From positions 434,001 to 498,000 of the forward strand of contig JBEWZL010000030.1 in assembly GCA_045837725.1 (NCBI GenBank): 64,000 bases of DNA, written 5' to 3'. Source of the DNA: Vermamoeba vermiformis (lineage: Eukaryota). The notes under the pieces are model-generated. The model had not been told where the DNA came from. It ran no database searches and saw nothing but the letters and a program-made list of their open reading frames with translations. Within the stretch, counting starts at the first letter, position 1, and each line of letters begins with the position of its first letter. Positions 1 through 64,000 of the stretch are shown here, one piece after another. A program made the position numbers and the translations under genes.

Positions 1-86
1 TATAGTCATGAGTAATTCTTTAGATTGCAAACTAATCGTGAGCGCATCCGTTACAAATTGATTCAATACTAACTCTTCAATTATAG

Positions 87-410
87 TTCATGTACTTCGG
101 CACCAATGAATGGGATGACTCAAAACTAGTCACAGAGGCATATTGGAGATCGTTACATTGGCCTGGACACCCTGGCAACGCTCTCGGGTATCACCGCAAG
201 CCTATTCTGTGGCTTCAGCACCTCAAAGCCGTCTCTATTCATACTTTGACTACTGGTGGTCATAGTGTCTACGTTAACGGAGAAAACGAAATGAGAATTA
301 ATCACTACTGGCACGGATCTCGTGGCGCTGCAAAAGGCTTGAACGAGAAATTCGATGACTCCATGAAGAGCTTCGTGGAAATGCTCAAACAACGTCTAGA
401 TAGAGAGTAG
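87..410 (+). CDS. Terminal exon of a gene starting upstream of the window; product uncertain (possibly a glycosyltransferase-like C-terminus)
   Basis: Branch point and TAG acceptor at 85-86, then an open frame to TAG at 408-410. The K-x-I...H...RINHYW pattern is only weakly suggestive. Confidence 0.5.
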   Translation, partial: FMYFGTNEWDDSKLVTEAYWRSLHWPGHPGNALGYHRKPILWLQHLKAVSIHTLTTGGHSVYVNGENEMRINHYWHGSRGAAKGLNEKFDDSMKSFVEMLKQRLDRE

Positions 411-652
411 GACCTACATTGTTTCGCATTACGACCTGGCAATGTTTACACGTGTAAATAAATTTGTATTCTTTGTTTTCGTCGATCGGCTCGTTCGCAA
501 CATTGCCATTAATCTAGATGCGAATAATTCATATTTAGTTCGCGGCAAACTGTGTATCGAGACCGTCGTACATACCTCCGAGCTTCAAAGTTCCTTTGCG
601 TCGCATAAAAAAATATTAAATATTGCGAGTCATTTTACCAAATTTTTCAAGA

Positions 653-3353
653 ATGGAACCCATGCAAGACATAAATGATGAAGGACCAGGTTCTTACAGG
701 TTCTTTGATATACTCTCAGACGAGCTAGCCCTGAATATATTCAAGTTCTTGGATCTCCGCTCTTTATTCGTCTGTTTGGGCGTAAACCACAATTTTCGTC
801 GCTTAATATGTGACCCTAGTGTTGGCGTGGTAAGTGAATCATATATCATCGTAATACCTCTTTTGAAATTCTGTCGTTAATTTCGGTTTCAAAAAATATT
901 TGTAAAATTACATCCAGCTAAAACAACCCGAAACTCTTTTCAAAATATTGAAGATATATAGAATAATCATTGGTCAAAGTATTAATAATTTTCCGTTTCA
1001 GAAAGAAGGAATGATAGATGCAGCTTTCGAATACATTGACAGGCATCAATATATAAAATCAGTAGTAAGTAAAATTAATACGAGTACTCACGAACATATT
1101 ATTTATTTACTTATTATTGAATTAGAATGTTTTAAATACGCTGTTACAAGTGTTTCCGCAGTCTTACGAAGCTTGGAAAGAAAGAAGCGTTTGTTGGGTG
1201 GATCTAAATGAAACAGAAAAGGCATTACCTGACTTATATACAGCACTTAAAGTAAGTACTTCTATGGTGGCAATTACAAATTTTTTTCGTTGCAGTAATT
1301 TTGATTCATGAAACAATTTAGTGTTGTACGGATCCAGCTTATGCTCACATGATCAAATCGCATATTTATTGGCTTAAAGACGATCTAGAAAAGGCGTTGG
1401 AAGAGATGCACAAAGCAGTCGAGCTAAATCCGAAAGAACCACGATTTTATCATTTCAGAGGTACGCTTTTTAAGCTCTATATCTTTCTAGATCCGTTGTT
1501 ATTGAAAAAAGACGAAACGTCGATTCATATTAATCTGTAGATGAAATTTCTCCGCGAGCAATCAATACTCCGGATCTGCTCACAAAATTCCCAAACACAA
1601 TTGAATTGAATAGCTATCGTAGTATATTGATATACTACGGATTACATTGCATTACAATATAATATACTAATAGAGATTTCGATATATTTTGTTCGGAGAT
1701 GTTCCTGTTAGAACTATTGCGTTTTAAATGTTTTCCGATGACGTGAGATTGCAAATCGTTAATCTGGGCTTTTCGTATAGTAATTTACTCGTTCAATATC
1801 TATCATTTGAATAATAAAGTGATCTATACGTAATTTACATCTTTTTTTCGGTCACAAATCTTCGTTTAATTAGCGACTAACCGCTAGCTATATGATGAAA
1901 AGTAGCTTGACTAACGAACCTATATTTAGCTTATATAAGATCACTTATGGCGCGAAGTAACAACAAGGTGCTGTCCGAGAGCGAGATTGGCGACTACGAA
2001 GTAATTTTGGGACTTCCTTATAAGGTAATTTCTTTTTGAATTGTGCGAACATGTGACGTGTATTTACGTCTTGTACAGCGCCAAGCCATCATTTACAGCA
2101 ATTTAGGCAATGTCTATTGCGCCCTGGAGTAAGCATTCCTATTTTTTTAAATTTCGATTGACTAACTTTCGGCGATCGTCCAGACAATATGAGAAGGCGT
2201 TATTGTTTTTCGAGAAAGCTAATGATATGAGACCACAACTGATCGATGGTTATCACAACAAAGCAGTTCTACACTGGAAGTCAAACAATTATCAACGAGT
2301 CAGTTTTATCGGATTATCTTGCGACTATCATTTACTAACGTATACGATCATATTATAGGCACTATCAGAATGCCAAAAGATGTTGGACATCAATCCGGAT
2401 CTCGTCGATGCCTATTCATTTTGTGGACGGTGTGTACCTTTCCGAGCACACTATTGAATTAATCGGTCGCTAATTTATAATGTAGGTGTTATCTATATTT
2501 GCAAAAATACCACGATGCGTTCATATGCTATAACAAGTGCTTAGCAATGTCGCCTGACAGCATCTTTGATCTGAGCATGTGCACGAGTCTCGGTATAAAA
2601 CTAGGAAAAGTCGCTCAAACGCTCGAGACACTTTACCGGCTGTGCAATATTTATCAGACCACAATCGTACAATTGCAAGAGAAGTATTTATTGCTATTAG
2701 CGGAGGACATCAAGAACAAAGAAGACGTCACTGGACTGCCGCACGAGGTGTCAAACTTGGTTGAGTTTGAAGAGACAGAAGATGATTGGATCGCCAATAA
2801 CGCCGCAGACAAACCAGAGTGCGCGAGAGTGCCGTCGTATTTTGTGATGGAACGTTTGAAAGAGTACTGCAAGCTGTTTAAATTCACCAAGAAGAAGATT
2901 TGCGAGTTATTATTTTTGACGTGCAGAAGCGACGAGGCACGAAAAGAAGTCGAAGAGTTGAAGAAGGTATCAAAGCTGTTCACTTTCATCGAACAGTTCT
3001 TGCTGCCCCTCGACATGAGCTTCATTAAGAAAAAAGTGCGAACTATAGGAGAGCTATTATTATACACGGAAACAGTGCAACAACAGCAGTACCGACAAAT
3101 CATGGAGGAGATCAAGAAGTTTGGCGACGTTTTAGATAATAGCCACGAGATGTTGTACGTGCTGTCGTGTTATGTCGTTAAGACGGGCTCGTTGTGGATA
3201 CCAGCTGTATCATTCTTAGATATGGACGCGTTTTGGAAGAGCTTGAAAGACAATGCGAATCCGCTGTTTTTAGAAATGAGCAAGAACGCGTTCAGATTCC
3301 TCAATTATTATGCCTTTTGGCGAACAAATAGACGCTTGCCCGAAGAGCCATAA
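653..3353 (+). CDS. F-box and TPR-repeat protein, multi-exon
   Basis: N-terminal F-box (FDILSDELALNIFKFLDLRSLFVCLGVNHNFRRLICD). TPR-like exons (KALEEMHKAVELNP, YEKALLFFEKA, DAFICYNKCLAMSPD) are joined by GT-AG introns. Confidence 0.8.
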
Positions 3354-3482
3354 TAGTGTACTAATAACGATAATAAAATTAATAAAAGGAATATTTAAAT
3401 TCGGTTGCAAAGTTTCTGATTTTTCATCAAATCTCAAAAAAGACACGAGCACGTCTCCGTTATTATTGTTCAACTAAGTGAC

Positions 3483-4843
3483 ATGGAAGAAAAGAAAAAG
3501 AAGGTTGAGTCGCAAAAGGCTCCCGAAAAAAAAGCAAAGGCCGAGAAAGAAGCCAACCTGTCAGACAAGTCATTGTCAGCATCTGAAGCAAAAAAAGGTA
3601 TTACTTTAGACCATTAATTGATAATATTAAATTCGCGGCGCTTGGAAATATTTAACCCGAAATTCAAATAATAATTCAAATAAATGAAGATCCTGGTAAT
3701 ATTACCTTAATATATTAAGATTGACCAGCGCTATGTATTTAAACTAAGTAAAATATATGAAAAATAATTACAATAATTTTTAGCGCCAGCTGCAAAGCCA
3801 AAACAAAATGGCACAGCGCAACCTAACGCCCCTGCAAAGAAAGCCAAGAAAAAAATAGAAGATACTCCACTTACAACTAGTGATGCAATGCAGTCTTATT
3901 TCAACGGTAATACACCCTCGCTCAGGCGCTGATCCCTCGATCCATACACTGATCTTTGTCTTTCAGGCTTTACTGAGATTAGTCAGTTCATTGATACGGC
4001 TATAAAAAGAATGCTTGGTTCCAAGGACCTCGTAATTAGCTCATTTCAATCGTTAGAGAGCCGCGTGAATGAACTTGAATCAAAAATAGCGGTGCGTAGC
4101 TGAGGCATTAAGGTTTGTGTTCGATAATAATTAATGTTACAAATTTAGACGCATCAAGCTACTATCAAGGACCTACGAGCTGAAAATCAAGTGTTGGCCG
4201 AGAAGGCTAATTTCGCTGACCATGTGACCGTAGAGAACATACACTTGTTGAAAGAGATTGCTGAGTTGCGAAGTGATAATCAAAAGCTCACTAAGGTCGC
4301 CAATCTCAACAAGGAGATCAGCTCAAAACTTGAAACAGCTGCGAAGGTGAACAAGGAACTGACGAACAAAGTCGCCGAACTGAAGGCTGAAAAAGAACAA
4401 GAAACAGCCAAGCTGATGCAAGAGATAGATAGAATCGTCGAAGAAAAAAGCAAACTGGTCGAAGAGAATTTGAGATTTCTCGGAAGTAACTTGGACGATT
4501 TGCCTCTCGAAGAGCTACGTGCCCTTGAACTCGAGATCCGTAGCATTCATCAGAACATTCAACGAGCCAAAGTAAGTTACTGTGACAGCGGATGAATATG
4601 ATCCTAATATAACTATAGGATAAACGAGAAGCTGAAGAAACTCTTTGTGTTGTCTGCTTAGAGAAGCCAAAAGTGATGGCGTTCTCTGGATGTGGCCACA
4701 GGTATGTATTCGACCAACTTTACGCACCATCCACAATGCCATTAACAGAAACTATTAGATGCGTTTGCGAAGTGTGCGCAGTGCCCTTGAAAGAGTGCCC
4801 AATGTGCAGAAAGCAAGGTGCTCCTATCAAGATCTTCTTCTAA
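3483..4843 (+). CDS. Coiled-coil protein with C-terminal C3HC4 (IAP-type) RING finger, putative E3 ligase
   Basis: Spliced C-terminus CVVCLEKPKVMAFSGCGHRCVCEVCAVPLKECPMCR. Long coiled coil at 4191-4570. Confidence 0.8.
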
Positions 4844-5155
4844 TACCGCCTTACCACATCAGTTTATACGACAATGTAACTGCGAGTAACTGTGACTAAG
4901 ACTGTGCATGTAAACTCACCGTCTATTGTACGTTACGGTAATATAAGTAAATGGATCTCCTTTCAACGTGGTGTACGTTATGCTCATCTATTAAACGGCG
5001 AAATAGTGCAGAATTTCCATAGTTAATGAAACGGAATTGCTTTTGCGTCGCGCTGGGTCACGTGGTTTTATCAAGTTTATGACGGAATTGGCTTTGCGAA
5101 AGCGTAGGCAAGGTTGTTCGCGATAATTGACTGTTATTTTTTTTTTCTAACAAGA

Positions 5156-8100
5156 ATGGCCACACCTGAAGCTAAGCCAACGGTTCCTACTGATTCTGGT
5201 GTTGGGGTAAGTATAGCATCTAGTTTGGCGGATAGCGATTAATATCAAAAAACAATTAATAATCGTATTCGCTATAATACCATTATAACAATATTATTTT
5301 TAATGTGGACGTATTAATTATTTAGCAGATTATTACTTTGGTAGTAACTCTGCATCGAATCAGAAATTTATTATTATTTTCAACTCAATACAATAACGTT
5401 TATTTCGCTTATTTTATGGATAAATGTGGCTAATACAACGGTGGCCGTTATTAATATTATTTTTATTTATTTTAGGCGCCCACTCCCATCCAATCCGAGG
5501 AGCAGATTCTTGATAGAATCAAAAAATGGCAACAATTAAACAGCAAACGATATGCCGAGAAAAGAAAGTTCGGCTATGTTGAACCTCAGAAAGAAGACAT
5601 GCCTCCAGAGCATCTGCGAAAAATTATCAAGGATCACGGTGACATGTCCAGCAAGAAATTCAGACGTGATAAGCGTGTATATTTGGGAGCTTTGAAATAT
5701 ATGCCTCACGCTATTATGAAACTCATGGAAAACATGCCAATGTAAGTATCATATCCGCGCCAATCTGATGCGTTAACCTCAAATCGTAAATTATTTGCAG
5801 GTCATCTAATATTATTTTTTCTTAGGCCTTGGGAAAATGTGCGTCACGTTAAGGTTCTTTACCACATTTCCGGCGCGATCACCTTTGTCAACGAAATCCC
5901 ACGCGTCGTCGAGCCTGTGTACACCGCTCAATGGGGTACCATGTGGGTCATGATGCGAAGAGAAAAGAGAGATCGTAAGCACTTTAAGCGAATGCGCTTC
6001 CCTCCTTTTGACGACGAAGAACCTCCACTTGACTTTGGTGACAACATTTTGGACGTCGAGCCTCTCGATCCGATCCGCATTGATTTGGACGAAGAAGAAG
6101 ACGCTCCCGTCCTCGAGTGGTTCTATGACCCCAAGCCACTCGTAGGCACTCCCTACGTCAATGGTTCCAGCTACAAGAAATGGCGATTGAACACTCCTAT
6201 CCTCGCCAACTTGTACCGTTTGGCCAACCAATTGATGAGCGATTTGGTCGACAAGAACTACTTCTACATGTTCGAAGAGAAGTCTTTCTTCACCGCAAAG
6301 GCCCTCAACAGCGCTATTCCTGGCGGCCCTAAATTCGAGCCTTTGTTCAGAGATTTGGAAGACAACGATGAAGATTGGAACGAGTTCAATGACATTAACA
6401 AGATCATCATTCGTCACCAAATCAGAACCGAGTACAAGGTCGCGTTCCCGTACCTCTACAACGACAGACCCAGAAAGGTCTACTTGGCCTATTATCACCA
6501 CCCACCCGTGTGCTACATTAAGGCCGACGACCCTGACTTGCCCGCGTTCTTCTTCGACCCCCTCATCAACCCCATCGTGTCAGTTAAGGGCAAGAAGAAA
6601 GCCAAGAAGGAAGAACCCGAAGAAGAGGAAGACGACTTTGAATTGCCCGAAGGAGTCAAGCCCTTGTTGAACCAAGACGACTTCGAAATGCCCAAGGGAT
6701 TCAAGCCTTTGCTTCGCGAGAGTGTTCCCGACCTCTACACCGAAAACACTGCCGACGGTATTGCTCTCTACTGGGCTCCTAAGCCTTTCAACCAACGCTC
6801 GGGACGTACTCGCCGTGTTCTCGACGTTCCCCTTGTCAAGACCTGGTACCAAGAGCGCTGCCCTGGAGACTACCCCGTCAAGGTCCGTGTCAGCTACCAA
6901 AAGCTGCTCAAGTGCTACGTCCTTAACAGACTGCACTTCCGACCTCCCAAGCCTAAGACCAAGAAGTCACTCTTCAAGGCTTTCAAGGCTACCAAGTTCT
7001 TCCAATCTACCGAAATCGATTGGGTTGAAGCAGGTTTGCAAGTTTGCCGTCAAGGCTACAACATGTTGAACTTGCTCATTCACCGCAAGAACTTGAATTA
7101 CTTGCATTTGGACTACAACTTCAACTTGAAGCCCATCAAGACTCTTACCACCAAAGAACGTAAGAAGTCTCGCTTCGGTAACGCATTCCACTTGTTGCGA
7201 GAAATCTTGAAGTTGACTAAGCTCGTCCTCGACGCTCACGTGCAATATCGATTGGGCAACGTTGAAGCCTTCCAACTTGCGGACGCTATTCACTACACCT
7301 TCACTCACGTTGGTCACTTGACGGGCATGTACCGTTACAAGTACCGTTTGATGCGTCAAATCAGAATGTGCAAGGATCTCAAGCACTTGATCTACTACAG
7401 ATTCAACACTGGTCCAGTCGGCAAAGGTCCTGGTGTTGGTTTCTGGGCTCCTTCTTGGAGAGTCTGGCTCTTCTTCATGCGCGGCATTGTTCCGCTCTTG
7501 GAGCGATGGTTGGGCAACTTGCTTGCTCGTCAATTCGAAGGTCGTAAGTCTAAGGGCATTGCCAAGACTGTCACCAAGCAACGTGTCGAAAGTCACTACG
7601 ATATCGAACTTCGTGCCGCCGTCCTTCGTGATATCCTGGATATGATGCCCGAAGGCATTCGTCAAAACAAGGCCAAGACCATTCTGCAACACTTGAGCGA
7701 GGCTTGGAGATGCTTCAAGGCCAACATTCCATGGAAAGTTCCTGGTTTGCCCGCTCCTGTCGAGAACATGATCTTGCGTTACGTCAAGGCCAAGGCTGAC
7801 TGGTGGACGTCTGCTGCTCACTACAACAGAGAACGTGTCCGCCGTGGTGCCACCGTCGACAAGACCGTCGTCAAGAAGAACTTGGGTCGTCTGACTCGTT
7901 TGTGGTTGAAGGCTGAACAAGAGCGCCAATTCAACTACTTGAAGGACGGTCCTTACATCTCGCCCGAAGAAGCCGTTGCTATCTACACCACTACCGTGCA
8001 TTGGTTGGAAAGCAGAAGATTCTCCCCGATCCCGTTCCCGCCACTCAGCTACAAGCACGACACTAAGCTCCTGATCTTGGCTCTCGAAAGATTGAAGGAA

Positions 8101-11100
8101 GCTTACGCCGTGAAGAGTCGCTTGAACCAACTTCAACGTGAAGAATTGTCGCTGATCGAACAAGCTTACGATAATCCTCACGAGACCCTCAGCAGAATCA
8201 AGCGTTTGTTGCTTACGCAAAGAACATTCAAAGAAGTTGGCATTGAATTTATGGACTTGTTCACTCACTTGATTCCTGTCTACGAAATCGAGCCTTTGGA
8301 GAAGATCACTGATGCTTACCTTGATCAATACCTCTGGTACGAAGGTGAGAAGCGCAGACTTTTCCCGAGCTGGATCAAGCCCGCCGACAGCGAGCCTCCA
8401 CCATTATTGGTCTACAAATGGTGTCAAGGCATTAATAACTTGACGGACGTCTGGGATACCTCCAACGGAGAGTGCGTGGTGCTCATGCAATCCAAGTTCG
8501 ACAAGTTGTACGACAAGATCGACTTGACTTTCTTGAACAGACTTCTGCGCTTGATTGTCGATCACAATCTTGCTGATTACATGACCGCCAAGAACAACAT
8601 CGTCATTGCCTACAAGGATATGATGCATACGAATCACTACGGTTTGATTCGCGGTCTTCAATTCGCTTCTTTCGTCGTGCAATATTATGCGCTGATTTTG
8701 GATATTTTGATGTTGGGTCTCTCACGTGCCTCTGACTTGGCTGGTCCTGCTAACAAGCCTAACGACTTCTTGACCTTCCCTGACGTTTCTACCGAAACCA
8801 AGTCGCCAATCAGACTCTACACCAGATACATCGACAGGTTCTGGATTTTGTTCCGCTTCACTCACGACGAAGCCAGAGATCTCATTCAACGTTACTTGAC
8901 CGAGAACCCCGATCCTAACAACGAAAACATGGTTGGTTACAACAACAAGAAATGCTGGCCTCGTGACGCTCGTATGCGCCTGATGAAGCACGATGTCAAC
9001 TTAGGCAGAGCCGTCTTCTGGAGCATCAAGAACAGTCTTCCTCCTTCATTGACAACTATTCAATGGGAAGACTCTTTCGTCTCCGTATACAGCAAGGATA
9101 ACCCGAACTTGTTGTTCGATATGGGCGGATTTGAAGTCCGAATCTTGCCAAAGATCCGTGCCTTCAACGAAGAATTCACTTTGAAGGAAGGTGCCTGGAA
9201 CTTGCAGAACGAGAGAACCAAGGAAAGAACCGCACAAGCCTTCTTGCGCGTTGGTGACGACTCCCTCCGCGTCTTCGAGAACCGTGTTCGTCAGATCTTG
9301 ATGGCTTCCGGTAGCACTACCTTCACCAAGATTGCTAACAAGTGGAACACTGCTTTGATTGGTCTTATGACCTACTACCGTGAAGCCTCTGTTCACACGC
9401 CCGAGTTGCTCGATCTTCTCGTCAAGTGCGAAACCAAGATTCAGACTCGTATCAAGATCGGTTTGAACTCTAAGATGCCTAGCCGTTTCCCTCCTGTGGT
9501 CTTCTACACTCCTAAGGAATTGGGTGGTCTTGGTATGCTTTCTATGGGTCACGTCTTGATCCCTCAATCCGATCTGAAGTACGCCAAGCTCACTGAGCGT
9601 GAGACTTCCCACTACCGCGCTGGTATGAGCCACGAAGAAGGTCAACTCATTCCCAACTTGTACCGCTACATTCAACCTTGGGAACAAGAGTTCCAAGACT
9701 CACTCCGTGTCTGGGCCGAGTACGCCATCAAGAGAGACGAAGCCATGAGCCAGAACAGACGTCTTACCTTGGAAGATTTGGAAGACTCGTGGGACAAGGG
9801 TATTCCTCGTATCAACACCTTGTTCCAGAAGGATCGTCACGTCTTGGCCTACGACAAGGGCTGGAGAGTTCGAACTGAATTCAAGGCTTACCAAGTCCTC
9901 AAGCAGAACCCCTTCTGGTGGACTCATCAACGTCACGACGGCAAGTTGTGGAACTTGAACAACTACCGTACCGATATGATTCAAGCTCTTGGTGGTGTCG
10001 AAGGTATTCTCGAACACACTCTCTTCAAGGGCACTGGTTTCCCTACTTGGGAAGGTCTCTTCTGGGAGAAGGCCTCTGGTTTCGAAGAGTCCATGAAGTA
10101 CAAGAAGCTGACCAACGCCCAACGTATGGGTCTCAATCAGATTCCCAACCGTCGTTTCACTCTGTGGTGGTCTCCTACCATCAACAGAGCCAACGTCTAC
10201 GTTGGTTTCCAAGTGCAGCTCGATCTTACTGGTATCTTCATGCACGGTAAAATCCCCACGTTGAAGATCTCGTTGATTCAGATCTTCCGTGCTCACTTGT
10301 GGCAGAAGATCCACGAAAGTGTTGTCATGGATCTTTGTCAAGTCTTCGATCAAGCTTTGGACTCGTTGGAAGTCGAAACCGTTCAGAAGGAAACTATTCA
10401 CCCTAGAAAGTCCTACAAGATGAACAGCTCTTGCGCCGATATCTTGCTCTTCGCTGCCTACAAGTGGCAAGTCTCGAAGCCTTCGCTCTTGACCGACACC
10501 AACGACTCGTTCGACTACGGAACTACAACCAAGTACTGGGTCGACGTTCAACTCAGATGGGGAGACTTTGATTCCCATGACATTGAACGTTACAGCAGAT
10601 CTCACTTCTTGGACTACACCACGGATAACGTCTCCATCTACCCTTCACCCACTGGTTGCTTGATTGGTATCGATCTTGCCTACAACGCTCACTCTGGCTA
10701 CGGTAACTGGTTCCCTGGTGCCAAGCCATTGATCTCTCAAGCTATGTCCAAGATCATGAAGGCCAACCCTGCTCTCTACGTCTTGCGAGAACGTATCAGA
10801 AAGGCCCTTCAATTGTACTCGTCCGAGCCTACTGAACCCTACTTGAACTCTCAGAACTACGGAGAGTTGTTCAGCAACCAGATCATTTGGTTCGTCGACG
10901 ACACCAACGTGTATCGTGTTACCATCCACAAGACCTTCGAAGGTAACTTGACCACGAAGCCCATCAACGGTGCCATCTTCATCTTCAACCCGAGAACTGG
11001 TCAATTGTTCTTGAAGATCATTCACACCTCCGTCTGGGCTGGTCAAAAGCGTTTGGGTCAATTGGCCAAGTGGAAGACTGCCGAAGAAGTTGCTGCACTC

Positions 11101-12579
11101 ATTCGCTCCTTGCCCGTTGAAGAACAGCCCAAGCAAATCATCGTCACCCGTAAGGGTATGTTGGATCCGCTCGAAGTCCACTTGCTCTCCTTCCCCAACA
11201 TCGTCATCAAGGGAAGTGACTTGCAATTGCCGTTCCAAGCCTGCTTGAAGATCGAGAAGCTCGGTGATTTGGTGCTTCGCGCCACTGAGCCTCAGATGGT
11301 CTTGTTCAACTTGTACGACGACTGGTTGCAATCCATCTCGTCTTACACTGCGTTCTCTCGTCTCATTTTGATCTTGAGAGCTCTGCACGTCAACACTGAC
11401 CGCGCGAAGGAAGTCTTGAGACCGCACAAGGACGTCATCACTGAACCTCACCACATCTGGCCCACTTTGTCCAACGACGAGTGGATCAAGGTCGAAGTCG
11501 CCTTGAAGAACTTGATCTTGGCTGATTATGGCAAGAAGAACAACGTCAATGTGACCTCATTGACTCAATCTGAAATCCGTGACATCATCTTGGGTGCTGA
11601 GATTGCTCCTCCTTCTGAGCAACGTAACGAGATTGCTGAAATTGAGAAGCAAGCCCGCGAAGCCTCTCAATTGACTGCCGTTACTACCAAGACGGTCAAC
11701 AAGCACGGAGATGAGATCGTTGTTACTACCACCAGCCCTCACGAGCAGAAGATCTTCTCATCCAAGACCGACTGGAGAGTTCGCGCCATTTCTTCGACTA
11801 CTCTTCACTTGCGTACTGGCCACATCTACGTCAACTCCGATGAGGTCAACGAAGAAGGCTACACCTACGTCATGCCTAAGAACATTCTCAAGAAGTTCAT
11901 CACGATTTCTGATCTTCGTACTCAAGTTGCCGGTTACATGTTCGGTGTTTCTCCTCCAGGCAACAATCAAGTGAAGGAAATCCGTTGCATTGTCATGCCA
12001 CCTCAATGGGGTACTCACTCCTTCGTTCAGTTGCCCAACAGCATCCCAGATCACGAGTTGTTGCGCGACCTCGAACCATTGGGCTGGTTGCACACTCAAC
12101 CCTCCGAGTTGCCTCAAATGGCTCCCTCTGACGTCATCACCCACGCCAAGTTACTCTCGGAGAATACCACCTGGGATCCCAAATCTATCTGCGTCACGGT
12201 CAGCTTGCCTGGTGCTTCTGCCTCGTTGACTGCTTACCGCTTGACTCCTGGTGGCTTTGAATGGGGTCGACAGAACGTCAACAGCGAGCGCGAACAGAAC
12301 TACCAAGGCTACAAACCTTCATTCTACGATCGTGCACCCTTGCTCTTGTCTGATCGTTTCTTGGGCTTCTTCATGGTTCCTGATGTCGGCAGCTGGAACT
12401 TCAACTTCATGAGCGTCAACCACAGCGTTAATATGAAGTATAACTTGACCTTGGGCATTCCTAAAGATTTCTACAATGAGAGTCACCGTCCTGCTCATTT
12501 CTTGAACTTCTCAGAGATGGAGAGCACTGCTACCACTGAGGGAGGCGATAATGTTGATCAAGAAGATTTGTTCTCCTAA
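5156..12579 (+). CDS. PRP8: Pre-mRNA splicing factor 8 (U5 snRNP); exons 5156-5206, 5476-5741, 5826-12579
   Basis: Hallmark sequences [39 protein letters not shown], RNase H-like [10 protein letters not shown] and a Jab1/MPN C-terminus. No intein seen. Confidence 0.99.
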
Positions 12580-13124
12580 TTGCAAAAATTTCCGTTGTAA
12601 ATCCTTAATTGTTAAAGAAAAATAATCTTGTAATAATCTTCCTCTGACAAGCGTCAAAATTAAGTTAGTAACGATCGAACCGCACGGTATACCTCTCGGA
12701 TAAACTCTTTCAGAAATAGTGCGTTGGTAGCTATCCTGCGGAGCTGCTCCGATGTGTTTGCAAAGAGTATACTTCGTGGGATCGAATCTGCTACTTTTCT
12801 TGAAATTCTAACCGGAAGATTACTAGGAGACCAATGTCTGAAGTCCTCGTGGTGATCATAACTCATTGGTAAGCACAAAATCGAACGCTGAACGGTACAA
12901 AATGAAGGAAATCTCGAGCAAATTCGCAATTTTATGAACGCAAATTTTTTCTCTCCCAGTTCCTCAACCGAACCTCTGATTACCAGCACAAAAGACTATT
13001 AGCTTTGAAGAGGAAGAATAGTACTTTATTGGTTTGCTAGGCTTTCTTGGGTTTTATTTGCCGACAGTGCCAATACTTATCAGATTAGCCAAGAAAGAGT
13101 TTGATTCAGCGCGAAGTTCATATA

Positions 13125-15976
13125 ATGTTATCATCAGAGTACTACGCGCATAATGGTGCGTATAGAATACAATTACAGCAGGAAGATTGATACATCCGAA
13201 TTATAATTTAAATCTTATCAACTTGAAATTTTGTTCTAATAATCCATAATCCAATCAGTAATACGTTTACAATGATATCATAATATCAATAATTTAATTA
13301 TTACATCGGAATAATACTTACAGTTTTGATTTTAATTAATTTCGAATCAGATGGGTTTGGCGAACCTTTTGATAATGGAAATTTAATACACAATACGCTA
13401 CTCGCCGAAGGTGCAGATACACTTAATGGACACTATGCAGTGATGGACTCAGGAGGATCATACTCCGACTCGCCTGATGGTTCACCGACTGATAACGGAA
13501 CACCGCCTGGCGCAGGCCTTGCAGGGTAAGTGCCTAGTCAAACAATTTCATATACCACTATAATATGATATGGCGCGAGCCAGCACGCGTTTGTGAACTG
13601 CAAGTGCAATTGCGCCTGACTACCAAATCTGGTTCAAACTCCGATCAACTTGTGTTTCGTATTATGAACGCACTAAACTCATATTATCTTTATAGCTATG
13701 CCAGATCATCGTCTCGCTCTAATAGCGGTACTTTTGAAATGACCGTAATCTTGCTACATAAACCGCGAGGATCGAAAGGTGTTTGGGAGAAAGTTTTGGA
13801 TGGAGACGTTCTGCGAGTAACTAGGGTAAGAATTTATTTTGTGCCACTCGTATTATACAAAAATAGTTCAATATTTGCAAAGCCGAATGTTTTTTTTGGT
13901 TTTGGATTCAAATCTTACTCGCGGAATTTCTATCTTTGGTACGCTCAAAGCCGCTTTAATTATTGTCAGCGGTGAAAAATGCGCTACTAAACTGTTTACA
14001 ATTTACTTATTTGAGGTTTTTAACTAACGCACGTGCCTTTGTAGGAGAAAGGAAAACGACTCAAATTACAATGCAGAAGCGAATTTCCATTCGATTATAA
14101 CAACGTTAGCATCTATGTCGTAGATTTGGTTAATATGGAAGTCTGCAATGACGGCGTTACGGTAGAGGTAAGTATCAACCGGCTGAATCCAGTTTAAAAT
14201 TTTTAATTTGTGTCAACTCCTGACAATTTACTTTGAGCCATATAAGTGTTCAGTATCTTGTGCGATATTCGGGCAAATGATTCTGCATTTATTTGCAAAA
14301 CAATTTAAATTTTCCTTTTATGGTCAAGTTAAAAATAGGGATTTAACCTTCCTTTCATGAACAGAAAGTGACGGCTGATACTACTTCGCAACCCGAGTTC
14401 GTTATTGAAATGGAGATCAAGCTCTTCGTTGCTCGCAAGCGAATTCAACTCACTGTTCAAGCGCCCTTGCGCAACGAGGAAGGAGAAATTGCCGGTCGCA
14501 CGATCCAATTCAAAACTACCAGCAGTGGTGGTGCTATGAAGTAAGTGACCGATCAATACTAGTACCAAGTTCATAAGTCTAACGAACGCTGTAGGCCGAT
14601 GTCACCAGCTAATGACAGCGAGCACAACGGATCGGATCAAGATGCCTCACCGACCCATGTGCCTAACTACGGTAGAGAGATGCCTCCTCTTCCTCTGCCT
14701 CCTGCCAAGCGCAGACGTGTGGATTCACCGCCTTCTAAGACTGAGCCTGACCGCGAGCCTGGTTACACAAGCGCTCACATGAAAGAGGAGCACGCGATCT
14801 CAAACCAAGCACCTATCCCGCCTCAAATGGCCCATCAAGCACAGCCGCAACATTATTATAACGCTCAGTCAAATGCTATGGACATGAGCAGCACTAGCGT
14901 TGTTCCCACAATGCCGAATCCAGTTCCCAACCAACATGTCATGAACAGTTATAGTGCCCCTCCCCCTCAACCCGCTGTTAATCCTATGCACTATAGCATC
15001 GAAGCACAGCCCGTTACAGTTGTTCCTAACAGTTTGGACGTCCGCGGCGCCGTTCGAGCGAAAGCTTTCTACCAACTCAGTGACATCCGACTGAAGTTTG
15101 ACGTGGAAGAAATCGTCGATGCCTTGACTATTGTGTCTAACTTGGAAGGCAAGACATACAAGTGGAAGAACAACACACCCGAAAGCGAGGAGCACGGTGG
15201 CAAGCGCGTTATTGGTTTTATTGCGCAACAAGTACAAGAGGTCCTGCCTGAAGCTGTGCGCGAAGAAGAAGACGGCTATTTGGCCGTGAACTACGAGTCT
15301 ATGATTCCAGTGCTCGTAGAGGCCATGAAACAACACCTGCAAGAGTATCAGACAGACAAAATGGACTTCCAAGACCAACTGGATGATCTTCGCACCCAAT
15401 TGGATGAAGGCGCGAATAAGAGCGATGATATGCACAAATTTTTGAAGCACTTGCAGGAGCTGATGAAATCTAAGAAACTTACCTTCACATCTCCAAGACC
15501 GAAAGAATCGAAGAAGAGCAAGTTAAAGCGAATGTTATATAGCAAAAAGTTCCACATTGCAGGTGGTATTGTTGCCGGCCTATTCATTGCGGTCGGCTTG
15601 GCTTTGATTATCTTCAACAACGTCGTCAACTTGCCCGCGTTGAGTAAGTGTTACCCACGATAAATCTTTGTCCTATGCAGTACTAACGGTGTGAAACTTA
15701 GGCGGACAAACAGTTGCCAGTGCTATTCCTGTAGTTAACTTCCTTGGGGGTGCTTCAGCAAAGCCTCCAGCCGTAGGCAAACCTCCCACTGCCCCTTCAC
15801 CAACTACCCCGTCCAGCACGCCAACCACCACAGCCCCAGATGGATCTATCATCAGCGAACCAGCGTTAAATGATGTATATATTGCGTTGAATGTCGTTGG
15901 CAGTATTTTGCTGTGTCTTGGCATAGCGCTTGGTGTAACAGTAGTCGTTTTTTTCGTCAAAGCACGAAATCGTTAA
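13125..15976 (+). CDS. MYRF/MrfA-like membrane-tethered protein with Peptidase_S74 (intramolecular chaperone autoprocessing) domain, coiled coil and two TM helices
   Basis: AFYQL-SDIRLK (Ser codon 15079, Lys codon 15094), YKWK, IGFIAQQVQEVLPEAV, YLAVNYESMIPVLVEAMK. NLS-like PPAKRRR. TM segments FHIAGGIVAGLFIAVGLALIIF and VYIALNVVGSILLCLGIALGVTVVVFF. Seven exons reconstructed in frame. Confidence 0.8.
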
Positions 15977-16074
15977 TTATAGAATTGTACAAAGAATAAA
16001 ACCCTGTAATATAGCTTTTATTAACGAATATACAAGTCTTGTTGCGATTAGATGAAGGATACATCCATCCAATA

Positions 16075-18786
16075 TTAATCCAACTTAACATCTTTGTGGC
16101 GCCATAAATGCAGCAGATCTCGTAAGAAGGCTCGTTCAAATTTGTATCTAAAAGCATAAAGTGCATAAGTATCGTGCTATAATAAATATAACTAACGAAG
16201 ATACTGAAAGATACGTACACAGCGGCAATTGTGATCAAAAAACTCACTGCGCCGATGCCAATATGTGAGCTGCACTTGTAAAACGACGGAAATGGTTGAT
16301 TTTGATTACATAACTGTGACTCTGAGATGTACGTCACTATTGAAGCTAATGTAAACGTGATGAAAACACTCTTTGGTGGCACCAGATCCGCCAACAACGC
16401 GACTTTGTACTGCAATGAGAATAAGACATAATCGTCGGCAACATGTTTGAGTTTCCTATCTTTACCTTTGCAAAAAAATATTTGATGAATTCTACGCTGA
16501 ATATGATCCTCATGCCCATATCTGTTCAAATGGCGAATTAGTAAATTAAGAATTTAAACGTAATGAGGGAATAGCTCCAATTAAGGTAAGTCTCTATATG
16601 TTAGCGTATATTACGTACTAATGCAATTGGCGATGACTAAGCCGGAAGTTTCCATTACTTTGATCAAAAAGATGGCTGCACTGACGTAAACAATCGAAAA
16701 CAAGAGCATTAAGCGGTTAAATCGTTGGATCTGCTTTTTATCCGCCACAGAATGGGCAAACGCTTCGGTTATGCCTATAATAGTTATTTTGAGTTAATTT
16801 CTATAATTAGGTTCGAAAGATCTGTCAGATCTTCCCGAAGAGTTATTTTTACATTGCCGATAATTATGGCGCCTGTGATATTTTAGGTTACAATGATATA
16901 TATGTAGTTACCATTGACGCCCATGAACAGCACATATAAGCAGTACCACGATAGAACAGACGTGGCTGCCGAGTAACTGTAGTTACTTCCATAAAGCAGA
17001 TGTAGCAAGATGAACGAGTAATTAGGTCCAAATGCAACAAAATAGATACCTGTAGGTAAGTTTGTACAAGTTAGCGCCAATTCTTTTCAAAACTAATAGC
17101 GCAATGAGATCTATCAAGCGAAATCCTTACCGACATAGACAACCACTTTAAATAGTGTTCTGAATAATACTTGAGCCTTAAGTACGTCATTACGAGTCTC
17201 TTTTGCTTCTTCAGCTGTTTTAGAAGCAAGATCTGAGTATCGCGTACTGGATTGAATTCGAATCACATGTTTCTAATTATTACTTACCTTTTGTTTCAAC
17301 CGCATTAGTATTCGACAAAAGTTTTCCGAATACTTGATAGCAGACCTCTTCAATGGGTTGAAATAAAAATCGAGCCACGAGAGATCCTTTGCCAAAAGTG
17401 GTAAGTCTTGGATCTGGTTACAATTGTGAGCTTACCAAAGAAATTGACCACTCCAAATATGCCTTGGTTAACGAGACTAGTCACAGACTTTAATATGACC
17501 TTTTCGGCTTCTTGCAAGATCAACTTTTGAAACGATTGCCATAAGAAGCTGAGACTAAGGCCAACTAATTGAGGATCGAATATAGGACCTCTATTATTGC
17601 CAGATAACGTAGGCAATAACTGTTTAACTGAAGTAAGTTCTTTGTTCTTGCCTGACCAGATCTCGAGAACAAAGTGGCCGTAATACCCAACGATAAGCGT
17701 TAATGAGTATATTATCTGAGCGTATCCGAATGATATTAAGCTCATCTATATAAGGAAAGTAATTAGTCGCGCTTAAAATAAGTGAACTTTAGCGCCACAT
17801 CCAGACTCCAGTACAAAACTGCGTCTCCGAGCTGAAAAATATATTTCAATAAGACTAAAATACTTACGTTGAACGTATAGACTAGTACAAATGTAGTTAT
17901 GCACTTTAGAAAGACCGCAGAGGCCTCGACGCGTACTCGCACCGAGAACAGCATTGAGTTCTGCGCTAGAATATAACCTGGCTCACTAAGTACTTCTAAA
18001 AATGTAGCTATGCCTATAGTATGTCATTAAGACGTTAGCAGGGTTTGAAATCGAGATCTGGATCTTACAAGTTAAAACAACAGTTGCGAAGTAGTCTTCA
18101 GTGGCCTTTTCTTCTTGAGTGGCCATTAAAAAGAACATATAACAGACTATAGTCGATACTACAGCACCTAACGGCACGCTAAGCCATGCAACATTCAGTA
18201 CTTTTGAGATCTCGGATCTACGTGATAAAGTCAGTCTACCAGAGCTTACACCATTTTACGAGAATCATATGATACTAATAATAATATACATTAAGAGGTT
18301 TGATGGAGTTCTTACCGTTTAATGTTGCCTTGGTCTGAGGATCTGCCGCAAGCTTTCCTGAAAGCCTCTCGTGATAAAAACAAGATCATATTGAGCAATA
18401 GTTGTAATTGTACATTAGAGACCTATATAATAAATAAGAGTAACAATTTAGCATTAAAATAACGGGAATGAAAATCCAGATCTACTTACGCCGATGATTG
18501 ATTGCGGTAGTTTCTTGGTAATTAATATATTTAATCCAAATGTAAGACCTCTTGATATGAGTTGAAGGCCTATTAAAACGGCATACAGTTATGTAAGTGA
18601 CACGTCAACAAAAAATAAACAAAAAATTCCAATTTGCATAGAAATTGCATAATGTGGCTGATAATTATATAATATCGATTATACAACTATAATCTAAATT
18701 TAGAAAATAAATTGAAGCAACTTACCGACAAGTGCACGGATCCCGCTAACACCTTTCCCCACAATGTTGCTTTGCTCCGCACTCAT
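16075..18786 (-). CDS. RFT1: RFT1 (Man5GlcNAc2-PP-dolichol translocation protein), multi-exon
   Basis: LQLISRGLTFGLN, ILFLSREAFRKAC, QSFQKLILQEAEK, GSLVARFLFQPIEE, YCLYVLFMGVNGITEAFAH. Confidence 0.93.
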
Positions 18787-19411
18787 TTGCTATGCTTTAT
18801 CAATAACTATTTATCCTGCTAGTGACTGGCCATCACACTGATATTTATTGGAATTGGTGTCGTTCTGAGGACGTGGCTGAAAAACTAGTTTCCGGCCACA
18901 AAAAATTTCACGCGAAAGCGTTTGATGACGTGTGGTGCAGATGACCTGTCTCTCACACGTTTCGAGCGGATCTGCCGCTAATCGTCGAGGGTTTCGCATA
19001 CCACTCATATTGTCTAGCTAATTTAACGCTTGACAACAATGTCCGGAGAACCCGCGTACGTAGGCAAAACTCAAAGTTATTGTTTATTGACTAATACGTT
19101 GGCCAGTTATTGATCGGACATCACGATCAACACGAACCATCCTCATCAGACTCATGAGTCTCAACACAAAAACGATACATTAGATCAACGCAGTTACAAG
19201 CGTATGATAATGATTGAAAGCTTACAAACCAGACAGAACTGCTCGTGCATTTTGGTTTTTTTAACAATGAGCCACGCCTTTCAGCCTGCCTCACTGATAA
19301 TTTTATTCATGAACCAGAAACAAGTCAATAAGAGCTATTTATAGTATTGCAAATCATAATAAAACAAATGGTCGTGAAGTTTGAACGCGGCCGTTCTTAT
19401 AAGACTGGTGC

Positions 19412-21760
19412 TTATTCAGAGTCAGAATCGGCGTTCCTGTAAACAATGCTATTAATACTCTGGCCTATAATAAGTGTAATTTTAATAGGACTTACTTGAG
19501 CCATTCAATGAAAGGCTGAGCGGCCTTGCGGATCTTGGCCGAGGCTTCAGGATCAAACTTCTTGTTGGGGTGGTCGTTCCACTTAAGAAGGATCTCTATA
19601 TAAAGCAAAAAATCGCGTTAGATTCGCTTGTTTCACAACGTTAAATTAATTTTAAATTTATCATCACGGAAATTACGTCCGAATTATTTTCGTTAAAGTT
19701 AGGAAAAAATAAAATCGTCCCAATAAATCGTAGGATTATATTAATTGCGAAATATATGAAACAACTTTCGTACCTTCTTCGAGAACTTCAGCGTCGTAAA
19801 GCGCGTTCAAGACAGTGGGCAGTTTGGGCAAGACAGTCGGTTCACCCACGCACAACTTTTCAATGCACAACATGACAATCTTTTGGCGCATTTCGTCAGT
19901 CACAAACTGCGAGTAAGACCATGTTAGTATACGATTTACTATAGTCCTAAGCGATGGCAAAGACGTACCTTGGCCAAGATCGAGGCACGAGTCTTGAGCT
20001 GATCAACGATGTTCTTGTCAAACAACGAGAAGAACACACCTTGGACGAAGGTTCTGTCGCTCCAGCCCTCGCGTTCTTGGATGGCCTTAGCCTTGGCAAT
20101 ACTGGCCTTGGCGTTGGTCTTGTCGATCTTGGTCACGATCTCAGCCAACTCATCAGCAGCATCTACATGAAAACAACATTAATAAGCTGCATATAATAGT
20201 AACATAAAAGTGTTGTTATCGCTTCAGAATTGCTCTACGCAGATCTGTTGATGAAAAAAATTTACTCCGGATGTACCAATTTTCGGGACCGATGCGACGT
20301 TGATATATGATTGAATTATATAAGAGCCATATAACTTACCCTTGACCTTGGGCTTCTCTTCAGCAGGCTTTTCGCTGATGTTCAAATCGTTCTGCACGAG
20401 GCTGGCAAGTTGGGTAGTTCCATCACCCAACAACTCGCGACGACGTCTCTCCACGGCCTCTTTAGAAGTGTCAGTGGACCACTGCACGTCATCCTCTTCG
20501 TCCTTGGGCGAGGCCTTGACCTCGTTGGTGTTGCCGTTCTCTTCGGGCTTGTCGTCACCGCTGTCACCATTTTGGTCATCGCCGTTCTCACCGTTCTGGT
20601 CCTTGTTCTTCTCAGCGCGGCGTTGGGCCTTGGTCTTGGCAGGCTCGTCTTTCTTCTTGTCTCTATTCAATTACGATATTATTAGTAAATTTATCGTGAT
20701 ACGAAAAAACTTCTCGTTTCTGGGTTGCATCCAGAATTCCTAAAATTTGCATATACAGTGATTTTACAACGTAAAAATGCTGCTCTTCAATTAAACCAAT
20801 TATAAAAATGAAAATGTAATCATAATTCGTAAAAATAAGTTTTTTGCGATCCGATCGGATGCGCGAGGTCTGGTTATCATAGTAATTGTCGTATCTAGTA
20901 CATACTGAGTGGGAGGGTTCTTAACGATGAATGAAGTCAATTTGTGAGCCAAGTCAGTGCGAGTGACAGTACCACAGGCTTTGCAGACCAAGTCAACTTC
21001 ACCCTTAGGAGTGATCTTGATCACGGTTTCAGGGTTTTGATCTTGCTTGCACAAAACGAACTTCTCAATGAATCCGTCCAAAAGCTGCAAATATCATTCG
21101 ATTAATGCCGGATCCAAGCAGTTTAACAGAATTATCATAAAAAAATTTTCGTTTTGTGACCGTTGAATGGAGATCAGCCATAGAAAATGTTGTAATATTC
21201 ATGTAAAATATTAAGACTATACTTACAGTTGCAAGAGACTCGGCAGAGTGGCTTCCGTTAACAACGTAACGATCCTTTTCGATCTTAGTTTGAGCTCCAA
21301 GTTCGAATCCAAAATACTTGGTTGGGTCTAAAATTTAATTAATTAATACGACGTCACTACCATGTATTGAAGTGATCGTTATGGTATGAAAATTGAGCAT
21401 AAATTGTGGATAGAAAAAATAAATTGAGATCGAGAAGATGCCGGGAATGAATACACGTTGTAAAAAGGGTTCGGAAAAATCACATAATAATATAAATATT
21501 ACTGGCTTATAGTACTTACATGATGGAGGTCGGTCAAGACATTTTGCAATGTCGGCCATGTTCGTGATCACAGTCTTTATACCATTACCGCGGCCTTCGA
21601 TCTAATCGCATCAAAGCATTAATTATGAGAAAAATAGGGGTAATATAATAGATTTATATATATTTACCTTTGCTTGCAGAACAGGCATCCAGTATCTGAA
21701 GTGAGGATCTTGGATACCTCTGGGGATAGTAACTTTTCCTTCGTTCTTCTTACTCGCCAT
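19412..21760 (-). CDS. EIF5: Translation initiation factor 5
   Basis: [44 protein letters not shown], and a C-terminal W2 domain ([20 protein letters not shown]). Confidence 0.97.
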
Positions 21761-22249
21761 TTTGATTGTGTAGTCGTTGTATTAAATTAGATTTTAGTTT
21801 CGGTGTAGTTGGTACGTTTTATGTCAGGTGAAAACGGAATCGATCTGATTTGCAATAATTTTCGATGGTTGTGATAATAAAAATGCATGTAACGCGATAT
21901 TCGTAGGGATGTATCTGTTGATGGACAACAGTGTTTTGTGTTGCGTTGTTTGTGCTTTTGGTTGAAATAATTGAGTTCGCTTGACAAAACTGAACCTTTT
22001 GTGCATAAAAATTGGACCAATCAGATAACAGCTCGTTAAAATTGATAAAATGTAGCGCCTTAGCCATAACCTCTCCACTTTACTATAGAGCTGTCAGACA
22101 AGGATCGGCAAGGGTCCCTTCTGATTTCAACTGAAAAGTCAGGATTTTTCAGGATCCAGACAGAACGATTAAACTGCGCGCGAATTCATTTAACTTTTAT
22201 ATTTATTGAATAGGCTGTACAACATTAACGTTAACCAGGTTAACAAAAT

Positions 22250-25200
22250 TTAAAGCTTGGCGTAAGCGGGAGGATCCAACTTTCGCTTGATCAGTTTGCC
22301 AAGGTAGACAGGCAAGCAGCTGATCGCAGTAATAACAAATACTCTCCAAATAAAGCCCCAGCTAGTAATGAAGGTAATATCTACGAGATAGTGTGTTAGT
22401 ATTCAGGCTGATTGATAAAAAGCACTATTGTTGAGCGTCAGATCTCGATCCGGTACTTACCGAAATATGATCTCAAAACAATCATACTGACTACGTAGAT
22501 GATAATAGTAGCCACCTCAGAAATGATCATCACCAAGTGCCATTTGTGGACTTCAAAGGCGACGTTCAACAACTCGGTCAAGATCAGGGTTGTGAATGTG
22601 ATAGAGACGATGTTCAAGAACGAGTCCTCGAACAAGAAGATCGCCAACAACATAATAACACCTCCCTGGTAGATGCTCTGGAACACCCAAATGAAGAACG
22701 ACTTGTACGACAAAGCACGGCCCTTTTGAAGTTCTTGATAGAGCTCGGGGTATTTGAAGGCCTTATCTTCGTCAATGTCTTCGTCAAGCACCAATGAGAA
22801 CACAGGGAACATAGTGTACCACAAGGAGTAACCAACGACCAACCAGCCCTAGAATCAATATCATTAGAACTTGAGATCTGACTGTTTCTATTGATGTTCC
22901 TTACGTTGTAAACAGCGACGGCGACAAAGAAGAAGATTGAAGAGAAAATGGCTTGAATGACTGAAATGATCAGACCTCTGTGAATAACGAAATTTCCCAA
23001 TCGAGCTGATCGTTTGTACGAGTTACGGCCGTGCCACACTACCAAAAAATGTTAGTTTTGACACGTGTCACATGGTCGTTATGAAGAACTTACGCATCAA
23101 ACGAGAGATGTAGCTGAATTGCAAGATGGAGAAGTCAGCAGCAAGCGAGGCTTGTTTGCCTTCTTTGCCGACAATACCGAGACCAACATCAGCAGCTTGA
23201 ATCATGCTCACGTCATTGCCTCCGTCACCAATGGCAGCAGTTTGTTTTTGAGTGTAGTTCTTGATCAATTTGACAATTTCGGCCTTTTGAGTCGGCGAGC
23301 AACGGCAGCACACGACAGCAGGAGCCTTGCAAGAAATCTTTGCAAACATTTCGCGGTAGTTGTCGAGGCAGATCTGCAACGAGTTACCGTCGATGATCAA
23401 ACAGCAGTCCTTCTTGCTAGCGAAGATGTTCAATTGAGTATAGGCCTCTTGCTTCTCTTTAACAACGAAAGAATGAATGTCCTAAATAAAATAATTAGAA
23501 TAAACAGTAATATTGTAAAATCATTAGCGGGCACGTACTTGTTTCTTGGAAATCAAACCAGCGCTAATAGCAATGCAAGTAGCAGTTTCAATCTTGTCAC
23601 CAGTCAACATCCAAATCTTCAGACCGGCATTGCGCAACATTTCAAGGGTCTGTTGAACGCCAGGTTGCAATTTGTCTTCAACACCAGTGAGACCAATCAA
23701 CTCGAGGTTCTCTTCCAATGTCTCAATAACAGCTTGCACATTGGCAGCACGGTTTTGAATGGTGGTCTTGGCCTTAGTCAAACGAGCAGAGAAGTCTTCG
23801 TACTCTTCTTCAGTCAAGTCTTTCTTGCCAAAGACGAGCGTGCGCAGACCTTCGCGGGCCATGTTGCCGCACTCTTCTTCGAGCCAGTCATTTGCTTGAA
23901 CAATGCGTGCCATGACAGCATCAGCACCCTTCATGTAGAAGGTAATGGTGTTCGTCTTAGTGTCCTTGACAATGATGCCCATACGCTTAGTTTCGGAAGT
24001 GAACGGGAACACGTTCAAAATCTCGTAATCCTAAAGTACACACATTAGTGGCCTGTTGCCGCAGTACTAACGAGAAGGTGGCACTTACGAGGAACTCGCC
24101 AATAGGATTCTTCAAAGTCATAGTGTGCAACGAGCGCTTGTACAAAGTCATGCCGACAGACTCGGTGAACTTGACCAACGCAACCTCGTCAGGGCTGCTA
24201 GCTTGGTACTCGAGCTTGCCGTGCTCGTCCATGTTAGGAGTGACATTGTGAGCCAAAGCAATCGCAGTGATGGCTGACAAAGTACGTTGCGAAGCAGAGC
24301 GGCGTTGTTTGTTGTCAACTAAAAGCGAAATATCATTAAAATTACCGTCACTACGAGAACAATAGTTTTAACCTACCGAAGATGCCAGAGTTCTCGCGGC
24401 CAGTGTAAGCGTTCTCCAAGTTGTTTTCAAGCTCGTCGATGGTGTTGTCAGTGAAGGCAATGCTACCAAGGTTCAATCGCTTGAAAATCATTTCGTTCTG
24501 AGTGAGCGTGCCAGTCTTGTCGGACATCAAGTAGCTGATTCGACCGAGTTCTTCAGGGATGGTACTCGTTCTCACAATAGTGCCAGCGATCTTGTTGTCA
24601 CGCATAATCCACCACGAGTAAAGTGTCTTACCCATATCCAAGTTGACACGAAGACTATACTCACGTTAATAACGAATTTCATGCAATAAACATCAGTTGT
24701 TATGACGTACCTGATGGGAATGATGGATGAAAAGAGCAACACGAAGCGGAAGAAAATAATGAACCAAGCACCGTGGAACTTGTTCAATGCGACCAACAAG
24801 AAGGCAAGCACGACCAATAAACCGAACAAGACCTTTGAAAGCTTGTTCAACTCTTGATCGAGCAATCCGACCTTGGTCTGAGGCTGACTTGTGTTCATGA
24901 CACTGCGCGTGTCAGCACCGGTGTAAATGGCGAGACCAATCACTGTGCCTGAGGCCACGACGGTGTTCATCCACATGGTGTTTTCGACGCTCAACGGTTC
25001 AACTTGTTGCTGCAAATGAACGAGACATTAGCACTAGACAAACATAAAAATATTATCGTATTGAGGCTAGCGTTATCTTTTCTTACCTTATTGTCGCCGT
25101 AGAATCGAGTGAAGTTACCAATAAAGTTGTAAATATCCTTCTTGGGCTTCTCGACATAAACACTCGCGCGGATCTTCAACAAACTGTCGTCTGAAGGTAA

Positions 25201-26571
25201 CTTGTGGCAGCTCGGAACAGCACGACTATGGTACCATTATGGTTAGCTCGGCAGTCTTAATGTATTGCAACGACTTACCGCAACTTCCAATCAGTCTCAC
25301 CGTCCAATTGATCGGTACGAATGAACGACGCACCAGCCTTCTCGCTTGTCTTGAGCAACAACAAATCAGCAGGCACCTATCGGTATATATAAGCACTGTA
25401 TAAGAGAGTAGTAATAACGTATATAGGACGTACACGTTGGTTAGTGTTGACGCGGATCAGATCTCCAACTTGAATGTCAGAGCTGGGAATGGAGACAAAT
25501 CCACCGAGCGTCAATTTCTCGTACATTTGACTGTTGGCTTCTTTGTCTCGCTTGTATCGTTTGTAATCGTCATAAGCTTCTTTCGTGATAGTTACTAACA
25601 ACACAAAAACGAGGGGTGACACGTAAGTGAACAAATAGCCTAAGGGAGCGTAATAGTTAGTATGAGAGCTAGTGAATTATTTTCGAAGAATTTTCTTACC
25701 GATTTTCAACACGGGGATAAATTGAGACAAGGCGACCAATAAGAAGTACAAATTGAAGAAAAATTTGAATTGTTCGTACAAAATAACAAACAAGAAGGTC
25801 ACACGGGCTATATTAAATCATATTAGTATCCACATAATCCTAGATATCGACATTTCGATGCTAATTTCTACATTTTAGCGCAATTCCCGCTCCGAAGAAC
25901 AAAAATTCGAAATTTTGTTAGTAATTACGACTTACTTGTATTTTTGATTTCTGATCACGTTTTGAGCCAATTTAGTTTCGTCCGTAACGACATTAGCTTT
26001 GCCTAATTGCAGCTCAATAGTCCTATTTTAATAACGAATTTTCGAATTAGAATTTTTTGAATTATTTGTCTAAATAGGGTTATTATAATCATACCTTGAA
26101 TAGTAGACCTTGCGTTTTCTGCATGCGCACATGACACGCTTAATTTTTTCTTTCCAAGTCGCTGGAGGCGCATCTACTTCTTCGACATCCTCTTTCTCGT
26201 GCACCAGAGAATTGTCTTGCGATTCATCAAGATTGTCGCCGTCTTCATCTAATGCAACTTGGTTCTCGTCATCTTTGCGTGGATCGCCCACGCCAATATA
26301 TTCCTTAAGCAAAAACATAAAAATCAGAAATTATTATTTTTCGTAGATAATTTAGAATTCGCAAGTGAGGCATGATATAAAATGAGTTATTGTAGTAAAG
26401 ATAATTTTAGTATTATTTGCAAATAAGAAAAATTATTCTTACCACATCTGAACCAGATCCTCCAGCACCGTGTTCTATTTCATGATCTTCTTCAATAATT
26501 AACGATTCTGAATAATTATTATTTCTAATAACATTCAAAGGCTGGTCTTTAATCTTCTTTCTATCAGCCAT
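22250..26571 (-). CDS. ATP9: P4-type phospholipid-transporting ATPase, ATP9/Neo1 class (apparent 1-nt frameshift at ~25804)
   Basis: [65 protein letters not shown]. Confidence 0.95.
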
Positions 26572-26816
26572 TTGATAATCAATCGATCTTCAGTCCCAAT
26601 TAATTATCGCTCTGGATCTTCGGTATTTTACGGTTCTACCTCTTTGAAGATAAATAATAGTGATTGTATATCAATATAAATATGTCGGGCTTGTATGGAT
26701 CTCAAAGCCAACGGCAAAACACAATAAATCGAAAAACGAAAAAAAATAATTTGGCTTGAATTTTGCCGGCCACAAAAATCTTCTATTTGCTTAGTTTACT
26801 ACTATACAATACAACA

Positions 26817-27436
26817 CTAGGGTTTATATGCGATTGTTTCATTTAGCTCGCCGATCACAAAGGTACCGTTTGTGGATTGAGTCAGATACCGCTCAATGAA
26901 GACTTGGATCGCAGCAGTTATAGGCACATTGTCACCTGCATTAATGAATAAGGCGGGTCCTTGTGATTTGATCGAGATAGTATTTGATTGGACGCCTCCT
27001 TTGTTTTCGGTAGGTAGATTGAAGTGTTTGTAAATCAGCTCGCTAAATCCAACCTAAAAATTATTATTATAATATTAAATATGAATATTAATGGTGAAAA
27101 TTTTACGTAATAATAACTTACGACAACGGGGATCCTAGATTGCGTCGCATTAAAGTCTTGATGAAATGACACGTTTCTAAGCCATACTACGTCCTTTACC
27201 GGATGAAATATACGACCTATAAATTAATTTCATATTAATAAAGATAAATAAGGAACAAAGTTACAATTTTTCATTCTTTCGATCTGGATGTAGAGCTCGT
27301 TACCTGATATCTTAGTGATGTGTTCGATAAGTAATTCAATTGCTTTATCATTTTCTTCGTTGCCATCGATAGGCGATATAATACAATGCGTTGTTGGTTT
27401 GAACACCAACCCAAATAATTCAATGCTGTTACTCAT
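26817..27436 (-). CDS. Hypothetical protein, 3 exons
   Basis: ATG at 27436, plausible GT-AG introns and stop at 26817-26819. No recognised motif. Confidence 0.5.
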
Positions 27437-27681
27437 CACGATAAGTTGAATCAATTAATGTTAAACTAATGAACCTGCCTTAACTTATTAATATAACCGA
27501 CTAAATATGTCACTGGTTCACCGAAATTCGCCTAAAATAGCCGAAAGTCAGGCCCGACCTCCAGCTACAATTAATGCCTCGAAGAGTTATAAAAACTAGC
27601 AATATACAATAATATGGTATTATTTACAATCGATACGCTATTTAATACAAGGTAAGTCTAACGGATTTAGCTTTAGCTTTT

Positions 27682-29315
27682 TTAGATGTTGTCCTCGTCC
27701 TCCACAACGGCATTAATGAAGTTAATCACCTCGCGATGAAATTCTTCGAACTTTTCAAACTGACAGACGTGGCCTGCGCCTTTAATCACCACAATCTTTG
27801 AATGATCGCCCTTCAATGCTGCTTGGAACTTTTCTTGCGAGAATCTAAAGTCAAATGGCGATCCATTAGTAAATAATGCTTAAATAGTAATAAAGCGAGA
27901 TTAATTAGCCATCGTACGAGTAAATAAAGCCAATGAATAAATTCAAAATTTCGGATCAAGATCTGCGCGAATAAATTTGGATCTCTAGAGTGTTGTAATA
28001 GTATATCACCACGTACCGCATATCTTTCTCTCCTGAAATCATCAATTTAGGAATAGTAGGCACGCCTAAGCACTCTGAACTGTATTCTGGTGTCGGATCC
28101 ATCATGAGAGCAGTACAATCGAGCCACATGTCCATATCCATGTGACTTCTGAATAGAGCGTCTTTCATAAGCTACATATATATTAATACGATATAGTTGC
28201 TTAATTTATCGTTGTTTGAAGACTTACTGGAAATGCCTCCTTGGAATAGTTCCAAGTGTAGCGGTATTCATACGCGCGAGGCGTCAATTTGTAAATAATA
28301 TTGGCTGTGTTACTCATCATCTTCAACTCTATAATTATAATATTAATATAGCGCTGATAGCAAAGTATTTTTGGAGCGCATCTGCTAACTTACTTATCGG
28401 AGTCCATTCGTTCAAAGCAGCGTCCATAATAGCACCTCGTACTAAATGAGGATACTCTTTACATAGAGCCATCGTTACGTAAGCACCCATTGAATGGCCG
28501 TAAACAAATGCTCTTTTTTCGGGCACTTGTTGTTCGATCACATCCACTACTGTCCGTAAAGCGGATTCGCGAGTCAATTTTTCTCCACGACGAGATCCTA
28601 AACCGGGTAACTCAACGCTAATAACGCGGTAGCGTTTAGAGAGTTCTTTGAGCGACGGCAAACAGCCCATCCGAGTCGTCATTGCTCCAGAAATCAAAAC
28701 GACGGTGACTTCCGCTTTGGTAGGTCCAGCAATATCAACTGATAATATAGAGGTTAATTGGAATTCGTCCACGAACAAATTTCAGAAATTGAAATGTTTT
28801 TTCAAATAAATTGCGGTGAACTGGTGCGGATTGAGCATGAAACGGTAAAAATAGCTAATTAAAGTACGTACAGTGTCTAGTATAATCCAAATTAGAATAT
28901 CTCTTCAAGCAATCGTCGCAAACACGTTGTGGAACGTCATAGTCGAAGTTGTCTGATCCAAACGTCATTACGTTAAACAACCGATTTTTCAGTAACGAAG
29001 TAAATATTAAATTATTATTATAATACGCGCATAGAACAAAATTACATGGATTAACAAATTCTAAGGTTTACAAGTTGCAGATTTGGTATTTTTCTAATTT
29101 CATGAAGCGAAACAAAGAAAATAAGAGGTATAGTTACCTGGCAATAATATAAAGACATCAGCACATGTTTTGCAAAATATAAAGCCGCACGCCATGCAGT
29201 GGTATTTAATCGAGAAGAATCCAAACTCGGATTTGCATCGATTGCATTTGTCGGCCTTGCTCTTCTCTTGAAGCACTGGCTTTACTCTTCCTATTATAAC
29301 AGGTCCTTGTTCCAT
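27682..29315 (-). CDS. FYVE-like zinc finger fused to an alpha/beta hydrolase
   Basis: CNRC..KYHCMACGFIFCKTC..RVCDDC. Hydrolase motifs ELPGLG, GHSMG (nucleophile), GEKD and GAGH. Confidence 0.85.
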
Positions 29316-29414
29316 CTTGTGTTGTGCTTCTTTTTCGTGAAAGTTTTAAAATCAAACCGCGCCATCCAGTTCGTTAGTATTATTTTTGTAACGGAATGGT
29401 AAACATATGACGGA

Positions 29415-32402
29415 ATGACCGAGGAACCTAAGGAGACTAGTCAAGGAGTTAAGCGCAAAGAGGCTCCTGAATTGGGTGAGGATCTGCCCGTTAGTCCTGT
29501 CAAAGTAAGTTTTTTCGACGATCGTCGGTCAGATCGCGCCAAAAAAATCTATCGAAATATTAAGCAAATAAATAATACATATATAATATATTATATTTAT
29601 GATATTCATTATTTGATCGATAATTATTAGCCGGTAACTAATATTCTAATTATTATTTTTTTGATCGCGAAGAAATTAAAAGAAACTCATGAAGGCGATA
29701 ATATCCAAAAATTCGTAGAAATAAAACAAGAGCCACAACAAATACCAATTATAATAGAACCTCCACCGATACCAGACCCAATTGCCACATCCGCATCTCC
29801 AAAACCTTTAGATGCAGTTACACCACCCCAACCAACAAATATACCACCCACAAATACAGAACCGCCTATTATACAGCAATCAGCACCAGTTCCACGAGCT
29901 GAACAGCCTCAGAATCGAATATTATCGAGCGACGAAGAAAAAGAATTATTAGAGCAATTACAAAATCAAGAAAAATCCAATCCTGTATTAGCACGATTTC
30001 GGAGGAAATTGGCAATACGACAGGTATGATTATATGACCATATATAATATTTATTTTGATTTAAATAATTTTTTTGGATCACGATTGACGTTAGGCCGAT
30101 CCCGCACAAATTTATCGATAATTATAATATTAAATCATCTATAATTATACTCGTGCAATAGTATACTTAGATTTTAGAAAATTAGAGCTATTTTTAAATA
30201 ACAAAATTATTCCAAAATAGGCAAAGAGGAGTCAAGGCCACGAAGACAAAATTTTTGATTTGGAGCAATTAATTACAACATATACCAACACTACGGAGAA
30301 AAAAGAACGAAGATTAGTTCAATTTTATCCTAAGAAACAGATCTACAATTATCTCAAGTCAATGCCGTCCCCGAAAAAACTCAAATCGAGCAGCAATGGC
30401 CCTGCAAATGTGAATATAGCGAGCAATGGTAGTATAGGCCATAGCCATGCGATTGCGATTAAAAAAGAACACGATCCAAATAAGAAACCGATCGCGAGTG
30501 TCACGGGAACTGGCAACATCAGTGCCATCAAGCCTATTGTTCCGCCGACGACAGTAGCGACAGGATTGGCTGTCAATGTCAAGCCCAGCACGTCCAACAA
30601 CACGAATGTCATTGCTCGTCAAGCCACTGCGACACCCATCGGCGTCAAAGTACCCGGATCCAACGCCATCAGTACGTCTCACAAAAATCCATAATATTCA
30701 TTCAAATAGCATATTATAATCATATCCAATATATATATTATACTATTAGTGTTTATATTGGTGTTAATGTGATTTTAATGTGTGTTTAGGTATCACGAAC
30801 CAAGCGTACATTACAAGTGCCGGCAAGACACCAATTTTGATTCCAGGACTCAAGCCTGGCACAGGTGTCTTGGCTGGCAATGTAGTCACCGCTGGCATGC
30901 TCACTGGTGGTATAGTCAAAGGTGCTGGTAATAGTAAGTTGATCAAACATGACCGGATCCACAACATTTTTTTTCCTTCCATCGAAATTTCAGTAATAGG
31001 CGTTATCCTATTGGTTAAATATCACGTGCTAATTGTTATTTTGCAGCGCCGATTGCGGTGCGAGTGCAAGGTCCCGGCACAACGCAAGTGCAAGCAGTGA
31101 CAGTGCCCAATGCTCTGCCTAAAGGCAACATTGCAGTGGTGCCCGTGCAAGTGCCCAAAACAGGCACGAAAGTCATCACACCGATCTCCGTGCCCAAGCT
31201 CTCCACGCAAGCCATCACAGCGCAGCAGTTGATTATGAACCCTAAGTTGGGCCAAGGTGCCACGCCAGTCCAATTGAAGCCCGTGACTTTGACAGCGGCC
31301 AACGCAAAGATGTTGGCGGGCGTGGTCAAGAACCCGAACGCCGTGGCAATTCCCAAAACAGGAAATGTCGTGGCGGTGGCTGGGTACCCGACAATCACAA
31401 CGGCCAATGGGAAAAATCCAGGGCCTACCACGGGCCAAGTCATTACTGTTGGCGGAAGAACAGCCGTTGTGGTGCCAGTCTCCGCGGCTAAATTAGGCCA
31501 AGCGATGCCTAATGTCAACAAGCCAGGCACCACGACAGCCAGCGTGTTGAGTCCGACTGGCCGCGGTACAGCCATCGCAATCAGTCCGTCAACTGCCTCA
31601 GCTATTGCAGCCGTGACGGGTGTCGCACCGCCAGGGGGTATCAAGGGCCAGCCAACACCTGCGTCAGTCAAGACAGTGCCGATAATCCAAGCCGCACTCG
31701 CCAAGACCGCCGTGCAGTCCGCAGTGCCCGTGCCAACCACTGCTGCTCCCAAACAAATCGCCATTCAGCCCAAGACCGCCACACCCGTGCCATTGGCTCC
31801 CAAACCCACGCCCATCGCACCGAATGTCAAATCACCCGTGCCCGTGACACCTGTCACTGTGACACCTGTCATCAGCCAACCAATCCCCGCGACAGCCGCA
31901 CCTGCCGTCAATCCAGCCACAACCAACACGAATGTAGACCATACTAAGCCCGCTGAAGCCTCAGCAACGAATACCAATGTCACGTCTAAGCCCGAAAGTG
32001 CGACCAATTCACCCACGACCACGACAAAAACTACCCGCCAAATTACTGCCAAAGCCACTGCCCCGACACCAGCGACTAGTGCCGCTAATCAAACTGAGAA
32101 TAAGAGCGATGCTGATAAGCCCGAGCAGTGACAAAAAGGCACCTGCTGCAGCGTCGAAAAAAGAAGCGCCGAAAGGGAAAGCGACTAGTGCCGCAGCTGC
32201 AAAGAAAAATAATGCAAAGACTGCGAGTGAAGAGAAAGAAAAAGAAGAGAAAGAAGAACAGTCTAACAATAACGACAACGAAGATGACACGGAGTCACCG
32301 TCACGGCGAAGAACAACGCGATCATCTGCGGCTAAAGCTGCGCCTGCTGCCAGTGCTGCGCCCAAAAAAGGAAACAGCAAGGCTAAAAAAGGCAAAAAAT
32401 AA
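29415..32402 (+). CDS. Low-complexity T/P/A/V-rich probably nuclear protein with a KAT14/CSRP2BP-like helical motif; apparent frameshift near 32120
   Basis: Spliced motif EEKELLEQL..LARFRRKLAIRQAKRSQG...IFDLEQ. Long exon from 31047 stops at 32131, and a K/A/E-rich frame continues to 32402. Confidence 0.65.
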
Positions 32403-32719
32403 TATTTTTGTAAATAAGTTAAAAATAAACGACCTGTACTGTAATTAATTGAAACCAAAAGCTTATGTTATATATTAAAAGAGGCTTAGTATTTCGATTT
32501 CAATCATTTTTTTATTTACAATTTTCAAAAAAGAAGTGACAATTATTCATAAATTCAAAATAAGAAAATTATGTTTCTTTCTTTACATGGCCGTCAACTT
32601 CTTCTTTTTTTCTTTTTTTACGTCAATTCCTTCTTCTTCTATTATTCCTATGTGACATTGAACTATATTACATTATTTAAAAATTTGCTTTGATTTTTTT
32701 TTTGGTCGATCCAGATCCG

Positions 32720-34947
32720 CTAACTATCGCTATCACTGCTATCGCTGCTGTCACTACTATCACTACTATCACTACTATCATCATCGTTCATCATTGCAGC
32801 GGCATTGATCGCCTGTGTAGTCGTATTCGTCGGTTGTGAACTGAAATCCAGTGGATCGAGCACATCCATCGGATCCGCTGGTTGTGGCTGTGCCCCAACA
32901 TCTTCCATATGCTGATCATTGCTATTATTGTTATGGGCTGGTTCAGGCGGTGGGATATAATCAAAGCTCATGATATCTCCCGCTGTCAGTTCACTCTCCT
33001 TGGTGCCACTGCCGTGCTCGTTGTTGCCGTTAAAATTGTTGTCCACGTGCGCCGTGTCATTGTCGCTCGATCCGTTCGAATGGCTGTTCTCGAGTTCATC
33101 TCCCAAAAGTTTCGCAAAGTCTTCAAGTTCCGCGTCTTCGTTCGTCTTTTTCTTTCCCCGGCCGTACGCACTGAGAGTTTTTCCGCCTCGTTTCGGATGT
33201 GCGGCCGGTTGTTTCGTCTTGGCGCCGCGTCCTTTGGCGGGTTTGGGCGCAGGAGCTGTTTCTTTCTTTTTGCTCGCCGTGCTGGCCTCGGGCGGTGAGA
33301 CACTTGAGTGCGAGTTGACCGTGCCTGGTGGTGTCTGCACGGACTGTGGGGTCGTTGGTTCTGCCCCGCCCGGCGGTGTGATTGGTGGTTCTATAAATAG
33401 ATCACATTAATCGCCCGTCACTGTCATAAAAAAATCTCTCAAACATCACGTGTCAAAAATTTTTCACACAAGATCCGAACACCATGATATCTCGATTGAT
33501 AATTACAATTATCTCATATTAAATATTATTATAGAATATATATAACTTACTTCCATCTGCGCCATGTGCCCCTGGAACTCTGAGCTTGATCCGAACCTGT
33601 GTAAAAATTACGTGTCAATTACAGTGTGAAAGATAGTCGAATGGTTAGGGCGCGAATGATTTCCATAAAAGGCAATAGAATTCAATTCTCGGACGTACTC
33701 CACCAGCCTTTTTCGTGCTCGAGTCAGGCGTGACAGGTTGACCCCCTGCATTCGGCGACGACCCCGCGCTGTTAGTATACGGATTATTGGGCTGCACGAG
33801 TGTGCCTTGTACTGTCCCCGTCGATGCCGCGACAGCACTGTGCTGCACGGACTTGAGTGCCGAGGCTGTGCTGCATTTAATTTGTTCCAACCGCATCGTG
33901 CCCGTCGTACTGTCAAACACGAGAATGCATTCGTTTTTGGCTGAATCATCGCACGTGCCATCAAAATGCTTAGGCTCGCCCTGGTTATGACGTTAGACAA
34001 TGTTTCCTAAAAAGGAAATTGCGTTCATGAAAGAAAAAGTTTTGCAAAGTTAGGGTTGGAAAGATCTAGTAAATTCAAACTTGCCGAAACTAATAGAGAT
34101 ATAGTTATATATTTATAATATAGTATAATAGAAGCGCAATATTATTATTTGCAAATTATTGTATTATTCATAAGAGCAGTTAAGATCCAAGATTACTTAA
34201 TGTATGGACACGAATTAAAATTGACCTAATCTTTCGTTATTTAATTAATTATTAAATAATAATATGATATATATGATTATTAAGGCTCAATATTTAATAG
34301 AAAAATTATTCCGATTTGATTTTTGAACGGGATCATGATTTTAGCGAATTACCGAAGCTTCCAACGATAAAAAAATTAAGTAGAGTATAAAGTATATGGA
34401 GTATATATATATATTTCAGTATTAATTGGATTAAGCTTTGCAGTCATCGAAAATTAATAATTTGTGGCAAGATCGAGTGATTACGATTTTAGCGGGAAGA
34501 ATTTTGTCTTGTATTATTGATTATTACTATAATTATATTATTACCTGACTAGTTTGATACTGCAAATTAATATGCCGATCACTGTTACGCCGTAGTACTG
34601 CTGGTTTTGAAAAATCAACGGATTCAGGAATAAAGCCAACTAAAAAAATCGTTAGTTCGCGTCAATAATAGGCGTAATATTATACTTAATATTAATAGAA
34701 ATATTAGAAAATATTGCTGCGGCAAAAATGAATTTGCGCCTAAAAATTAATTTCAGATTTGATAAAAAAATCAAAAAATTTCTGCCCGACTAAATAAATA
34801 ACTATTCTTATTAATAAATCTGCACTACTCACATTGTAGTGAATAATATCCTGATTCTTGCGGGTTCAAAAAACTTTCGCCAAGCTCGATCTTGTATTCG
34901 ACTCCATCTTGAATGAGAGCAGTTCCATTGCTTTCATTGCTGCTCAT
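32720..34947 (-). CDS. EAF: ELL-associated factor (EAF) family protein
   Basis: YKIELGESF, FGFIPESVD, FDG..NECILVFDSTTGTMRLEQI and an acidic S/D-rich tail. A further small 3' exon near 32585-32647 is possible. Confidence 0.85.
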
Positions 34948-35355
34948 GGTATAAATAGGGATATATAAATAATACTAATATTACATGTACAACTAATATA
35001 CGATTAATTTTGGCTGTGTTTCTCTGATCGACAAGCAACAACAAAAAATATTCAGCTCAAGTCTTAACCTCATTTCAACTTTGAGAAATTCTTAAAGAAC
35101 CTACATACGACTATATTAATGTCTCTCTAAACCGGTTGCAAGCCGATCTGAACGGATGTACTGCCAGAAATACGGCGAATGCTCAGCTAAATTAGATTTC
35201 CCTTCCCTACTCTCTTCCCAATAAATTACCGTTGGAGTCCGTGCATTGTTGTACGGACGAAGGTATGCCGTGGTTGGATGGCCTGTTGCCGTTCATGAAA
35301 AGAAAGCGTTGGACTTTTTCTTTGTTTTCAACTAGATCGACGTACAAATAGCACA

Positions 35356-37807
35356 ATGGAGGCCTCTTTTATTATTAATGTTGGTAGTTATGAGAAAGCT
35401 CTCTACGGATATGACGCAATGTTCAATCCGAACTACGCGAACCAGCAAAAACTCAAATCCAAAGGACAAATGAAAGATGAGGTCGAAGAGTTCAAATTCT
35501 TATTGAGACCTATTTATGCTTATATGCCACACACTGGCTGCATTAAAGTCTTGGCTTCAAACGAAAAATATCTCGCATCCGCTTCTACTGACGAGATGAT
35601 CAAGTAAGAAAAATTAAATAATGAAATATTATGCGTTATCACGCCTATAATACGATTTACGATCACGCAAATAATATTATCCATATTTATTATGAATTTT
35701 TAACGTTTATCGATACGATTTTTGGATACGATCCGGATCTGATCGCATTTTATTCGTTAGAATTTACGACTTGACGAAGAGAGTCGAAGTAGGTTCATTA
35801 ACACAGCATGAAGGTAAATATATGACCAATATTACCATTATTCGATCGATTTTATGTTCGAGAAATATTTTGGATCGGATTTGCTCGTTAACGAGGAACA
35901 AATTAATTGCTTAAAATATTCCTAAATAATACTCACATATTAATACTATATAGGTATGGTTACTGCTATGCAATTTTGGAAGAACAAATACTTGTTTACC
36001 GCGAGCATGGATGGAACTGTCTGTGTTTGGGTAACTAAGGACTGGGACATCGTTCAAATACTGAAACATAAGTAAGTTATATATGCATATTAATTTATCC
36101 CATAATTTCTCGCGCGGCGAATAATTGGTGGGAGATCTGATCCACACCGCGCAAAAAATTCGAAAATTTGACATGATGAAAAATGAATTCCTCGTTCCGA
36201 AGATGTAAAGGTGGATAATTCATTATCTGATTACAACAATGCATATATTTTTGCTCAAAAACGCAATGTAGCAAATTTATTTTTTTATCGATCGGATTCG
36301 CCGATCCAAAATCCGGATCTTACTTCAATTTTTTGTATTGCAATTTGTCTAATGTTATTACTTATGCATAGGGCACCTATTCTTGCGATGGCTGTTCATC
36401 CTTCAGGCAAATTGTGTCTTACTGCAGGAAACGATAAAAAAATGAAGTTGTGGGACTTACAAACAGGCAACTGCGCCTCAACTATGCCTTTAGAACACGG
36501 TAAATATCATAATATAATATATATATATATGCATAGCATTCTTAAGCTAATTTATCGCCATTTAGATCCCGATCTTGTGATGTGGTCTCCAGCCGGCGAA
36601 ACTTTTGCCGTTGTAATTAATCAACAAGTCTTAATATATTCCGCTAAGGTATGTATATATATTATAGACTTAGTATAATAATATATTCTAACGATTGAAC
36701 GGTTAGACGGGCAAAGTCATTAATACCATTAAAGAACCGAAGAGAATTAACGCCATCGCTTATTTATCAGTAAGCATTGCTATAAATGTGTTATATGAGT
36801 GCTAATATATATTATATAGGAAAAAGTTTTGGCTTCTGGTGGTGAAAACAGACAGATCAATGTTTGGCAGATTTACGAAGGAACGAATCTGCACGTGTTG
36901 ACTGGTTTCGAGAACCGTATTAAGAATTTATTTGCTATTGATAAGCCCGAAGAACAGAAACAAAAGGATGCCAAGTATCCCTATTTGATTTCGACTAGCA
37001 GCGATTGCTCGGTCAAGATCTGGGATCTCGATGAATCAACTAAAGAATCAGTCGCTGAGACTTATATCGATGATAGTCGTATTACCTGTTTGACCTCCTC
37101 ATTCGTTGTTGGTAAGTTATGGCTCTGTACTTTCCTGAACAAAAACTAGATTCGGACCGATTTTTTAGATCGCTTAAAATCTTTTCAATAGACGTTCTGT
37201 GGCTTAATATATTATTACTTTCATAGATATGCAAGTTAAAGAGAAGAAAGAAGGCGAAGAAGACTCGTCAGATCTAAGCGAAGAAGTAAGCGAAGAAAAC
37301 AAAACTAAAAAGAACTCTAAGAAGCGAAAACGCGACCAATATGTCACCGTTGAGCAAGAAGAAGGTGATGAAGAGCAAGATGACGCTGAAGACGATGAAG
37401 ATAGCGCTGATCTCGACGACGAGGATGTGGATTCGGAGATGGAGGGTCAAGTTTTTGACGCTAAAGACGTTCCTGAGCTATTAGAAGATGAAAATAGCGA
37501 AGGTGATGGCAATGGAGATGATGGAGATGATAATAATGACGATGAGGACGATGAGGAAGAAGAGATCGAGCAACCAAAAAAGATCCAGAAAAAAGTCAAG
37601 GACTTTGACGTAAAGAAGCAAAATAAGGCTAATAACAAACAAAATAAGCAGAATAACAAGGCTAAGAAGCAAAACGTCCCCGCAAACAATAATAACCAGA
37701 AAAAGAAGGTCGTTCAACATGCCGATCAAGCGAAACAAAATAACAACAAAAAGCAAGCTCCGACCAATCAAGGCAAGCCACTCAAAGGAATTTTGAAGAA
37801 AAAATAA
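35356..37807 (+). CDS. PAK1IP1: PAK1IP1/Mak11 WD40 60S biogenesis factor
   Basis: INVGSYEKALYG, YLASASTDEMIKIYDL, AVHPSGKLCLT, ENRIK, LISTSSD and an acidic/lysine-rich tail. Confidence 0.92.
36168..36235 (+). ncRNA. Candidate intronic box C/D snoRNA guiding 18S rRNA 2'-O-methylation
   Basis: In PAK1IP1 intron 36072-36371: C box ATGATGA 36173-36179, D' CCGA 36197-36200, D CTGA 36227-36230. GAATTCCTCGTT (36185-36196) is the reverse complement of the conserved 18S segment AACGAGGAATTC. Confidence 0.75.
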
Positions 37808-38011
37808 ATCGCTTGCCATCTTTAGTAATCTCGCGCAAATACCAGACGTTGACCGAAAAGTTGTTGAAACAAAAAACCGAATTGAATTTAATTTTCTTCT
37901 CTTCACACATCAACCATTCATTCATAAAATAAGCTTTTTTTGGTACGACGTCAGGTTTAATCCTTCAGGTAGAAACTCACTTCCGATCCAGATTCAGATC
38001 AAACTTTGAAG

Positions 38012-39590
38012 ATGAGCCACTCACCAAGCAACACTAGCATTGGGAAAAAACGATTAATTAACATACCAAACAATAAATACGAAAGGCCTAACAAACGTGC
38101 TAAACCTGCAAACGAGATTGGAACAAGGTTTGTATAAACTTAGCTCAAGCCTGAATTGCTCTTCACAGCAACTGTATTAGTACTAATTGTTACTTTAAAT
38201 AAATTGCTAATTTTTTCTTTATGTCAGACTCCTGACAACGGATTCAATTGCTGCATCCTGGGATTTAAACATAGCCTATGCATCTGCAAAGCAAATTTGT
38301 GGTTTTCCAGAGCAAGTCCCACAACTTCAGAAAGTAGTTGAAGTTGCAACAATGCTTGTAGTAAAAGAACTTGTTGTAACTTGTGGGACAAACCATTATT
38401 TTGTCACTCCACTGGGAACAATGTTACAACATGATATGAGGGACAAAGCGACCCTTACCTTAGAAGGACAGCATGGGGAGTATGACTGCTTTCTTTTGAA
38501 CCTTCAAAACTTGTCCAGCACTAAATTTAATCTGGTCTTCAATCACTATGGTAGATTTAAAACTCTGCAAATCATTTGCAGATCCAAGAAGGAGAGGTCT
38601 TATGAGGATGTAGACAAACCTCCAAAGTATGCTTTTGTATCAATAGATCAATCTCTTCTAACTCTATTGTCTTGCAGCTCCTCACTAGTAGTTAAAGAGC
38701 AACGTGGCCACAACTTGCTATTGTTGTGTCCTCCAAGCTTGTGGAAATGGTTTGAAGATTACCTACAACAATGCTATCCAGATGGTCAGTTTGCAGTGGA
38801 AGCTCATCAATTCATTAAAAGAGGTGCAAGAGTTAACTACAATGTGTACTTAGACTCAATTGAAAACATTGAGCCTACACACCTTGCAACAGCAATACCA
38901 GCAGCCACTGAAATTTTGATTTACCTGGAAAGTGAAGAGCAAGTTGAAGACATTCTCAATATTGGATCAATCAAAGGAGATGGCAAGTGGGAATTAAATT
39001 TTAACAGGAAAAAGTTTGATGTTAGTGCCAAAGTCATTAATGAAATGAAGGTAACAAGCTTCAATCAAGCTGTTCAGGTCAAGCTCAGACAAATTCATAT
39101 GATTCTTCAAATGCATGGAAAACTAGAAATGTCCATGGGATGCTTCATGGTGAAGAGAGGTTACCAAAATCGACAAAAGTTAGAAATTGGTTTTGCTGTG
39201 TGGAGTGGAGTGTTAATGCAAATAATGAAAACTATGGGCTGTTATTGTGCTATATTTGAAGCACAACCAGGCTTGCCACTAATTGATGTAGCAATTAGAA
39301 CAACTGCAGTACTTCGAGGCACCACTGTCACCACAACTGCAATGTCTATTGTTGGAAACTCAAACATTTCTGTGTTTTTTATGGCTCCAATCTCATTTCA
39401 ATGGCTGTATAATAACTGCTTCACCCACTTTGAACAAAAATTTGCTGTGCATGGCTTGAAGCTTAAGTCTCTTGGCCCCACAACAAGAAAGCATCTGGCT
39501 CAATTGATGAATACGGAGGTCAACAAGCCTTTTAGAGACAACCTGTTTGACTTGTACTGCAGGCTACATACCATTGATTGGAAATTATAA
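38012..39590 (+). CDS. Hypothetical protein, 2 exons, in a CpG-depleted island
   Basis: ATG 38012 exon splices in frame to the 412-aa ORF. No recognised domain. Confidence 0.65.
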
Positions 39591-39705
39591 ACAAAATACT
39601 TACTAGCTCACTGAACCTCCCTTTCTTCTTTCTTGGCTAAAACCAACCACCTTTGTCTTCAAGCCCAAACGTCAAGAAATAGTACTTTAATTTTTGAACC
39701 AAGAG

Positions 39706-41780
39706 TTATGGTGAGAAACCAGACAGGCTTCTATTTAGTGTTGGAGTAACTTCTTGAGACACCTCATCATCGTAGCTCAGATGTGATGAAAGAGGTTTGC
39801 TGACGTGAGAGAGGATCTCCTTGTGGTGAGGGGATGCTGAGCAAATTAATGCTAAGCTTTGTACATTAGAGCTTGCCACGTCATGTCTGGTCTCTGTAAT
39901 CATGTTGCTATTATGAGCTGATGCTAGGCATTAGTAATGAGGTATAGTCGTCTGTATTAACTTACCATGTTCGAGAGTGGCATCGCAAGTCTTGCCAACA
40001 CGTTGTTTCTTTGTCAAACGATTGTGTGAAACGTCGATTCAGAACTTCGCTTCAAAGGGATTTGCACGCTGTCATCCATTCGCACGTCACGGCGCATCCT
40101 TTCATGAACGGCGTTAGCGCTATTGGAGAAATAGGTATAGTAAACATACTTGTACTCAACGTAAGGATAAGTTGAGGCTTGGATCCGTTGTTCAAGAGCA
40201 GTCAACTCATCGAAGTAAATGTCGTTCTCGGGGTTATGTAAGAACTCTTCAACGTCACGAACATCGATCTGTCGCACTGACTTGAAGGCTGGTCCTAATG
40301 ATGCAAAGTCACTGTCATCCATCATGTCAATCAAGGGCCAAAGCCACGTGTCACTTCTGACAATCACGGCGATGCAACAACGACATGTGATCTCTACTTG
40401 AGACAAGCCAGGGTCTCTCTTCTTCAGCACTTCAGCGACACTCTCCTCGCACTTGGCTTCGCTCAACTCGTCTCCTTTGAAGATCCAGGCCGTGTACAGA
40501 TCCTGCGCACATGGTTGCAGAGGATAGCTTGTCAGGGTAAGGTGCAAAGCTTCGGATATTACGGCGACATCAACTACGTTAGGAACGAGCCACAGCGTTG
40601 AACCAGGTTTCCTAAGCGACCGATTAGAAAAAGAGGATCTTGAGGATTATAGTCATTAATACGTACATTACGTTGCTAATAATATTGCTATCTAACATAT
40701 CGAAGGAGTCTAGGGACTTAGCATCGCTAGAAGAAAATTTGGTTGGCACACCAGATGTCAATTCATCTAAGTCGCCAACTTTTTTCACGATGTGTGGCTT
40801 GGTAACTTCATTCTCCGAATTTCCAGTGGCCATTAAAAGCACGTGGCCTGCACCAGTCGCAATGCTCTCGATGTACCGGTAGAGTTCCAGCGAGTTCTTG
40901 ACAACAATGACACGCTCAGCGATGTCAGGAGCAGTGGTCATAGTAAACATTGCCCTATTTCTATTGCTTTTTTGCATCTGGAACTTCTGGTATTGTAATG
41001 AAGTACAAACGCAGTCAAAGTAGGAGGGTAGATCGGATGTGGATCCGTTTGGCACCAAAACCAGCACCTTTCGTACTCGCAGCGTTGGACGCGCAGGTCT
41101 AAATAACTAGATTAGCACTTTTTTTTGTGCACCAGTATATTATCTAATTCGTACTTATCCGCAGGTGAGGAGCAAGTGGATTCGTCGATCTGCGAGTTGT
41201 CGGAAGCTGTCTGGTTCCTGCTTTCATCAAGGTTAGCAAGCAAATTTTCTCGTCTTATATAACTTACGTCTTCCGAGGCGTCGTTGGGGAGCTCTCTTTC
41301 GGCAGAACCTTAATATTGAGGGTCCACTCTGAGAAAACTGGATCTTCCTTAGATTCGATTTCAAAACCTGGCGAACTCGGACCTCTGCACACTAAGACCA
41401 GTTCTTTAATCCTGTACTTAGGCAACTCTAAGCATAGGATCGTGTGGCCCTTATGAACGCACAAAGTGAATGGGAGTATTCGGTTGGCCTCCAATTGCAA
41501 ACTCAGATCCGCTTCCTGCCCTGGCGTTGAGTTGACCTCCTTTAAGACCTCTTTGCTCGATAGTACCGCCTTTACGGTTTTGACGCCGATCAGTTGCGGC
41601 ACAGCAAGATAATATTTTCTCCGGTTCTGAAGCTCGCCGTTGAAAGGCTTTCCATTTTTGATAACTTTGTCCAGTCTCTTCTTATTGTCCGCTGATCGAC
41701 TTCCCGAAAGATTGGCAGAGAGGACTTTAACAATAAGTTCGTTGCTGCTTGAACCGGAACTGCCCGTACTCTGACCAGAA
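39706..41780 (-). CDS. Hypothetical multi-exon gene (5' end unresolved, may extend to ~42800)
   Basis: Series of minus-strand open exons (41264-41780, 40624-41097, 40014-40610, 39706-39925) with GTAAGT/GTACGT donors and TAG acceptors. Confidence 0.5.
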
Positions 41781-42621
41781 CTAGGGCATGAATCAAGCTA
41801 AATCAAAGGATTAATCAGTTTGACGAAGTTAAAGAATCTAATTATGACGCATTTTAGACGATAAATACAACGAGGATTAGTTTTAATCCTTGTCGATTCC
41901 GAATTAATTTCCCGCCGAAAGCCGGCTTTGTCATACTTTCAAATTTTGAATCATTTAGATCAAGATCTAGTGCCAAAAATAAATGCACGTTCAAATAAAA
42001 ATACCAAATTTAGGTTTTTAAATCGAGTACGTAGTCTATATTAGGCCTACGACTTGAACTTACACTTGACGAATCTGGATTGAACTCCAAAGAGACATTC
42101 TGGCTGCTTTGGAGGTTGTTATCCATCCTAATAGCTACACGACCAACTCCTAATTACTATCGTACGTGCAGGTCAGGTAAGGAGGGGTCTGTGCTGGCTT
42201 ACAGAGTCAACTGATCCTCCTAAAACCTCACAAGACGAAGATTTTGTTTCTGTGTCACAAACGTCAATACCTAATTTAGAAAATTTAGTAAAATATCGGG
42301 CAAATCATAAACTGGGTATAGGCGTATTAATTACTAAAAGTTAGGTTGAAAAATTACTTACGTCACTCTGCTCCACGACCTGAGCTAATTGTTTTCTTTA
42401 AATTCCATGTTGACAGGATTAACAGATTGCTTTAGTGTATAATTCTTGTTGTTGGACCGTTTTTGTTTGTCGTTTTGGTTTTGGCTTGTTTGGGGCAGAT
42501 CTGATATTTCGTACTCGAGCTCCTCTTCGTCCTCATCTTCATTGCTATACGCTTCAACAATACGTTACTATAATTAATTTTATCAAACATGTTAGGCGAA
42601 TGTCTCCAAAGCATGAAGTAT

Positions 42622-43306
42622 AAATAATATTCTAAAAAATTCAGAAAAATACAGAATATTATTATCTAGCAATATTACTATTTTGTTGATACATACGCTG
42701 ATATTCTCGCTACTGCGTTTATTTTGTTTAATGCAGTTTGGTCGTAATCGAAATGGATCGTCTTCGCCTTTCTGTCGATAAAGCTGACGGTCTTACAATG
42801 TCGAATATTTACTAGGGTAATATACATGTGTTAGATTGCAGCTAAAAATGACATAACTCGTTGTGCTTTATAATGCCTGGAAAATTAAAAGGTCGTTTGT
42901 GCCACGAAATTCTAGTTGACAACTTCGTTCGGCTTTGGAAGCGTTCACAACTTATCGCGATAAGTCAACTGCAACACAACACCAATGGATTTTCAAGAAG
43001 TAACGTTGCAAGATGTATTCAGCAAGCGGTACATGACCGAGGACGCGTGCGTATATCACATCTACCTGCCGCGCGATCAATCAGATGTAGCAACATTAGA
43101 AACAAAAAGAAAAGAGTTCATGACGTATTTAAATGCAGAATATATCAAGGATTACATTTGGCAAGACGATCCGTTTCAATTACGGATCTACAGCGTCGAA
43201 CAAAATAAACCCAGAAGCGAGAATATTGAAGGTATGTATTTATAAGGCCATAATACCGCTTAATTTTAATATTCTGTATTTTTCTGATTTTTTTAGAATA
43301 TTATTT
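42622..43306. repeat. Inverted duplication: arms ~42622-42764 and ~43163-43306
   Basis: The reverse complement of 42622-42660 matches 43268-43306 at 38/39 nt. The reverse complement of 42689-42764 resembles the 3' end and donor of ECD exon 1 (43163-43240). Confidence 0.85.
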
Positions 43307-45352
43307 TACTTTTCTTTGCGATCTCTCGAGACTAATTTCTTATTCAAAGACGATTACAACCACTTATTTGGCACCACCCGATTCGGTGAAAATATAGAAG
43401 ATGAATGGTTTATTGTATTCTTGTTATTTCAACTTTCAGCCAAATACCCGAATATAATTATAAGGTAAGTCAGATCTGATCCGTTGAACACAATTAATTT
43501 TCGTTAATTTGCCTATGAAAAGTATCTAATATTATAAATTATAGTATTGAAGATAACGATGGTCAATTTCTGTTGATTGAAGCAGCGGATCACATTCCGC
43601 ATTGGATCAAGCCCGAAAACAGCAAGTTCCGCGTGTGGATTAACAAATCGAGCTTGAATATTATTCCGATACCACGTGATCCGATGGAGATTATGACACT
43701 GCCCGTCAAATTGACACCTGTCAGTGCAGTAGATCTGATCCAAAATCAACCAGTCTCAACGATCGCAGCAGATCCGGTCCAAAAAAGCATCAAAGATCGA
43801 TTAGACGAATACCCAAAAAAGGCAAGAGAATCTTTGCACCATTCACGGTGTATCGTACCTGAAAGCATTGCAAAAATTCTTCACCGAGATCCACAACTGA
43901 TCGCACCAGCTGTCAACTCGTTCTTTTACAGAGACTTAGTTGCTATGCGTGCGTGCAATGTAATGGAGAAATTTAATCCAAAAAAGGAAAAAATGGTCGA
44001 ATTATCGCTCAAGTTCACGCGGTGTTTGTTCGCGCAGTTGGATCGACAAAATTTTCACGCGCCAAAACCGTTCAAAGACATTCTACCTCAAGAAAACGAT
44101 CCTAAATATAAAGTGGCATTATTAGGCATGAAATTGGTAAGTATAAAGCTTCATAATAATTTGTCACCGTAAAATTAACATTAATTTTGTTCAGACATGC
44201 GGCTTTGAAATTCTGTATCAAGACGGCAAGAAGAAATTATCGACATTTAATGATGATATTATCAAAGTAAGTATATTAGTAATATTATCGTTAAGTTAGG
44301 GTCAGATCTAATGAAATTTTTATAGGACTATAGTTTTGAAGACGATCGCGTGTGGATCCAGTTCAACGAAATGCTGTCAAACGAAGGATTTTACAAACAA
44401 GAACGACCCGGCTCAAAGTTATTCCGAGAATTGGAGAAAAAGGCCAAATCAGAGTACATTGAAGCATTGCGCAAGAAAGACGCATCCGTGATCGAGCTCC
44501 TAGAATCAAAATCTGCCAAAGCAACTAAGAAAATGGATATTATATTAGCACTACCTTTTAATATGGAAGACCTTAGCGATGCGATGAAACAACCGTCGGA
44601 TCCAGAAGATTGGTTGAACATTTCGCAACAGGAGGTTGACGACATTATTTCTAAGAAACAACGTGATTTAGAGAAGGCCAAGAAGTATACAAAGCAAGAA
44701 GACGATGGCGAGGATGATATGGACGATGACGAGGCTAATGTAGATGAAAACAATTTGTTCGACTTTATCGTCAAGGGCATGAAACAATTCGGGCAGAAAA
44801 TTTCAAGTTTTGAAGGCGCTGAAATGCCTGGAGAGTAAGTATTGAGTCATAATATTATATTATTAATGAATGGGGGTATTAATATCACTTTCTATTCTTA
44901 GTCCCGAAGACGAATTTGATATCGATACCGATGACTTTGCGAAGATGTTTCATAAAGCAGTGCAAAGATCCAAGCAAGATATCAATAAAGACGGCTCATC
45001 TGATGAAGACGATGAATTCTACGATGGATTCATGAACGAAGATTCTGAAGAAGACGAGGAAGGTGACGGTGAACTGGACGATGAAGACATGAAGCAGTTA
45101 ATGGCTGCTATGGATCGAGAACTGTCGAAGACGAACATTGGCAAGAGCTTCGAGCGTGTGCCTAAGGCTGCAAGACGAGCACAACAAGGCGATGATAATG
45201 ACGAAGATAGTAGTGAAGACGATGAAGGTGAAGTGGATCCGCAGCTCAATTTGGTGAAGAACTTCTTGGAGTCTTATGCAGCACAAGAAGGCACAGCTGG
45301 TCCTGTCTCGAACTTGCTCAACGAGTTGGGTCGTCGAGCACCCAAGAAATAA
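42985..45352 (+). CDS. ECD: Ecdysoneless / SGT1-like protein
   Basis: YIWQDDPFQL, GTTRFGENIEDEWFIVFLL, DNDGQFLLIEAADHIPHWIKPE, FTRCLFAQL, LGMKLTCGFEIL, NLVKNFLESYAAQEGTAGPVSNLL. Confidence 0.95.
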
Positions 45353-45467
45353 CTCGAAAATAACTTGTAAATAAACACTAGTGTTAAATACCTGCAACCC
45401 CGCGAGCGTAAGGAGCACTCTTATTTTCTTTGCACGAATGTGTTGGTTTATTGTTTTGTTATCGTTC

Positions 45468-46547
45468 TTATCCGCGAACAACCTTGGTGCGTCTTCGTTC
45501 AGCGCGTTCTCTTCGTCGTTGTTCCTTGGGATCCAATTCACCTTCGTCTTCCTTGGCAGCAGACTAATGGCAATCAATGTTAGCTACGACTAATCAATGC
45601 GTGCGTATCTTACTCTTGCTTGGAGCAAAGGCCAAACGATGGAGGTCCAGATCTTGTACGTGCCAAAGACGGGGATCTGAGCGGACGTTAGAACGTCGTT
45701 TTTTGCGAATACTATGTAAAACTTACAGCAAGATACACGAGCCAGAACCAGTTAGAGATGATGGAAGTCAATTGGACAAACCAGTTAATGTACAAAACGT
45801 CCCAGTAGTACCTACAAGCAGATCCGTTAGCAAACGCAAAATAAAACATTAAATAATCAACGTAACAGCGCGAGCACGACGAGTGCAAAAAACGGAAGGA
45901 GAAAAGAGAAGGGATTGGACTGGCAAAAAAAAATAAAAAAGGTATTGCATCGGAAGGGATTCGAACCCTTGCATCCGAAGATATTGGAGCCTTAATCCAA
46001 CCCCTTAGACCAACTCGGGCACCGATGCGATCGTTGATCCGTCGTCAAGCAAACTCAACATCCTGTCCGGATCGGTCCCATGCGATGTCTTTGTTTGCCT
46101 GTTTGTCTTCGTTTCTCTCTCTCCTTCGTGCTACTTTCGAATACCTCTGCAAACTGTATGAAGTACTTACTCCATCAAGCCCTTTTGTCCCAAGTCCTCA
46201 CCGGGGCTCAGCAATTCGCCAGTGGCCTCGTCAAAAGTAGGCTTTGCGTGGCCGGAGAGGGACCAGTAGCAAAACACGTTCGCGCCAACGAGAAGGAGGA
46301 AGCCAGCATAGTCCCAAAATCCAAGCTCGCTAAACATAATTCGGTAGCCAAGGTGAAGCACGGTCAAAGCCTTGATACTTCAGTGAGCAAATTGAAATTG
46401 TTTCAAAAAAATTGAATTACCGCGTCAAAAATTCCAAATAAATGTATATTAAATAGAACATACCGAGAAACCAAGGACCATCATAATTAAAAATTTCAGT
46501 GTTTTTTGGTTCTGCTTCAGAAGTTTTTTAGCTGCTGCGTTCGCCAT
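45468..46547 (-). CDS. TMEM208: TMEM208/Snd2 (SRP-independent ER targeting), 5 exons
   Basis: MANAAAKK, AKPTFDEATGELLSPGEDLGQKGLMEYYWDVLY, SNWFWLVYLAIPVFGTYKIW. Confidence 0.92.
45870..46142 (-). repeat. Copy A of ~270-bp tRNA-Leu cassette with complementary terminal arms
   Basis: Homologous to 47544-47806, including ~110 nt upstream and ~70 nt downstream of the tRNA. Confidence 0.9.
45946..46028 (-). tRNA. tRNA-Leu(AAG), 83 nt, inside TMEM208 intron 2 (45812-46170)
   Basis: Acceptor stem GCATCGG/CCGATGC, anticodon arm TTGGA-TTAAGGC-TCCAA, long variable arm ATC-TTCG-GAT, T arm AAGGG-TTCGAAT-CCCTT, followed by a T run. Confidence 0.97.
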
Positions 46548-46709
46548 CTGTGCTTATTTGTGCTCTCCTCGTGTCTAATATGAAATATATACTGACAAAA
46601 TATTACAATAACAAAGGTCTTCTGTTGACGTCACTCGTTCGTGAGCAAGCGGAAAATGCTTTGACCGTTTTTTTATCGTGTTTTACCCCCAACTAGTGAA
46701 CCACCACAA

Positions 46710-48864
46710 ATGGCAGAAAGTACAGAAATTAATATTACACCGGTTCAAATACCACCCCAAGAGGATAATAAGTCTGAGGTCAAGGTGGATTCGACAGATT
46801 GCGTCAAAGAAAATGATTCGGTTATCTTGCTAGAAAATGGCCAAAAATACGCCGTCGTGCGCATATCGAAAAAAGCGTAAGTTATTAAGAAATCATCGTG
46901 TTCTGAACGAGGCATATTTAATTATGAATTTTTTATTGATTTTTTCTCTAGTCAAACGAGGATCGGCAAACAACGCTGTAACCTCGAGCCCTTAATTGGT
47001 GCACCATATGGAACATATTTTGAAGCACGAGCTGGCAAGCTTTACAAGTTGGATAAAAAACCAGAACTGTCGCTTTCACTAGCCATTCCAGGTACGCTCA
47101 AACTATCATTTTCTATTTACCAGACAAATCATGTTAACGATCATATGAAGACACGATGGCTGAAGACGGTCAAACGAAGAAGAACAACAAAGAGCTTGTT
47201 GACGATAACAAAGCACAAGGATTATCAGCCGAACAAATCACAGAGATGAAGAAGCAAGGTGTCGGTGGCGAATCGATCATTCAAGCGTTAATTCAAAACT
47301 CGAGCTCATTCCAAAACAAGACCGAGTTCTCACAACAGAAATACATCAAGAAGAAGCAAGAGAAGTACGTACCACTTCGTGCCTTGACATAAATTACTCA
47401 CGCGTTAATCGTGCGCAGATATCTTCATTACATCGAAGTCTTGCCGCCAACAACACAGACACTCACGAAAGTTTACTTCACGAAAGCACCCTCGAAGATA
47501 TGGTAAGCCTCGTGCAAGTGTTAAATGCAATGTTCGTTGCGAAATTCGAAAGCAGCACGAAGGAGAGAAAGAGAAAAGAAGACAAGCAAGGACATCGCAT
47601 GCGACCGATCTGGGCAGGACGTTGAGTTTGCTCAGCGACGAATCAACGATCGCATCGGTGCCCGAGTTGGTCTAAGGGGTTGGATTAAGGCTCCAATATC
47701 TTCGGATGCAAGGGTTCGAATCCCTTCCGATGCAATACCTTTTTTATTTTTTTGACGAACCAAGCCCTTCTCTTTCTCTCCTTCCGTTTTTTGCCTCGGT
47801 GCTGCGATTGACTAATCCCTTTTTAGTTTCTTGCGCTTAGATTCCGTGAGTTACCTGCTTTCCATGGCTGAAATCCGATCCAAAAACCAGATTCTCGTTG
47901 TAGAGGATGCTATGGGTCTTATTGTTGGCTCAGCGGCTCAACGATTGAACGGTAAGTAGAGCTACATTTCCAATTTTCAATCGCTAAGCGGAGAGCTCAG
48001 GTCAAGGACGGATCATCAACTGTTTCCTCGGCCAATCGCCAAACACTCCTATTGCCAGTATGTTTAATTTGAGCAAAGAACATGCGAACGTCATCGAGCA
48101 CATTTCTTTCAAACGCGTACACGAGCTCGCTTTTGGAGATCAAGCGGCTCCCGTCGAGATCAAGGAAGAAGAGCCCGAGGTGAAGATCGAAGATATGCAA
48201 GTAGAAAAGAACCCAGAAGAAGAAGAGAATATCGATATTGAAGAGCCACATGAAGTGCAAGGTAAGTTTTATGCGTCGTGGGAAACGTTTCCCTTTTATG
48301 GTAAGATCTAACCCTCGTTTGACAGAAGGTCAAGAAAAGAACAACACCGCAACCCGAGAAAGCAAACAAAAGGAGACTGAAGAACATTTGTTCGAAGGAG
48401 CTGACTCCCTGATTATTGCTACAACACGCGTTGACGTAAAATCATTGCTTCAAGCCACGTACCCTTTCTTAGTACCAGGCCAACCGTTCAGCATATATTC
48501 ACCGTATATTGAAGTACGCTATCGTTGCCTCTTATAATCAATACTAATCGATATTATCTAGCCTCTTGCCGTCTGTCACCAATGGCTGAAAGAGTCCGAT
48601 ACCGCGTTGAACGTAACGTTAGGCGAAACATTTTACAGAGAATACCAGGTACGTCATATTATCTTATTATATGTATTATGCGTTCAAGGACTGGAATAAT
48701 TAAGTAAACAGGTATTGCCGCAACGCACGCATCCTTTAATGCGAATTCCCGCGACTGGAGGCTATGTTCTTACGGGCACTAAGATAATTAATAATCCGCC
48801 ACCAGCTGCGAATACAAACGAAGCCGCATCGTCGGAGCCTAAGCAAAAGAAACAAAAAGTCTGA
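46710..48864 (+). CDS. TRM6: tRNA m1A58 methyltransferase non-catalytic subunit (Gcd10/TRMT6)
   Basis: LIGAPYG, NNKELVDDNKAQGLSAEQI, FQNKTEFSQQKYIKKKQEKY, LRLDS, REYQVLPQRTHPLM. All exons join in frame. Confidence 0.95.
47652..47734 (+). tRNA. tRNA-Leu(AAG), identical to the 45946-46028 copy, inside TRM6 intron 47503-47826
   Basis: Full cloverleaf as in the first copy. Confidence 0.97.
47740..47753 (+). terminator. RNA polymerase III T-run terminator of tRNA-Leu (equivalent at ~45925-45940 on the minus strand)
   Basis: TTTTTT-A-TTTTTTT begins 6 nt after the discriminator base. Confidence 0.8.
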
Positions 48865-49079
48865 ACGTAACAATAAACTCCACTACTCGAATTGAATTCC
48901 ATTGACGCTATTTTTGTTTCATTTCAAACCAAAACTTTATTTGGTTCGATTTTTATTAAAATACACAGAGGGAAACAAGTTACATTATAATAATAACTTT
49001 TGTTTTCGTATTTACAAGGGGGGATAATGACAAATAATAACACAAAAAAAATACACCGGTTAGTTTTGTTTTTCGCTAT

Positions 49080-50659
49080 CTACAATCGTTGAGTTGGGTT
49101 ATCTTGCGAGGGATTTAAATCTTCTTGCTTCTTCCGTAGCATAGTCGCCATGTGCTAAACAAAAGTATAAATATCAGTACCATCATTCACTTAACATATG
49201 ACGGCTAGTTAAAATATACAGCCGTCATGTCAATAATGCCTGCAACGATTAAATATTGCAAGCGAATTACATTTCAATTGAATCGGACGTAAATCGTAAT
49301 GATTTTCGAGTATAATATCGTCCTTATAAAGTAATTACGAGTACTAATAAGAAACTTACAGTCGCCCAATCACTAAAATTCGGGAACCGATCCCGCTTTG
49401 TTTCTTGCGGCTTATCAGGACCAAGTTGAGCCGTATTATTGATAAATGTCTCTGGTGCAAATCTTATCGTCGTCGTATGATTTGTATCAATATCTAAATG
49501 ATTCGCTTCCTCTTTCTAAAATTAGATCGGTTAGTATCTTACGTACGGGACAGAAACTAAAATAACACCTATTTACGCGTAATAATGGCGCATGTAACGA
49601 TGATATCATCGCGCAAAGCTATTTCTCGCATTCAACGCGATAAATCATCGAGCTGAATTTCAGATTGAAGAAAGTGACCAAAAAAATTTTATAAATTTAC
49701 ACGAGCCGGCATTATTTCATATATGCGTTGTCGGTCACGATTATTCGTTAATTTTATAAAGATTTCAAAAAACGGATTTTTTTTTAGCTTACCGGTTCAA
49801 GATCGGGCGGTGTCGTGGAACTCGATATTGAAGCTGAATGATTGTTCGGGGTAGCTGGCTGCGATAGTGACCTCACTGATTTGATATACCTGAATGGTGA
49901 TACAAAATCTTTGTTGTCGGCAAACTCCCGTTCCTTCTGTAGAAAGAAGTCGAACAAATCCACTTCGTCCAAGTCTTGATTCCGCAATGCCAAGGAGGTG
50001 AAATGCTTCCTGCTCGATGGAGGGGTCGCTGAAGATTCTAAACCATCGTCATCCGTCTTTTTGATCGCCGAAAGCTTTAATGAGACAATCTCGGTCCGTT
50101 TACGTGCGCTTGAAACTTCAGGAATGGCTACTGGTGATGTCATTGATGCTGTATTAATGGGTGGGATCATATTGGGCTTGACGGGACTCGAGCTGAGGGA
50201 CGTTTTTGTTTGTGCTGCAACTTTCTGCGGCGTTGAGCTCGATCGTCGCCTGGATGCCGCATCGACCTTGGTGACAGCTGCAGGGACAGCAGTGCCACAA
50301 TTAGGTACGTGTGCGCCATTTACGGGGGACCCGCCTGCGGTATTGGCTGGGACCGCCGCTAAATTGCCATTATTATTCAGACCATTGATTATTTCTTCGT
50401 TGCTGCCGGGTCCTATGCTGACTCTTAATTTTCTATCTGTGTCTTTTTTACGTGGTGAATTTGATGATACGTTTGCACGAGCGCTGCGTGGGCTCGTGGA
50501 TGGATTATTTTTCCTACTATCAGAGCCGTTTGTTTTGGCTAAATTCAACGGTGTAATTTGGACTACACTAATTCTCTTTTTCGTGCTGCGGGGCGATTTT
50601 GTTGATTCTGAACCATCGAGGGAGGTTTCCAAATCGTTATCTCTCGATGTTGAGCTCAT
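49080..50659 (-). CDS. Hypothetical S/T/P-rich protein, 3 exons
   Basis: 291-aa first-exon ORF, plus exons ~49360-49515 and 49080-49154 with canonical splice sites. Confidence 0.65.
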
Positions 50660-50925
50660 ATCTGGCCAAAACTGTTTAATTGCGCTGTATTAGTGCTCCT
50701 CCATTCTATTTAACCGATGTTCTATTGACCAAAGATCGAAATATGTTCGTTATCCAAACAAAATCAACAACCTAACTGCGGAGATACAATCTTTTTTGTA
50801 TGGCGAATAAAATTGATAAAAATTTCACGTGCTGCACTGTCTCACGCTAGCTTGTTTGGAGCTCTTTTTCCAATTTATTGTTTGCGTACTACCTCACTTG
50901 TATTATTTATTTATTTCCCTAGCTA

Positions 50926-51766
50926 ATGGCTGAAACTCCTGCCTCATTATTATTAAAAAAGCAGCTCCGAGGTAAATTACCCGCATAATTACGGAAATAT
51001 CAGAAAAACGCAATTCTCGCATATTCATTATTAATATGGTACCTGCCTTGCAAATTTCTAATCACGCAAATTGACAGATTTGAGCAAGAACCCAGTCGAA
51101 GGTATTTCTGCTGGACTTGTTGACGAGTCGAATGTATTTGAGTGGCAAGTCTGCATTGTCGGCCCTACTGATACATTATAGTAAGTAAAGCAAATTTATG
51201 CTGATTTTTTGAATTTTTTTTTCCTTTATTGCAAGATTGACTGAAAAATATTTCCATAGTGAGGGAGGAGTCTTCAACGCAATTCTCAAGTTTCCCGAAG
51301 AATATCCTAACATGCCTCCGAAGATGAGATTCACTACGAAGCTCTATCATCCAAACAGTAAGGGCACGAGACGGATGCGATCGGATTCATTTTTTAATTT
51401 TTTCTCTTAAGTCTATCAAACTGGTGAGGTCTGTATTTCTATATTACACCCTCCTGGTGAGGACAAGTGGGGTTATGAGCGTCCGGAGGAGAGATGGCTT
51501 CCTGTACACAGTCCCGAGACTATTTTACTGAGTGTCATTTCTATGCTGTCGGATCCAAACGACCAATCACCTGCCAACCTTGAAGCTGCTGTAAGTAACG
51601 CATAGATATATTTTTTAAAATTAATGCAATCGAATACACTTTAATTTTCGATTGTTTTTTGCTGATGCGATTTTCTTTGATATTACAGAAAGATTGGCGA
51701 GAGAACCAAGCACTGTTTAAGAAGAAGGTTCGACAGTGCGTCCTTCGCTCTCAAGAAGAAATGTAA
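50926..51766 (+). CDS. UBE2G1: Ubiquitin-conjugating enzyme E2, UBE2G/Ubc7 family
   Basis: [48 protein letters not shown] (acidic loop), [17 protein letters not shown]. Confidence 0.92.
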
Positions 51767-52059
51767 ATTTAGGTACCTCTTCAGTACACGTTCCGTAAAA
51801 ACTCTTTGTAAATAGTCTCGATCTGATGGTTTGGTTGTCGAACACTTTAAAAGTTAACAGAGCGTTGATTCAGCCAATATTAGGTCAAATAAATAATAAC
51901 GTTCATCGTTATCGTCAATAGACAGTTTTAGGGTCGATCTGCCTCTTGGGGCAACTCGCGCACGCATCCAGTGTACCGCGCTCGTACCGGCAAACAATCC
52001 GCTGCGTATGATCCGGTCTCCACTGGCTCATCGCTGAAGCAACGCGTATCCCAACACTA

Positions 52060-52317
52060 GCTCGAACTTTTGGTTTGGAGCCACCGGCGGTCCATCGCTT
52101 CCTCAAAGCAATATTGGCATGAATGCAACGCAAATCCGTTCAATGGCCCGCAAGCCCCTCAGCCGCAACAAGCGCAACTTAAGCCTCAAATGCCACCGGG
52201 CATACCACCCAAGCCACCTTCATTCTCATTTGGCATTACAACTCCACCGACTACTGCGCCCACTCCCGCTTAACTAGCAGTAGCTCTACTGCTGGCTTTG
52301 GATTTGGTACTTCAACA
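52060..52317 (+). pseudogene. Possible degenerate FG-nucleoporin-like fragment
   Basis: Frame-broken peptides NPFNG, PSFSFGITTPPTTAP and SSSSTAGFGFGTST. Confidence 0.3.
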
Positions 52318-52351
52318 TGTATTTTATACTTTATTCGTTAACAATTCTCTC

Positions 52352-53901
52352 CTACAATGCAGTCGCAATAAGAGCAGTAAAAATAGCTGTCAATGAACGG
52401 ATTGTGCGTGACGATCCAGAGACATTGTTGCCAGACTTTGCGACAGGCACAGCAACTGATTTTGGAACGCTAGTTGGCTCTGTGATTGACCCCTGTGGTG
52501 CATCAGAAGGTGTGTTCGTTAATGGACAAGTGACCGTGGCATTGCAAGAGGCCAGCTTTACGCCAAATCTGGAAAAGTCGAATGAAACCTCCAAGCCTTG
52601 TCTGCTGAATGACGCTTGAGAGACGACCGGTTGAATTCCGCAGCCAGGGTTGTGGATCGTGTAGAGCTCTTCCATTACAAAACTTCGCAAATCAGCGCAC
52701 GACGTGAGTTGTTGATTGACGCACGTGACGTCAATGGGATCGCCGTAGCAGAAAGGCACTGGAGTAAAGCCGCACATGGCCTCAGATGTGCCAGGACCGG
52801 AAAAAATGCAATTCCAAACGAGAATCTCTTGATCGGTTTTGACCAAGTCAGCACCCCATATTCGGTCTCTGACTTCTTGTTGAATTAGCGCTGCAATTTT
52901 CCATTGTTTATCAGCACCTCGTTCAAGTGAAACAACACTTCCAACTCCGCGCAAGTCTGGGGCATTAGCGGAGTTGTCGAAGATAGCGGCCAGCAACACT
53001 TTTGTCTCGGAGACCATCACCATATTAATGCCGAGTGCTCCACTAGGTTGGATAAAACCTTTGCCGGAAGTCTCTAGTGTAACGTTCCAAGTGTTCTCGT
53101 TCTTGACGTAGACTCGGATCATGGTGTCATAACCTTCGACTTGCGCGTAAAACGAATAGCCCATAACAATTGAATCGTTGATCCATAAAAGTCTGATTGG
53201 TTGTAACAGATCGCCATCGTTCAGTATTTGAACTCTTTCACGCTCCGTCCAAGTGTAGTTATCGTTGCGCTGCATCAATACGATGACGTTGACGCTAAGA
53301 TAAGCCAAATAAGGGCCCGTTACGTGCATTGGAATGCCAAGGGGAATAACATTTGTAGCGGTAATTGTTGTCTCGTCAACAACGTCCCAGGTGTCACCGT
53401 TGTTGACACGTGTCACAAGGGAAGTGGTGTTCATGGCAACAAAAGTGTTGTCGGGTAAGAATTGAATCCTATAATAGACTTCAGGATACTTTATCATTGT
53501 TCCAATGCCGGATGTAGCCTCGTTGAACGTGAAGAGTTGAAGTTCGGAATTTGTGGCACACGCAAACCAAACTCCATTAGTAGCGACAATGGCACAAGCT
53601 TGTGAAGTGAACCAACGAGTGTAGAATAGTCCAGAAGATTCGCTTCGTTTCAAGATCCGGAGTTGAACTGAAGTCGACAAGATCGTGTAATTGCCAGCCG
53701 AAGAGGCTGGTAGATAACCAGCTTGGGGAAAATTTATGGCTTGAGTTGGACCTCCAGGAATTTTAAATATCTTAAATCAAATATTTGATTAATTTTGAAT
53801 TCGCAACGACGAGCATTTCTTACCGGCAGATCTGCTGCACAGGCACTAAGAAGGCAACCCAATAACAAGAAAAGAATTGGCTTCGCAATACATCTGTTCA
53901 T
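52352..53901 (-). CDS. Secreted/surface protein, probable beta-propeller-like repeats, Cys-rich domain and GPI-type C-terminus
   Basis: Exon 1 (53824-53901) encodes a signal peptide MNRCIAKPILFLLLGCLLSACA. Repeated ...W strands, an S/T/P stalk and a hydrophobic end LTAIFTALIATAL. Confidence 0.75.
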
Positions 53902-54193
53902 CTCTGCTGCTGTTGTGGTCTTCGTATAACTTCTGATATAAATAATTCTTTAAATAGTCATAAAGTTGTAAAGTGAAAGATATCGTTGACTTTGCGGCAC
54001 TTATTCTCGTTTTGAATATATTTTTAGATGGCCTAGGCATCGTTAGTGATATCCACTGTCTGTCGGTTTACTGATCCGACCTTGCGAAGTATTCAAAACA
54101 TCAATGGTGTAGACTTTGACTGTGCCTTGTCGGCGATCTGAAATAGTAAATGTGTTAATCAAAATTACTTGTTAGAGAGGCAATCCTAACGTA

Positions 54194-56078
54194 CTAAGTC
54201 GATTCTTGCTCCGATCCGTTCGACGACCACTAGAGTAAATGTAAGGCGTTTTTTGCCGTTTTTTTGCTCAAACGTTTTTCAAATAGCTGGCGACGAAAAC
54301 GGCAAAAACGGGAACAGGCGATTTTGGCGACTTGCAACGGATGTGGTGACACATCACGAGAGAAGATAGAGATGGCGCTTCAAAGGTAAGATGGACTATT
54401 ATAGTACTATTCGTTTTAATATTAAACTCAAAAGTTTTAAAAAAAGTCGGATTTTCAATCCTGACACGGGATCGAGATCTGGGCTTGATGAATTTTTTTA
54501 ATTATTTTAGTAATAAATATCGAAATCGCTATCATAGATTGTATTAAATTTATTAACGAAATGTTAAAAATCGATAAAAATTTTGAATGCTTGTACATCC
54601 GCGATCTTACTTAGACACTTCATTTTGATTATTAAATTGCTTTGGAACGAAGATTCGTTAATATTTAACACAAAATTAATTACTGTGGACAGAATCTTTT
54701 GGCTTGGATTCGTTGCCCGATCTGAACAACTTGCGATCTCGCTTCGGTAAGTAACTATAGAAATGAATTTGATTTTCAACGTCACAAATAATAAGATTAT
54801 ATAAAATTCCCGTACTATAGTAGTAGTTTTTTACCCTGCTACGCAGCGTAAGCTGAGATCCCGTTTTAAAAAAAGTTTGCCGGCAATCTTTAGCTTAGAT
54901 TTACAAATTGAAACGTTCCATTTAGAAATAACAGATATTATCGAAGTTTATTAATGATTACAGCAAAAGCAAGCAAAGTTAATGAATTCAATCCGGGATC
55001 ATTAGCACTTTGGCTACTCAGTAAAACTCTCGTACTAAAACAGCCTTATCATACAGATGAATATTAGATGCAGTGGTGTTTGTTCATACCTTCGTTTGAG
55101 ACGAGTCGGTCGACTGTTCAAGCATAAATTTTGTGCGGGCTCAATTCTCAATGTGCAGCAAAATGAGTACAACGAACAACAACATGTAAGTAACTCTGCA
55201 TTACATTGGATATTTATACGTGTATAATATTATTAACCAGGCTTACCAGGTCAAGAACTGCTAATTTCAAGCTTCAATCTCGATGGGACGACGTCGGTCA
55301 GTTGAAACGCAGCTGGATTGCACTTAACACGCCAATGGTATGATATTTACTATGTATGCATTAAATTATAAGCAATGAGTCAAATTCATTCATTCGAATT
55401 ACTTTTTGGTCGTTTGATCTTGCGATCGAGAAATTAAAATTTCAGTTAGTTAATTTTTACTAATTTTGCCAATAGTGCCAATAATATACTCAATGTAAAC
55501 ATCGGTTAGGATAATTTCCTCTAGCACAATGGTAAAGTTTTTTATTTGCAAATCTGCCGTTACTAATCCGTTGTTTTCAGTCCGTCCGAGTTAGCTAGCT
55601 AATGCCTTCGCTGACCCATTCCCTTGCTAGAGCAGAGTCCAACAACACATCCGACCTTAAGGCCCTTCGCTCGATCCGCTTTTGGCGTTGAAGCATCGCG
55701 TAAGTGTCTGTTTTGTATTTACCCTATAACAACCACTTTATTAATAATTCCTTTTAGATCATCAAGTCACAGCGACATCCAGCCAAGATCGGCGAAGTAG
55801 TGGATCTTCGGGTTAGGACTTTGTGCGTGCAGTTACACCTTCAACTTAGCCGCACACAAAGTCCTAACCCGAAGGTCCACTACTTTGCCGAAGTCATTTT
55901 GTAAAACGAATAAAACTGTACTTACCGAAAACGGCGTTTTTTCTCTTTCGCGTTTTCTCCTGTTCAAAAATCGCTGCTGAGTGAAACTGTTTGTGGTCAA
56001 AAACGGTGTTTTTACCCCCTTTTACCTTTCCTCTAGTGGTACAGCGGAGTAGATCTCGTGACAATACGACCGACTTAG
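54194..56078. repeat. ~1.9-kb non-coding segment bounded by diverged inverted repeats
   Basis: ACCACTAGAGTAAATGTAA (54226-54244) matches the reverse complement of 56022-56040 at 17/19. CTAAGTCG (54194-54201) matches 56071-56078. Patchy similarity continues inward. Confidence 0.6.
55789..55891 (+). ncRNA. Long hairpin, pre-miRNA/hpRNA candidate
   Basis: 37-bp stem 55789-55825 / 55855-55891 with 35 Watson-Crick pairs and 2 G-U pairs on the plus strand. Confidence 0.55.
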
Positions 56079-56199
56079 GAGAAAACTACTCTACAAATTA
56101 TGCAAGACTACTTCTACTCCATTAATTTACTTAGCCCTGAAATCCATAAATGTTGATTAACTAAACACTGGTATATTATTTTTTGCTGTTTTACATCCG

Positions 56200-56405
56200 A
56201 ACCGAAGAAATAGTGCAAAATTATCTGTTTTGCAAGTCACCGTCGCATTACACGCTGCCATCTGCACGCCAAATCTGCTGAATTCCTGCGACACTTGCAG
56301 TCCCGAGAAGTCTGCAGTCGTTTTTAACAGTAAAGAGCTCTTCATCAATCTTAAAGCTACTAACGCTCGTGCACGAAGCAAGCTGCTGATCGAGGAACGT
56401 GACGC
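56200..56405 (-). pseudogene. Truncated, degraded paralogue of the C-terminal part of the 52352-53901 gene
   Basis: GLQVSQEFSRFGVQMAACNATVTC versus GLEVSFDFSRFGVKLASCNATVTC. Upstream DNA similarity has a frame break, and no 5' part fits before the MED12 stop. Confidence 0.75.
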
Positions 56406-56520
56406 TAGTAACCTAACGTGCCTGGAGAACGTGGACTGCCCTCAAGAGAGGCAGAGTTAACCCTCAATCCATTGCATTAACGAGCTAATGAGAGTATTTA
56501 TAATTATTTACAATGATGTA

Positions 56521-59500
56521 TTATTTCGCTACTCGGAGACCAAAATTTTGTTTCTTTGCGGGTGGTTTGTGGATCTCGATATTTGCACTCGGATCCATTT
56601 GATCTAACGACCGTTTTCGAGAATTAACAGCCAAGTTCTGTGGCGGGACGGCTTGGGGCTGTGGCACGGGTACTGCTATTGGCGTGGCTTGAACACCCAA
56701 TGACGTTCTCAATGGGATGTTTTGTTGCGGCACGTTGATTGGTGCTTGTGTGGGCACTTGAATGGCAGGCTGCACGGCCATGTAACTGCGCGAGGCATTC
56801 GTGACATTAGCTGGGACACCTGTCACTGGCTGCACGACGCGTGTCGTTTGATTGGGAACTGATGGCGCGTACGCAACTGTCGGCATGTGTGGCTTGGCAA
56901 CGGCAACAGGGACAGGTTGTTGCTGGTGCATTTGATTGATGACAGGTCTGCTGTTGTTATTGATTTGTTGTTGGGGCTGAGCTTGGACTTGTTGTTGTTG
57001 CTGCGGCTGAGACTGCTGTTGCACGTGTTGTGCTTGATTTGATTGGCTTTGAGGTGGTTGTTTTTGTGGCGTGGCTGTAGCCTCAGTCGTAGGTCTGAAC
57101 AAAGACTCGGCGTAAGTCAACGCACGTTTCTCGATTCGTTTGCAATTGAACTGTTTGAGTATATGATTCTCTTCGTAGTCTTCAAGAATCGTCCATGCAT
57201 CAACATTGTTCGGTAGTGTCGAAGAGGTGCTTGTTGGCTTCGCAACCACAGCTCCGGTGCTCGGAGCAGCCGTAGTGCCAGGGGCTGAAGTTGGCACTGT
57301 GGTCGGGGCAGCAGTGGACGCTGCCTCTGTTTGTCCTGTCAACAAGAACGGCATGATCTGTTCCATTCGTTGTTGCAAGGTCGGTGGCAACTTGGCCGTC
57401 CTCAACAACTCTTGCAGTTTCTTCTTCAAAGGCGAGTTCAAGTTGTCCATTCTCAAGCCTCTCAAAGCTCTTCGGTTCGATGAGGCCATGTTCGCTGCAG
57501 ATCCGCTGTCTTTCTCGCCCAAGAGACAGAAGAGCGTGAACAAGATCAAGTACCACAATTCAATGCCGTCAACTGCATTGACCTGGAGTGCCGGCACGAG
57601 CAGTAGGTTCGTTAATGTCGTAGCCAGCTCTTCTTGGTAGTTGTATGGGATCTGAACACCCTTCACGATCATCGCACCAACAAATCTCAATCGTAACACA
57701 ATCTGTAGCCGCTGTCGCTTCAGTTTGATCGTGTCTTCTTCAGGCGACTACAAGACATTGTTATTAAGAGCCATATATAAACATCAAACAATGAGACTTA
57801 CGCTTAATCTCTCGCCAATCTGCTTCAATTGGACTTGCACAGATTTGATGAATGACACGCGAAGTTCATTAGGCACTTCAGTCAAGGACGACAACACAAC
57901 TTGCAAGATCTCCGTGAATAAGTTATAGCTGTCCGTGGCTTGTGAGTACTGCGGGTCAATGGACTTGTCAACCTCGTACCTAAAATGAAATCACGAGTTA
58001 ATAGGAGTATCGCTATAGGGCGCAAAAGTAACGCAAACTTACGAGAACAGACGGATCGTTTCGGTCAAAGTACTTGTGCCGTTCAACAGGTCCGTGCTTT
58101 CAAACAACTTTTGCGTGTAGTTGACAATCTCTTTGTGCACTTCAATGCCTAGTATAGCGACAAGACGTTGCAGGATACTTCCGAAGCTGACATCGTAAGC
58201 GAGCCCGTTGGTCAGTTGATTAAAGATGAGCTTCACGAGCACGGGCTCAGAGTTGAAAGTGTCGCCGTCCCAATTGATCACTTGTCGCTTATTTGATTTC
58301 AAGAGCCACCATAACTCGTCCATGAGCAATCTAATCTCGAGCCAAGCGCGGTTAAGTGACCACGTGTTCGTGTTGCTGAGAACTCTTTGCATCATTTTGA
58401 CGACCTCCGACAAGTCAATCTTTTCCATCACGTGCAGCTTCAAGAACGAAGTCTCGTTTGGTGATAAGATGTGGAAAACAATGCGACAGCCAGTGGGATC
58501 ACGAAGGGTCTTCAACTTCTCGTATAAGTTCGTTGTGTCTTCCAAGCAGATCTGCGCAACGAAGGTGTTGTCCAAGGCAAAATTTTCCATTTCTTTCTTG
58601 ACAGCATCAATCACGGTCTCTTTTTCAGCTGAGGTAAGCACGCTCAATGCAGTGTTGTGCACGGGGTGAGTGCTCGAGTACTCCTCGTTGAAGATCACTT
58701 CGCTCTTGTACACGTACAACAACAATCCAAAGGCCAGTTCTAACGATAAGGACGACGCGGACAGTCTCAAAGAACTCAATTCCTAGACGAAGGAGTCATT
58801 AAATATACTACAATATAACGGGCAAAAGTGACTTACGTGTGCCGAAAACACGCCCAACTGTGCAAAGGCAGGTTCGTCTAACAGCAACAGTTTGACAATA
58901 TTGACTTGGACAGGTGTCAATTGTGTCGCCCTGGGTGACTGTTCGATTTCTTGAAGGACTGGCAACGCAATGTTCGTGTAGAATTGTTCGAGACCAACGA
59001 AATTGATGAGCACGAGACCGAACCAAAAGCTGACCATGGCGCGGTAAGTCTCGCTCCATTGCTCAGTTTTCAAGAACGAAATCGATTGGTCCTTCAAGCA
59101 CGTGTAAGCATTGGTGTCACTATCACCGAAGAGTCCTTGTGCTCGTAACTCCAATACCAATCTTTGATAGATTGACAACTGTTTTTGTGCCAGTGATTTG
59201 CTGCAATTAAATTAGTAAGGGTTTTCATATTATAGTAGGACATATATTATAAGTTACCTTGTGAGGGCAGGCCAATCTTTCGTGTACTGAGTAAAAGCTG
59301 CAACGACCACTTTGTAGCTGTTGTCAGATCCAGCCAAAGATGACTTAAATTCGGCTAAGACTTCATCAAAGACCTTATTCATTGTTGCACTATCCTCGTT
59401 GCCTTCAACTAATAGTGACAACTTCGCAACCTGATCCACAACTGAGCTGTCGGGTTGGATCTGGATCTGCGAGTCCGAAGCATTTTGCTTCGATACCTAG

Positions 59501-62500
59501 AGTAACGTTATTCAGTTAATATGGCATCTCTATTATAATGGTAGTGACTGACCTCTGCTAGCTTCCTCTTAAGTTTGTCGTTCAATTTGGCCTTGCTGAT
59601 CCATTGTTTAACGCCCACAAGTGTGCCGTACCGCTTGATAAACGAGCACAAATAATTCGTAACTTTTTCTTCTAAACCAGCACCCAAGTTTTCATCATAC
59701 TGTAACGTACAGTTAGTACTATAGTAATGCATTTATATAGACGTACCTTATTATGCAACTGTTGCAATAGTTCGTTGGTTCCATCGGTCCAAAAGAACAG
59801 AAATTCGTATTTTTGTACAAAATATAATACATTCGCATTTCCGTTGTTGAAGTAGCTCTGCAACAATCGCATAATGATGTGACTTATTGACCCTAAGTCA
59901 TTTGATATCTCCAAAATATAAAACACTTGCAGGATATAATAATCGCTGCCTTTCCAGTACCTCCTGTACAAAAGAAAAAAAAATTAAAAAAAATTGCAAA
60001 AAAATTCAAAAATTATCTTATTACCATTTATGCTTCTCGAATTGCTCCTTAAAGTGCTCTATAATTCTTTCTCCGAAGTAGCATTGATAATAAAACGGTT
60101 GAGTCTTCAAAAAGTCGACTAACGCATCCATGCTCGAACCGTTTGCTTGTAATGGATTATCGCTCGTAAGACTCGTCAAATAGTCTTTGAGCATTTGTTT
60201 TCCGCTATGTACAATTTCTTGGTCATTCTTAATACAAATATTAGCTTGCGATCCGGATGCATCCGCTACACGCCGGAAAAATATCTCTTGAATTCTAAAT
60301 ATTATTACCTTAATACCAAGTGAACTTAATGACGTCCTTCGTTGATTTCTTTCATGCTTGCATTCTCCGAAAATGGGGAATTGCAGTAAAAAGTTTCGGT
60401 GCTAAATGAATCGCGTTAGTTAGCATTCAACTCTTAAATTGAGCTTTAAATAAGGTGTAAAGGATACTTACTAGATGATTATCACTTCTATCAATTAATC
60501 CTCGCGAGATCAGGCTCCGGACGTAGTTATCATGAGAGAAAACGTTGGCGCGAATTAACTCGCCAAACAATAATACAACTTGTGTCTCGGCTGTAAATAA
60601 AATCAATTAGTAGCCAAATTAATAGGACAGTCATGATAATAAAACATACAGTGACCGTTAAAAGTTCCGGCATCCAAGAACGACGAAAGATGATCTTGCA
60701 GCGATACATTTGAGCCCTAAAATATGGTTAATATACTATCGCAGTCCGTATCGTAAAGCATCACAAATCAAATCAAAATAATACTTCGAAATTTCAATAA
60801 TTAAAAAGTGATTTGTAACGACTTGCCTCTTGAGCACACAGATCAGCTTTCAATCGTCGAATCAATGAGACGGTTATATATACACGGTACATCTCATTCT
60901 TCGACTGGCAGGTCGTTCCCCACTCGCACAACAAATGCACGTTTTCCTCGCGCTTCTCCTGCGATCCAGATGTGAGTTCCTCATACAATATCAACCCAGA
61001 TGGTACTTACTGGTAATGGTAGCTCGGAGAATAGGTGTTTATAAATATACTCGATGTCTTTTGTCCTTGACAAATTCTCCAAAGTCTGTGCAACGATTCG
61101 TAAATACGGATCCGTTTCAAAAATTCTTAGAGAACAAAACTTACCTCTATTAAGTTCGACCTAGATGTCGTCGGTGGGTTGATAAACTGTTCGACAGTAT
61201 TCAATCTTTGACGCAATTGCGCGAGGTTTTGGATGCAGATCTCATCCGTGTCTGATAATTGAAACAACTACAAAAAAATTAGAATTAGTACTACGCGGTA
61301 ATAAAAATTCATTTGTACTTACCGAAGATCCATTGTTCGATTTTACAATAGCTTTGCTGCTATCACTTTCATTGTTAGAACGTTCCAATGCGCGTTCTAT
61401 AACAGACAAAATGTCGGTGCCAGCAGGAATGAGCAGATCCGGCTCAAAAATCAAAGCTGCTCTGAGGATGGTGACTAGATTGCTATGGAACTTCACTTCG
61501 ATCGCGTAGTTCGTTGGATCCGGAACAAAAGTGCCCGAAACATAGTTGCTCTGGTACAACTGGATCCGACTGTTAGTATTCATACTGCACTATGATAATG
61601 ATATTATACGTACTTGGAATAGTCTAGTGTGACAAAAATCTAATAATCTGCTTGCAACTGCTTGTTTGGGCAAAATGTCGTCGAGGTACTGCAACAGAAC
61701 GGACAAAATTAAGCACTGGTTATCGACCTTATTCGATTTTTGCAGCTCTTCTAATAGCGCATTAAACAGCGCGTCCTTGTCGATTAGTCCTTCTTTGTAA
61801 GTCCAATGCAAAAGTCGGATCACGTAGCTCATTTTTTGCTTTCGCTTCTCGGAAGTTAATGCTGCATTATTTGCACCCATACTGTCTGGACCAGTCTTCT
61901 TGAGTCCTGTTTTGACGTAGAACTCGCGCACTTGCTTGATAATATTATTGACCAAAATTGTCGTCCAGTTAGTGGATGCAGTGTCTTTTTGCGTTGACTT
62001 TGGTGTGCCTTGCGATATTGAATAGTAGTTGTTCAAATATGAGATCTTAATGTACCACGTCGCTCGCACGAGTGGAATTCGTTGTTCCGCCAGCACCATA
62101 ATTAGCGATTCTCCTTTAGGTCTATTAAACAAACAATCAGTACGAGAAAGAATTGCAAAAATAAATATATATAATTATGACGCGTATTAATATTATTATG
62201 TTAACTAATCGATTCACATTTGCTCGTGCGTGTTACGACCACAAGAATTTTTTTTCAATTAAATATGGATAATTCAGCAATAGTGTAATAGGCTATAAAA
62301 GCATTATAATCCTATTATAATCATATTACGCACCCTTGCGGCACTTTGAGAGCCAAAACGCTCAATCGTTCATCAGGCTTGGCTAATTTATCAAAGAAGG
62401 TCTTCTTTGTGCTATCAGTAGACGCAACTTGCTCCGGAAAAAATAATTTTCGTTTCATGAGCGGTGCGCCAGCCGGTTTGGCCGCATCTTTGTTGTTCGC

Positions 62501-63591
62501 GCTTGCATTTCCCTAAAAAGGAAATGAGAAAATTCGAATAATGCCGTGAGTCATTTAGCAGCCGATAAGAATAGGAATTGCCAAATATAATACGATGATC
62601 TGGCGTCATTATTAAAGTAATACTATTATTACATAAATAATTCATGAACGTTAACGGCGTTGCACTTTGCCGAAAATAAAAAAAATAAAATAAACAATGC
62701 AATTTTGAGACTAGAGTAAATACCTTTCTAGTATTCTCCTTCTTCCACGTTAAATTGGTCATAGTGTTCCAGATTTTATCGGCAGCTTTTTTGGCGATCT
62801 CGCAGTATTCAGTGCGAGCAGATCCGTATTCGTCAGCCTTAATAGGTAAAATTAGTGCCCAAAGTAGTTGAAAAAGAATAAATCGCTGTCATATGTGTAT
62901 TTAATCATAATATCGGATTTTCGGAACTGTTTCTTAAAAAGGTATTGTCAGAAGTATGACATTTGTAAGTAAATCCGAGCGAGGATATTAAAATGAAATT
63001 AAAATGACCGGGATCGGTATACGTGCCCGATTCATATTATTTAAGATCGTTTGTAAATTTAAAAATTACCGTGATTTGAAGAAAATGATTTTTCAATTTT
63101 TAGATTTGGTTTAGGGAGTTGAATAGCACTTACATCACTCACATATTTGGCTTCTTTGAACCCATGTTCAATAGTTTGTCCAGTAAGCACTTCTTCGGGT
63201 GCGTACCGCGTGCACGGGAAGAAATCCGGCACACCCAAGGATTGATTCAGTGGATCTTTATCGGGACGCTTGAGCTCGTATTTTTCGTAATTCTGTTGAG
63301 CATATGAATTTGGAGGATAATAAGATGAATGTGAATGCATGTCTTGATTGTAATTATTGCTTTCTTCCCATCCACGACCTGGTGGCCGCGCAGGTGGGCG
63401 CGATTGATTTGGATAATTGCGTGGTGGATATGCTGCTTTCGGTTTAGGTGCTTCCGGTTTTCGGCCTATATAATCATTTTAATTAATCGTGAGTTTGTGA
63501 AAGCGGATTAACCCTTTAAAAATTATTATTGCTATTCAAAATAATAATTATTACCTTTCGGCGGGTCTTTAGGTAGTCTATTCATTGACAT
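56521..63591 (-). CDS. MED12: Mediator kinase-module subunit 12, many exons
   Basis: LGVPDFFP...EEVLT...HGF, FFDKLAKPDERLSVLALKVPQG, LAEQRIPLVRATWYIK, LHWTYKEGLID, LQIVLRLRFV, VDAWTILED and a Q-rich tail. Confidence 0.88.
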
Positions 63592-64000
63592 AATATATTA
63601 CAAATATTGATTCTACAATTAATAATATTGGCTATTGGTGAATAAAAATAATACACAAAGTGAAAAAAAACGATCCGAAAACACTACATCCGTCACATTC
63701 GATAGAAGTGAAACAATCACAATAAATAAATATGATCTCTAATAAGAGAAGTGGTTGATTATCGTTAGCGCTGCTAAAAAGTGCTAAAATGCAAGCGTGC
63801 AACAAAACGGAAACTCCGCCATTTTTGTCAGATCAAAGAACACAAACACAATGTCATATAACACGGACCCCTTTAGATGATACAAGTAAGGTAGGTTGCT
63901 TTCAAAAGATTAAGCTGACGAAAATGGATCCGCGCCAAGATGGCCACTAGCGACCTTTTATTGAATTTTCGAACTAATATTAATTGTGACGTTATTGAGC

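What the first reader, a model, noticed from the sequence alone, without database searches (positions are those of the whole stretch)
13125..15976. Self-cleaving membrane-tethered factor with a non-Ndt80-looking N-terminal domain
Seen: the order is a ~140-aa beta-rich domain (FEMTVILLHKPRG..WEKVLDGDVLRVTREKGKRLKLQCRS..IEMEIKLFVARKRIQLTVQ..TIQFKTTSSG), NLS PPAKRRR, a Q/P/N-rich stretch, an S74 domain with intact S-D-x-R-x-K dyad, a coiled coil, then two TM helices around a P/T linker. Established: MYRF and Dictyostelium MrfA use this phage tailspike-related domain to trimerise, autocleave just before the Ser and release an Ndt80-type DNA-binding domain. Inference: here the released fragment seems shorter and I see no Ndt80 motifs. 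It may be a different DNA-binding family using the same release mechanism, with a two-TM anchor.
Basis: partly seen in the sequence, partly recalled or inferred. Interest (0 to 1): 0.72.

Follow-up and report, generated by a model that had tools for sequence, protein, structure and literature searches.

The report
Self-cutting amoeba factor, unnamed DNA-binding-like domain
This amoeba gene encodes a membrane-anchored protein that probably cuts itself free with the same phage-derived device as the human myelin regulator MYRF, but what it releases is a different, so far unnamed domain that looks like a DNA-binding module and is found across the amoebae.

Summary
Observation confirmed. It is a 7-exon, 652-aa gene, and spliced contigs support all six introns. 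Order: unnamed ~130-aa domain, NLS, MYRF-type stalk, S74/ICA domain with intact S374/K379 dyad, coiled coil, two TM helices.

Best reading (about 60%): a self-cleaving, membrane-tethered transcription factor with a new Ig-fold DNA-binding family. Cleavage and DNA binding are inferred. The genome also holds about 93 LRR-receptor-like S74 genes with a third N-domain. No earlier scan note matched this sequence.

The parts
13125..15976 (+). Whole gene, 7 exons, 652 aa
   Evidence: Gene model; all six introns skipped in spliced contigs
13125..13732 (+). Exons 1-2 and start of exon 3: aa 1-81, acidic/Ser-Pro low-complexity N-terminus (possible activation region, inference)
   Evidence: no Pfam hit for exon 2
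13733..14535 (+). Unnamed ~130-aa basic beta-sandwich domain (aa 82-210, exons 3-5); motifs HKxRGxxGxW, RVTxxKGK, KL...K, FxTxxxG
   Evidence: Family profile scores the window protein at 68.7 bits over aa 84-209; 201 clusters; conservation table; Ig-like fold of a paralogue's domain
14698..14718 (+). NLS-like PPAKRRR (aa 247-253)
   Evidence: K[KR]x[KR] in 45 of 52 family linkers vs 1.9 expected after shuffling
14719..15018 (+). Q/P/N/M-rich low-complexity linker (aa 254-353)
   Evidence: sequence
15019..15078 (+). MYRF-type beta-helical stalk (aa 354-373) with conserved G363; stays on the released fragment
   Evidence: Aligns to the MYRF 7DC3 stalk; G at -11 in 49 of 50 members; role of MYRF G575 in PMC8326128
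15079..15339 (+). Peptidase S74 / ICA domain; S374 (15079-15081) and K379 (15094-15096) dyad; predicted cut between L373 and S374
   Evidence: PF13884 E 1e-16
15316..15474 (+). Coiled-coil-like helix following the ICA core (about aa 453-505)
   Evidence: sequence; only weak coiled-coil Pfam hits below cut-off; homologous position to the MYRF helix
15550..15627 (+). TM helix 1 (about aa 531-556), preceded by a basic cluster (N-terminus cytosolic, inference)
   Evidence: hydropathy
15702..15862 (+). P/T/S-rich loop, predicted luminal or extracellular
   Evidence: sequence; weak sialomucin hit below cut-off
15875..15961 (+). TM helix 2 (about aa 620-648), followed by a short basic tail
   Evidence: hydropathy

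Best explanation
A membrane-tethered transcription factor that works like MYRF/MrfA but carries a different DNA-binding domain. The precursor is inserted by a two-TM hairpin with its N-terminus in the cytosol (inferred). The coiled coil and ICA domain trimerise it, and the S374/K379 dyad cuts just before S374 (inferred from homology). A 373-aa fragment (Ig-fold domain, NLS, stalk) is released, probably as a stalk-held trimer, enters the nucleus and binds DNA through basic loops at one end of the sandwich (inferred). Shown: gene structure, expression as spliced RNA, domain order, intact catalytic motif, family conservation, predicted fold of a paralogue's domain. My odds per step: cleavage about 0.9, nuclear entry about 0.85, sequence-specific DNA binding about 0.75.
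Confidence: 0.62

Rival explanations
1. Cleavage and nuclear import happen, but the Ig domain is not a sequence-specific DNA binder. It binds a protein, RNA or small ligand (as a cofactor or sensor).
For: Top structural matches are non-transcription-factor Ig domains, AGS-C first; one of 72 members gave a weak AGS_C Pfam hit, E 0.11; no sequence link to known DNA-binding families.
Confidence: 0.2
2. The N-domain is an extremely diverged, minimal Ndt80/MYRF domain, so this is an aberrant MrfA paralogue.
For: Same overall layout as MYRF; MYRF's domain is also an s-type Ig fold.
Against: 0 of 72 members hit PF05224; profile comparison with an Ndt80 exon of this genome gave probability 0.3% (only a 65-aa single sequence); true Ndt80+S74 genes exist separately. 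The window's S74 is 42-50% identical to seven probably bacterial S74 proteins but about 30% (E 0.002) to this genome's MrfA-type S74 (the bacterial ones were selected as best hits and the MrfA piece may include intron).
Confidence: 0.07
3. The S74 region serves only as a trimerisation and folding scaffold, or the cut is real but the protein acts at the membrane and nothing functional goes to the nucleus.
For: No proline before the serine; some members carry C2, PH-like or other large C-terminal domains; a few carry what look by eye like decayed S74 remnants.
Against: Dyad intact in 53 of 53; NLS-like motif enriched about 24-fold on the N-terminal side; phage ICA domains also lack that proline and cleave.
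Confidence: 0.08
4. A virus- or phage-derived fibre or adhesin gene, or an assembly artefact.
For: S74 domains are typical of phage fibres (best solved-structure sequence hit is a tail fibre); the genome has one fibre-like S74 ORF (L006).
Against: Six spliceosomal introns confirmed in transcripts; flanked by PRP8 and an RFT1-family gene; full-length orthologue-like proteins in other organisms; N-domain would be cytosolic.
Confidence: 0.03

Closest known systems
Dictyostelium MrfA and animal MYRF/MYRFL (Ndt80 DBD + stalk + ICA/S74 + TM)
   Same: Stalk, S-D-x-R-x-K dyad, coiled coil and membrane anchor in the same order; NLS on the released side; presumed trimer-triggered self-cleavage.
   Different: No Ndt80 domain; ~130-aa domain against ~180 aa for MYRF; Leu/Phe/Tyr rather than Pro before the serine; usually two TMs and no large luminal domain; released fragment 373 aa.
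Runt / p53-like Ig-fold DNA-binding domains (RUNX1; also velvet VosA)
   Different: No sequence similarity; score not above generic Ig domains; DNA binding untested.
Phage tailspike / tail-fibre intramolecular chaperones (PF13884) and bacterial S74 proteins
   Same: Same catalytic module; 6F45 tail-fibre chain is the best solved-sequence hit (E 8.7e-6).
   Different: Here the chaperone is membrane-anchored in a spliced eukaryotic gene and the cargo is a small globular domain with an NLS.
Two-TM membrane-bound transcription factors (SREBP type)
   Same: Hairpin anchor with a cytosolic N-terminal factor (described in PMC3828593).
   Different: SREBP needs external proteases; here the cut is predicted to be autocatalytic and about 150 aa upstream of TM1.

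Membership tests
MYRF/MrfA family | Ndt80/PhoG DNA-binding domain (PF05224) | tested here: not met
   0 of 72 family members and none of the window's N-domain exons hit it; the same model finds 2 other loci in this genome
MYRF/MrfA family | ICA/S74 domain with Ser-Lys dyad | tested here: met
   PF13884 E 1e-16; S374/K379 align with 7DC3
MYRF/MrfA family | Beta-helical stalk with conserved Gly upstream of the cut | tested here: met
   By sequence only; MYRF G575
MYRF/MrfA family | Proline immediately before the catalytic serine | tested here: not met
   Leu373; family F 22, Y 19, L 5 of 50; conserved Pro in MRFs stated
MYRF/MrfA family | TM anchor downstream of the coiled coil | tested here: met
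   Two hydrophobic segments
MYRF/MrfA family | Autocleavage, trimer, nuclear entry | not testable with these tools
   Needs expression and mutants
p53-like / Runt-type Ig-fold DNA-binding superfamily | Ig-like beta-sandwich | tested here: met
   [not shown]
p53-like / Runt-type Ig-fold DNA-binding superfamily | Closer structural likeness to these transcription factors than to other Ig domains | tested here: inconclusive
   [not shown]
p53-like / Runt-type Ig-fold DNA-binding superfamily | Basic residues in A-B loop, E-F loop and C-terminal tail forming one DNA face | tested here: inconclusive
   Conserved basic motifs fall at these places by strand order; no coordinates were available to check the surface; the loop rule is recalled
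p53-like / Runt-type Ig-fold DNA-binding superfamily | Sequence-specific DNA binding | not testable with these tools
   Needs SELEX, DAP-seq or EMSA
CudA / STAT-like amoebozoan factors | CudA core domain similarity | not tested
   No CudA sequence or profile was in hand; the dictyostelid members PPL_11119 and DFA_03587 are absent from the three text supplements of the dictyostelid TF inventory, which covers the Cud family

The most novel reading that the evidence does not exclude
In Amoebozoa the stalk+ICA module is a general release cassette joined to at least three unrelated Ig-fold DNA-binding domains: Ndt80, this unnamed family, and a third, EBF1/p53-like domain. The third is fused through a TM helix to variable extracellular leucine-rich repeats in about 93 tandemly arrayed genes of this genome. 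That would be a one-protein receptor-to-transcription system with a large diversified repertoire, and the finding here is its ancient, low-copy sister class and a new pan-amoebozoan transcription-factor family missed by domain-based inventories.
Probability: 0.35. Interest if true: 0.87.

Novelty: new variant of a known kind. Interest (0 to 1): 0.66.

Why it matters
The self-cleaving, membrane-tethered transcription factors described in the papers I read (MYRF, MYRFL, MrfA) all use an Ndt80-type domain. A 2026 domain-combination screen lists only Ndt80-bearing amoebozoan cases (passages). If this protein cleaves and binds DNA, the phage-derived release device is modular and has been paired with other DNA-binding domains. 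It would also add a DNA-binding family that has no Pfam model, spans Amoebozoa and is missing from the dictyostelid transcription-factor inventory. The prediction is cheap to test: one Ser-to-Ala mutant and one DAP-seq run. The ~93 LRR-fused relatives would make it testable whether an extracellular ligand can gate ICA cleavage; in C. elegans a separate LRR-TM protein, PAN-1, partners MYRF (abstract).

Tried and rejected
Pfam scans of N-domain exons, paralogue domains and all 72 aligned members found no shared family. Sequence searches of the PDB with the domain and its profile gave nothing below E 1.5. The ESM Atlas gave only unnamed clusters under 0.9 and no structure search. Ndt80, MYRF, p53 and STAT domains were not among the 50 rows listed for the N-domain model; a family not listed is not excluded. 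Profile comparison of this N-domain with the LRR-class N-domain showed no similarity (probability 0.1%). A trimer prediction of the N-domain gave no answer. An S74 tree (29 rows, 82 columns) was unresolved, lost its MrfA rows to my cutting rule, and two LRR-class rows contained in-frame intron sequence, so it says nothing on separate origins (one search was a frame slip). No D. discoideum member was found: 4 hits among 19 candidates, a search of limited reach. Alignments with exon fragments as rows misaligned and were not used further. P0132 (cadherin repeats) was dropped as a false hit before the counts. No run was on record as RNA among the holders of the stretch. Literature searches found no description of this domain or of non-Ndt80 amoebozoan ICA proteins; the library lacks most subscription papers, and figure-based supplements could not be read. 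Earlier scan notes: none by sequence or place.

Full report
VERDICT. The gene encodes a MYRF-like self-cleaving membrane protein whose released domain is not Ndt80 but an unnamed, Amoebozoa-wide, basic Ig-fold domain. That it cleaves, enters the nucleus and binds DNA is inferred, not shown.

1. THE GENE. The window is eukaryotic. The gene lies between PRP8 and an RFT1-family gene. Seven exons with GT-AG introns give 652 aa. Run X1 has one 2092-nt contig spanning 13022-16006 that skips all six introns; X3 shows all six joints, X2 four; raw RNA reads of a ~90%-identical relative show four, with loose ends at the other two (4 runs laid of 24 listed). A full-length database protein, P0122, aligns over aa 79-512 at 40% identity and runs continuously across the exon junctions. 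Anatomy: low-complexity aa 1-81; domain aa 82-210; PPAKRRR at 247; Q/P/N linker; stalk 354-373; S74 from S374 (PF13884, E 1e-16); coiled coil; TM about 531-556; P/T loop; TM about 620-648. Basic clusters before TM1 and after TM2 suggest a hairpin with both ends cytosolic (inference).

2. THE CLEAVAGE MODULE. The region aligns with the MYRF ICA structure 7DC3 (E 0.0025) and a phage tail fibre (E 8.7e-6). MrfA S767/K772 and MYRF S578/K583 (mouse S587/K592) are essential for cleavage, and the stalk glycine is needed for the released trimer (passages of PMC3828593, PMC3742443, PMC8326128). Of 149 family proteins examined (150 listed, one cadherin false hit dropped), 53 have a stalk or G-x-x-A-Q motif; chosen without regard to the dyad, they keep S, D and K in 53 of 53 and R in 50. 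The stalk glycine is kept in 49 of 50. The proline that precedes the serine in MRFs is absent.

3. NOT MrfA. PF05224 finds two loci in this genome, on other contigs, each followed by an S74 motif. It finds none of the window's N-domain exons and 0 of 72 aligned family members. Profile comparison with one Ndt80 exon gave 0.3% (a weak test).

4. THE N-DOMAIN FAMILY. In this genome 8 places match: the window, a copy about 96% identical in DNA, five paralogues that each have S74 downstream, and one decayed copy. Two paralogues carry the domain in a single exon, and I used them as queries. A 7-sequence profile found 201 clusters at E<=0.001 and 109 at E<=1e-10 among 1.84 billion representatives; it scores the window protein at 68.7 bits. 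Of 30 representatives looked up, those with an organism name are Heterostelium, Acytostelium, Cavenderia, Planoprotostelium, Soliformovum, Flabellula, Rhizamoeba, Dracoamoeba, Stygamoeba, Luapelamoeba, Vermistella, Balamuthia and one locust annotation (probably an amoebal contaminant; my inference); the rest are unnamed. By my knowledge of the taxonomy these span Evosea, Tubulinea and Discosea, so the family is old and the window is most likely amoebozoan. Source names are 'hypothetical', transcript ids, or one generic label. C-termini vary: of 39 S74 members with at least 200 aa after the serine, 21 have two predicted TMs, 9 one and 9 none; some carry C2 domains or PF26147 (an alpha/beta-hydrolase-like family by my recall). 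21 members have at least 150 aa after the domain and no S74 motif; some may be truncated, but the three named dictyostelid ones come from annotated genomes and are soluble, Q/N/S-rich proteins. PPL_11119 and DFA_03587 do not occur in the three text supplements of the dictyostelid TF inventory PMC6873476.

7. WHAT IS KNOWN. It works like MYRF/MrfA (inferred) but fails membership on the Ndt80 domain and the pre-serine proline. Papers seen: passages of PMC3828593, PMC3742443, PMC8326128, PMC5473870, PMC2952845; passages and supplement searches of PMC6873476; abstract and passages of PMC13294678, which mentions amoebozoan S74 proteins only with Ndt80; abstract of PMC8099431. Nine searches (listings only) showed no description of this family; the library omits most subscription papers. 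One earlier scan note on another genome describes a membrane-tethered S74 fibre protein, a different cargo (unchecked).

8. SCORES. Novelty: new variant of a known kind (known release mechanism, unnamed cargo family). Best explanation 0.62. Interest 0.66. The bolder reading, a modular cassette including an LRR receptor-transcription factor repertoire, has probability 0.35 and interest 0.87.

Noticed in passing
[not shown]
   Followed up: partly
L021 (G000:C266) and L022/L009 (G000:C244:188362-189110): Two ordinary MrfA-type genes, Ndt80 domain followed by S74.
   Followed up: partly
L002/L023 (G000:C306:103689-108252): Second copy of the window gene, about 96% identical in DNA including introns: an allele assembled apart or a recent duplicate.
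   Followed up: partly
L003/L025 (G000:C75) and P0017, P0019, P0021-P0023: Paralogue class with the same N-domain and S74 but a large soluble C-terminal domain (precomputed PF26147) and no predicted TM in those tested: self-cleavage would split a putative transcription factor from a putative enzyme domain.
   Followed up: partly
L030 (G000:C124:649085 onward): Frameshifted, decayed partial copy of the C75 paralogue.
   Followed up: no
L006 (G000:C42:23070-26231): Intronless 891-codon frame resembling a viral fibre with a C-terminal S74 domain; possibly an integrated viral stretch. Observed only.
   Followed up: no
P0053, P0058, P0067, P0073: Dictyostelid soluble members carry a long Ser/Pro-rich insertion in the middle of the domain; no D. 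discoideum member was found.
   Followed up: partly
P0057, P0101, P0112; P0031, P0032, P0037: Some members have a C2 domain after TM1; others appear by eye to carry decayed S74 remnants without the dyad motif.
   Followed up: no
P0098 / P0206: A family member is annotated as a Schistocerca gregaria protein; probably an amoebal contaminant in that assembly (inference).
   Followed up: no
window 5746-12579 (+) and about 15957-18255 (-): Neighbours are PRP8, with a long intron-free frame, and an RFT1-family gene converging on this gene's 3' end.
   Followed up: partly
L016 (G000:C276), upstream of the LRR-class gene; L032 (G000:C220), upstream of a paralogue: A tRNA-like stretch and a small heat-shock-protein-like frame, both recognised by eye only.
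   Followed up: no

Follow-up and report, generated by a model that had tools for sequence, protein, structure and literature searches.

Two neighbouring genes in the stretch of DNA analysed here (64 kb, referred to as the window) each carry the same tRNA-Leu(AAG) gene within an intron, and in both introns the tRNA sits inside a block whose ends are complementary. The locus therefore raises the question of whether those ends form a stem that helps the host intron to be spliced, mark the termini of a mobile unit, accompany release of the tRNA from the host transcript, or are part of a duplicated segment and themselves of little or no effect. We lean towards the last of these: on this view a tRNA gene transcribed by RNA polymerase III (Pol III) was duplicated locally and in inverted orientation long ago, and gene conversion has kept the pair alike. 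On this reading the locus is a tidy and largely ordinary example rather than a new mechanism.

The tRNA genes and their host introns

ARAGORN and the Rfam model RF00005 found two tRNA genes in the whole 64-kb window, both tRNA-Leu(AAG) and both recognised as canonical cloverleaves: copy A at 45946..46028 on the minus strand and copy B at 47652..47734 on the plus strand, each scoring 55.6 bits against an RF00005 gathering score of 29. The two are identical over 83/83 nt, an identity that holds across all five copies compared (two in the window, two at the orthologous locus of a relative, L002, and one at a further locus, L001). Copy A lies in intron 2 of a TMEM208/SND2 gene (45812..46170, minus strand, 359 nt). 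Translated on the minus strand, the exons around it match PF05620 (TMEM208/SND2) with E values of 3.6e-12 and 8.4e-8, and the intron falls between profile positions 26-92 and 93-122. Copy B lies in intron 4 of a TRM6/Gcd10p gene (47503..47826, plus strand, 324 nt), where the flanking exons, translated on the plus strand, match PF04189 (Gcd10p/TRM6) with E values of 2.6e-23 and 3.6e-8. Both introns are bounded by GT..AG and were defined by transcript joints. Transcript contigs X4 and X5 skip exactly 45812-46170, as do six raw RNA reads of run X21, and the same two contigs skip 47503-47826. X21 carries the same species label with exons about 10% divergent (82/183 aligned reads were less than 90% alike); it has no reads and a depth of 0 at the TRM6 joint, on which it is therefore uninformative, and it carries no information on intron interiors. 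By the X4 and X5 joints both tRNAs lie wholly inside introns that are spliced from the host mRNA, and spliceosomal removal of these introns is normal.

TMEM208 and TRM6 are adjacent and divergently transcribed, and the gene models place a shared bidirectional promoter region between their start codons (46554..46700, no strand assigned; 73% identical to L002, z = 14). Each tRNA lies in the sense of its own host gene. This follows from the geometry of the locus, in which inverted copies are combined with divergent hosts. The first-pass annotation had described an identical tRNA-Leu(AAG) pair in the sense of TMEM208 and TRM6, and ARAGORN, RF00005, the Pfam matches and the spliced joints all agree with it. 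The remaining introns of the TMEM208-TRM6 locus measure 49-93 nt. Once the tRNA-bearing block is set aside, the host introns come to ~61 nt (copy B) and ~84 nt (copy A), which fits insertion of the blocks into otherwise ordinary short introns.

An oligo-T run resembling a Pol III terminator was read in the sequence behind each tRNA: T6 A T9 on the tRNA strand after copy A (45925..45940, minus strand), beginning 5 nt 3' of the tRNA, and T6 A T7 after copy B (47740..47753, plus strand). Such a run follows the tRNA in 5/5 copies, within the same trailer, and comprises T10-11 with one A in the L002 and L001 copies. The T arm of the tRNA contains GGTTCGAATCC, which is B-box-like by eye. Given the intact cloverleaf, the B-box-like T arm and the oligo-T run in every copy, the tRNAs are most likely made in situ by Pol III. 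RNA reads on the tRNA itself fit copies A and B and any other locus alike.

Descent and concerted evolution of the two cassettes

The first-pass annotation also proposed that a homologous unit of ~270 bp surrounds each tRNA, and this was borne out when 46142-45868 was aligned with 47544-47806. Cassette A (45868..46142, minus strand; inverted repeats I1-I3) and cassette B (47544..47806, plus strand) are inverted relative to each other and 1.4-1.6 kb apart. Their homology spans ~265-275 bp, taking in ~105 nt upstream and 20-70 nt downstream of the tRNA. It consists of a core inverted repeat of 191 nt at 91% (45927-46117 / 47563-47753), to which stretches of 29 nt at 93% and of 55 nt at 71% are joined. 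Neither intron's splice sites are part of this unit, and none of six comparisons between the splice-site-proximal parts of the two introns was significant (the observed score was reached by 134-1935 of 2000 shuffles). Transposition of a whole intron was ruled out, as the 5' splice-site-proximal parts are without similarity between A and B.

L002 is a metagenome contig that carries the orthologous, collinear locus of a relative (ECD - TMEM208 - TRM6). Protein comparisons bear on the placement of the organism: among named sequences the ECD fragment is closest to vertebrates at 36-43% (most rows 38-41%) and to Coelomomyces at 38%, and PRP8 has 82-86% identity to oomycetes, chytrids, plants and animals without distinction, with one partial Haematococcus row at 75%. 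Two exons tested between the window and L002 were 78% and 80% identical, and the positions of the tRNA-hosting introns align in both genes. The L002 introns are 304 and 320 nt long and the host genes are intact with conserved exons; a tRNA-Leu(AAG) gene is found in the TMEM208 intron (L002 2243-2325, plus strand) and in the TRM6 intron (L002 570-652, minus strand). Because the same tRNA lies in the same two introns of L002, the twin arrangement predates the split of the two organisms. The first-pass annotation had held in reserve a simple, recent, local inverted duplication. Local inverted duplication does fit best, but as an old event followed by homogenisation, not as a recent one.

The evidence for homogenisation comes from the flanks. 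Upstream flanks are 89% alike (94/106) between the paralogues of the window and 92% alike (98/107) between those of L002, where there is in addition a sharp 196-nt tract at 98%. Orthologous flanks compared between the window and L002 gave z = 1.7-2.9, inside the range of seven ordinary introns (z = -0.2 to 4.5). Paralogous flanks are thus 89-98% alike within a species, whereas between species they can barely be aligned, and we conclude that the flanks evolve in concert. An explanation for this is repeated gene conversion between the inverted copies, which we infer to be the homogenising mechanism and which would make paralogues resemble each other much more closely than orthologues do. Formally, each lineage could instead have re-duplicated the gene on its own, with the copies arriving in the same two introns. 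Under the preferred reading, a tRNA-Leu(AAG) gene together with the upstream and downstream flanks given above would have been duplicated locally and inverted, so that one copy came to lie in a short TMEM208 intron and the other in a TRM6 intron, their hosts diverging from the shared promoter. The duplication would have occurred before the window and L002 organisms separated, with repeated conversion afterwards. What is new here is that the orthologous locus in L002 shows the twin to be ancestral and its flanks to evolve concertedly. Two adjacent host genes can retain a nested tRNA pair through the separation of species even as gene conversion erases the divergence of its flanks, and conserved tRNA flanks should accordingly be taken with caution as a sign of function or mobility.

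The complementary arms

The ends of both cassettes are complementary in the way that had been described from the sequence. In cassette B the 5' arm (47552..47575, plus strand; inverted repeat I5) consists of GCAGCAC and a 17-nt GA tract, and the 3' arm (47768..47805, plus strand; I5 and the minimum free energy (MFE) fold) of a 17-nt CT tract at 47768-47784, a 14-nt loop and GTGCTGC at 47799-47805. The inner helix pairs 47559-47575 with 47768-47784 at 17/17 positions, and the outer helix pairs GCAGCAC (47552-47558) with GTGCTGC over 7 bp, giving an arm duplex of 24 bp at -39.6 kcal/mol. The arms of cassette A are homologous to those of B and, as had been claimed, have diverged and still pair. 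Its 5' arm (46113..46132, minus strand; read from the sequence and paired in the MFE fold) is AGCACGA with a GA-rich tract; its 3' arm (45873..45910, minus strand; sequence reading and fold) is a CT-rich tract at 45895-45910, a 15-nt internal loop and TCGTGCT at 45873-45879. The inner arms, 46113-46127 and 45895-45910, pair with one G-U and one bulge, the outer pairing joins AGCACGA (46126-46132) to TCGTGCT, and the duplex again has 24 bp, at -26.0 kcal/mol. A long-range stem is present in the MFE folds of both window introns. The arms are GA/CT low-complexity tracts for which pairing is possible in many registers.

The longest Watson-Crick helix between the upstream and downstream parts of the intron was 17 bp in copy B, a length reached by 0/1000 shuffles (mean 7.6, maximum 13). 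It was 8 bp in copy A (reached by 463/1000), 8 bp in the L002 TMEM208 intron (361/1000) and 7 bp in the L002 TRM6 intron (755/1000). The duplex between the distal arms gave the same picture: -45.4 kcal/mol in copy B, with 2/1000 shuffles as good or better, and -40.1 kcal/mol in copy A, with 313/1000, against 912/1000 and 709/1000 in the L002 TMEM208 and TRM6 introns. Whole-intron folds had z scores of -2.8 (copy B), -1.9 (copy A), +0.2 (L002 TMEM208) and +0.3 (L002 TRM6). The energy of the whole-flank duplex is uninformative, as the purine-rich upstream and T/C-rich downstream parts pair strongly even when shuffled; shuffles were as good or better in 478/500 cases for copy A, whose observed -48.2 kcal/mol is weaker than the shuffle mean of -56.4, and in 31/500 for copy B. 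The stem therefore exceeds composition in only one of the four introns, the TRM6 copy of the window, and it is not conserved in L002. What is conserved is the GA block of the 5' arm: no other part of the upstream flank is as well preserved between the species (18/21 positions match in L002; 0/200 shuffles reach this). Automatic MAFFT alignment of the four introns mis-registers this block between species, and with two independent lineages pair counts or covariation would carry no weight.

The helix of copy B, 17/17 plus 7 bp, is far beyond chance and must either have been kept by selection or have been made fairly recently. A neutral, perfect inverted repeat would not have survived from the common ancestor, because flanks compared between species are near saturation. 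One possibility, which we regard as doubtful, is that in the window lineage the arms are selected as a clamp, either as a zipper-like stem that loops out the tRNA or by holding the halves of the pre-mRNA together should RNase P/Z excise the tRNA. Retention of 24 bp by copy A despite indels in both of its arms would fit such a role, as would the stem in both MFE folds, the rarity of the copy B helix among shuffles and the removal of both introns in the X4 and X5 transcript contigs. Zipper stems in Saccharomyces introns are defined by a linker window of 42-85 nt and by a distance of at least 20 nt to the branch point (PMC12350175). With its outer helix, copy B leaves linkers of 49 nt and ~9 nt, a total of ~58 nt that falls inside this window, but the helix then ends ~9 nt from a putative CTAAT branch site, the position of which is taken from the motif, where the yeast definition demands 20 nt. 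With the 17-bp helix alone the linkers are 56 + 30 = 86 nt. The orthologous introns of L002 are without pairing above composition, and yet their genes are intact and their exons conserved; this counts against a clamp. For the zipper stems of yeast, too, conservation from one species to another is described as poor (PMC12350175). Copy A taken alone is within chance, and the GA/CT nature of the arms means that a shuffled downstream part pairs with the purine-rich upstream part about equally well. Of the first-pass annotation, the anatomy stands, with complementary ends and a stem in the folds; its clamp idea fares poorly, copy A and both L002 introns being within chance.

A more specific version appears to us improbable. 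In the window lineage a conserved purine block ~90 nt upstream may have gained a downstream pyrimidine complement, and the resulting 24-bp helix may have been selected for hiding the tRNA from the spliceosome, letting an intron of 324-359 nt work in a genome where others have 50-90 nt, perhaps tethering the transcript against RNase P/Z, and have been kept in step by gene conversion. If true, such a helix would be a structural solution by which a Pol II and a Pol III gene could occupy one intron. Under the inverted-duplicate reading that we prefer, the GA block at about -90 is ancestral and conserved, its CT complement downstream is well developed only in the window lineage, and the arms of the TRM6 copy could fold into a 24-bp stem with the tRNA in its loop. 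The effect of this stem, which introns of equal size in L002 do without, is probably neutral or weak.

Mobility, tRNA release and comparison with known systems

That the cassettes are a non-autonomous element with terminal inverted repeats (TIR), either MITE-like or comparable to introner-like or symmetrical introns, which carried a tRNA into two introns, is most unlikely. The homologous unit does end in inverted repeats, one of 24 nt and the other of 38 nt including a 14-nt loop; its homology stops almost exactly at the outer arms, as for a TIR element, and it lies inside otherwise normal-sized introns. Symmetrical introns with terminal inverted repeats of 45-55 nt and no target-site duplication are described as proliferating in Hypoxylaceae (PMC8469720). 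Only two copies were seen here, however, and these are adjacent. The 24-nt 5' arm of cassette B occurs once in the 64-kb window at up to three mismatches, and the 17-nt arm is confined there to the cassettes, apart from two 3-mismatch low-complexity matches, so that there are no dispersed copies elsewhere in the window. Contig depths in DNA run X2 summed to 427-708 in the arm bins and to 6679 over the tRNA, as against 351-724 in neighbouring single-copy bins; the 5' arm bins reached up to ~1.5x their neighbouring bins, near the baseline of the locus. The absence of further cassettes refers to X2 contigs aligned at at least 85% likeness, in this one DNA run. In X2, contigs that stem from other tRNA contexts part from the locus at 47641 and 47643, where their loose ends lie 9-11 nt upstream of the tRNA. 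The DNA reads also reveal a second haplotype of both cassettes, ~6-10% different. L001, the third tRNA-Leu(AAG) locus, has in common with the cassettes only a ~10-nt leader and the trailer; the long upstream flank is missing there, and its downstream side is not visible. By eye there is no direct repeat beside either cassette that would represent a target-site duplication, which old insertions could have lost. Homology continues ~8 nt past the outer 5' arm, and, the splice-proximal parts being non-homologous between copies, the cassette supplies no splice sites as an introner would. The pair also dates from before the split of two species and has not moved since. In the window and the X2 contigs, the suggestion of a mobile, tRNA-carrying intron element finds no support.

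Least probable of all is that, much as with mirtrons or intronic snoRNAs, RNase P/Z cut the tRNAs from the introns or pre-mRNA and so couple tRNA supply to TMEM208 and TRM6 expression. Both copies are in sense, as possibly is a third, at L001, which directly follows CAG|GTCAGT, a sequence in a BET-domain gene that resembles a 5' splice site. Two to three sense cases, however, would arise by chance at 1 in 4 to 1 in 8 and are no significant bias; the terminator-like run 5 nt past the tRNA in 5/5 copies of two species would be needless for excision from a Pol II transcript, and the T arm is B-box-like. A simpler cause of sense orientation may be that the reverse complement of each T run contains AATAAA, which would resemble a poly(A) signal in the host intron if the tRNA were antisense. 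The idea itself has been raised for the intronic tRNAs of C. elegans (PMC4999229).

A limited full-text literature search found no description of intronic tRNA genes with flanking complementary arms, and the locus is best placed by comparison with systems that share some of its features. Introners and symmetrical (stw)introns are like it as intronic units with inverted-repeat ends and no target-site duplication seen; introners, and the (stw)introns described in PMC8469720, are multi-copy and supply or span splice sites, whereas here there are two adjacent copies that exclude the splice sites and carry a tRNA. The zipper stems of yeast (PMC12350175) are intronic helices that bring the 5' splice site effectively closer to the branch point; the lineage-specific helix of copy B, which is more stable than its shuffled controls, could do likewise and is also poorly conserved between species. 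Unlike the stems described there, it loops out an entire tRNA gene, consists of GA/CT low-complexity tracts and, with its outer part, ends ~9 nt from the putative branch point instead of at least 20 nt; the stem is not enriched in three of the four introns, and its role in splicing is putative. Should the stem prove important for splicing, the zipper-stem idea would extend beyond yeasts and the locus would offer a simple model of how short-intron genomes tolerate inserted genes.

Further parallels are found among tRNA genes. In Caenorhabditis, Pol III tRNA genes are likewise nested within protein-coding genes' introns, and specific pairings of tRNA and host are conserved between species, with 56% of the tRNAs in sense (PMC4999229). 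The present case differs from that description in its identical twins, adjacent divergent hosts, concerted flanks and complementary arms. Families of tRNA genes have also been described as evolving concertedly and spawning local copies (PMC4981973); as here, paralogues are near-identical within a species, the locus is syntenic and orthology is recognisable only through flanking anchors. In contrast to the families as described in that study, the converted tract extends here beyond the tRNA, 105 nt upstream and up to 70 nt downstream, and involves just two inverted intronic copies, 1.4-1.6 kb apart.

Identical tRNA-Leu genes within two divergent hosts

ARAGORN and Rfam (RF00005, 55.6 bits each) identified exactly two tRNA genes in the 64-kb window, both tRNA-Leu(AAG): copy A at 45946-46028 (minus) and copy B at 47652-47734 (plus), identical at 83/83 nt. 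The host of copy A is TMEM208/SND2, from a Pfam match of its exon translations in which the intron separates profile positions 26-92 from 93-122, and that of copy B is Gcd10p/TRM6, from a Pfam match of the flanking exon translations. The hosts are divergently transcribed with ~150 bp between start codons, and both tRNAs are sense-oriented relative to their respective hosts. The hosting introns, both GT..AG, measure 359 nt (45812-46170, minus) and 324 nt (47503-47826, plus), and the remaining introns of the locus 49-93 nt. All introns of both genes, including these two, are missing from transcript contigs of runs X4 and X5, whose run type is labelled 'RNA?', with a query. The 45812-46170 splice joint is also present in six raw reads of RNA run X21, which has no coverage at the 47503-47826 joint and is uninformative on the TRM6 intron. 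The tRNA searches, domain matches and splice joints thus confirm the identical, sense-oriented intronic tRNAs described in the first-pass annotation, whose sequence observation (twin tRNAs, cassettes and complementary ends) was correct in every detail checked.

Other features were noted in passing. X21 contains a joint 48145 to 46776 inside TRM6 (four reads, two start places, seven extra letters between) which may represent back-splice-like joining or an artefact of the library. At many third-codon positions (46200-46900, 47150-47240), 100% of the reads from X21, a run that bears the same species label, disagree with the window, which points to a different lineage under the same species name; at the single site compared, X21 is also not of the lineage of the relative described below. 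Elsewhere in the window, PRP8 (5746-12579, plus) has all eight Pfam PRP8 domains in one uninterrupted 2277-codon frame, amid neighbouring genes that have many short introns, with a GC content of 0.48-0.51 versus 0.36-0.45 in its surroundings. An open frame at 14563-15663 (plus) carries a Peptidase_S74 domain (intramolecular chaperone of endosialidase), as in MYRF-type membrane-bound transcription factors.

Complementary arms of the cassettes

An inverted repeat common to both loci has a 191-nt main part at 91% and extensions of 29 nt (93%) and 55 nt (71%). Alignment and inverted repeats define a homologous unit, the cassette, of ~265-275 bp at 46142-45868 (minus, A) and 47544-47806 (plus, B); the intron remaining outside it (~84 nt in A, ~61 nt in B) is of ordinary size here. 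The claim that the ends of each cassette are complementary was borne out by the inverted-repeat search, the sequence, folds and duplex energies. In copy B, an inner helix pairs 47559-47575 with 47768-47784 (17/17) and an outer helix, read from the sequence, pairs 47552-47558 with 47799-47805. The arms of copy A, which by alignment are the same sequence by descent with small indels in both, form a helix that contains one G-U and one bulge, together with an outer helix of 7 bp. With 24 pairs each, the homologous-arm duplexes reach -39.6 kcal/mol (B) and -26.0 kcal/mol (A), and the stem is present in the minimum-energy folds of both introns (z = -2.8 for B and -1.9 for A versus shuffles).

With purines abundant in the upstream flank and T/C in the downstream one, composition alone suffices for strong pairing. 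For the whole-flank duplex, shuffled downstream flanks were at least as good in 478/500 cases for copy A and 31/500 for copy B. Distal-arm duplex energy was matched by 313/1000 shuffles in A and 2/1000 in B, and the longest Watson-Crick helix between the flanks is 8 bp in A (463/1000) and 17 bp in B (0/1000). The pairing is individually significant only in copy B.

The orthologous locus and concerted evolution

A metagenome search with the first 54 nt of the tRNA returned two contigs. One of these, L002 (3961 nt), is the orthologous locus of a relative, reversed with respect to the window but with an unchanged gene order (ECD-like gene, TMEM208, TRM6); in the two exons tested, its identity to the window is 78% and 80%, and intron positions align while intron sequences are essentially unalignable. 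As the identical tRNA-Leu(AAG) occupies, in sense, the same TMEM208 intron (2117-2420, 304 nt; tRNA 2243-2325) and TRM6 intron (466-785, 320 nt; tRNA 570-652), the twin arrangement is older than the split between the two. We note that identity across the entire TMEM208/TRM6 intergenic region is 73% (z = 14), in contrast to the unalignable introns, and that the bidirectional promoter there holds a 19-nt block, TTGACGTCACTCGTTCGTG (46625-46643), identical in L002 and containing the palindrome TGACGTCA.

Identity between the L002 paralogues is 98% within a 196-nt tract with sharp boundaries, which comprises the tRNA, its T run and 105 nt upstream, and the window paralogue flanks are 89% identical upstream and 87% downstream. 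Between species, the flanks give z = 1.7-2.9 versus shuffles, no better than ordinary introns (seven tested, z = -0.2 to 4.5). That paralogues are far more alike than orthologues at syntenic sites argues for repeated gene conversion between the inverted copies; a separate renewed duplication in each lineage, into the same pair of introns, is much less parsimonious. As conversion homogenises copies, the flanks need have no function to look 'conserved'. In DNA run X2, each cassette is represented by two contig versions of about the same depth (300/306; 238/219), ~6-10% apart (window 47437-47632 and 46016-46183), and the second version of copy B continues with a leader spelled like that of copy A, a hint that there are two haplotypes and that the twins still exchange sequence.

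A clamp, the stem looping out the tRNA, is not a conserved feature, as the L002 introns lack pairing beyond shuffles: they fold no better (z = +0.2 and +0.3), their longest upstream/downstream helices are 8 bp (361/1000 shuffles) and 7 bp (755/1000), and their distal-arm duplexes reach -14.2 kcal/mol (912/1000 shuffles at least as good) and -25.6 kcal/mol (709/1000). The best-conserved 21-mer of the entire upstream flank is the GA-rich block in the 5' arm, lying ~90 nt before the tRNA (window 47552-47575; L002 2157-2177 and 717-737), at -95 in the window and -86 in L002; copy B matches either L002 copy at 18/21 positions, reached by 0/200 shuffles. It is possibly functional, as a splicing enhancer or a Pol III upstream element, or the mere edge of a conversion tract. 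Inspection by eye shows that a homologue of the CT-rich 3' arm is still recognisable, though decayed, in the L002 TMEM208 intron (22/35 positions, ungapped), and that the arm looks partly deleted in the TRM6 intron. From these comparisons, the purine block appears to be ancestral and the strong complementarity a feature of the window's lineage. Since neutral sites have almost reached saturation between the species, selection must be keeping the perfect 17-bp repeat here, unless it was made or renewed fairly recently. Slippage could account for a recent origin, as could ectopic conversion in which the 5' arm of one twin, as its reverse complement, exchanges with the 3' arm of the other, these two being in direct orientation.

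Proposed working and known systems

We lean towards the view that the cassettes are an old local duplicate subject to gene conversion, with a non-essential stem. The tRNA cloverleaf is intact, the T arm is B-box-like and a T run interrupted by a single A starts 5 nt after the discriminator base in 5/5 copies from two species, from which Pol III would be expected to transcribe the tRNAs in situ. The reverse complement of every T run contains AATAAA, a poly(A)-signal-like motif that an antisense insertion would place in the host intron, a potential and simple explanation of why the tRNAs lie in sense. An orientation bias is in any event not significant with two or three sense cases; among the intronic tRNAs of C. 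elegans, the share in sense is 56% (PMC4999229).

That the clamp has been selected in the window's lineage is possible, though we consider it rather doubtful. [quoted passage not shown] This path and the 17-bp helix that no shuffle reached favour selection. On the other hand, only ~9 nt separate the end of the outer helix from the putative branch site CTAAT, copy A is within chance and the stem is absent from L002, although this last point only weakens a function in the window's lineage as zipper stems are reported to be poorly conserved between yeast species (PMC12350175).

The further suggestion that the cassette is a mobile tRNA-carrying intron element is very improbable. With up to 3 mismatches allowed, the window contains the 24-nt arm a single time and the 17-nt arm only at the cassettes, plus two low-complexity 3-mismatch matches; no target-site duplication was seen by eye at the cassettes. 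X2 summed contig depth, which is not copy number, is 427-708 in arm bins (5' arm bins up to ~1.5x adjacent bins), 351-724 in single-copy neighbours and 6679 in the tRNA bin. Contigs holding the tRNA far outnumber those holding the arms, and among those listed, tRNA contigs of other contexts part from the window at loose ends 9-11 nt before the tRNA (47641, 47643) and just past the T run (45926). The second metagenome contig, L001, has a third identical tRNA-Leu(AAG) (26-108, minus) in the sense of a BET-domain gene (127-914, minus), ~60 nt after its 5'-splice-site-like CAG/GTCAGT, in an intron or 3' flank; it has in common with the twins only a ~10-nt leader and an ATACC(C)+T-run trailer, the contig ending 25 nt past the tRNA. 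A whole transposed intron was ruled out, because the splice-site-proximal parts of the two host introns are not similar. A tRNA derived from the host is the least credible explanation.

In the literature searched, the nematode supplementary tRNA tables (PMC4999229) being outside its scope, we found no description of complementary arms around intronic tRNAs. The closest known systems are nematode intronic tRNA genes with conserved host pairing (PMC4999229), zipper stems (PMC12350175) and concertedly evolving tRNA paralogues (PMC4981973); such evolution of tRNA families is well known, but here the converted tract extends far into the flanks. Symmetrical introns (PMC8469720) and introners are a more distant likeness. 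Every component is already known, and their combination here, in which divergent neighbours host the twins, a long stretch of flank is converted and the stem is specific to one lineage, is a nice but modest further instance.
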